Positions 1-36,269 are shown, counted from the first letter of the stretch. The stretch is DNA of 36,269 bases from Deltaproteobacteria bacterium (GCA_020060805.1 JAGUZM010000002.1:1-36269); one strand, 5' to 3'. Notes: generated from the sequence alone by a model not told the origin. Numbers and translations are program-made.

Positions 1-63
1 GAAGCCAAAGGTGCCGGTGATCTTACGGACCCGGTCAGGACGAACGATGATTTTCTCCATCAT
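1..63 (-). CDS. 5' end of an unidentified gene running off the left edge (partial)
   Basis: Minus-strand ATG-ATG at 63/60 opens the frame MMEKIIVRPDRVRKITGTFGF..., which continues past position 1. It overlaps the 3' end of the 35..571 gene by ~29 nt, suggesting co-transcription. Only 21 codons are visible, so the product is unknown. Confidence 0.3.
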   Translation of the reverse strand, partial: MMEKIIVRPDRVRKITGTFGF

Positions 64-571
64 GGGCTGCGACCTCCTTGGTGGCGCAGCCTAGACCGGA
101 AAAGGGGCGGCAATCTATCGAGTCCTTTTTTGCAAGAAATGGGTAGCCATTTGGAATCAGGAAATATTTGCTGGATATCGCGTCCATCTTTGCAAGCCCC
201 TCTTTGGCGGGAATCAGATGGTAAATGCCTGGAGCTAAAGGATAAAGAAGGCCTGACTCGTCCATCTTTGCAAGATTTTCCCGGCGTCTCTGGTCCCGGC
301 CTCTCTGCAGGAGCCGATTACGCTGTACGTACTCAGGATGATTTGATCGGTACCTCCGAGAGTAGTCCCGGTTCTGCTCCCTCCAGCACTGACGGCTTTC
401 CAACTGGTCCAAGCGGTAGTCCCGGTCCTTCTCCATTTTCTCTCGCTGCCAGCGCCGCTTCCTCAGTCGCTGGCATTCTCTCCTGCTGCAATAGCGTTGA
501 CTCTTTACCCGGGGGTCGGGAAGAAAAAGTCTGCGGCACCTCGGGTTGGCACACCGGATCTTCGGGGTCAT
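35..571 (-). CDS. hypothetical zinc-ribbon-like, Arg/Gln-rich protein with LAKMD repeats
   Basis: From track ORF 35..616. The preferred start is ATG 571 (M16), preceded by GGAGAGAGG. It has a Cx4C-x15-Cx4C motif (RCANPRC...YCSRREC), then a strongly basic R/Q/E helix-like stretch. Three LAKMD/LAKKD repeats are encoded by repeated CGTCCATCTTTGCAAG DNA. No family recognised. Confidence 0.55.
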   Translation of the reverse strand: MTPKIRCANPRCRRLFLPDPRVKSQRYCSRRECQRLRKRRWQREKMEKDRDYRLDQLESRQCWREQNRDYSRRYRSNHPEYVQRNRLLQRGRDQRRRENLAKMDESGLLYPLAPGIYHLIPAKEGLAKMDAISSKYFLIPNGYPFLAKKDSIDCRPFSGLGCATKEVAAHDGENHRSS

Positions 572-695
572 GGTCCTCTCTCCAGGGGAAAACCACGACC
601 CTAATCCGACTCTCAACTTGGGGGAAGAACAAGAATCAGATCCAAAGAAGACCGATCTTCAACTCTGAAGGGAAGAAGAGGGAAGAATATCCAGG

Positions 696-762
696 TGGGG
701 ATTTTCTGGCCGACCGACCATGGGTACTTTCTCGCCGGCCAAAACTGGGGACTTTTTCGCCG
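696..762 (+). repeat. three imperfect 17-bp direct repeats in exact 25-bp register (TGGGGAYTTTYTSGCCG-like)
   Basis: tggggattttctggccg (696-712), tgggtactttctcgccg (721-737) and tggggactttttcgccg (746-762). They lie in the intergenic space between the zinc-ribbon gene and the IS200-type element. Confidence 0.6.
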
Positions 763-789
763 CCGTTAATACCCCCAAATGGGTGGACG

Positions 790-1330
790 ATTTAGTGTCC
801 CTTTCGGGGATGGTGGAAACCCCTCGCCTTCAGGCGAAGAAAAGTTATAAATTGTCGCCATGCGACTTTATAAGCTTTGCGCCCATACTAAAACAGATTT
901 GAAGGTCCACCTGATCTGGATTCCCAAGTACCGGAAACGCGTACTGACGGGGCAGGTTGCCATCAGGACTCGTGATTTACTCCGTCAGATCGCATTGGAG
1001 CATGAGATCGACATCATCACTGGGAAGGTATCCAGTGACCACGTTCACATGTTCATCTCGTATCCCCCGACTCAGAATGTGATCAAGATCATGCAGTGGC
1101 TCAAGGGTATAAGCTCGAGGGTATTGCTCTCTGAATTCTCCCACCTTCGCAAGCAGTTCTGGGGTCGGCACTTGTGGGCTCGCGGTTATCTTGCCGTAAG
1201 CTCCGGAAATATCACAGACGAGATGATCCACCAGTACATTCAGGAACAAGAGGGCGAGCCAATGGCTGATGATAGTCGATTTCAAATCGACCCCTCTTGA
1301 ACCCCTCGTCTTCTAGACGAGGGTCGTTCA
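790..1330 (+). mobile_element. IS200/IS605-family element (tnpA only); ends approximate
   Basis: A Y1-transposase gene flanked by small hairpins: tcgcc-ttca-ggcga at 824-837 upstream, and ccctcgtc-ttcta-gacgaggg at ~1303-1323 immediately downstream. Exact ends cannot be set from one copy. Confidence 0.55.
860..1300 (+). CDS. tnpA: IS200/IS605-family Y1 (HUH) transposase TnpA
   Basis: 146 aa. Carries HLIWIPKYRKRVL, the HUH motif in SDHVHMFISYPP, and the catalytic-Tyr region FWGRHLWARGYLAVSSG. This is the typical IS200 TnpA size and motif order. Confidence 0.9.
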   Translation: MRLYKLCAHTKTDLKVHLIWIPKYRKRVLTGQVAIRTRDLLRQIALEHEIDIITGKVSSDHVHMFISYPPTQNVIKIMQWLKGISSRVLLSEFSHLRKQFWGRHLWARGYLAVSSGNITDEMIHQYIQEQEGEPMADDSRFQIDPS

Positions 1331-1350
1331 GTCCGGAAGGAGTGGACGAA

Positions 1351-1860
1351 ATGGGCCGGAATACGCAAACTTATTCTCCATTTTCAGAAGAGGACATTTC
1401 AATGGTAAAAAACGAATTAGTGGGCGTCTGGAAACTTGTTGCATCGGAATTTAGGCGCTCAGATGGGAGCACAGTATACCCTTATGGCAGCGGCGCCATC
1501 GGGATGCTTATCTATGACGAGAATGGGCATATGTCTGCCCAAATTATGAATCCAGACCGTCCACTTTTTGTTTCAGGCAACATGCGGAAGGGGACACCCG
1601 AGGAAATCAAAGCAGCTTTTGATGGGTACACTGCCTATTTTGGTAACTATAAGGTGGATCAGCAAGAGAGTACCGTTACTCATCGCATAAGCGGAAGCCA
1701 CTTCCCTAACTGGGTAGGCCAAGACCAGAAAAGGATTTTCGAGATCTCCGGCAATCGCTTGACACTGAAAACCCCGCCCATACCGGCAGGTAACTCTATG
1801 GTCATTGGAATTTTTATTTGGGAGCGAGAAGTAAGTGGTGATGACCATCATAACGAATAG
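1351..1860 (+). CDS. lipocalin-like domain protein
   Basis: From track ORF 1297..1860. The first 18 codons overlap the IS200 downstream hairpin, so the start is moved to ATG 1351 (GGAAGGAG upstream); ATG 1402 is also possible. LVGVWKLVASEF..DGSTVYPYGSGAIGMLIYDENGHMSAQI matches the bacterial lipocalin-like domain pattern. Confidence 0.7.
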   Translation: MGRNTQTYSPFSEEDISMVKNELVGVWKLVASEFRRSDGSTVYPYGSGAIGMLIYDENGHMSAQIMNPDRPLFVSGNMRKGTPEEIKAAFDGYTAYFGNYKVDQQESTVTHRISGSHFPNWVGQDQKRIFEISGNRLTLKTPPIPAGNSMVIGIFIWEREVSGDDHHNE

Positions 1861-2032
1861 TGGGGGAACTCGATAAAGCTGTGGAAGGATCAATGACAGC
1901 ATGCGAGCAACTCAGGGAAGGAATCCCAGAATACAACCACAGCTTAATAACAGAAAGATTACCCCTGCCACAATTCAGCATTTTAGCAGGACAGTTATCA
2001 TATGGAAATCATGAGCAGTGGGCGGCCAGACA

Positions 2033-3793
2033 TTAAGGAAGATTTCTCGCCGGCCACAGGACTTCATCCCTTCTTATATCCACGACGCCTTTGCGGTTGA
2101 TTCTGACCTCAGGGAGGAAGTCGTTGGGGAGGAAGATGAAGGAATAGAGTGGATCGTGAAAAGGATAGCCCCTGGCTGTGAGGAATTCCTTTAGGGTCGT
2201 GTCCATTTCAGCCAATTCTTTCAGGGGACGCTCGGACATCATTCCTCCCAGGGGCAGAGAGAATTCGAATGCTACCCTTCCCTCTTCGACTGCAACGATC
2301 CCGCCACCGATTTCCAGCGCCCTGTTGACAGCAAAGGCCATGGCTTCCGGACTGCGGCCCATTGTAATGATCTCCATTGCAGTATTGAAGGTGGAGGCGA
2401 TTCCTTCCGCCCTGTGAGCATAGTTCTGGAGGATTCCATTTGCCACCCATCTCCCATGTCTGTTCAAGGTGGCAACCCTGCAGAAATCGTCCCTCGACGA
2501 GACATCCACGCACCCATGGCGTATGGGAAATTCCACCTGTTCCACACGCGTGATCACTGGATTCGTCAACCTGATTACCGGGAATTGAACCGACTGCCCA
2601 TTACCTTTTTCCCTGCAGGGAATTTCAAAACAATCCGACTTTGCAGCCCAGTTTTTTTCGATCCGTGCAGCAGGGGTAGAGAAGAATCGTTTGAGGGTCA
2701 TGTCCGGGAAGGGTTGGGTGAGAACACTCTTTTCCGCGACGATCCTCCCCTTGGAAATTACAGTCTCAGGTGTGGGATGGTGAAGGTCGCTCAAGACGAG
2801 GATATCCGCATCCCTGCCCGGCGCGATTCCGCCGAGCCGGTGTTCGAGGCCGAAATAGGTCGCCGAATTGAGCGTGGCCATCCGATAAGCCTCAACTGGA
2901 TCGATCCCCTCTTCCATGGCCATACCGATAAGCCGATCCACCATCCCTGATCGATATTGGAATTCCGGGGTGGAGCTGTCAGTGGTCAACATGACACGCC
3001 TGGCTGTGGACGGGTTTTCCCTCACCATCTTCAGGAGTTCCCGAAGGTCAGGCCGCAGAGAGCTCTCCCTGAGCATGACATGGAGCCCCAGCCTCAACCT
3101 GTCGAGCGCCTCTTTTGCGCTGATGCTTTCATGGCACGACTCCACCCCCGTCCGGGAGATGACGCCAAGATAATCAAGGTTTGCACCGGCTGTGTGGCCG
3201 TCGATCCGTTTTCGAATACCACGCGCGAAACGCATGCACTCCAAGATCTTAGGGTTTTCGTGGATCAGTTCCTTCCACCTGGTGATCTCCCCGATGGAGA
3301 GCGCAAGCGGATGTTGGAGCACCCTCTTGATATTCGCTGCCGAGAAAACCTCTTCCTCCCCTTCCATAGGCGTCTGGGGGATCACCCTGATAAACCAGAA
3401 GTACTTGATGGGCATGGCCGAAAGGGATTCCATGAATTCCTCGAACAGCCCTGCGCCCATGAACATATAGAAAAAGAGATCGTCGCAGACGAGAGTGGTC
3501 GTGCCTAGCCTGCAGGCCTCCTCCCCGAAAGAAACCGGATTGTAGATGTTCCAGGGGTGGCAGTGGGGCTCCACATAACCTGGAACCAGCAGCTTACCCG
3601 ACACATCCAGCCGCAGTGTCCCCTCCCCTTGCTCCTTTAATCGGGTCCCCACGTACCAGATCTTCTCTCCCTTGACCGCTACGCTGGATTCGAGAATTTC
3701 CCCCGAATACATATTGAGAACTTTCCCGCCTTCAAGAATCAGGTCCGCTTGCTCCTGCTGCCAGGTTCTAGGCTGCTCTTCGTTGTTTGCCAT
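2033..3793 (-). CDS. adenine deaminase-like amidohydrolase (amidohydrolase superfamily with adenine-deaminase C-terminal-type domain)
   Basis: From track ORF 2033..3871. Start moved to ATG 3793 (MANNEEQ..., AAGGA upstream). Has the metal-binding HxH in GYVEPHCHPW and a length (~586 aa) typical of Ade-like proteins. It is the last gene of the minus-strand operon. Confidence 0.75.
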   Translation of the reverse strand: MANNEEQPRTWQQEQADLILEGGKVLNMYSGEILESSVAVKGEKIWYVGTRLKEQGEGTLRLDVSGKLLVPGYVEPHCHPWNIYNPVSFGEEACRLGTTTLVCDDLFFYMFMGAGLFEEFMESLSAMPIKYFWFIRVIPQTPMEGEEEVFSAANIKRVLQHPLALSIGEITRWKELIHENPKILECMRFARGIRKRIDGHTAGANLDYLGVISRTGVESCHESISAKEALDRLRLGLHVMLRESSLRPDLRELLKMVRENPSTARRVMLTTDSSTPEFQYRSGMVDRLIGMAMEEGIDPVEAYRMATLNSATYFGLEHRLGGIAPGRDADILVLSDLHHPTPETVISKGRIVAEKSVLTQPFPDMTLKRFFSTPAARIEKNWAAKSDCFEIPCREKGNGQSVQFPVIRLTNPVITRVEQVEFPIRHGCVDVSSRDDFCRVATLNRHGRWVANGILQNYAHRAEGIASTFNTAMEIITMGRSPEAMAFAVNRALEIGGGIVAVEEGRVAFEFSLPLGGMMSERPLKELAEMDTTLKEFLTARGYPFHDPLYSFIFLPNDFLPEVRINRKGVVDIRRDEVLWPARNLP

Positions 3794-3963
3794 CAATCCT
3801 TGCCCAATAGATGTTCTCGGATCGTCCCTCCAGTAACCTTTTCCAGTTTCGGACGCAGATATGTGCGGCATTAAGGGTGTAGAAACGAAAAACAGACTAA
3901 AGGATTTTCCTGTGGGGCGTGCATTCTTTCTTCCAAACTCAGCTCGGGTTAATCATTATGTGT

Positions 3964-5091
3964 TTAGTGGCGAAGGCTCGCTATTTCGTCGACAAGATTG
4001 CTGACCTGAGCTTGCGAGGGATCTAAAAACAGGCCCAGAGCCTTAGCATCTCGATAAAACCTTTCAATAATGCTCTCCGTCATATATCCATAGCCGCCGT
4101 GGATCTGAATAGCGTGATTGGTAACGTCGTATGCAGTTTTTGAACCCATCATTTTAGATATGAGAATACACCTTTTATCCGGAATTCCCTGATCCACTGA
4201 TACTGCAGCTTTATATACAACCAGTCTCGTCATCTCAACTTCCATGCACATATTGGCCAGTTTATTTTTTATAGCATCAAAAGAAATGATCGTTTTTCCG
4301 AATTGGCTTCTCTTCTTACTGTAATCTAAGGCCCTATCGAGGGCGCCCTGTGCAATTCCAACTGCCATCGCTCCCATCTCAATCCTTGCACAATCTAGGA
4401 ACTCCCCCAATTCATGCCCCTTATCCTCCTTTCCGATCAACTCCTTCGTGGATACGACCACATTGTTCAACAAGACGTTATTGGAAGGGATCATCCGCAT
4501 TCCTAGCTTTTCCTTTTTTGGTTCGACGTGGACCCCATTAATGTTCTTATCGACTGCGAAAGCAGCTTGCATGTTCGATTCAGTTCCGCAGATAACTACA
4601 ATGTAATCCGCAAGCTCGCCCATGCTTACAAACAACTTCCTTCCATTAAGTGTATACTGATCACCGGATTTGGTAGCTCTTGTGCTGAAGGACCGAATAC
4701 ACTGCCCTTCTTCTTGAAATCCGATAGTTATAACTCCACCCTTTTCAGCAACTAAAGCAAGCATTTTCTCTTTTTGACTTTCTTCTCCATACCTCACAAT
4801 TATGTCAGACCCGAAATCTGAAAAAGCAAGTGCCGTACCGATCCCAGAATCCTTCCGACAGAAAGCTTCAGTGATCAGTGCGTTCTCAACTAGCCCCAAC
4901 CCCTGTCCGCCACAACATTCGGGAAAATGAACACCCACAAACCCGAGCGCGCAAGCCTTCTTAAGAATTAATGAAGGGAACCGCTGCCCCTGATCATACT
5001 CGAAGGCGAGATCAGCATCGAACTCACCTTCGGCAAACTCCCTGGCTGCTTTTTGAATATCAACTTGCTCTTTGCTGAGCCTAAAATCCAT
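3964..5091 (-). CDS. acyl-CoA dehydrogenase family protein (ACAD-1)
   Basis: MDFRLSKEQ... start at 5091 (GGGGGAAAG upstream). Shows ACAD N/M/C domain motifs and C-terminal QIHGGYGYMTE..RFYRDAK. The canonical YEG catalytic motif reads FLD here. Confidence 0.9.
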   Translation of the reverse strand: MDFRLSKEQVDIQKAAREFAEGEFDADLAFEYDQGQRFPSLILKKACALGFVGVHFPECCGGQGLGLVENALITEAFCRKDSGIGTALAFSDFGSDIIVRYGEESQKEKMLALVAEKGGVITIGFQEEGQCIRSFSTRATKSGDQYTLNGRKLFVSMGELADYIVVICGTESNMQAAFAVDKNINGVHVEPKKEKLGMRMIPSNNVLLNNVVVSTKELIGKEDKGHELGEFLDCARIEMGAMAVGIAQGALDRALDYSKKRSQFGKTIISFDAIKNKLANMCMEVEMTRLVVYKAAVSVDQGIPDKRCILISKMMGSKTAYDVTNHAIQIHGGYGYMTESIIERFYRDAKALGLFLDPSQAQVSNLVDEIASLRH

Positions 5092-5168
5092 TCTTTCCCC
5101 CATTACCAACTAATCTTTACCTCGGTAAACGAAATCAGGAATTTTACAGCTGTATTATGCACCACGTC

Positions 5169-6776
5169 TTATGATGACGTCTCTGCTGGAAGATATTTTG
5201 CCGAAAACCTTCCATTGACCCCATCGTACGACAGACATGAGTTCTTTCGCCAGTTAATATCATCCTGGACCGGAAAGTCACTTCGATAGAATGATCCGCG
5301 ACTTTCTTTTCTTGAAATACTGGCACTTAGAACTGCCTTAAGTACGAAGACCGCACTGAGCAGATTCTCTGTCGCAATTCGATCGGCGTATATTGGACTT
5401 ACCTTGGTCAGAGAACGTTCAATCTCAGACACTTCAAACAGTCCTTCCTCCAGCTCCCTCCCGGATCTTACAACACCAGCGTACTTCCAGCATGCTCCTT
5501 TGATCGCTTCCATTCCCCTTTTCAAAAATCCACGATCACAATTCGCCAGACCATCGGCCTTTTCCCTGCAATTACTTTCCGGTATGTGAGGGGTCCTTTT
5601 ACCTGCCGCGAATTCCGCGGCATTACGACCCGCAATTCTCCCGAAGACCACACATTCGGTCAGAGAATTCCCTGCCATCCTATTCGCACCGTGAAGTCCT
5701 CCCACCACCTCACCACAAGCAAATAGACCAGAGAGAGATGTCTTAGCCTCCCGGTCTATTCGCACACCTCCCATGAAAAAGTGACTGGCCGGGGAGACCT
5801 CAAAAGGCTTTTTGTGGAAGTCAAAGTTGAGCTTTCTAAAAATACTCAGCGGATACTTTTTCCACACCCTTTCAGGGACTCTCCGGTAGTCCATGTAAAC
5901 TGGTGACTTTAAGCATTCCTCGTACAACAATATAGAAAACCTGTCTCTTAGGGTCAAAATGGCATCATTAAAGTCATCTATTCCGTGCTTTTTCCCTATG
6001 TTCTCGCCCAACTTGTTAATCAGGATCCCTTCAGAAGGATAAGGAGGATAAAGCAAAAGTGACGGTAATCCCGGATCGGATATCACAAGAGGAAAAAACT
6101 GCACAAATTCCATATCAAAAAGATCAACACCCGCCTTTCCTGCCAGATAATATCCCTGGCCCACAATGCTCTTCTGATTGTCGCTTCTTGAATAGACTGC
6201 CCCGGCTCCACCTGTCGCTAAGACGACAGCAGGAGCGAGAAAAACCACTTCGTTTCCTTTCTTGTCATACCCCCTGACTCCATACGCCCCGTCCGCGTTC
6301 TTTAGAATCTCTCGGACATATACACCCCCCGATGTATCCACCTTTTTGCATTTTTTTAAGGCACGAACCAAACATTTCACCAGGGCTATCCCCGGTATAA
6401 CATCAGGGTCCCTGGGCTTTACACCAAAGCCCAACTGGTCTTCAACCAGCCTAATGCCCAAGCCCCGCAAAAAAGAGAAGCCATCGGGCGCTTCGTCCGC
6501 GACTATTTTCACCATCCACTCAAGATTGATGCCTCTTCCCGAACATAACGTATCAATTATGTAGCATTCACCATCACGCTTCGGGCACGGGCCGGCAAAA
6601 TAAGCATTCGACAAACTTGAGTTGGTACCGCTCCCAGGTAATCCCTTTTCGACTATGACGACTTCAGCACCAGATCTTTCCGCCTCTATGGCTGCAACCA
6701 TGCCAGCGCAACCAGCGCCTACCACTATGACGTCCTTTCTAATCACCACAGCAGCCTCCAATTCGTGCTCTAACAC
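5169..6776 (-). CDS. FAD-dependent oxidoreductase, fumarate reductase/succinate dehydrogenase flavoprotein / L-aspartate oxidase family
   Basis: Has the dinucleotide-binding VIVVGAGCAGMVAAIEAERSGAEVVIVEKG, the FAD motif FACGEVVGGLHGANRMAGNSL, and a C-terminal RKESRGSFYRSDFP typical of the flavoprotein C-domain. Confidence 0.85.
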   Translation of the reverse strand: MLEHELEAAVVIRKDVIVVGAGCAGMVAAIEAERSGAEVVIVEKGLPGSGTNSSLSNAYFAGPCPKRDGECYIIDTLCSGRGINLEWMVKIVADEAPDGFSFLRGLGIRLVEDQLGFGVKPRDPDVIPGIALVKCLVRALKKCKKVDTSGGVYVREILKNADGAYGVRGYDKKGNEVVFLAPAVVLATGGAGAVYSRSDNQKSIVGQGYYLAGKAGVDLFDMEFVQFFPLVISDPGLPSLLLYPPYPSEGILINKLGENIGKKHGIDDFNDAILTLRDRFSILLYEECLKSPVYMDYRRVPERVWKKYPLSIFRKLNFDFHKKPFEVSPASHFFMGGVRIDREAKTSLSGLFACGEVVGGLHGANRMAGNSLTECVVFGRIAGRNAAEFAAGKRTPHIPESNCREKADGLANCDRGFLKRGMEAIKGACWKYAGVVRSGRELEEGLFEVSEIERSLTKVSPIYADRIATENLLSAVFVLKAVLSASISRKESRGSFYRSDFPVQDDINWRKNSCLSYDGVNGRFSAKYLPAETSS

Positions 6777-6815
6777 CCCCGAGCAAGACAGCTTTCCTTC
6801 TTCCCTGATCTTGCA

Positions 6816-7523
6816 TTATTTTCCCAAGTAAGCTTCCTTGACACGCTGATCCTCCCGTATTATCTCCGACTTTCCTTGAAGAACGATCTCACCGGTCTCG
6901 ATTACATAAGCAATATTGGAAATTTTTAGGGCCATATTCGCATTCTGCTCGACCAAGAGTATGGCCGTGCCATTCTCATGAACTTTTGTAACTATTTTCC
7001 CTATTTCAAGAACGACCAGAGGCGCTAGCCCCAGAGAAGGCTCATCTAAAAGAAGTAGCCTGGGTTTAGCCATTAGCCCTCTTGCAACCGCGAGCATTTG
7101 CTGCTCACCGCCGCTCATACTTCCTCCCTTTTGACTGCTCCTTTGCGATAATATTGGGAACATACTCAACATTTTTTCAAAATCCCTTATAACTTCGAAT
7201 TTGTCCTTCCGAGTGTATGCTCCCATGTTCAAGTTTTCTTTTACAGTCAGGTCAGGAAAAATCCTTCTACCTTCAGGGACGTGCACGATACCTCTTTCAA
7301 CACGGGAAACTACAGAAAGGTTCTCTATTTGCTCTCCTCCATAATATATCTGCCCACTGCTTGGGCGGACCAATCCGCTGATCGTCTTAATAGTGGTGGA
7401 TTTTCCTGCCCCATTTCCACCGATCATGGTGACGACCATCGCATCATTAACTCTCATTGAAATATTCCTAAGCGCATGAATCATTCCATAATATACATTT
7501 ACATCTCTGAGCTCGAGCAGCAC
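6816..7523 (-). CDS. livF: branched-chain amino acid-type ABC transporter ATP-binding protein (LivF-like)
   Basis: Walker A GGNGAGKST, signature MSGGEQQ and Walker B LLLLDEPS. GTG start with AAGGGGG upstream. Confidence 0.9.
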   Translation of the reverse strand: MLLELRDVNVYYGMIHALRNISMRVNDAMVVTMIGGNGAGKSTTIKTISGLVRPSSGQIYYGGEQIENLSVVSRVERGIVHVPEGRRIFPDLTVKENLNMGAYTRKDKFEVIRDFEKMLSMFPILSQRSSQKGGSMSGGEQQMLAVARGLMAKPRLLLLDEPSLGLAPLVVLEIGKIVTKVHENGTAILLVEQNANMALKISNIAYVIETGEIVLQGKSEIIREDQRVKEAYLGK

Positions 7524-7541
7524 TTGTGCCCCCTTATCAAA

Positions 7542-8306
7542 TCACTCATCTTTGCCAAGGTAGCATTCAATAACTTTTGGATCGTTCCTTATCAGGCTTG
7601 GCGGGCCTTCAGCAATTTTCCTCCCAAAATTAAGAACCACTAGTCTATCAGAGAGACCCATCACAGATTTCATGTCGTGTTCAACGAGAAGAATTGTGAC
7701 ACTGTCCTTTTGTCGGATGTCTCTGATAAGATCAATAGTTTGCTCCTTCTCCTTAGGGTTCATACCGCACAAAGGTTCGTCAAGCATCATAAAGCTTGGG
7801 CGTACTGACCTCGCAATGCCGAGAGACAGAAGTCTTTGATACCCATAAGGCAAACTCCCGGCCATCTGATCCTTCATACGAAGCATATCGAGGCTTTCAA
7901 GTATTTCGATAGCCTTCGCCTCCATCTTCCTTCGACTTTTTTTTGCACCGGGAGTATCGAACAACTCAGGCAATAATCCGATCTTTGAAAACATGGAACT
8001 CCCTGCGATGACGTTTTCAAGAACACTCTGTTTATCGAAAAGTGCGGTGATCTGGAAGACCCTGGATATGCCTTTGAAAATAATTTCGTGGGTGTTAAGT
8101 CCAGTTATATCCTGCCCATCAAATATCACGCTTCCCTGAGTCGGTTTGTGCACACCGGTAACAACGTTAAACAGCGTTGTCTTTCCTGATCCATTAGGAC
8201 CAATTAAACCGACAATTTCTCCTTTTTCAATGGACATTGAAACATCACTGAGGGCAGTTAACCCTCCAAATCTCTTGGTTATACTATTTATCTGGACCAG
8301 TTTCAT
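7542..8306 (-). CDS. livG: branched-chain amino acid-type ABC transporter ATP-binding protein (LivG-like)
   Basis: Walker A GPNGSGKTT, signature LPYGYQR and Walker B MMLDEP. The track ORF extends to a GTG at 8345; ATG 8306 (MKLVQINSITKRFGG) fits the conserved N-terminus better. Start uncertain. Confidence 0.88.
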   Translation of the reverse strand: MKLVQINSITKRFGGLTALSDVSMSIEKGEIVGLIGPNGSGKTTLFNVVTGVHKPTQGSVIFDGQDITGLNTHEIIFKGISRVFQITALFDKQSVLENVIAGSSMFSKIGLLPELFDTPGAKKSRRKMEAKAIEILESLDMLRMKDQMAGSLPYGYQRLLSLGIARSVRPSFMMLDEPLCGMNPKEKEQTIDLIRDIRQKDSVTILLVEHDMKSVMGLSDRLVVLNFGRKIAEGPPSLIRNDPKVIECYLGKDE

Positions 8307-8368
8307 TCCCGTGGCTCTCCCAAACTTTTCCAAGTTACATTTCACCTCCGAAATAGAAGAGAACAGCC

Positions 8369-9337
8369 TCAGGCGCTATTCGGGCGATGCGGTGCCTTTA
8401 TGGAATCTCTCTTCATACCTAATCTCTTTTTTATTTTCACTGGTAAGTCAACCAGTCCTTCTGGTAAGTATAGGACCACAAGAATAAGAATGAAACCGAA
8501 GACCATTGGCTCTAGGTTACTAGCAACACGCATAATTTCAGGAATGCTTTTCAGAACCACTGTCCCAACAATTGCACCGGCGACCGGATGCCCTAACCCT
8601 CCAGTAATCCCATATATCTGGACGAATAATGAGTCCCACATGCTGGAAATGCCAGGGTGGATGTACTTTGAATAGGGTGCGTAAAACCCTCCGACGAAAG
8701 CTGCCATAAAACTTGATATGCAAACTGCAATTAATTTGTACTTGAATGGATTGATACCTATGTGCCTCGCGAGAACCTCATTGTCACGTATTAATCTGAG
8801 GGTTATACCGAATTGACTTTTTGTAATCCTTTTGACCAAAATCACGGAGAAAGTGACTATAACCAGTCCCAGATAATAATAGTGCAATCTTGTCGTAAAA
8901 TCTATCGGCCCCAATCCAACGGGTTTCGGAATGTCAGGTATCCCAGTATGCCCTCCCAGCATACTTTCCCACGTCCCCGCAACCTCGGCTACGATAGCAG
9001 AAAAACATAGCGTCATAATTGCGAAGAATAGACCCCGGGTTCTCAAAATAGGACTGAATGCTACAGCAGTAATTCCCGTTGTCGCAAAAGCTGCAAGCGG
9101 CAAAGCAAGCCAATATGACATTCCAGCTTTCATAACAAGGACGGTACAAAAGTACGCTCCGATCCCGAAAAAAGCACATTGTCCCAAGCTTAAAAGTCCA
9201 ACCTGCACGATGAGCATAAAACTTAGCGTCAGGACGATATAGATAAAAATGCTTATGAACAACCCTAAATAATATCCATCCTGAGTGGTAGTCGGCAATA
9301 GCGCTGGTATGATTATCAACAGCAAACGCCTATCCAT
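8369..9337 (-). CDS. livM: branched-chain amino acid-type ABC transporter permease (LivM-like)
   Basis: 322-aa polytopic membrane protein placed between the LivH-like and LivG-like genes. Hydrophobic repeat pattern is typical of LivM. Confidence 0.88.
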   Translation of the reverse strand: MDRRLLLIIIPALLPTTTQDGYYLGLFISIFIYIVLTLSFMLIVQVGLLSLGQCAFFGIGAYFCTVLVMKAGMSYWLALPLAAFATTGITAVAFSPILRTRGLFFAIMTLCFSAIVAEVAGTWESMLGGHTGIPDIPKPVGLGPIDFTTRLHYYYLGLVIVTFSVILVKRITKSQFGITLRLIRDNEVLARHIGINPFKYKLIAVCISSFMAAFVGGFYAPYSKYIHPGISSMWDSLFVQIYGITGGLGHPVAGAIVGTVVLKSIPEIMRVASNLEPMVFGFILILVVLYLPEGLVDLPVKIKKRLGMKRDSIKAPHRPNSA

Positions 9338-9373
9338 TTCGCCTCCGTAAAAGGAACATGCCTCTCCATCCGA

Positions 9374-10228
9374 CTACTTTGATTTCGTGAACAAACCTTG
9401 CGGTTTGAAGATCAATAGAACAAGAACAACGGAAAACGAAATCAGCTCGCTAAAGCCTCCTAAGAAGCTGTATGCAAGATTTTCTATTAACCCGAGCAAA
9501 AGACCCCCGACTACAGCGCCAGGAATATTCCCTAGTCCCGCCACTGCAACAACCAGAATCGCGTATATCGTTGCGTGAGGCCCCATGAAGGGATTCGTCG
9601 GGAGTACGGGAGCCATTACGGCTCCCGCGGTACCCGCCAAAACACAGCCTATACCCATGGACAACGTATACATCGAGTTTACTTTTATTCCCTGAAGTGC
9701 TGCTGCTTCCGCATCCTGCGCTACGGCACGCATAGCCTGCCCTGATTTAGTGACCTTAAGAAAAAAAAACAACGCGACCATGGCAGCAATTGAAATGCCA
9801 AGGACTAGAATTCTATCCCAAGGCATAATAACGCTCCCAAGTGCCACTATACCGTCAACGATGCTTCCCACACTTTTATCCCTCGGCCCGAATATCGCTA
9901 AAACGCCAGTCATTATAATCAGTTGTGCTCCAATCGTCAGTGCAAGGACTAGCATAGCCTCCCCACCGGCACGTACCTTTCTTATAAGGAATCTTTCGAT
10001 TAATATCCCAATAATTCCAGGGACTGCAACACTGAGAGGCATCGCGACTGCAAATGGCAATTCTACTAAGGTGCTGAACACGTACATTCCCATGGCACCA
10101 AGCATGTATATCTCACCATGAGCGAAATTAATAATGTGGGTAACTCCAAATACCAGCGTAAACCCGGAGGCAATAAGCGCATAAATGCTCCCTAGAATCA
10201 GTGAATTGAAAATAACCTGAAGTATCAC
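9374..10228 (-). CDS. livH: branched-chain amino acid-type ABC transporter permease (LivH-like)
   Basis: 284-aa polytopic membrane protein. N-terminal NSLILGSIYALIASGFTLVFGV..INFAHGE is typical of LivH. Confidence 0.9.
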   Translation of the reverse strand: MILQVIFNSLILGSIYALIASGFTLVFGVTHIINFAHGEIYMLGAMGMYVFSTLVELPFAVAMPLSVAVPGIIGILIERFLIRKVRAGGEAMLVLALTIGAQLIIMTGVLAIFGPRDKSVGSIVDGIVALGSVIMPWDRILVLGISIAAMVALFFFLKVTKSGQAMRAVAQDAEAAALQGIKVNSMYTLSMGIGCVLAGTAGAVMAPVLPTNPFMGPHATIYAILVVAVAGLGNIPGAVVGGLLLGLIENLAYSFLGGFSELISFSVVLVLLIFKPQGLFTKSK

Positions 10229-10269
10229 ATCCGGCTCCTACTGTAAGTTATGCGCTTATGCATAAAGTC

Positions 10270-11472
10270 CTATTCCTCGCCCATTGCCTCTATAACCTTT
10301 TCAGCTGGCAAAACACCAAAACTGTGTAGTTCGCAATTTCTAACTTGGGCAATCCCATATGGACTATAAATTTGATGGGAAATCCCGTACGTTTTTTTTC
10401 CAGACCAGCGCAGATGACCAAGTGTTGTTTCAAATTCCATTTTTTCAAGCGTATCTCTTATCATTTGCGTATCTTCAGTAGTCCCGGCCGCCTTTATGCC
10501 ATCAATCAAAATAGGCAGAAAAACACTCCATTTTAGTGTATACGGATCCCAATCTTTCCATCTTGACACGTACTTTTCCTTGAACATTTTCGTAGCGGGC
10601 AAACCCTCGGCCACAAGCGTGTCTGAGAAAATAAAACCTTCGGCATTCTTTTCACCTGCAATCTGACAGAGTTCTTTCACGCTTTGGGGCATAGCCATGG
10701 ACATATACCCTTTATAACCGAGCTGCCTGGCAGACTTTACTATCAAGCCTATTTCTCCAAGTGAGCCGGATCCGCAATCAATATAGTCCGGCTTCATAGC
10801 AAGTAATTTGGTAACTATGGGATAGAAATCCGAAGTTCCGCGAGGATAGTAAACTGGATCGCAGAGCTCGAAGCCGTTCTTTTCAGCGGCCCTCCTGATG
10901 GATGCCGTAGTTGAATGCCCGGTTTCGTCACCGATATCTATCGAACCTACTTTTTTCACATCACTCAGGGTTTCTTTTACCCACTTGTATTGAGAAGGCA
11001 TTCTCTCCGTCGCAGTCAGATATGGCCGAAATCCATACGTGTATCCAGGCCCAATGTTTTTAGGGCTGCTGCCGTTTGCAAAGTGTAGGACCTTAGCCTC
11101 TTCCGCAATCGGATTAAGTAGTATACAACCAGGTGATATTACCGGTCCCAAAATAAATTTAACCTTGTCTCTGAAGATCAACTTCTCGGCAGCAAGCTTT
11201 GCCCCTTCTGCCGTATACTTGCTGTCTTCGATTATAAGGGTGACTTCGCAATTTTTCCCGCCAACGGCTATCCCCCCAGCTTTATTGTATTCTTCCGCCT
11301 GCATTTCCAATGTTCTCTGAAATGGAATACCCAGAGTGGCACCTTTACCGCTCAAAGGCATTATGGCTCCAACTTTAATGGACTCTGCTGCACCGACCTC
11401 CGCAAGGTTCAAAAAAGACGGAAATAGAATACACAAAGTTGTAAATATAAGCCATCCGTGCTTGCTTTTCAT
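10270..11472 (-). CDS. ABC transporter periplasmic substrate-binding protein (LivK/type I PBP family)
   Basis: Start moved to ATG 11472 (AAGGAGG upstream). Has the signal peptide MKSKHGWLIFTTLCILFPSFLNLAEVGAAES, then IKVGAIMPLSGKGA, typical of Leu/Ile/Val-binding-like proteins. Confidence 0.88.
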   Translation of the reverse strand: MKSKHGWLIFTTLCILFPSFLNLAEVGAAESIKVGAIMPLSGKGATLGIPFQRTLEMQAEEYNKAGGIAVGGKNCEVTLIIEDSKYTAEGAKLAAEKLIFRDKVKFILGPVISPGCILLNPIAEEAKVLHFANGSSPKNIGPGYTYGFRPYLTATERMPSQYKWVKETLSDVKKVGSIDIGDETGHSTTASIRRAAEKNGFELCDPVYYPRGTSDFYPIVTKLLAMKPDYIDCGSGSLGEIGLIVKSARQLGYKGYMSMAMPQSVKELCQIAGEKNAEGFIFSDTLVAEGLPATKMFKEKYVSRWKDWDPYTLKWSVFLPILIDGIKAAGTTEDTQMIRDTLEKMEFETTLGHLRWSGKKTYGISHQIYSPYGIAQVRNCELHSFGVLPAEKVIEAMGEE

Positions 11473-12606
11473 AGTCTCCTCCTTTTCGCTTCCAATTATT
11501 GACTTCCCCCATGCCAAGGTAAACTGCAGCACCACAAATTAGAGCAATGCCAGCATTTTTGAAACATCCCTCTTTTCCTCAATGCGTAAAATAAATGATA
11601 TTATTTTGCCAACGCTTTCTTTATCAAATCTCTTAATGGCAAATTTCTCGAATTTGGTTATGATCTCCTCCTCCTTCATTGGATTTCTCCTATCTCCTGT
11701 AGGGAAATCAACTCTGCCACTGTATTTTTCACCTCCTCTCATGCAGATTTCAACACTTGTTGGTCGATTGTCCGGATAAACCTTGTCGAACTCGGGATCA
11801 CCTATGACTTCAACTCTTCCAGCTAATTCGTGGACCATCCGGTCGCCGATTATTTCTCTTGAATATTGATCCGGACTCGCTTCCCCGAAAAGAAGACAAA
11901 TAGCAGCCACATATGGAATGGAGAATTGGCATTCCACGAAGCTGCTGAATTCACTGGTACGGTTATTACCAGTTGAATTGGCCGCCATGGTGTTGGTGCG
12001 GATAGTTACTTTTTCTATCTGACCGGGGTTTATACCATTTTCGCTTCTTATTCTGAGAATCGAATCAGCCGCTCCATGTGTTTGCCTGCAACCACTGTAA
12101 CGCTTTTGGTAAACATCCCTGATGGTGTACGCTTCACCGAGGCCTACCACGATCCTGTTTAGGTTTGGCTTATCGCAGGTAATTGGGATCAGGCTTTGGT
12201 ATCGAGGGGCTACACCTTCCACCGGACATCCTTTAAAACCACTTTCCGCCAGCTTTATTGCCTCAAGCACTGCTCTCGCACCCTGACCGCCGTGGATCGG
12301 CTTAATATTCCACCCACTCCAAAGGTTATCGGCACCACTTAAGGGTGCAATGAACCCAGCTATTCCCAATGCATTTCGAGTGACCTCCGCGTCCATTTTA
12401 AGGAGTTTTGCAGCTCCTACACATGCACCCACAGCGCCCAGGGTTCCAGTGGGCAGATACCCCCTGGAGATGTGTGAAGGATGGACGCAAGAACAGAATC
12501 TGTTGGTGTCAACACCGGTTTGATTTGTCCCTTAATCACCGGAATAAATTGTCCCCTGATAAACGGGTTTGACCTGTGAGTTTGGTTTCCAACATGTCCG
12601 CGATGG

Positions 12607-13386
12607 TTAATGCTGTTCGGTTGTTTTATCTACTGGTTTGTTGGCGCCACCGAGGAGGCCGGCCTTACGCTTCTCTTTGAGCCGGTAGCTTTCTCCTTTG
12701 ATGTTGAGCGTGGTACAGTGATGCAGCAGACGATCAAGAATGGCTGTGGCCAGCACCTGGTCGTTAAAGATTTCGCCCCAGTCCACGAAGCTCTTGTTGG
12801 AGGTAATAATCAGACTCGCCCTCTCATAACGACGGGTAAGGAGCCTGAAGAAGAGCCCGGCTTCTTCCCGGTTCATGGGAAGGTAGCCCATCTCATCAAT
12901 GATGAGAACCTTGGGATAAGCAAAGAGCTGAAGCTGGCGCTCGATGCGGTTTTCCGCCCTAGCTCTGATCAGGCGTGTGATCAAGGACTCCAGGGTGAGG
13001 AAAAGGACCTTGTGCCCTTCCTCCACTGCCTTTACCCCCAAGGCAATAGCCATGTGGGTCTTTCCCACACCCGGAGGACCCAGGATGATGACGTTCTCAG
13101 CCCTATCCACAAAGCCAAGGCCGCTCAACTCCCGGATCACCTTGCGGTCGATGCTGGGCTGGAAAGAAAAGTCAAACTGCTCGATCGATTTGACCCATGG
13201 GAAGCGGGCCATCTTCAACCTGGACTCCACACCCTTTTGGTGGCGGCCCTTCCACTCGGTCTGAAGGGCTTCGCTGAGGAACTCCTTATAGCCGAGGTCC
13301 TTCTTGGAGGCTTGTTCACAGAGGGAATCGAGCTGAAGCACCAGGTAATCCATTTTCATCTTTTCAAGGAGGCTGGCTAGCTGCAT
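12607..13386 (-). CDS. istB: IS21-family helper ATPase IstB
   Basis: 259 aa with Walker A GPPGVGKTH, Walker B LIIDEMGY and the FDF...P motif. Its start overlaps the istA stop by 10 nt, as is usual in IS21. Confidence 0.95.
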   Translation of the reverse strand: MQLASLLEKMKMDYLVLQLDSLCEQASKKDLGYKEFLSEALQTEWKGRHQKGVESRLKMARFPWVKSIEQFDFSFQPSIDRKVIRELSGLGFVDRAENVIILGPPGVGKTHMAIALGVKAVEEGHKVLFLTLESLITRLIRARAENRIERQLQLFAYPKVLIIDEMGYLPMNREEAGLFFRLLTRRYERASLIITSNKSFVDWGEIFNDQVLATAILDRLLHHCTTLNIKGESYRLKEKRKAGLLGGANKPVDKTTEQH

Positions 13387-14564
13387 TGGGCCACCTCCTC
13401 ATAGACGGATAAATCCCGGCGTTCAACACCAAGGGTATCCTGCCACAGGGTTGCATGATGGGCAGGCACTGTGACCCAACCCTCAGAGGCGCTTCGTAAA
13501 CGATGATCGGCGACCTTAACATCACCCGAGTAGATGGAGAGATACCCGTCCAGGCTTGTGTAGGTTGTGACCTCTTCACCACAAAGTTCCGAGGGGACGC
13601 TGTAGCGGTTCCCCCGCACATCGATATACCCATCCCAGTGAACAAATCGGCGCTCCCGGTAGGAGGTGTCGTACCGGACTGTAGGCAGGGGCCCCAGGTA
13701 AGGAGCCTCCCGGGTGAAGCGCTCTGTTACCACCTCTTTGACGGTGCCGTGGACTCTCTGGTCAGCCTCCTCAGCCAGCCACCTCAGGGCAAGCTCGTTC
13801 ATATGATCGAGGCTTTCAAATTGCCTGTAGCGGAGGAAGAAATTATTGGCGACGTAGCCGACCATCCGCTCGTCTTTGCCCTTTGTTCGAGCCCGGTACG
13901 GTCTGCAGGCCCTGGGGGTAAAGCCATAGTGCCCCGCCAAGTCGATGAAGCGGTCGTTAAATTTGACCTTCTCACCGATCCGGTGGCTGATCACGGCAGT
14001 CTTCTGGTTGTCCACCAGCACTTCCTTACTTACACCTCCAAAATGCTCAAAGGCGCGGGCGATCCCTTCGTAGGTATGCTCTGCATCGTTACTGTCGGTG
14101 CACCAGAAGAAAAACTTCCGGGAGAACCCAAGGGTGCTGACGCAGAAATAGACCTTCTTTTCCTCGCCGGCGATCACAGCATATCGCTCGCCCCAGTCGT
14201 TTTGGATCTGGACCCCAGGCTCAGTCTCGAATCGAACCGTAACCCTGCTTTGCCTCAACGGACGCTTGGGCTTTATGTAGTTTCGCAGGATAGTAACCTC
14301 TCCATCGTAGCCTTTAGCCTGGATCTCCCGGAGGATCACCACAGCGTTCCACACGCCTTCTCCGAGGAGTTGATCGATGAAAGGCTTGAACGGATCCAGC
14401 TTGCTTTTTCTCGCACTAGGCCGGTTCCCTCTCGGTGCACCGCCTCTCTTGATGGCGCGACTGACCGTCTTGGGGTGAACACCCAGTTCCGCGGCGATGT
14501 CTTTCTGATAGATTCCCTTCTCCATCTGTGCTTTGATATTCATCCAGTCCCCCTTTTTGAGCAT
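13377..14564 (-). CDS. istA: IS21-family DDE transposase IstA
   Basis: 395 aa. N-terminal HTH (IAAELGVHPKTVSRAIKRG). DDE candidates lie in QNDWGE, VLVDNQK and TKGKDER. Confidence 0.95.
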   Translation of the reverse strand: MLKKGDWMNIKAQMEKGIYQKDIAAELGVHPKTVSRAIKRGGAPRGNRPSARKSKLDPFKPFIDQLLGEGVWNAVVILREIQAKGYDGEVTILRNYIKPKRPLRQSRVTVRFETEPGVQIQNDWGERYAVIAGEEKKVYFCVSTLGFSRKFFFWCTDSNDAEHTYEGIARAFEHFGGVSKEVLVDNQKTAVISHRIGEKVKFNDRFIDLAGHYGFTPRACRPYRARTKGKDERMVGYVANNFFLRYRQFESLDHMNELALRWLAEEADQRVHGTVKEVVTERFTREAPYLGPLPTVRYDTSYRERRFVHWDGYIDVRGNRYSVPSELCGEEVTTYTSLDGYLSIYSGDVKVADHRLRSASEGWVTVPAHHATLWQDTLGVERRDLSVYEEVAQCS

Positions 14565-15070
14565 CGGACACCTCCTGGGTTATTTGGCGATAACCGAAGG
14601 TATCCTAATTGTTCATTTTGGGGGACATTTTATTCCGGTGTTTGGGAGACTTTTATCACCGGCGCTGACAGTTGGAAGATTCGTACCCTACAACCAAAGC
14701 TTCGATTAGGCTTTTGCCGTCACTCCTCCTTTCCTCCGCCAGGGGCAACACCGAGGGGATTACTGTTGAAGAAGGATGACTTGCACCGGCTGTGAAGCCA
14801 TCCTGCATTTCCAGCATCTCTGTTAGGGAACCGCAAAGGAATGCCACATTTTCGCATGTTGTCTTGAAACCAAAACCTAAAGCAGTGGCTTGTTGCATAC
14901 CCCCGAGGTCCCGAACATAACATCCAAGCACTTTACCAATGTCTTTGGCCGACCCGCCAAGTATAACACCGATGGTATCCAGCAAGCACAACTTGATCTT
15001 TTTTATCACGTCACTCGGTATTTCATCGTAATGAAGATTTAGCATGAATGCTAGGTGCTTATCTACGAGA

Positions 15071-16714
15071 CTATTCATTAATAATGCCCTCGTGACGCAG
15101 TTTCTCAGTTATATCAGCACGCAACTTCTCCTTCATTATCTTCCCTCCACCTGAAACCGGAAGCTCCGCCACCATTTCTATCCGTTCGGGAAAGTTATAC
15201 ACAGCTATGCTTTCCCTCCTGAGGAAGGACACTATTTCATCTAAACTCACAACCTCGTTACTTTTCGGTACTACATAAGCGCATATCTTTTCACCAAGAA
15301 CTTTGTCTGGCATGCCCACTATAGTGATTTCAGATATTTTGGGATGTCGCGCCAAAATACCTTCAGTCAATTTAGGATCGACATTCTGACCACCACGTAT
15401 TATTAAATCCTTTAGTCTACCTACAATCTTTAGGTACCCCTTTCCGTCAATCATCCCCAAATCACCCGAATGGTAAAAGCCCTCATCGTCAACCGCTTTT
15501 TGTACGATGCCGTCAATGTGGTAAACCTGAGGGCTCCCTGGGCCACAATAAATTACCTCTCCAACAGATTCAACAGGCAACTCATTGCCGATTTCATCAA
15601 CAATTTTAACATTCATCCCTGGCAGAGGGCGACCCACAGTTCGGCAGATATCTTCGTCCTCGACATCGATGCTGGTAATTGAAGCGATTCCACCGTCATG
15701 CGCTCCATAAACGTTTATCAGTTTCGCCCCTGTACATTCCATTAGATATTTGGCAACGCTTTCAGGCAAAGCGGCTCCCGCAGAAATTATGAAGCGCAAA
15801 CTCCCGAAGTCTAGTCTTTCAAACCTATTTAAAGAGATCAGCTTTGAAAGTTGAGCCGGAACAGCCTCGATGATTGTAGGCTTTTCGGTTTCTATCAAAG
15901 AAATACAAGTCTCAGGATCCCACTGCGCGCCCAAAACAACCTTAGCCGCCGACATCCCCGAAACCGTCAGCCCAACGAGGTTCCCAATCCCTTGTGTGAG
16001 AGGAGATAACAGTAGAATAACGTCTTCTGAGGTAATCTTGTTCTGTTTAATAATCTGGCCGGCAGTGTAGAATCTCATATTAGGTGTGAACCTTATTAGC
16101 TTTGGTATGCCGGTCGTAGTCCCCGAAGTGAGCCCGATAGCGTCTACCTGGCTGGCGTCGCCAAGCGACTCTTTCTCCGCAGCGGACTTCCCACCGTACT
16201 TCTTCTGAATGCTCCTCAAAGTCATATGATTCTGGTGCGATTCCTGGTTCGCGACTATGATGATTTTTGGATAGCCTGTCTCCGTTGAGAGCTCCTCATG
16301 CATCGAGCAGAGGTCGAAATCCTTAATGGTGGAGTATGTGATAATTGCATCCGGCTTCGTGTATCTAAAAACATGCTGCAGTTCCATTTTTCGTAGATTC
16401 ATCGTCAAAGAAAGAGAAATAGCGCCCATTTTTGAAAGCGCGTACCGTCCAACAAAATACTCACAGCAGTTCGGCGTTTGTAGCCCAACAACATTTCCTT
16501 TCCCGATCTGCATGTCCTCAAACGCTACTGCCAAAGTGCTAGCAGCAGTCCTCAATTCCTTGAAGGTCACCCTTTGCCTTGAATCAACAAGTGCCTCTCT
16601 ATCAGGAAATTCTCGGGCATTTCTTTCCAAGTAGTCATGATAGGCAAAGGTACCCCAGTATCCAAGTCTGGTGTACTCTTCAATCTCCTTTGTTTCTCGC
16701 TTTACCTTTTCCAT
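15071..16714 (-). CDS. AMP-dependent acyl-CoA synthetase/ligase (class I adenylate-forming enzyme)
   Basis: AMP-binding motifs LTSGTTTGIPK, YGAHDGG, SGDLG and GRLKDLIIRGGQN. ATG 16714 is preferred over the TTG at 16729. The stop overlaps the prpD-like start by 8 nt. Confidence 0.9.
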   Translation of the reverse strand: MEKVKRETKEIEEYTRLGYWGTFAYHDYLERNAREFPDREALVDSRQRVTFKELRTAASTLAVAFEDMQIGKGNVVGLQTPNCCEYFVGRYALSKMGAISLSLTMNLRKMELQHVFRYTKPDAIITYSTIKDFDLCSMHEELSTETGYPKIIIVANQESHQNHMTLRSIQKKYGGKSAAEKESLGDASQVDAIGLTSGTTTGIPKLIRFTPNMRFYTAGQIIKQNKITSEDVILLLSPLTQGIGNLVGLTVSGMSAAKVVLGAQWDPETCISLIETEKPTIIEAVPAQLSKLISLNRFERLDFGSLRFIISAGAALPESVAKYLMECTGAKLINVYGAHDGGIASITSIDVEDEDICRTVGRPLPGMNVKIVDEIGNELPVESVGEVIYCGPGSPQVYHIDGIVQKAVDDEGFYHSGDLGMIDGKGYLKIVGRLKDLIIRGGQNVDPKLTEGILARHPKISEITIVGMPDKVLGEKICAYVVPKSNEVVSLDEIVSFLRRESIAVYNFPERIEMVAELPVSGGGKIMKEKLRADITEKLRHEGIINE

Positions 16715-16769
16715 CTCCCACACCCCCAAAACTCATGGCCTCGCTGTTGCTGTACTGGCCACGAATGAA

Positions 16770-17903
16770 TTAAAGACCAATCTCCTTTGCTATCACTGTA
16801 TGCTGTATTTCCGATGATCCTTCAACGATGGTGCCCGCACGCGCATCTCTGAAGTACCGCTGCACGTTCGACTCCATCGTATTTCCGTCTTCACCGTATA
16901 TGTCCATCGCTTCATTTGTGACCCACTGCGCCATCTCTGTAGAGAACAACTTAGCCATGGAGGCCTCTACCGACGGTATTCTTCCACTTCCATACAGCCA
17001 AGCAACCTGGTAGTTCATCAATCTCGCTGCCGCTATTAGCGTTGCCATTTCAGCCAGTTTGAATCGAACGGCTTGGGATTTTGACTTAAGCTTCCCATTC
17101 TGTAGCTTGACCTTAGCATACTCACAGCACTCCTCAAAAGACGCTTGGGCAACACCAATATTTCTGGCAGCTACTATAAAACGCCCCCTCTTTAACGACT
17201 GAAGCAAATGCGAGAATCCTCCTGCTTCCTTGCCGATTACATCCTTTTCCGGGACTTCGACATCCTTAAAAACCAACTCCGCACTCTCATTTGAACGATT
17301 CCCAAGCTTATGCAGTTTATTTGCAGAAAAACCGGGCGTCTTTGTATCCACGATAAATAGCCCGATCCCGTTTATTCCTCTTTCCTTTTTGACATAAGCA
17401 GCTACAAGAGCGTAATCTGCAATGGGTCCGTTTCCTATAAACATTTTAGACCCGTTTATCACGTACTTGCCGTTACTGCGAACTGCGGTCGTTTCTATTC
17501 CCTGAACATCTGATCCAGCATTTGGTTCAGTCAATGCGAAGGAGAACACCTTCTCTCCACGGCACGCCTCACCAATAAACTTTTCTTTCTGCTCGCTCGT
17601 GCCAAAAACGTAGATAGGGTAGGTCGCTATTGTTTGCAGGACCAATCCTGTGGCAATTCCGCAGCAAACGCGACCCAACTCTTCAGAGTATATGCACTCA
17701 GATATCTCGTCTACACCTCTCCCGCTATATTCCACCGGATAACTGACGCCGAGAAGCTTCTTCTCACCCATTCGCTGGAAGAGCTTCGTCGGAAACTTCT
17801 CCTGATCTTCGGATTCCTTTACCAGGGGCCTAATTTCTAATTCAACGAACGACCTAATATGCTTTTGAAACTCTTTGTGCTCTTCACTCAATTCGAAATC
17901 CAT
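16770..17903 (-). CDS. acyl-CoA dehydrogenase (ACAD-2, canonical catalytic Glu present)
   Basis: MDFELSEEHKEF..., FALTEPNAGSD, and C-terminal RYFRDARAGTIVEGSSEIQ, which retains the Glu of the YEG-type motif. Confidence 0.9.
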   Translation of the reverse strand: MDFELSEEHKEFQKHIRSFVELEIRPLVKESEDQEKFPTKLFQRMGEKKLLGVSYPVEYSGRGVDEISECIYSEELGRVCCGIATGLVLQTIATYPIYVFGTSEQKEKFIGEACRGEKVFSFALTEPNAGSDVQGIETTAVRSNGKYVINGSKMFIGNGPIADYALVAAYVKKERGINGIGLFIVDTKTPGFSANKLHKLGNRSNESAELVFKDVEVPEKDVIGKEAGGFSHLLQSLKRGRFIVAARNIGVAQASFEECCEYAKVKLQNGKLKSKSQAVRFKLAEMATLIAAARLMNYQVAWLYGSGRIPSVEASMAKLFSTEMAQWVTNEAMDIYGEDGNTMESNVQRYFRDARAGTIVEGSSEIQHTVIAKEIGL

Positions 17904-17929
17904 GGAGTCCTCGAATTGTCAAATGGAAA

Positions 17930-18545
17930 TGAATCCCACCAGTAAACTGGTGGTATCAGGAGGCCCCCCTGGAAGGGGGGTCTCGTACCAACCACCCCGT
18001 TAATAATTTTCAGAGGTCTGAGTTGTCTTGAAGCCTATCTGCCAGTTCTTGGTTTCTGATGTATTCTCGAACCCTTTCTTCATCGAGACCTACTGTGCTG
18101 ACACAGTACCCCGAGCCCAGAATGTGCGCCCCCGGACCATACGACTGCTTTTTGTTCCAAAACTCATTACTTCCGAGGCGCTTTTGCCTTTGAGAAGGCC
18201 TATTACGTGCGCCACGCTGTATTTTGGAGGTATCGAAACGCACAGGTGAATATGATCGGGCATCGCATGTCCTTCCACAATCTCAACACCTTTGATTCGC
18301 GCCCACTGCTTGATCGTATCCACCACGATCTGTCTCTTGGTGCAGTAAAGCTCCTTGCGTCGGTACTTGGGTATCCAGACGACGTGGTACTTACAATCCC
18401 AGATGGAGTGTGCTAGCCTATGAAAGTTCTGATCCATTTGAAATCTCCTTCGATGAGTAGTTGGCGTTCATTGTAGGAGATTTCTTTTGTTCTCGGCACT
18501 AATCACTGGCAAAGCCATTGTTCATACCACTGGCATGCCAGTGCT
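17930..18545 (-). mobile_element. IS200/IS605-family element with inactivated tnpA; ends approximate
   Basis: The tnpA pseudogene is flanked by hairpins: 17936-17953 (ccaccag-taaa-ctggtgg) and 17962-17982 (ggcccccc-tggaa-ggggggtc) on the 3' side. On the 5' side are a perfect 16-bp palindrome cactggcatgccagtg (18528-18543) and tggc-aaa-gcca (~18507-18517). Confidence 0.5.
18010..18437 (-). pseudogene. tnpA: IS200/IS605-family tnpA with a -1 frameshift in a G-run
   Basis: Frame A (18090..18437) gives HVVWIPKYRRKEL...PDHIHLCVSIPPKYSV...GRTFWARG and then stops. Frame B (18010..18243) continues GYCVSTVGLDEERVREYIRNQE. Adding one G to the GGGG run (plus-strand CCCC 18109-18112) restores FWARGYCVSTVGLDEE. 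Confidence 0.8.
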
Positions 18546-18606
18546 TTATTCCTTCAATTAGATTTATATTTTTTTGCTGCCGAATCGTCAGTGATATCAG
18601 TAGCTT

Positions 18607-19740
18607 CTATCCAACAGCTTTAAGACGGCTTCCTATAGCATTTCTGAGCACTGCAGGCATTCCGCCGAGGAAAATCGCTCCGCGAGCATCTCTCAGGTAC
18701 CTTTCTATAGGGAACTCTTTAGAATAACCATACCCGCCGAATACGGTCATTGCCATGTTCGTAATATCAATGGCCCCATCTGAACAGACAAGTTTTGCAG
18801 CAGATGCGGCTAGTATACCGGGAAACCCCTCCTCACTTATGTCCCTAGCTGCGGAGTAAACAAGTTGTCTCATGCATTCGATTTTCACCGCCATATCCGC
18901 TAATTTCCATCGAATTCCCTGATGGTCTATTAGTAACTTTCTGCTAACTGTTCTGCTCTTCGCATATTTTAAGCTTTCTTCGAAAGCGGCCTCGGATATT
19001 CCAAGTGAGATAGAAGCCAACCCAACTCTTGTGCCGTTGAAAAGTTGCAGCATCTTTCTTAGGCTGCCGTTCCCCTTTAACAGCACATTTTCTCGAGGGA
19101 CCTTACAACCGTTAAAGACCAACTCACCTGAATCCAGCCCTTTTAGGCCTAAGAAATCTTCATGCCCACCCTGATAAAAACCCGGGGTTCCCTTTTCGAT
19201 AAGTAAACAGCCGATCGAATTGTCATCTTCAAATCTAACGTAAACTAAATGTACATCAGCGTTTCTACCCATCGTGATCATACATTTATTTCCGTTGACC
19301 ACGTAGTAATCGCCGGAAGGCGTTGCCGTTGTAGTTAGCTCATTTAAACTCGATCCAACATTGGGTTCTGTTTGAGCCATTGAAAACAATATTTTTCCTG
19401 AAACTAGTTGGGGGAGGAATTTGGCCTTTATCTTTTCTTCTCCAAACATCATTATATAAACAGGGCTTGCGTTGTGCTGTACCTGCAGAATAACTGCGGT
19501 GCTGGCGTCTGCCTTCGCCACCTCTTCCAGCACAATAACCGAGTCGAACAAGCTTCTGCCGCTTCCTCCATATTTTTGAGGTACTCTCATTCCCAAAATT
19601 TTCAGTTTGGCAAGGCTTTTCGTATTCTCCAATGCGTATAATGGATTTAGATCATCCTTTCTGGCATGATGGGCTATCTCACCGTTGACGAATCTCGTTA
19701 CCGTTTTTCTCAACATGTTGTGAGCATTTGATCGTAACAT
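18607..19740 (-). CDS. acyl-CoA dehydrogenase family protein (ACAD-3)
   Basis: SMAQTEPNVGSS and VFGGYGYSKEFPIERYLRDAR. The canonical YEG position reads LGG. Its ATG overlaps the etfA stop (TAATG). Confidence 0.88.
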   Translation of the reverse strand: MLRSNAHNMLRKTVTRFVNGEIAHHARKDDLNPLYALENTKSLAKLKILGMRVPQKYGGSGRSLFDSVIVLEEVAKADASTAVILQVQHNASPVYIMMFGEEKIKAKFLPQLVSGKILFSMAQTEPNVGSSLNELTTTATPSGDYYVVNGNKCMITMGRNADVHLVYVRFEDDNSIGCLLIEKGTPGFYQGGHEDFLGLKGLDSGELVFNGCKVPRENVLLKGNGSLRKMLQLFNGTRVGLASISLGISEAAFEESLKYAKSRTVSRKLLIDHQGIRWKLADMAVKIECMRQLVYSAARDISEEGFPGILAASAAKLVCSDGAIDITNMAMTVFGGYGYSKEFPIERYLRDARGAIFLGGMPAVLRNAIGSRLKAVG

Positions 19741-20942
19741 TATTTCTCCCGCCTTTCGGCCCTTCGTGTTATTGCAGCGGCAAATGTTGGAACGACCTCG
19801 TTTAAGTCACCGAGAATACCCCAATCAGCTACCCCAAATATTGGCGCATTCTTATCGGAATTAATAGCTATTATGTATCTTGAATCCGACATACCTGCCT
19901 TGTGTTGTATAGCACCCGAAATGCCACAGGCTATGTATATTTCGGGTTTTACGACGAGTCCCGTTTGCCCTACCTGACGTTCCAGAGGCAGCAAACCCTC
20001 CTCGACCAAAGGCCGTGTACATGCCACTTCCCCACCCAGTGCTTCCGCCAACGCGAAAACAAATTTGATCCCCTTCTCCGATGCGGCTCCTCTACCTGCG
20101 GCTACAATCACTTTGGCATTTTCAAGCCCTATGTTCTTTCCCTTTTGGTTGATCCTTTCAAGTACGTCAATAGGAGTATCCTGAGGCGATAGGTGAGCCT
20201 TCTTCTCAATGACGTTCAATTCATATGAGCCCATCGTCCTTGTAGCCTTCATAACACCTGGCCTAACGGTTGCCATCTGCGGGCGACTGTAAGGAGACTT
20301 TATTGTTGCCATTACATTTCCGCCAAATGCCGGGCGCGTTTGAAGCAAAGTCCCATCCCTCTGATCTATAGCCAATTCCGTGCAGTCTGCAGTCAGCCCC
20401 ACTTCAAGTCTAATCGCAAGCCTCGGCGCGAGGTCCCTACCAATCGGAGTTGCGCCTATTAACAAAATGTTCGGTTTGTTATTTTGCACAATTTCGGATA
20501 TGATTTTACTATAGGATGCCGTCTGATAGTTTTCGAGGCCAGGGTGCTGACAAAAGTATACGTTTTTGGCCCCAAATTCTTTCAGGGTGTCAAGACAATG
20601 ATATACATTATTGCCCAGAAGGACGGCTGATAATTCTTGCCCGGTACTAGCGGCCAGGATTTGACCAATACCTAGAAGTTCAAGGGTGACTTTGTGGATG
20701 TGTCCTTCTGTCTGTTCCACGAACACCCATACTCCCTTACGGTCATCAAATGCCGGAATCTCCCGTTCCTTAACGTTTGAAATTATTGCACGCGTTTTGC
20801 AGACTGTCAGGCATGCACCACACGCCGTACATCTGTCATTAACTGCTGCTTTGCCATCTATTAGGACTAGAGCACCATAGGGGCATGCCTTCGTGCATTT
20901 CTTGCATCCGGTGCAATTGTCCTTGCTTATGAATATTTCCAT
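19740..20942 (-). CDS. etfA: electron transfer flavoprotein alpha subunit with N-terminal 2x[4Fe-4S] ferredoxin domain
   Basis: Two CxxCxxCxxxC(P) clusters (CTGCKKCTKACP, CTACGACLTVC) precede an EtfA/FixB body, with C-terminal YIACGISGAIQHKAGM. Confidence 0.9.
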   Translation of the reverse strand: MEIFISKDNCTGCKKCTKACPYGALVLIDGKAAVNDRCTACGACLTVCKTRAIISNVKEREIPAFDDRKGVWVFVEQTEGHIHKVTLELLGIGQILAASTGQELSAVLLGNNVYHCLDTLKEFGAKNVYFCQHPGLENYQTASYSKIISEIVQNNKPNILLIGATPIGRDLAPRLAIRLEVGLTADCTELAIDQRDGTLLQTRPAFGGNVMATIKSPYSRPQMATVRPGVMKATRTMGSYELNVIEKKAHLSPQDTPIDVLERINQKGKNIGLENAKVIVAAGRGAASEKGIKFVFALAEALGGEVACTRPLVEEGLLPLERQVGQTGLVVKPEIYIACGISGAIQHKAGMSDSRYIIAINSDKNAPIFGVADWGILGDLNEVVPTFAAAITRRAERREK

Positions 20943-20959
20943 ATAATCTCCGCCGCTTG

Positions 20960-21751
20960 TTAAATAAGATGCCTTTCCTGAAGCCTCTGAATCAAAAGGT
21001 CGACGACTTCCTCTTTGCTCCCCTTCAATAACTCAGCGTCTCGCTTCGTCTTTGGCGCAAAGGTCTTTATAACCCGCGTAAGCGAGCCTGTTAATCCCAC
21101 CTGTTGAGCCAAAACTCGCAAATCTACCGCATTCCATTCAACGATATCTGCTTCCTCTTCACAGCATTTAAAGAGAAGATCAACCCTCGGATACCTTGGC
21201 TTATTTACCTTTGAAACGACCGTCAGCAATGCAGGAAGCGGGCATTTGATTCTTTGATAACCGTCCTCGAGGCCTTTCTGCACTATGATGTAATCCCTGC
21301 CAAGTTCCTCGATTTTTTGGACAAAGGTGACCTGCGGCAGGTTCAAGAATTCAGCCACTTGCGGCCCTATTTGGGCGGTATCGCCGTCGATGGCCTGTCT
21401 CCCACAGAGAATCAGGTCGTATTCTCCAATTTTTTTTATAGCTTTTTGAAGGGTAAATGATGTCGCCCAAGTATCCGCTCCACCGAAGTTTCGATCACTC
21501 AGTAACACTCCTTTTTCTATGCCCATTGCCATCGCTTCGGTTATGGCATCTATGGTTTGGGGAGGACCCATCGATACTACTGTAGTTTTTGCTTGATAAT
21601 CTTCACTCAGACTAATAGCCAACTCTATTGCATGTCTATCTTCCGGATTGATGATGCTTTCTATTCCTTCCCTGATGAGGTTTCCGGTTTTGGGGTCGAT
21701 CTTAATCTCAGCAGTATTCGGTACTTGTTTCATTAAAACTATGATCTGCAT
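20960..21751 (-). CDS. etfB: electron transfer flavoprotein beta subunit
   Basis: MQIIVLMKQVPNT...IKIDPKTG..., ILCGRQAIDGDTAQIGPQVAEFLNLPQVT. Typical EtfB/FixA. Confidence 0.9.
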   Translation of the reverse strand: MQIIVLMKQVPNTAEIKIDPKTGNLIREGIESIINPEDRHAIELAISLSEDYQAKTTVVSMGPPQTIDAITEAMAMGIEKGVLLSDRNFGGADTWATSFTLQKAIKKIGEYDLILCGRQAIDGDTAQIGPQVAEFLNLPQVTFVQKIEELGRDYIIVQKGLEDGYQRIKCPLPALLTVVSKVNKPRYPRVDLLFKCCEEEADIVEWNAVDLRVLAQQVGLTGSLTRVIKTFAPKTKRDAELLKGSKEEVVDLLIQRLQERHLI

Positions 21752-21754
21752 CTT

Positions 21755-22549
21755 TTACTCCTCCAGCAATAAGTCTTCAGCTGCTCCCCTCCCGCTAGAT
21801 TGAACCTTTTCTGAGAGTTTCCCAGGCGACTTTTCAAGGCCCTCCTTGCTCTGCTCCAGGTGCATCTGCATCAATTTGATTGCAAGCCGTTTTTTCTTCT
21901 GTTTGATAGCTTTCAGAATCCGCTCGTGAAACACTATAGCTTGCTTGCTCACCGACACATCTTTGGGGAGATTGCTCATCACAGCGCCCATAGCACCAAG
22001 TACAGCACCTGTTACGATGGCGAAAACCTGATTCTGAGTGCTCACAGCCAAAATCTGATGAAATTCAAGATTTTCGCTTGTGGCCATCTTTTTGATGGCA
22101 ATTTGGTGTTTAGCTTTTTCGATGTTATTTTCCAGAAGAAGAATGCCTTTTTCGTCTATGGAAGAAAAAACTTCACCCATAATCATTCTCTCTATTTTAA
22201 TCCTTGCTACTGTGAGTTCTTCCAGGCTGATTTTGTCAAACCGCAGGGCATCGAAGAAGAGGGAACCAATTCTGCTAAGAACATTGTCGGCGATGGTAGG
22301 TCCCCCGCCGTATCCTTTTTGTACAGTTATGAACCCAGAAAGCTCGAGCACGCGAAGGGCTTCACGGATAGTCTGTCGACCTAATTTGAATTGGCGCGCA
22401 AGCTCAGTCTCGGAAGGGAGTTTGTCTCCAGGCTTCAAGACGCCTTTGAAAATGAGCTCCTTCACCTCCAAGGCAATTTCATCGAAGCTGCGTCTGCTTT
22501 TTATCGGAGAGAAAATAATTGGAGTATTGTCAGACATAACTACATTCAT
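21755..22549 (-). CDS. GntR/FadR-family transcriptional regulator (winged HTH + FCD-type domain)
   Basis: KPGDKLPSETELARQFKLGRQTIREALRVLELSGFI is a GntR wHTH. The helical C-terminal domain has FadR/FCD length. It is the first gene of the minus-strand operon. Confidence 0.85.
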   Translation of the reverse strand: MNVVMSDNTPIIFSPIKSRRSFDEIALEVKELIFKGVLKPGDKLPSETELARQFKLGRQTIREALRVLELSGFITVQKGYGGGPTIADNVLSRIGSLFFDALRFDKISLEELTVARIKIERMIMGEVFSSIDEKGILLLENNIEKAKHQIAIKKMATSENLEFHQILAVSTQNQVFAIVTGAVLGAMGAVMSNLPKDVSVSKQAIVFHERILKAIKQKKKRLAIKLMQMHLEQSKEGLEKSPGKLSEKVQSSGRGAAEDLLLEE

Positions 22550-22564
22550 ACTTCTCGATTAAAT

Positions 22565-22582
22565 TTTTTGTCAAGACAAAAA
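22565..22582. promoter_or_regulatory. 18-bp perfect palindrome TTTTTGTC-AA-GACAAAAA, candidate GntR-family operator
   Basis: Perfect inverted repeat 16 bp upstream of the GntR start. The core TGTC-N2-GACA fits the GT-N-AC type palindromes bound by GntR/FadR regulators. Confidence 0.35.
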
Positions 22583-22811
22583 TACTCTCGTTCTCATCAT
22601 TTTGATTGAATCTTGGGCAGAGTCGCCGATAGTAGCGGCAATATTTCGTGTTTTTGGTTACTTACCTACCTTGAATAAGCCGATTCCGCCTGTGTCGTCT
22701 GTCCGATTTTAGTTGGAATAGAGCAGATCTTCCAAATAGCAAGCATATTGACGCCCTCGTAAAAAGTCGAAAATCGCAAAGTCGGGTATAGTAAATCCAA
22801 TGTCATCAATC

Positions 22812-22898
22812 TCAGCACAAAATGGCCGGAATTGGACTTTTTACGAACCCATCAAGCTTGGCAAAACGGCACTTCTTGTCTTTGTCTTTTTCGGACAT
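22812..22898 (-). CDS. 28-codon small ORF (MSEKDKDKKCRFAKLDGFVKSPIPAILC), speculative
   Basis: ATG 22898 is preceded by AAAGGAG at good spacing and by a sigma70-like promoter. It is below the ORF-track length cutoff. Its 3' half overlaps one arm of an 11-bp inverted repeat. Confidence 0.25.
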   Translation of the reverse strand: MSEKDKDKKCRFAKLDGFVKSPIPAILC

Positions 22899-22928
22899 GG
22901 CAATTACTCCTTTCATGAAGTTTCCTGC

Positions 22929-22957
22929 AGCCTAGGGGAGGGAGGCCGCTTTGTCAA
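22929..22957 (-). promoter_or_regulatory. sigma70-like promoter TTGACA-N17-TAGGCT (minus strand)
   Basis: The reverse complement of 22952-22957 is TTGACA. The reverse complement of 22929-22934 is TAGGCT, with a 17-nt spacer. It points toward the small ORF and the GntR operon. Confidence 0.35.
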
Positions 22958-23107
22958 TGGTTTTTAACAAACAGATATACAAAAAGTTAGCTATTAGCTA
23001 ATATCCATGGAGAATTTCAGCTGGTGGGGAACTCACGTTTGTGCTTCTTCGTCCAAAATTTCAAGTAATTCTATACCGATAGCGGTATCTTATAGTGGGA
23101 GGTCGGA

Positions 23108-24190
23108 ATGGCTTTAGGGAAGAAATTGATGAAGAAGAGGAAAGAGAGGAACCTAACGCAAGAGGCGCTGGCTAAAGAACTCGGCGTTACATCAGCGTAC
23201 ATCAGCCAAATTGAGAAAGCCCAACGAAATCCTTCTTATGGTCTTCTAATCAAGCTGGCACATGTACTGGATATCACAGTTGATTATTTGCTTGCATCGG
23301 AAGATTCTCTATCGAAGGAACCATCGCTGCGGTTCATAGATAACGCCCTCCGCTTCTTCAACTCCAAACAACGTTCTAGAGTTATTGACTATATTCATCA
23401 AATCTCAGGCACCAAGAGATACAAGCAATTTCCTATCCTGAACTCCGTTGAGGAGTATTCCTCATTCATAGTAAGTCATCTTAAGTACAACAAGATCCCG
23501 GTAGATCCTTTTGAAATCGCTGATCAACTTGGCATCGACGTTATACTCTCAAAAAAGGAATTGAAGCATGAGGCGATGCTGTTCAAGAGCACCGAGCGTC
23601 CTACTATCATATTGGATTCCAGCATCGGTAGTTCGGCTCGGCAGAGGTTCACTGTCGCAACAATGATCGGTCACTTGGTTATCCCATGGCACTTGCGGCC
23701 GGTTTTTGAGAGAGAGAAAGAGAGAAGGTCATTGGACTTAGAAGATCAGCTGGAAATAGAGGCAAGGAAGTTTGCCGGAGAACTCTTGATCCCATCGAGG
23801 TTGGTGTGGCGAGATTTTGAAGAACTGGATCCGGATCTCGAGACTTTCGAGAATATCGCATATGGGAAATATGGTTGTTCAATGTTGGCAATTGCACACA
23901 AGTACATTGAAAAATATGCAAAGACAGCAGTCCTGATTACTTCCCGAGAAGGAAAACCAACAAGGGTTTATAGCTCCGGTCTCCCATACACGCTTTTAGA
24001 AAAACCCCGTGAAGGTTCTCTTGTGCTCACCTTCATCTCCAAACCTCCAAGTGAAAAGGAATACAGGAAAGGGTTCGTGGAACCTAATTGCTGGGTACTC
24101 AACCCGCCAAGGAATCTAAAGGTGCACGAAGAGACTTTGTTGGATCCGAAAGAAGGAGTAGCGGTCTCCCTGCTTAGGTTCAGTACTTGA
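23108..24190 (+). CDS. XRE-family HTH regulator fused to an ImmA/IrrE-like (M78) domain with degenerate HExxH
   Basis: N-terminal LTQEALAKELGVTSAYISQIEKAQRNPS is an XRE HTH. The C-terminal RQRFTVATMIGHLVIPWH...EIEARKFAGELLIP matches the ImmA/IrrE pattern RFT-AHE-GH...E-EAN-FA-ELL-P. The first His and the Glu of the zinc motif are replaced by Thr-Met (23660-23674). Confidence 0.85.
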   Translation: MALGKKLMKKRKERNLTQEALAKELGVTSAYISQIEKAQRNPSYGLLIKLAHVLDITVDYLLASEDSLSKEPSLRFIDNALRFFNSKQRSRVIDYIHQISGTKRYKQFPILNSVEEYSSFIVSHLKYNKIPVDPFEIADQLGIDVILSKKELKHEAMLFKSTERPTIILDSSIGSSARQRFTVATMIGHLVIPWHLRPVFEREKERRSLDLEDQLEIEARKFAGELLIPSRLVWRDFEELDPDLETFENIAYGKYGCSMLAIAHKYIEKYAKTAVLITSREGKPTRVYSSGLPYTLLEKPREGSLVLTFISKPPSEKEYRKGFVEPNCWVLNPPRNLKVHEETLLDPKEGVAVSLLRFST

Positions 24191-24280
24191 GAGCGATCAC
24201 AATAAATTGAGGGAGAAGTCTTCAAGATAAATGAGGTTTGCGTGTGAAAATAGGGGACACAACTCTGAATATAGATAGAA

Positions 24281-24755
24281 GATGAACGAGTGAGCCGGGG
24301 GATCTACCGCCTCGCGGAACTGCCCCCGATCAGCAACCCCGACCTCGTTACCGTCGGCCTCCGCTTCCCGAGCGCGGTGGTCTGTCTCGTCTCCGCCCTG
24401 TCCTTTCATGAAATCACCACCCAGGTCCCCCACGAGGTCCATCGCAATGCCTAGAGGCACTCGCACGCCTTCGCTCGCCCACCCGCCCATCCGGGTCCAC
24501 CAATTCTCTGAGGCCGCGTACCGCTCCGGCATCGAGGAGCACCGGCTCGACGACGTGCCGATCAAGGTCTATAACCCAGAGAAGGCGCTCGCAAACTGCT
24601 TCAAGTTTCGAAACAAGATCGGGATGGACGTGGTGCTGGAGGCGCTGAGACTCTACAGGACCCGAAAGCGGTTCGACGTCGGCAAACTGCTCCATTACGC
24701 CAGGATCTGCCGGGTCGAACGGATCATGCGGCCCTACCTCGAGGGAGCGCTATGA
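24281..24755 (+). pseudogene. abiEi: AbiEi-family antitoxin gene, 5'-truncated and frameshifted
   Basis: Frame A reads ERVSRGIYRLAELPPISNPDLVTVGLRFPSAVVCLVSALSFHEITTQVPHEVH and then stops at 24452-24454. Frame B (24408..24755) continues IAMPRGTRTPSLAHPPIRVHQFSEAAYRSGIEE...VYNPEKALANCFKFRNKIG. The ~40 N-terminal wHTH codons are missing upstream of ~24275. Confidence 0.75.
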
Positions 24756-25548
24756 CCCCTCCAAAGAATCTTCCGATGTCCGTTCGCGATCGCCTCCTTG
24801 ACCGTGCGAGGAGTGACAAGCGGCCCTTCGGTGAACTCCTTCAGTATTTTGCGGTGGAACGGTTCCTCTACCGGCTTATGCAGAGCCGCCATGCCGAGCG
24901 TTTCGTGCTCAAGGGCGCACTGATGCTGAGGGTATGGCGGTCGCCGGAGCAGCGGCCGACCATGGACATCGACATGCTGGGGGAGACGAGCAAACCTGGA
25001 GGCTGGTCACCGAGGTTGAACCCGATGGGATCGTCTTCGATGCCTATTCCATTGAGGCCGAACGAATCACTGAAGACGCGGACTACGAGGGGATCAGAAT
25101 CCGTTTTCTGGGGCAGCTGGAGAGGGCGAGGATCCACATGCAGGTCGATATCGGATTTGGGGACGTGGCGTACCCCGAGCCTGCGAGAGCGGATTTCCCG
25201 GCCATGCTGGGTTTCCCCGCACCTCGACTGCTCTGTTACAGCCGTGAGAGCTCCATTGCCGAGAAACTGGAAGCCATGGTCAAACTGGGCGCCCTGAACA
25301 GCCGGATGAAGGATTTCTATGACCTCTGGGCACTATCTCGGCAGTTCGATTTCGATGGGGTCACGCCCACCGAGGCCGTCCGCCTGACCTTCGAACGAAG
25401 AGGTACGGGCTGTCTGCTGCGATTGAGGCCCGCCGAGTCATTCATCGAGTCGAAAGGAACACAGTGGACGGCCTTCAGAAAGATTGAAATACCCCCAGGG
25501 CTGGCTCGATCTTGGGGAAGGGGGGAGTTGAAGCTCCCTGCAGATTGA
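24752..25548 (+). pseudogene. abiEii: AbiEii/AbiGii-family nucleotidyltransferase toxin gene, frameshifted
   Basis: The ATG overlaps the abiEi stop (ATGA). The N-terminal part SVRDRLLDRAR...ERFLYRL...FVLKGALML...RPTMDIDMLG is in one frame. The remainder (EPDGIVFD...YEGIRIRF...QVDIGFGD...SRMKDFYDLW) is in another, with the switch and probable short deletion near 24985-25005. Confidence 0.75.
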
Positions 25549-25722
25549 TGCAGTGAGCTTCAATCTCTTGTTCGCCGCCGCCTTCGATAAAACCTGGAGG
25601 CTATCCCTCTGGAGTATGTCAGTCAAGCCCCATACCCGATAGTGGTCGAGAGGCGCAGGTCTCGAGGCTCCAGCGAGGTGCACACGGCATCGGCTGCTAA
25701 GACTTGTTCGTCCTGGTGGCTC

Positions 25723-25915
25723 CACAAACATGTCTTCCCAGCCTTTTCAACGCCTCCATGGAAAGAACGAGTATCCGGGAACAGGCATCGGTCTGGCCAT
25801 AGTCGAGAAGATCGTGGAGCGGCATGGAGGAGCGATCACCGCCAGGAGCACTCCTGAAAAGGGATCGACGTTTATCATCACACTGCCGGCGGTCGGAACC
25901 GAAAACAACAAGTGA
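25723..25915 (+). pseudogene. C-terminal remnant of a sensor histidine kinase (HATPase_c G2 box)
   Basis: The sequence is ...HKHVF / [50 protein letters not shown]. The F-box is split by a 1-nt frameshift near 25735. No H-box/DHp or sensor region exists upstream; only faint, multiply frameshifted traces run back to ~25545. Confidence 0.65.
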
Positions 25916-26243
25916 GCTTCAGTGAAGGATCCATTTCGCTGCCAACCCCTTCGTCTTTCTGTGACGATAAAACGGGGTCCTCAAAGGGATGCCGTGAAAG
26001 AACGGGCGCAGCCAACCAATGCGGGGATTAATTTAGGTTGAACCCATTCGTTTGGAGTTCGTTGACGGGCGTTCGGCAAGTGTGCTAATGGATACGACCA
26101 ATGCCCTCCCTTTTAGGGGATTGTCAACTGAGAGAATATCGGCATCTCGTCCACGCCCTGAGGGATGCTCATACCCCAGTGCGGGCAAGGCCGAATGCAG
26201 CCTTTCCCCCGCTCCGATATCGCCCGGCATTTGGAGAGGGTCC

Positions 26244-27887
26244 ATGCTTCCACGTCAGGACATTCCACACAAGACCGTCTCGGTCGGCATCCGGCCGGAG
26301 ATCTACGAGATCATCAACAGAGATCTCTCTCCGAGAGAGTTCCACCTTCAAAGGGCCGAGAATCTGATCGAACTTACCGGGATTCTCAAGCAAGGGGTCC
26401 CGGACGTCGTCTATATGGCTGCGGATCTAACTGCGTTCGATCCGTTTGTCCTCTCATCCAGACTGGCCAAGGCCGGCGTCGCGGTACTCATGATCTCGGA
26501 GGTCCCCACCCGGGACGTGCTCATCAATGCGGCTAGACATGGGGCCATGGATTTTCTGGTCAGCCCCCTTCAACCCTCTGTGGCCGTAATGAAAACAAAC
26601 CGGGCATTGATCAAGAAAGGCAAGAAGGCCCCTCTTGAGGGCCTGGAGAGGAAGATCGATTTCGGATCCGCCAAGACCCCTTACGAAAAAGTGAAGGTCG
26701 TCATCAAGAACATAAAGGAATTGCTCGCCCTTCCTTTCGCGGTGGTCAAGATCATCCGTCTCTGCAACGAGCCCAATGTTAATATCAAAGACCTTGAACT
26801 GGCGGTCAAATCCGACCCCGCTATCGCGGCCATGATCATGCGGCGCTCGAACTCCGCGATCTTCGGCAGTGCCGGGCAGGCCACGAGCATCCAGAGGGCC
26901 GTCTTCAGGATCGGAATGAGGGAAACCAGGAATATCGCCGCGTCCTTTTCCGTGTTTAAGCTCTTCACAAAAGAGGAAAAGAGCTTCGGGTTCAACCGGG
27001 TCTGGTTTTGGCTGCATTCCCTTACCGCCGGGATCTGCGCACAAATCCTAGCGACCATACTCAAACATCAGCAGCCCGAAGACGCGTTTCTGGCCGGACT
27101 TTTACATGACATTGGCAAGATGGTCCTGGATGATTTCATCAACGAGGAATTCGACAAGGCGATCCGCATGGCCAATACGGAAAGGATCCCCATGAGGATG
27201 GCCGAGAACTCCGTTTTTCAGACCACCCACTCCTATGTCGGGTCCAAGCTCGTCCAGATGTGGGGATTTCCCTCCGTAATTGCCGACGGCATCGGGCAAC
27301 ACCATCTCTATCAAAAACTCACCGAGACGAACAATGGTCTCTCGTTGGGCGCCATTGTGTGTATGGCGAACCAGATGTCCAAGGCAATGCAGGTCGGAAG
27401 CGGCGGGGACCATATAGCCGAACGAGAGCCCTCATTCCTTTGGAAGCGGGTTCCCAAGGATCTACCCTGGAGAAAAATCCTGGGGAAGGTCCTCGGCGAG
27501 CTCAATGCCTACACGGAGGTTCTGGAGATCCCACCGGAGCAATTCCGGATGGATCTGATCGAGTCCCAGAGGGGAAAGGTCGGTATATTCCTCCCGGGGA
27601 CAGACCATTTCGCGCCTCTTCTTCAGATCGCTCTCGAGCGTGAAGGTTTTGAGCCCGTTTTCTTGTCCTCACTAGAGAGCCGCAATTTCGAAGAAAAGCA
27701 GATGGCTCTCATCATAGGAGATCTCACCTCCGTACAGGACGGGGAAGAGGCGAGCAATCTCCAGAAGGGGATATCCTCCCTCCATGAGAAAAACATTATC
27801 CTTCCGCCAGCCGATAGAAAGAATACCCCCCTCCACCTGGATTTTTTCTGGCTGGAATCTCAGTTAAGGCACGTCCTGGGGCCATAA
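26244..27887 (+). CDS. HDOD-domain signalling protein flanked by receiver-like domains
   Basis: From track ORF 26052..27887. Start moved to ATG 26244 (GGAGAGGG upstream). HDOD signature LPFAVVKIIRLCNEPNVNIKDLELAVKSDPAIAAMIMRRSNSAIFG...GLLHDIGKMVL. The N- and C-terminal REC-like folds lack the usual acidic pocket. Confidence 0.8.
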   Translation: MLPRQDIPHKTVSVGIRPEIYEIINRDLSPREFHLQRAENLIELTGILKQGVPDVVYMAADLTAFDPFVLSSRLAKAGVAVLMISEVPTRDVLINAARHGAMDFLVSPLQPSVAVMKTNRALIKKGKKAPLEGLERKIDFGSAKTPYEKVKVVIKNIKELLALPFAVVKIIRLCNEPNVNIKDLELAVKSDPAIAAMIMRRSNSAIFGSAGQATSIQRAVFRIGMRETRNIAASFSVFKLFTKEEKSFGFNRVWFWLHSLTAGICAQILATILKHQQPEDAFLAGLLHDIGKMVLDDFINEEFDKAIRMANTERIPMRMAENSVFQTTHSYVGSKLVQMWGFPSVIADGIGQHHLYQKLTETNNGLSLGAIVCMANQMSKAMQVGSGGDHIAEREPSFLWKRVPKDLPWRKILGKVLGELNAYTEVLEIPPEQFRMDLIESQRGKVGIFLPGTDHFAPLLQIALEREGFEPVFLSSLESRNFEEKQMALIIGDLTSVQDGEEASNLQKGISSLHEKNIILPPADRKNTPLHLDFFWLESQLRHVLGP

Positions 27888-28034
27888 AGGACAAAACGGC
27901 AAACGCCGATCATTCGATCCAGCCGGCTATGCTACGGCGCTCGCCTTCAAGCCTCTCTTCTGTGAATAGTTCATTCCTGTGAGAAGCGCAGGTATTAGGG
28001 TCACCAGGCCCGCGAGGATTGACCTCGGTGCCAA

Positions 28035-28050
28035 AGGCATATTCCTTGCA
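28035..28050 (+). promoter_or_regulatory. candidate sigma54 (-24/-12) promoter AGGCAT-N5-TTGCA
   Basis: aGGCATattccTTGCA has the GG and GC dinucleotides at the canonical TGGCAC-N5-TTGC spacing. It lies ~80 bp upstream of the EAL-HDOD start. Confidence 0.3.
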
Positions 28051-28130
28051 TGCCTTTTGTTCCAGCAAAACGAAAAGTCCTATTACCCACGGCGATTTCT
28101 TACAGATCCTAAGATCGAGGGGAACCAACC

Positions 28131-29342
28131 ATGGACGTTTATGTGGGAAGACAGCCGATTTTCGGTAAGAACAAGAAAATTTTCGGATATGAGCTCCTTT
28201 TCAGAGACGGAATTTCCAACATGTTCCCTGGAACCGACGGTGAATCGGCCACCTCCAAGGTGCTGTCCAATTCCTTTCTCTCCATCGGCATCGAAGAGAT
28301 CACCGCCGGGGCAGCGGCTTTCGTCAATTTCCCCGAAGCATTGATCGTCAAAAAGATACCGCTCATGTTCTCCCCCCGGGTCTTGGTGGTCGAAGTTCTC
28401 GAAGATACCGGCCCCAGCGCCGATGTGGTTGAGGCATGCAGGGAGCTTTCCAGCCGCGGTTATCTGATAGCCCTGGATGACTTCTCTTACAGACCCGAGT
28501 ACCGGGTGCTCCTGCCGCATGTAAACATCGTCAAACTTGATTTCCGCGCCCAGGATCCGGACGCTCTGAGAGAGACCATGCAAGAATTAAAAGCCTTTCC
28601 CCTGAGTCTCCTGGCTGAGAAGGTGGAAACTCACAGTGAATTCCACGCCTCGCTGGATATGGGGTTTTCCTATTTCCAGGGGTATTTCTTCAGTAAGCCG
28701 GAAGTCCTCTGCGGAAAGGACATTTCCGTCCCCAGATTGAATCTTCTTAGAATCATGGCCGAGGCGAATAAGGAAGACTTCGAGTTCAACAAACTGGAGG
28801 AGATCATCACCCGGGAATTGGGGATCTCCTATAAGCTTCTGAGGTATGTGAATTCAGCCTACTTCAGGCGTCGAGAGAGCATCTCCTCCATCAAGCAGGC
28901 CATCGTGCTGCTGGGGGAGAGGCAGATCAGGCAGTTCGTTTCGCTCATTGCAATGTCCAACCTGGCCCAGGACAAGCCCGGTGAGTTGATTAGAATCTCG
29001 GTCGTCAGGGCGAAGTTTTGCGAGCTCGCAGGGAGCCGGGATGGAGGCAAAACAGATGTAGACGAGCTCTTCACGCTTGGGCTCTTCTCGCTAATCGACG
29101 CGGTCATGGACGATTCCATGGAAACCCTGATGGAGAAACTGCCCCTTTCAGACGATATCAAGAAGGCCCTGATCAGCGGCGAGGGAATCCTGAGCGATTA
29201 TCTGAAACTCGTGATCGGCTACGAGCGGGCTGATTGGGGAAATACGGCCCTCGCAGCCTCCAGGCTCGGCTTGAACGAAGAGAGTCTTCCCAGATGCTTT
29301 AAAGAGGCGCTGAGTTGGGCCAATTCATTCTCGGATCTCTGA
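28131..29342 (+). CDS. EAL + HDOD domain protein (COG3434-type c-di-GMP phosphodiesterase-like)
   Basis: MDVYVGRQPIFGKNKKIFGYELLFR is typical of this family. The EAL catalytic positions look conserved: ELL, FVNF, EVLE, ALDDF, VKLD, AEKVE, QGYFF. A C-terminal HDOD-like half follows (LRIMAEANKED...YKLLRYVNSAYF). Confidence 0.85.
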   Translation: MDVYVGRQPIFGKNKKIFGYELLFRDGISNMFPGTDGESATSKVLSNSFLSIGIEEITAGAAAFVNFPEALIVKKIPLMFSPRVLVVEVLEDTGPSADVVEACRELSSRGYLIALDDFSYRPEYRVLLPHVNIVKLDFRAQDPDALRETMQELKAFPLSLLAEKVETHSEFHASLDMGFSYFQGYFFSKPEVLCGKDISVPRLNLLRIMAEANKEDFEFNKLEEIITRELGISYKLLRYVNSAYFRRRESISSIKQAIVLLGERQIRQFVSLIAMSNLAQDKPGELIRISVVRAKFCELAGSRDGGKTDVDELFTLGLFSLIDAVMDDSMETLMEKLPLSDDIKKALISGEGILSDYLKLVIGYERADWGNTALAASRLGLNEESLPRCFKEALSWANSFSDL

Positions 29343-29347
29343 CCTCA

Positions 29348-29546
29348 TCCAAGAAGATACACAAGAAGAGAGGGTACGGCACGAGTCTGGGCGACAAGGG
29401 AGGGTTTGCCCTCCACCCTCAAGAGCAACGATGAGGCCTGCGAGGTCATCATCGAGACCAGGGAGGCCGCAGGCTACACCCCCGACCAAGAGCAGGCCGT
29501 CGACCTGGATCCAGCGGCCGGCTCCTTTCTGAAGATGGTACCTTGA
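29348..29546 (+). pseudogene. eno: internal fragment of an enolase gene (about 66 codons, frameshifted)
   Basis: SKKIHKKRGYGTSLGDKGGFA, then a frameshift, then STLKSNDEACEVIIETREAAGYTPDQEQAVDLDPAAGSFLK. This aligns residue by residue with the enolase segment LKKvLKekGy.TsVGDEGGFAPnLkSNeEAle.I.EAie.AGY.pG.d.alalD.AASEFyK. Both gene ends are absent. Weaker traces may run to ~29612. Confidence 0.7.
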
Positions 29547-29751
29547 CCTGCCTTCGGTGGCTTCCGTCCTTTTCGACCGCCTGTACACACCAATACGCCG
29601 CAAGGCCCGATAAGAGAATTCCTGGCCCATCCATTTTTCCTGTCACACCCTGCCACATCCTGCCCGCCTTCTTTGATTCCAAAACCGCTTGAGCTCTATC
29701 CTTGGACCCGCATGCTTGAGAAACACTCCAAGGCGGGAACCGGATCGGAGC

Positions 29752-30114
29752 ATGGCCATGAAAAGAAGGCGAATCATCAAGGACAGGTCGAGGATCCCGG
29801 GCATCTCCGTTGGTGAGGAAGTGGACACCAGCGTCGGGGAGAAGAAGAAGGTCTGCTTCAACATCAACGGAAGGTGGGTCTTCAGGATGGTCGATCCTGG
29901 ATGGAGGGCGCCTGGGAGACCACAAAAGGGCAGAGGGCGGAAGACAGATGTCGGAGATCGGAAGTCAGAAGCCAGAGGGCAGCCGCCGCCGCGCCGGAGT
30001 GGCGCTATGGCGCGCCACGTAGGCGGGAAGTCAGAGAGCAGAGATCGGAGAACAGGGACAAAGGGCTCGGGCACCAAGAAGGGTGCCAAGGCAAAGGAAG
30101 GAGACGGGGAATGA
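29752..30114 (+). CDS. hypothetical Arg/Lys-rich, low-complexity protein (120 aa), speculative
   Basis: ATG 29752 has GGAG 4 nt upstream, and the stop overlaps the C11 start (ATGA at 30111-30114). The first ~50 codons show the G/C third-position bias of neighbouring genes. The C-terminal half (RPQKGRGRKTDVGDRKSEARGQPPPRRSG...) is compositionally extreme, so coding status is uncertain. Confidence 0.35.
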   Translation: MAMKRRRIIKDRSRIPGISVGEEVDTSVGEKKKVCFNINGRWVFRMVDPGWRAPGRPQKGRGRKTDVGDRKSEARGQPPPRRSGAMARHVGGKSESRDRRTGTKGSGTKKGAKAKEGDGE

Positions 30115-31238
30115 AGGCGAAATGGACGGTGATGATCTACATGGCAGGGGATAACAATCTCGACTCCGCGGCGTTGGACGACATCGAGGAGCTGGCCCAG
30201 GTCGGCAGCTCCGCAAAGGTCAACGTCCTGGTGCAGCTGGATAGAGACGGCGACCTCCGGACCAGGCGATTTTGCATCAGCAAGGGCGGAGGGTACCGCA
30301 AGGATTGCATCGAGACCTTCGGGGAGACCAACACCGGGGACCCGAAGGTGCTTTCGGACTTCATCAACTGGGCCATCGAGAAATACCCGGCGGACCGCTA
30401 CTTCCTCATCCTCTGGAACCACGGGAGCGGCTGGTGGGACGAGCCCGACCGGGCCTTCAGGCTGATCAAGCGAAACATCGGTTACGACGACCACTCGGGC
30501 GGCGATTCCCTGGACAACCGGGAACTGAAAGACGTGCTCACGAAGATCTCCCAAGGTCTGGGGAAGCGGATAGAGCTGATCGGCATGGATGCCTGCCTCA
30601 TGACCATGGTGGAGGTGGCCTACCAGATCAGGGAGAGCGCCATGGTGATGGTGGGATCCGAGATCGAGGAACCCGGGGACGGCTGGCCTTACGACCAGGT
30701 CATCGGGATCCTCACGAAGAGCCCGGGCAGCGCCCCGGCTACCATGGCCCGAAAGATCGTGAGCGCCTACATCGCATGCTACCAGGGAGCCGGTGAGCCG
30801 GTCACGCAGTCGGCGCTCAACCTCGAGAAGATCGGGGATGTGGTGAAAGCGCTCGATCTCTTCTCGAAGGAGTTGATTGCCGCCCTTGATGGTAATGAAA
30901 GGGGTGCTCTCCTGAAGGCCATTGGTTCTGCGTGGGAGCGAAGCCCCAGGTTCTTCTATGACTGCTACGTGGACCTTTACCGGTTTACCAAGCTCCTGAG
31001 GGACCGCTTCTCAGGGGAGGGGGTCCGGAAGGCGGCGGAAGAGCTCCTCCTAGCACTCAGACCCGGGAGCAAGAAGGCGGTCCTTTGTCAGAAACACCTC
31101 GGGATAGGGGTCAGGAGCACCTACGGCCTCTCCGTCTACTTCCCCCTGTCGGAGATCAACCCGAAATACCGGACCCTGGATTTCTACCAGGACTGCGCGT
31201 GGGGGAGGTTCATCGAGAAATTCCTCTCCTGTGAGTGA
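30111..31238 (+). CDS. clostripain-like cysteine peptidase (family C11, clan CD), no signal peptide
   Basis: Start at ATG 30111 (AAGGAAGGAG upstream); the 79-codon upstream extension of the track ORF is rejected. KWTVMIYMAGDNNLD is the family N-terminus. Catalytic His in LILWNHGSGW (30420-30422) and catalytic Cys in IGMDACLM (30594-30596). Confidence 0.85.
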   Translation: MKAKWTVMIYMAGDNNLDSAALDDIEELAQVGSSAKVNVLVQLDRDGDLRTRRFCISKGGGYRKDCIETFGETNTGDPKVLSDFINWAIEKYPADRYFLILWNHGSGWWDEPDRAFRLIKRNIGYDDHSGGDSLDNRELKDVLTKISQGLGKRIELIGMDACLMTMVEVAYQIRESAMVMVGSEIEEPGDGWPYDQVIGILTKSPGSAPATMARKIVSAYIACYQGAGEPVTQSALNLEKIGDVVKALDLFSKELIAALDGNERGALLKAIGSAWERSPRFFYDCYVDLYRFTKLLRDRFSGEGVRKAAEELLLALRPGSKKAVLCQKHLGIGVRSTYGLSVYFPLSEINPKYRTLDFYQDCAWGRFIEKFLSCE

Positions 31239-31248
31239 GGGTCAAGCC

Positions 31249-31617
31249 ATGGAAAACCTGGAAGCCTGCATCATCGAGATCAAGAAGGCCATCGCCCGGA
31301 TCGAGGAGCAGACCAGGACCATCTTCAAGAACCTGGCGGAGTTCAAAGCCTCCTCCGAGAGGCTCCACGCAGAGCACTTCGATGCTGCCAACTCTCTCAG
31401 GAAAGAGGCATCGGAGATGTACCGGCACCTGGACGTGCGGGTTTCAAGGCATGGTGTGGACATCGTCGGCATCCAGCGAAGTCTTGCCAAGATGGAGAAG
31501 CTACTCCAGGAGATCGCCCAGGGCTCGGCCAGGACCCGGGGGATTGCGATGGGGTTGGGGATGGCAGGGGGAGCGGTTGTCTCCATCCTTACGCTCCTTG
31601 CCCAACTCATGAGGTGA
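31249..31617 (+). CDS. tail-anchored coiled-coil protein with C-terminal glycine-zipper transmembrane segment
   Basis: ATG 31249 (GAGGG upstream) lies 10 nt after the C11 stop. About 95 aa are heptad-like helical sequence, then GSARTRG, then GIAMGLGMAGGAVVSILTLLAQLMR at the extreme C-terminus. Confidence 0.6.
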   Translation: MENLEACIIEIKKAIARIEEQTRTIFKNLAEFKASSERLHAEHFDAANSLRKEASEMYRHLDVRVSRHGVDIVGIQRSLAKMEKLLQEIAQGSARTRGIAMGLGMAGGAVVSILTLLAQLMR

Positions 31618-31622
31618 GGAAG

Positions 31623-31645
31623 GTCCCCGGGAAGAATCCCGGGAC
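31623..31645 (+). other. GC hairpin GTCC(C)CGGG-AAGAAT-CCCGGGAC between the tail-anchored gene and the HU-like gene
   Basis: 8-bp stem with one bulged C, starting 6 nt after the stop at 31617. No U-tract follows, so a terminator role is doubtful. Confidence 0.3.
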
Positions 31646-31695
31646 TGACGAGACGTCCCAGAGAGGACGGCAACAGAGAAAGGAGGTGAAAGGAG

Positions 31696-32034
31696 ATGTC
31701 CAGCAGGCAGGAACTGATCGAGAAGTTCGCGAAGAAGGCCAATCTGCCCAAGAAGAATGCCGGGGCGTACCTCGGGATCATCCTCGAGGTGATTCAGCTC
31801 ATCCTGGCAAAGTCCGGCGAGCTGAAGCTCCCCGGGTTCGGGGCCTTCAAAGCCAAGGCGGTCCCGGAGAGGGAGGGAACCAACCCGCTGACCAAGCAGA
31901 AGGTCACCTTCTCGCCCGGTATCAGGGTGAGCTTCAAACCGGGCAGGCCCTTCAAGCAGGAGATGCTCGGGGGGAGCTTCGCGGCCAAGGCGGAGAAGGC
32001 CAAGGCAGGCAAGTCCGGGAAACGGAAGAAGTAA
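31696..32034 (+). CDS. HU/IHF-family DNA-binding protein with Lys-rich C-terminal tail
   Basis: Strong RBS AAAGGAGGTGAAAGGAG. LPGFGAFKAKAVPEREGTNPLTKQKVTFSPGIRVSFKPGRPFK matches the HU/IHF beta-arm pattern. An extra AKAEKAKAGKSGKRKK tail is present. Confidence 0.85.
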   Translation: MSSRQELIEKFAKKANLPKKNAGAYLGIILEVIQLILAKSGELKLPGFGAFKAKAVPEREGTNPLTKQKVTFSPGIRVSFKPGRPFKQEMLGGSFAAKAEKAKAGKSGKRKK

Positions 32035-32043
32035 ACCTCTTTC

Positions 32044-32074
32044 AGGGAGGAGGTTGGTCCCCAATCTCCTCCCT
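32044..32074 (+). terminator. possible intrinsic terminator after the HU-like gene
   Basis: AGGGAGGAG-N13-CTCCTCCCT forms a perfect 9-bp stem starting 10 nt after the stop. It is followed only by a short CCTTTC tract. Confidence 0.3.
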
Positions 32075-32096
32075 CCTTTCATGAGAAGATATTCCC

Positions 32097-32552
32097 ATGG
32101 AACCAACCCTCAATCTACTCTTCGCCCCTGAAGACAGGCTCATGGATTTACTCCAGAAGGAGTTCCTCTCCGCCCGGAAGACGATCGACATCGTCGTTTA
32201 TCTCCTGGGTTCGAAGACCGTCGCCAATGCGATCATCAAGGCACACCAGCGAGGGATCGCCATCCGGATGATCATCGACGGCAAGGTAGCGAGGACCAGG
32301 TATTCGGCGCACAAATCCTTGCTCAAGAAGGGCATCGATGTCAGGCCCCTTCGTGTCACCGGCGGCTCCATGCACACCAAGTTCACGCTGATCGACGGCA
32401 GCAAGGTGATCGCCGGAAGCGCCAACCTCACCAACGACGCCAATTATCGGAACCACGAATTCATGATCGTTTCGGAAGATCCTGCGATCACCGCGGGCTT
32501 CTCCTCCAAGTTCGAGTCTCTCTGGACCACGTTGAATAAACAGACGCCCTAG
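32097..32552 (+). CDS. phospholipase D-family single-HKD protein (Nuc-like nuclease/PLD fold), no signal peptide
   Basis: 151 aa with one HKD motif, GSMHTKFTLIDGSKVIAGSANLTNDA. Size and architecture resemble the dimeric Nuc endonuclease. The start is uncertain (32097 lacks an SD; ATG 32142 is possible). Confidence 0.8.
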   Translation: MEPTLNLLFAPEDRLMDLLQKEFLSARKTIDIVVYLLGSKTVANAIIKAHQRGIAIRMIIDGKVARTRYSAHKSLLKKGIDVRPLRVTGGSMHTKFTLIDGSKVIAGSANLTNDANYRNHEFMIVSEDPAITAGFSSKFESLWTTLNKQTP

Positions 32553-32613
32553 TCGGGGGAGAGAGGAAGGTAAGGAGAGAGGGGGGTTGGGGGGTGAGGG
32601 GTATATAAGGAAT

Positions 32614-32637
32614 TGATTCAATCAATTGATTGAATCA
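32614..32637. repeat. perfect 24-bp AT-rich palindrome TGATTCAATCAATTGATTGAATCA
   Basis: Verified base by base. It lies 14 nt upstream of the 32652 start and is followed by TTTTTT. It is preceded by a polypurine/G-run tract (32555-32601). Confidence 0.85.
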
Positions 32638-32651
32638 TTTTTTGAGGAAAA

Positions 32652-33701
32652 ATGCAGGCTGATATCCATTTTTATGGGGTTTATGCACTTGCCCGTGCTG
32701 CCGGAATTGACTCGAAAACGGCAAAAACAATCGCCTACGCCTCACAGTTCGTGGATGATGCCGTTGATGATGAAGCTATAATCCTCACCATTCAGAAGGC
32801 CTTCCTACCAACCATCACCAGCCACAAACCCATCGATTACGAGAATGCCATCCCCGGAGATCAATGGAGGGTGTGGATACCCTTCCACTTCCTTCCGGGG
32901 AACGACCCTGGATCAACCACCTTCATCGAGAGGATGGTCTGCCGAAAGGATAGCGATCCGGCCAGGAGGATGCTCAGACATGCACTCGATCCTTCGAACA
33001 GCGCTCTCTGGCCACACCTGATCGGCATTGCCGCCCATGTCTATGCGGATACCTTCTCCCATTTCGGGTTTGTCGGGATCGCCCATCCTTGGAACAAGGT
33101 GAAGGGCGACTCGATCGAGGCCTCGGAAGAACATTCACCATCAATCCTCGAGTACATCCAAAACAAGTTCGAGGACTTCAAGATGAGGTTTGCCGGCGGC
33201 TTTGCCGAGATGATCCCCGTCGGGCATGGATCGGTCGCGAGCTATCCCGATAGGCCCTACCTGAAGTGGCGATTCGAGTATGAGGATGGGAAGCACACTC
33301 AGGAGGAGATGGTTCGAGACAATGTGTTCCATTTCATGGATGGGTGCAGGGGACTCTATGGCTTCTTCCGGGACTTCTCCAGGATCTATTTCGATGGGCG
33401 CGATCTCGTCGGCCATCGGGCATGGAAGGATATCAAGGACCTGGTCGAGAGCATCCTCAGGCGAGAGGCCCCGCTGGATGAAAGGATCGGGGCATGGAAG
33501 GAGGCTATCTCAGCAGGGCATTTCTGCGAGGTCTCGGAGATCGATTGCGATATCAGCTATGACCCGGCTCTCTGGAGGCCCTGTGCGACGGGGGAGGCAT
33601 TCCCGGAGGAGTGCGACCCGCAACGATTCTTCATGGCCGCATGCTTTCACCGCAACTATGTCCTTCTGGATCTCCTCCCAGAGATAGGTCTTCTCTTGTG
33701 A
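32652..33701 (+). CDS. conserved-looking hypothetical protein, His-rich (possible zinc-dependent phospholipase C / P1-nuclease-like fold)
   Basis: 349 aa with SD GAGGA. The N-terminal MQADIHFYGVYALARAAG...ASQFVDD and the central GIAAHVYADTFSHFGF recall metal-ligand patterns of that superfamily. This is an impression only and the family is not identified. No signal peptide. Confidence 0.7.
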   Translation: MQADIHFYGVYALARAAGIDSKTAKTIAYASQFVDDAVDDEAIILTIQKAFLPTITSHKPIDYENAIPGDQWRVWIPFHFLPGNDPGSTTFIERMVCRKDSDPARRMLRHALDPSNSALWPHLIGIAAHVYADTFSHFGFVGIAHPWNKVKGDSIEASEEHSPSILEYIQNKFEDFKMRFAGGFAEMIPVGHGSVASYPDRPYLKWRFEYEDGKHTQEEMVRDNVFHFMDGCRGLYGFFRDFSRIYFDGRDLVGHRAWKDIKDLVESILRREAPLDERIGAWKEAISAGHFCEVSEIDCDISYDPALWRPCATGEAFPEECDPQRFFMAACFHRNYVLLDLLPEIGLLL

Positions 33702-33896
33702 CAGGCCGATGAAAAGAATCCATCTGCGGCGTTACCCTTATCCTTCGTCACTGCGACGTACTTCAAATGTACGACTCGTTCCTCAGGATTTCGGAAGCCT
33801 TGCATCTGAACCCTCTTGATCGGCCTGTAAATGAGCATGTTCGGGACCGGCTGGAGGCAGATTGTCAGCATCGCATGTATCGGGAGGATTCTGAAA

Positions 33897-34394
33897 ATGG
33901 CATCGAGAAAGATCGAGGATCTTCATGAGAGCGTCAGGAGCAAGGCGGAGGCCTTCCTTCGTGAATGTGGAGAGAGAGGCATTGCCATCCTGATCACATG
34001 CACCTTGCGAAGCATGGAGGAACAGGCGGCACTCTATGCTCAGGGAAGGGAGGAGGTTACAAAGGTCAACGAACTGAGAAGGCTCGCAGGGATGCCGCCC
34101 CTGGGGCCTGAGAACAGGATTGTTACCAACGCAAGGCCTGGATATTCTCTTCACAACTTCGGGCTGGCCTTTGACGTAGTGCCCCTCGATGGAGGAAAGC
34201 CCATATGGAATTCATCCCATCCCGTCTGGCAGCGGATAGGGAATAACGGGAAAGGCGTCGGACTCGAATGGGCCGGAGAGTGGAAGAGGTTCAGGGAGTA
34301 TCCCCATTTTCAGTACACATGCGGCCTTACCCTTGCCGAGATCCGAGAAGGGAAAAGGCCTGTGATCGAAACCGTACCTGTGGGGCTGTCATGA
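33897..34394 (+). CDS. M15-family peptidoglycan peptidase (VanY / L-alanyl-D-glutamate peptidase-like, endolysin-type)
   Basis: Start ATG 33897 (GGGAGGA upstream). Zinc ligands lie in GYSLHNFGLAFD and EYPHFQY. No signal peptide. Confidence 0.85.
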   Translation: MASRKIEDLHESVRSKAEAFLRECGERGIAILITCTLRSMEEQAALYAQGREEVTKVNELRRLAGMPPLGPENRIVTNARPGYSLHNFGLAFDVVPLDGGKPIWNSSHPVWQRIGNNGKGVGLEWAGEWKRFREYPHFQYTCGLTLAEIREGKRPVIETVPVGLS

Positions 34395-35416
34395 TAATCA
34401 ATTGCCATTGCCACATCTTCAGCCTGGAGTATGTTCCGAAGGGGTTCAGGAATCGATTCCTCCTGGACACTCGGAACCCCCTACATCGACTCATCCACCG
34501 GCTGCTCAGGACCATTCTCCCCGATGGGTCCAGCCTCGAGAACTTTCTTGATTTCGCCGGCCTTGCCATTTCCGAGATCTCAGAGACATTGGTCAAGGAG
34601 ATGGACCAGGCAGGGATCGAATTGTGTACACCCCTCATGATGGACATGGAATTTTGCGAACCATTCGGCGGTCAGGTGAAGTGCTTCGAAGATCAGATCT
34701 CGGAGACGATTGAAGCCGTCGAGGCGATGAACAGGAAGAGCGGCCGGCCGCGTATGCTGCCCTTCATCGCCGCCGATCCTCGGAGGAAGGATGTGGTAGA
34801 CATTGTGATCGGTGCACTTCAAGGAGGAGCATTCAAAGGTGTGAAGATCTACCCGGTTATGGGATTCACACCGGATGACCGGAGACTATATCCCATTTAC
34901 GATTATTGCATGAGAAACGAGATCCCCGTCACCACGCATTGCGAGAACGGAGGTGTCCCCGGGCTTGACGATTATTACCACCTGGCCCACCCGGGTTATT
35001 GGAAGACCGTTATATCGGATTTCCCAGAGCTGAAGCTGAACCTCGCCCACAACGACCGGACTGGGAACTCGTGGCAGCCGGTGATCACAGACTTGATCAT
35101 GATGTACCCCAACGTCTACACGGATATTTCCTACGACAGGGAGATGTTCTACAAGCCCGCGAGATATTTCAAGAGCATCAAGACGATGCTGAACACTCCC
35201 AAGCTCCAGGAAAGAGTTCTTTATGGAACGGACTGGTACATGGGAAGGTATCTCTGGACGGAAGCCTCCTACCTCAACTGGTTCACCGCATACTCCAGGA
35301 AGATCCCGTGGTGCCGCATCGAATTCACCGAGGACGAGATAAGAAGACTGACGGAAGAGAACCCCAGGTCCTTCCTGGGCATGAACCGAATCAAAGCGAC
35401 CTGTCGGAGGCATTGA
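34391..35416 (+). CDS. amidohydrolase-superfamily (TIM-barrel metal-dependent hydrolase) protein
   Basis: ATG 34391 overlaps the M15 stop (ATGA). MIINCHCHIF carries the HxH metal motif. Further ligand-like motifs are VTTHC, NLAHND and YGTDWY. Confidence 0.8.
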   Translation: MIINCHCHIFSLEYVPKGFRNRFLLDTRNPLHRLIHRLLRTILPDGSSLENFLDFAGLAISEISETLVKEMDQAGIELCTPLMMDMEFCEPFGGQVKCFEDQISETIEAVEAMNRKSGRPRMLPFIAADPRRKDVVDIVIGALQGGAFKGVKIYPVMGFTPDDRRLYPIYDYCMRNEIPVTTHCENGGVPGLDDYYHLAHPGYWKTVISDFPELKLNLAHNDRTGNSWQPVITDLIMMYPNVYTDISYDREMFYKPARYFKSIKTMLNTPKLQERVLYGTDWYMGRYLWTEASYLNWFTAYSRKIPWCRIEFTEDEIRRLTEENPRSFLGMNRIKATCRRH

Positions 35417-35560
35417 AGAGACCTCGGAAGATGACCCCGACCTTTCCTATTCACCCCGGCCTGACCCCTCCATTCACAGCCTGCCTGAGCATCAATTCTG
35501 ATAGAAAAACCCCAGCGAGAAGCCTTTCCAATTTCAGATCCCGGACAGGAGAAGAGGATG

Positions 35561-35719
35561 GCCGCCCCCTGGACGGGTGCGGCTTTGCTCATGGCAGGCC
35601 TGGTGGGTAGGGCAAGACCCTGGACGGGTCTTGCTGATCAGCCCTGAGGGAGTCGGGTCTGGACGGCCCTCCTTGCGGTACCGCATCGATCGTGCTGCAG
35701 GTCCGGTCTGGACGACCGG
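35561..35719 (+). repeat. array of four hairpins sharing a TGGAC pentaloop (REP-like)
   Basis: H1 35561-35583 gccgccccc/tggac/gggtgcggc. H2 35612-35634 gcaagaccc/tggac/gggtcttgc. H3 35655-35669 gggtc/tggac/ggccc. H4 35703-35719 ccggtc/tggac/gaccgg. Confidence 0.6.
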
Positions 35720-35829
35720 CCCTTGAACAGCCTTGGTGGGTTCCACGAGATATGTGGTTTGGCTGAGGAAGCAGGCTTCAATCTATCTTACATGTATTGA
35801 GCCTTTAGGTGAGCCTGCTTACTATCCTG

Positions 35830-35857
35830 CCCCCGCCCCCCCGCCCCCCCGCCCCCC
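35830..35857 (+). repeat. C5-G-C7-G-C7-G-C6 simple repeat (G-quadruplex/i-motif capable)
   Basis: Read directly: cccccgcccccccgcccccccgcccccc. Confidence 0.9.
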
Positions 35858-36173
35858 TGGTTCCATGCTGTGTGCTTCCTGGACCGTGCCGTCACAGTTT
35901 TTGCAGTTCCAGATTCATCGTCGTCCAACGAAATAGAGTCATGGTGAGTGCTATCTCCCTCATTCCATCAATGCCAGGCAAAAACTGCGCCGGCACTCCG
36001 CCCTGCTCGACCCCACGTCCTTCTTACTGACAACGCTCTTTCCACCACCAATAGAAGGACCCGCCCACCCACCCTTAAAGGAAGGACTTTTAGCCCCTCT
36101 CAACAACGCTTTCCATTGTCCCTCCATAAAGGGAGCAACTCAAGGTAGTAGGGCTAAGAGCTGCGAGGTGCCC

Positions 36174-36218
36174 CCAAAAAAGATCACTGCACCATATTCT
36201 AAAGGAGATCTTTTTTGG
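36174..36218. repeat. perfect 12-bp inverted repeat CCAAAAAAGATC ... GATCTTTTTTGG with a 21-nt spacer
   Basis: Arms at 36174-36185 and 36207-36218, verified base by base. Confidence 0.8.
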
Positions 36219-36269
36219 CTCCCCCACGCATCTCTAAGCCCTCTCCACCTTGACTTGCCCCCTTTATTC

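Follow-up and report, generated by a model that had tools for sequence, protein, structure and literature searches.

A stretch of DNA of 36,269 nucleotides from a deltaproteobacterium (the window) holds one copy of an undescribed module that matches no named system: eight co-oriented genes constituting a genuine functional unit, their order being kept, beyond chance, in dozens of loci. The unit is a self-contained accessory module of ~6.1 kb, running from a promoter/operator block at ~29632 to the end of a hairpin tail at 35719. Its genes, all on the + strand, are o1 (29752-30114), a C11 protease (30111-31238), o3 (31249-31617), an HU-like protein (31696-32034), a PLD nuclease (32097-32552), a DUF6765 protein (32652-33701), an M15 peptidase (33897-34394) and an amidohydrolase (34391-35416). 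ORF listing and inspection of start sites returned the layout given in the preliminary description: intergenic spacings of -4, 10, 78, 62, 99, 195 and -4 nt in gene order, with ATGA start/stop overlaps at 30111-30114 (o1/C11) and 34391-34394 (M15/amidohydrolase); o1 is translationally coupled to C11, and the amidohydrolase to M15. Pfam likewise matched the domains that had been named for the C11, HU, PLD, M15 and amidohydrolase proteins, and a Kyte-Doolittle scan (not SignalP) bore out the claim that all eight proteins lack signal peptides, finding no N-terminal hydrophobic signal-like segment in any of them. Every one of the eight genes evolves under purifying selection, with dN/dS of 0.1-0.35 in intact copies.

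What is constant in this arrangement, and what is not? Module loci, defined by a C11 homologue with 44% identity or more (30 non-redundant loci, in Thermodesulfobacteriota), are carried by the genomes of syntrophs and sulfate reducers. Downstream of C11, HU is found in 27/30, PLD in 24/30 and the tail-anchored coiled-coil protein in 21/30; the three loci without HU are those with a truncated C11. None of the C11 homologues at 31-40% identity has either HU or PLD nearby. Homologues are syntenic elsewhere, and the co-occurrence that the preliminary description asked about holds for C11, the tail-anchored protein and PLD; it does not extend to o1, which is confined to a small subclade (most modules lack it), or to M15. 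The core consists of C11, the tail-anchored coiled-coil protein, HU and the Nuc/Zucchini-type PLD only. The complete set of eight genes occurs again in a Desulfobacteraceae MAG (L096/L097).

The protease is a cysteine protease of the clostripain family, clan CD (Pfam Peptidase_C11, PF03415; 201 bits, 5e-59), with 6n9j, 6mzo, clostripain (9cip) and PmC11 (3uws/4yec) as relatives in the PDB. Its His/Cys dyad is intact, with the Cys codon where it had first been placed: His104 (30420-30422), the S1-pocket Asp160 (30588-30590) and Cys162 (30594-30596) are invariant among 23 homologues. Arg121 (30471-30473) is also invariant and lies in the loop at which C11 enzymes process themselves; PmC11 does so at Lys147, in its post-His loop (PMC4850288). 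An Asp at Cys-2 confers basic P1 preference on PmC11 and on PNT1 (PMC4850288, PMC4850289), the latter being a eukaryotic (trypanosome) C11 that is intracellular and acts on an organellar nucleoid (PMC4850289). The module enzyme shares with PmC11, clostripain and PNT1 the fold, the dyad, the Asp at Cys-2 and a basic residue in the post-His loop, and with PNT1 also a predicted intracellular location and an association with DNA-organising proteins (PMC4850289). It departs from the secreted clostripain and gut Bacteroidales C11s in belonging to a subfamily without a signal peptide (there is none because the sequence opens directly at the first β-strand of the fold), and from the solved C11s in its low identity to them (E-values of 1e-29 or weaker, even by profile query). 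It is predicted from its sequence to be cytoplasmic and Arg/Lys-specific.

Immediately upstream of C11, in all loci where it is found, lies o1, a small basic protein (pI 11.4; K+R 27.5%) without a Pfam match and rare enough to make up only 28 representative clusters among 1.84 billion proteins. A conserved β core of ~47 amino acids (SRIPG..VGE.V.TS.GEKKKVCFNI.G.WFFRMVDP.WRAPGRP) is accompanied by basic, disordered tails that vary between homologues; 24 alignment columns are invariant across 22 homologues, and the AF2 model has a three-stranded sheet at residues 21-45 (pLDDT 82-86). Downstream, o3 combines a cytoplasmic helical/coiled-coil part of ~95 amino acids with a C-terminal glycine-zipper helix at residues 99-117 (31543-31599; KD19 maximum 2.04), the sole TM-grade segment among the eight proteins, which agrees with its first description as tail-anchored. 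The juxtamembrane motif is [RK]T[RK]G, the family alignment retaining ARTRGIA.GLGMAGGA; o3 matches no Pfam family and has no homology to known holin families. Syntrophales-type modules encode in its place F4, which is built in the same way but is unrelated to o3 (hhalign probability 0.1). The other two core proteins are also of the kinds first proposed. HU (Bac_DNA_binding, PF00216; 71 bits, 1e-19) has the HU/IHF fold and a Lys-rich C-terminal tail, AAKAEKAKAGKSGKRKK, and scores under all NCBIfam HU/IHF equivalog cut-offs. PLD (PLDc_2; 98 bits, 4e-28) falls in the single-HKD Nuc/NucT/Zucchini nuclease clade with its motif intact (His93, 32373-32375; Lys95, 32379-32381); its best PDB matches are MitoPLD/Zucchini (2.5e-15), Nuc (1byr, 5e-9) and NucT, and all NCBIfam matches fall far under their cut-offs.

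Outside the core, M15, DUF6765 and the amidohydrolase are accessory. DUF6765 (PF20551; 270 bits, 5e-80), which belongs as an accessory gene to the subclade of the window, is all-α and His/Asp-rich, a putative metallohydrolase whose invariant residues include M1, D4, H6, H58, H79, H129, D133, H137, H192 and D200. The AF2 model (pLDDT 85, pTM 0.89) has no significant match in the PDB, by fold or by sequence; the gene had been called His-rich, correctly, and possibly PLC/P1-nuclease-like, a likeness that is unsupported (Foldseek E 1.3, hhalign probability 0.25). It is present in 4/30 module loci and is elsewhere solitary or beside Lipase_3; one homologue derives from a lipolytic fosmid. M15 (Peptidase_M15_4/VanY) is, as first read, an endolysin-type L-alanyl-D-glutamate peptidase (M15C) that matches PHROG endolysin families (5e-31) and, in the PDB, Ply500 (2vo9, 4e-18) and LysB4; its zinc ligands His86, Asp93 and His137 are intact, and its start at 33897 is preferred over 33831 because of a GGGAGG ribosome-binding site. 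It is intact only in the window, the sole other copy seen (L096/L097) being broken by a ~105-nt insert. The amidohydrolase (Amidohydro_2, PF04909; 1e-16), a metal hydrolase with an N-terminal HxH (His6, His8), recurs in L002, L096/L097, L104 and L105. More generally, hydrolases that can replace one another come after the core: SLT or M15; patatin; MBL with metallophosphoesterase and a B12-radical-SAM enzyme; or DUF6765 with amidohydrolase, the last pair alternating with MBL and metallophosphoesterase. Smithella-type variants encode three HU paralogues as well as patatin, which also occurs as a patatin-SLT fusion; Syntrophales-type modules have a signal-less SLT directly beside a single-TM protein, HU with long Lys/Ala/Pro tails, a B12-radical-SAM enzyme and sometimes CFA synthase.

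Both borders of the unit lie in non-coding DNA. To the left lies the enolase scar already described, a fragment at 29298-29528 with a frame break. It is followed by three tandem ~10-nt repeats (29639..29668, + strand; CCTGTCACAC / CCTGCCACAT / CCTGCCCGCC), near-identical in seven loci that include L002, whose C11 protein is 57% identical; blastn homology with seven relatives starts at 29626-29636 every time, whatever the flank, and the block marks a sharp left border of the unit and is a candidate operator. A putative σ70 promoter at 29673..29702 (+ strand; -35 TTGATT, 18-nt spacer, -10 TATCCT) is proposed from conservation, its hexamers being invariant columns of the upstream-block alignment; with 8/12 matches, it was not reported by a consensus promoter scan. 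Core and accessory genes are separated by a perfect 24-nt palindrome (32614..32637, unstranded; TGATTCAATCAATTGATTGAATCA) that runs into a T-run, and is possibly a weak terminator or an operator. It is found in L097, degenerate in L006 and missing from L002; a box shortly upstream of it, TGAG.GGTATATA, is invariant in 4/4 loci. The non-coding tail noticed on the right (35560..35719, + strand) contains four conserved hairpins (35560-35583, 35612-35634, 35655-35669 and 35703-35719), each with the loop (C)UGGAC(G), and marks the right border. Its identity to L002 and L006 is 80-83%; that of coding DNA is 66-76% and 76-81%, respectively. The tail matches no Rfam family and is restricted to the 3' end of o1-type modules.

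The defence-island context proposed in the preliminary description is real and recurrent. The window has an AbiEii split over two frames with a truncated AbiEi (24408-25548), and an XRE-M78 gene (23108-24190), which are the decayed AbiE and XRE/ImmA-like regulator noted before. When the three genes closest upstream are tallied over 49 module loci (which are not phylogenetically independent), the commonest families are AbiEii (10), AbiEi, Fic, HEPN, MNT, BrnT, PIN and UvrD/GajB-like; the list of 25 families for 32 control loci contains none of these. The upstream richness in AbiE, Fic, HEPN-MNT, BrnT, PIN and restriction genes is not shared by the surroundings of distant C11 genes. Other neighbours of module copies are MmeI/Eco57I restriction genes, an N6_Mtase+PIN+SMC cluster and ThsB-TIR. 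The enrichment may simply reflect a gathering of module and TA genes alike in variable regions, and some copies (L086, for example) sit amid housekeeping genes with host-like GC content. The region does not run into a prophage: phage structural genes are absent from the window and from more than 40 related loci. PADLOC matched no system, its sole hit being a domain-level DrmC match for PLD, in keeping with the preliminary description, which recognised no named defence system. Literature searches found neither the module nor any C11 with an HU-PLD neighbourhood.

With bacterial gasdermin and CHAT/Craspase systems the module shares a one-operon combination of clan CD protease, small membrane-active candidate and degradative proteins, neighbourhoods rich in TA and defence genes, and a proposed proteolytic licensing of cell death. 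It differs in that its protease is of family C11 rather than C14 or CHAT, in having no gasdermin-like protein, and in lacking a sensor (CRISPR, STAND, TPR, SAVED); we know of no gasdermin or CHAT system that regularly includes HU and a PLD nuclease. A signal-less peptidoglycan hydrolase (M15C, or SLT in variants) and a small single-TM protein recall the holin-endolysin cassettes of phages, the more so where SLT and single-TM genes are adjacent, in Syntrophales-type modules. However, there is no phage context, o3 is tail-anchored with a coiled coil of ~95 amino acids, and the wall hydrolase is dispensable; in the window, four genes lie between o3 and M15. The PLD resembles Nuc, NucT, Zucchini and DrmC in its ~150 amino acids and one HKD motif, and is presumably a homodimer; it is, unlike the exported Nuc and NucT, not exported, judging by the absent signal peptide, and DrmA, DrmB and the DISARM methylase are absent. 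AbiE (type IV toxin-antitoxin/abortive infection), the commonest immediate neighbour and present as the decayed copy 4 kb upstream in the window, is a separate two-gene system with several subtypes, usually divergently transcribed; since it is not at every module copy, it accompanies the module rather than forming part of it.

Composition and context lead us, tentatively and with less than even confidence, to favour a protease-linked device for programmed lysis or abortive infection. In the resting cell, C11 would be held as an inactive zymogen. A trigger would bring about its autoprocessing at the basic loop after His104, with Arg121 as candidate site; active C11 would then cut its basic partners, either in the K/R-rich tails that o1 and HU carry or at the [RK]T[RK]G site beside the membrane anchor of o3. 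Cleavage would give rise to a holin-like membrane lesion; the wall hydrolase, which lacks a signal peptide (M15 here, SLT in other modules), would reach peptidoglycan, and nuclease and metallohydrolases their substrates. These steps are all inferred, as are the nature of the trigger, the identity of the substrates and any action against phage. The recurrence and self-containment of the unit, its defence-rich flanks, the endolysin likeness of M15, the SLT and single-TM genes side by side in the Syntrophales type, the basic P1 preference expected of the protease, and the K/R-rich tails of its neighbours o1 and HU count for this reading. On the other side, the module has no recognisable sensor or NTPase component and no homologue of a validated defence protein except for the domain-level PLD match; o3 is without homology to known holins and, in the window, is not next to M15; and the B12-radical-SAM enzyme, the amidohydrolase and the CFA synthase of some loci fit a killing device poorly.

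Could the module instead be a lysis and maintenance cassette, domesticated or in decay, that stems from a mobile element (such as an ICE, cryptic prophage or genomic islet), with HU, Nuc-type nuclease, wall hydrolase and small membrane protein as establishment and lysis genes of the sort common on plasmids, ICEs and phages, and the protease as a maturation enzyme? Nuc-type PLD nucleases (Nuc of pKM101) and HU-like proteins (Phu of pCAR1) are known plasmid cargo; M15 and HU match PHROG families; the L002 module is followed by DprA-like, SSB and ArdC genes, and DprA-like genes come after PLD in L035 and L036; in L005 a tmRNA gene, a classic site of island integration, lies 330 bp upstream of the module; and IS and MITE-like insertions occur inside and near copies. 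Nevertheless, integrase, relaxase, T4SS, capsid, tail and terminase are not conserved beside the module in more than 40 loci; tRNA/tmRNA adjacency is limited to 1-3/45; all eight genes are under purifying selection; and 2.9 million viral contigs, 50,697 phage records and 72,556 plasmids contain no close C11 relative, their best matches being 26-33% identical and in unrelated contexts. We consider such an origin unlikely.

Two further explanations strike us as more doubtful still, and about equally so. One is remodelling of nucleoid and envelope for dormancy or resuscitation: o1 and the Lys tail of HU would compact DNA and be stripped by C11 at exit (compare GPR and the SASPs of germinating spores), while wall and other hydrolases remodel the envelope. 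This would account for two small, strongly basic putative nucleic-acid binders beside a protease of predicted basic P1 specificity, for the long HU tails of Syntrophales-type modules and for the three Smithella-type HU paralogues; it finds a parallel in PNT1 and its nucleoid (PMC4850289), and even in the best Foldseek match of o1, a Sac7d-derived chromatin-protein scaffold (E 0.7, not significant). But o1, itself only a putative DNA binder, is missing from most modules, a nuclease and a patatin lipase are ill-suited to a reversible programme, and multiple diverged copies per genome, many pseudogenes and TA-rich flanks would be unusual for a developmental pathway. The other makes the module a chromosomal operon of an ordinary kind, serving the turnover of envelope, lipid or nucleic acid in these anaerobes, with its hydrolases metabolic and its TA neighbours incidental. 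Copies flanked by aspS and gatAB on one side and dnaJ and groESL on the other, core-like GC in several loci, the B12-radical-SAM and occasional CFA synthase genes, and the lipolytic associations of DUF6765 homologues all speak for it; its patchy, multi-copy distribution with flanks that are never identical, the frequent decay of copies, the swapping of enzymes of different folds at one position, and an endolysin-type peptidase in a cytoplasm that offers it no substrate speak against it.

Regulated self-destruction, the reading that we tentatively prefer, draws on the way in which the module varies. Wall, membrane and nucleic-acid hydrolases are swapped between variants, and this fits an effector set. 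Between two and five copies are found per MAG (MAGs can be mixed bins), 70-88% identical in amino acid sequence and with unrelated flanks. Copies decay by truncation of C11 (L001, L098, L085), splitting of PLD (L002, L107), IS110 insertion (L090) and interruption of M15 (L097), and a wall hydrolase is missing or broken in L002, L006 and L097. In its multiple diverged copies, its frequent decay and the selection that acts on intact copies, the module resembles conflict systems in its behaviour.

The cluster lies wholly on the + strand. Listing of ORFs, with inspection of start sites and ribosome-binding sites, places its eight genes as follows: o1, encoding a small basic protein (29752-30114); the C11 protease (30111-31238); o3, encoding a tail-anchored coiled-coil protein (31249-31617); HU (31696-32034); PLD (32097-32552); DUF6765 (32652-33701); M15 (33897-34394); and an amidohydrolase (34391-35416). 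The distances between successive genes are -4, 10, 78, 62, 99, 195 and -4 nt; with residue mapping, this reproduces the layout of the preliminary description (co-oriented genes, 0-195 bp gaps, two ATGA overlaps). Its domain calls are borne out by Pfam for the protease (Peptidase_C11, E 5e-59), HU (Bac_DNA_binding, E 1e-19), PLD (PLDc_2, E 4e-28), M15 (Peptidase_M15_4/VanY) and the amidohydrolase (Amidohydro_2), and the His-rich protein for which it had no firm name is DUF6765 (E 5e-80). Neither o1 nor o3 belongs to a Pfam family, and none of the eight proteins scores above any NCBIfam cut-off. The absence of signal peptides is also upheld: a simple hydropathy scan (not SignalP) finds no signal-like N-terminus in the module proteins and a single membrane-grade segment, residues 99-117 of o3.

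Is this a unit? Loci around C11 homologues were taken from a genome collection and from assemblies, and their genes were called with a codon-score model and clustered. Partners were then counted by profile searches of six-frame translations, on the same strand and within 11 kb, in 30 non-redundant loci that extend 3 kb or more past a C11 gene of at least 44% identity. HU is found in 27 of the 30, PLD in 24 and the tail-anchored coiled-coil protein in 21, followed by an MBL-fold hydrolase (14), a metallophosphoesterase (13), the wall hydrolase SLT (10), a B12-radical-SAM protein (9), DUF6765 (4), the amidohydrolase and a DprA-like protein (3 each), and M15 and patatin (2 each). HU is missing in three loci only, all of them with a truncated C11; where C11 is 31-40% identical (Chlorobi, Acidobacteria, Verrucomicrobia and others), neither HU nor PLD is found in any locus. 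These counts define a core of C11, tail-anchored protein, HU and PLD. The proposed eight-gene unit is thus genuine and syntenic elsewhere, with the amendment that three of its genes (DUF6765, M15 and the amidohydrolase) are accessory. The full set does recur, in unchanged order, in a Desulfobacteraceae MAG (loci L096 and L097), with amino acid identities to the window of 75-93% for the proteins from C11 to the amidohydrolase and, where o1 aligns, of 53%.

The downstream arm varies by lineage: MBL, metallophosphoesterase and radical-SAM genes in the Syntrophales type, joined in some by a CFA synthase; DUF6765, M15 (in some) and amidohydrolase in the window's type. The Smithella type has an additional patatin phospholipase, a DprA-like gene and three HU paralogues, some of 448-626 aa. 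In the variant regions of this last type (L038:11143-12771, L035:13421-15945 and L036:16294-19442) the three HU-domain genes stand in tandem, some with N-terminal extensions of 300-470 aa that contain no recognisable domain, and L038 encodes a patatin-SLT fusion protein of 542 aa.

Several copies may be present in one MAG: five in UBA6112, three in WY2.bin112, two or three in others. Copies within a MAG are 70-88% identical in protein sequence and have unrelated flanks; mixed bins are possible, yet orthologous loci of co-binned strains would have common flanks. Purifying selection acts on each of the eight module genes in the window (dN/dS 0.1-0.35 against the related loci L097, L006 and L002). 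Decay is nevertheless frequent among the relatives: C11 is truncated in L001, L098 and L085, PLD is split in L002 and L107, DUF6765 is split in L006, and an IS110 element separates HU from PLD in L090. The Desulfobacteraceae MAG is the only other genome with an M15 gene, and there a ~105-nt insert (L097:14423-14525, and likewise in L096) lies just before the third zinc-ligand codon; on this evidence that copy is probably inactive.

The unit has defined ends. On the left, blastn homology to seven relatives begins at 29626-29636 in all seven, despite differing upstream genes, and the shared end comprises three tandem ~10-nt repeats (29639-29668) and a conserved TTGATT-18 nt-TATCCT motif (29673-29702). 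On the right, the + strand carries a non-coding tail of ~160 nt with four hairpins (35560-35719), which is 80-83% identical to its counterparts in L002 (15198-15367) and L006 (14599-14860); coding DNA is 66-76% identical to the former and 76-81% to the latter. A further counterpart is at L097:15858-16060. The conserved ends delimit a unit of ~6.1 kb with its own control regions.

The four tail hairpins, spaced ~40-50 nt apart, differ in their stems and share a constant loop, (C)UGGAC(G), so that GGA stands in the hairpin loops on the + strand only. One stem position reads C.U, A-U and C-G in three loci; across 7 sequences covariation speaks neither for nor against the stems, and folding of single sequences gives unremarkable z-scores (-0.7 and -1.6). 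In its several GGA-loop hairpins the tail recalls the CsrB/RsmZ-type sRNAs that serve as sponges for CsrA/Rsm proteins, but it matches no curated family: Rfam returns nothing at gathering thresholds or at E<=10. A second candidate control element lies inside the unit, between PLD and DUF6765: an AT-rich palindrome, perfect over 24 nt and trailed by a T-run (32614-32637), with an invariant TGAG.GGTATATA box (the TATATA box, ~32595-32610) just upstream and a G-rich tract further upstream. Palindrome and box may separate a core from an accessory transcript, and may act as an internal terminator or operator together with a second promoter for the accessory genes.

The tail is also host to small elements. 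A MITE-like insert of ~105-160 nt, with left end CCTGCCCGCCAATGCCTTA and right end GTGGTTTGGCTA.GGCAGGCGGG, sits exactly in the tail hairpin loops, at CTG^GAC: in hairpins 3 and 4 of L105 (reverse strand, about 570-470, with further copies) and in hairpin 4 of L104 (2107-2155) and L106 (800-905). This precision makes the loops themselves seem to be insertion targets. The 10-mer CCTGCCCGCC of the insert also occurs in the module's left border, and window positions 35749-35764 resemble its right end. Another small repeat element is possibly represented by ~126 nt in the DUF6765-M15 gap (33702-33827): L099 has an inverted copy of 71% identity immediately before its module (9712-9836), and in L097 the corresponding place lacks the sequence. 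Beyond the tail, a C-rich tract, CCCCCGCCCCCCCGCCCCCCCGCCCCCC (35826-35858), coincides with the contig ends of L096 and L097, and nested long inverted repeats at 36126-36267 (21 nt, 90%, and 36 nt, 81% complementary) form a ~140-nt hairpin at the window's end; they represent a repeat element or else arose in assembly.

The protease is a full-length member of its family (PF03415, 201 bits, cut-off 25.8; the match spans positions 1-357 of 359); profile searches with it match structures 6n9j, 6mzo, 9cip and 3uws/4yec. It is not a clostripain equivalog (TIGR02806, 80.6, cut-off 550). Positions 30594-30596 encode the catalytic Cys, as first described, and the dyad is intact: His104 and Cys162, together with Asp160, are invariant in 23 sequences. 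The roles of the dyad and of the acidic residue at Cys-2 are established for C11 enzymes (PMC4850288, PMC4850289); the acidic S1 pocket of PmC11 is lined by Asp at Cys-2, a residue that PNT1 retains (PMC4850288, PMC4850289), and its presence here predicts an Arg/Lys-specific protease. PmC11 autoprocesses at Lys147, in the loop after the catalytic His (PMC4850288). In the module's enzyme the equivalent loop is a variable R/K/S-rich insertion ending at the invariant Arg121, a candidate autoprocessing site. The subfamily is large (2600 proteins at E<=1e-10). The best 120 clusters are all of ~370-450 aa, signal peptides are found in none, and their source is almost entirely MAGs of Syntrophales, Desulfobacterales and unclassified 'Deltaproteobacteria'.

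O1 is a bona fide protein: 24 alignment columns are invariant, a beta core of 3 strands is predicted, and its basic tails are disordered; it is translationally coupled to C11 wherever it is present. Its family is tiny and lineage-restricted (28 representative clusters in 1.84 billion proteins). No larger known family takes it in: it has no Pfam, PHROG, NCBIfam or PADLOC match, and the best fold match, a Sac7d-derived scaffold, falls short of significance (E 0.7). In o3 a single TM helix stands at the C-terminus; the protein has no counterpart among the Pfam or PHROG holin families (phrog_5211, of unknown function, is its sole match, at E 0.002) and is not adjacent to M15 in the window. F4, its positional equivalent in Syntrophales-type modules, adjoins SLT there; the two proteins are alike in size, architecture and position, with no detectable homology (hhalign probability 0.1). 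HU scores 71 bits against PF00216 (cut-off 22.4) and retains the NPLT motif; its scores stay below every equivalog cut-off for HU-alpha, HU-beta and IHF, which makes it a divergent paralogue. In PLD the motif HxK(x)4D(x)6GSxN occurs once, as MHTKFTLIDGSKVIAGSANLT, and the protein has the ~150-200-aa size of the Nuc/Zucchini clade; its PDB matches are Zucchini/MitoPLD, Nuc and NucT. It is accordingly assigned by sequence to the Zucchini/Nuc/NucT nuclease clade, a level at which nuclease and lipase activities are indistinguishable.

Among the accessory proteins, M15 matches Ply500 (4e-18) and LysB4 (1e-14) in the PDB and PHROG endolysin families (5e-31). Its N-terminus is not hydrophobic, as in signal-less endolysin-type peptidoglycan hydrolases. 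The suggestion that the His-rich protein might be PLC/P1-nuclease-like finds no support: a DUF6765 profile aligns to a PF00882 protein with an hhalign probability of only 0.25, and the top Foldseek match, C. perfringens alpha-toxin, reaches only E 1.3 and TM 0.21. One homologue, P0192, does carry a precomputed PF00882 match. DUF6765 yields a confident all-alpha model (pLDDT 85) that has no significant structural or sequence relative in the PDB, and we regard it as a putative orphan metallohydrolase family. Elsewhere it is encoded alone or beside a Lipase_3 gene; observations outside the module (L102/L103:7051-9071; protein P0216) place it directly downstream of such a gene in mobile-element-rich DNA, and one homologue derives from a fosmid named pFosLip. 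These associations hint at a lipid-related activity.

What surrounds the module? In the window, the preliminary description had pointed to an eno scar, decayed AbiE genes and an XRE/ImmA-like regulator on the left, and all are there: an enolase fragment with a frame break (29298-29528), a truncated AbiEi and a frame-split AbiEii (24408-25548), and XRE-M78 (23108-24190), with two HDOD signalling genes between the XRE-M78/AbiE context and the module. The enolase fragment matches residues ~175-248 of a 429-aa enolase and overlaps the end of an EAL-HDOD gene; L005, a Syntrophaceae locus (PtaB.Bin095), has an intact enolase on the other strand, 2.3 kb upstream of the module. Composition breaks at ~23 kb: positions 1-23000, where ETF genes and further metabolic functions are encoded on the - strand, have a GC content of 0.478 and a strongly negative GC skew, and the right 13 kb, with XRE-M78, AbiE, HDOD genes and module, have 0.54-0.57. 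As a sign of foreign DNA, base composition is ambiguous: across loci the module is GC-richer than most flanks, yet it equals the housekeeping flanks in L086.

The suspected defence-island-like context holds up in comparison. For 49 module-clade loci, the three genes closest upstream (130 proteins) were set against those in the same positions at 32 distant-C11 loci (89 proteins). The commonest Pfam families upstream of the module are AbiEii (10 proteins), AbiEi variants (5, 3, 3 and 2), HTH_17 (4), UvrD helicase, Fic, HEPN and MNT-type nucleotidyltransferases (3 each), and BrnT, DUF433, PIN and IstB (2 each); upstream of the controls, permeases and CN-hydrolases lead, and none of the 25 families listed is of the module set. 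PADLOC likewise finds AbiEii (7), AbiEi (6), SoFic (4) and GajB-like (3) matches beside the module and scattered single matches in the controls. The upstream flanks are rich in toxin-antitoxin (TA) and restriction genes, in a comparison that covers phylogenetically dependent loci and 25 listed families, and with genes of the TA kind, which gather in any variable region. Individual loci add MmeI/Eco57I restriction genes (L002), a methylase, PIN and SMC-ATPase cluster (L096), a helicase/HSP70 cluster with PIN/DUF433 pairs (L098) and ThsB-TIR (L107). Beyond these defence-type neighbours lie ordinary housekeeping genes. A tRNA/tmRNA-targeting island was considered and rejected: a tmRNA gene (L005:9317-9670, with smpB just before it, 330 bp upstream of C11) is directly upstream in 1 of 45 loci only, and tRNA genes lie near the module in at most 2 others.

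The module corresponds to no named defence system, as was first surmised: PADLOC-DB v2.0.0 finds no full signature set of any system, and seven of the eight proteins have no match. PLD does match the DrmC, MkoC, ZacB and DpdK models, at domain level only; in contrast to DISARM, neither DrmA nor DrmB is near the module. The likeness in logic to systems that pair a caspase-like protease with an effector stands, but there is no gasdermin: Pfam and PADLOC gasdermin models match no module protein. In the literature we found no description of a C11-HU-PLD neighbourhood, no paper that treats DUF6765, and none that connects Peptidase_C11 with defence or clostripain with anti-phage activity; a survey of the HU superfamily (PMC5499826) makes no mention of C11 or PLD neighbourhoods. 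The unit is real, conserved, island-borne and undescribed.

What it does we infer: its gating, its substrates and its effect. The preliminary description had proposed a protease-gated suicide module, and a related reading--an accessory conflict module that ends in the destruction of the cell producing it--is the leading one, though tentative. Several features fit it: 1) a fixed core with interchangeable degradative enzymes; 2) a signal-less endolysin-type enzyme together with a single-TM protein; 3) multiple, diverged copies; 4) frequent gene decay; 5) TA- and restriction-rich neighbourhoods. The degradative set would attack the wall through SLT or M15, the membrane through patatin and perhaps DUF6765, and nucleic acid through PLD and perhaps also MBL and the metallophosphoesterase. 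The caspase-fold C11 is the obvious candidate for the switch, and the obvious candidate substrates are its K/R-rich partners: o1, the HU tail and, in o3, the [RK]T[RK]G site beside the membrane. Self-destruction is poorly suited by the radical-SAM and amidohydrolase genes, and no sensor is recognisable among the module genes. A housekeeping turnover operon and a programme of nucleoid and envelope remodelling are other ways to account for the gene set; each seems to us quite improbable. A domesticated lysis and establishment cassette of a mobile element is unlikely, if less so. The module does share a signal-less endolysin-type hydrolase and a single-TM protein with holin-endolysin cassettes, but it has neither a recognised holin family nor a phage context. 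The plainer alternative raised at the outset, the lysis cassette of a degraded prophage, fails: structural and packaging genes are absent from the window and from more than 40 related loci, and there are no close viral, phage or plasmid homologues. IMG/VR, INPHARED and PLSDB contain no close relative of C11 (the best matches are 26-33% identical, in unrelated contexts), nor is any integrase, relaxase, T4SS or virion gene a constant neighbour of the module.

The module is best filed as a protease-associated death/defence module built on a protease family not previously implicated. One can go further, and more doubtfully, and suppose that it founds a new anti-phage/programmed-death family of the Thermodesulfobacteriota, in which C11 is coupled to nucleoid-type proteins. 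A cytoplasmic Arg/Lys-specific C11 would be held in check by, or would monitor, the HU paralogue and o1; perturbation of either, as phage DNA or anti-HU factors of phages might cause, would trigger the protease; and this would license the tail-anchored, holin-like protein and the swappable hydrolases of wall, membrane and nucleic acid. Control at the RNA level would come in addition from the GGA-loop hairpin tail. Leads for experiment are a defined catalytic mutant (C162A), three candidate substrates, the orphan DUF6765 and the conserved structured 3' element.

Proteases of clan CD serve cell death widely: caspases in animals, metacaspases in plants and fungi, gasdermin-activating and CRISPR-linked proteases in bacteria. 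Family C11 has been known so far, to our knowledge, only as secreted clostripain-like enzymes and one trypanosome organellar enzyme. If the death/defence reading is true, protease-controlled death or defence would extend to a new protease family, through a cytoplasmic C11 that shares a conserved operon, multi-copy and set among TA and restriction genes, with a nuclease, an HU paralogue and a membrane anchor protein. It would also bring in the syntrophs and sulfate reducers, poorly studied and ecologically important organisms with almost no characterised immunity.
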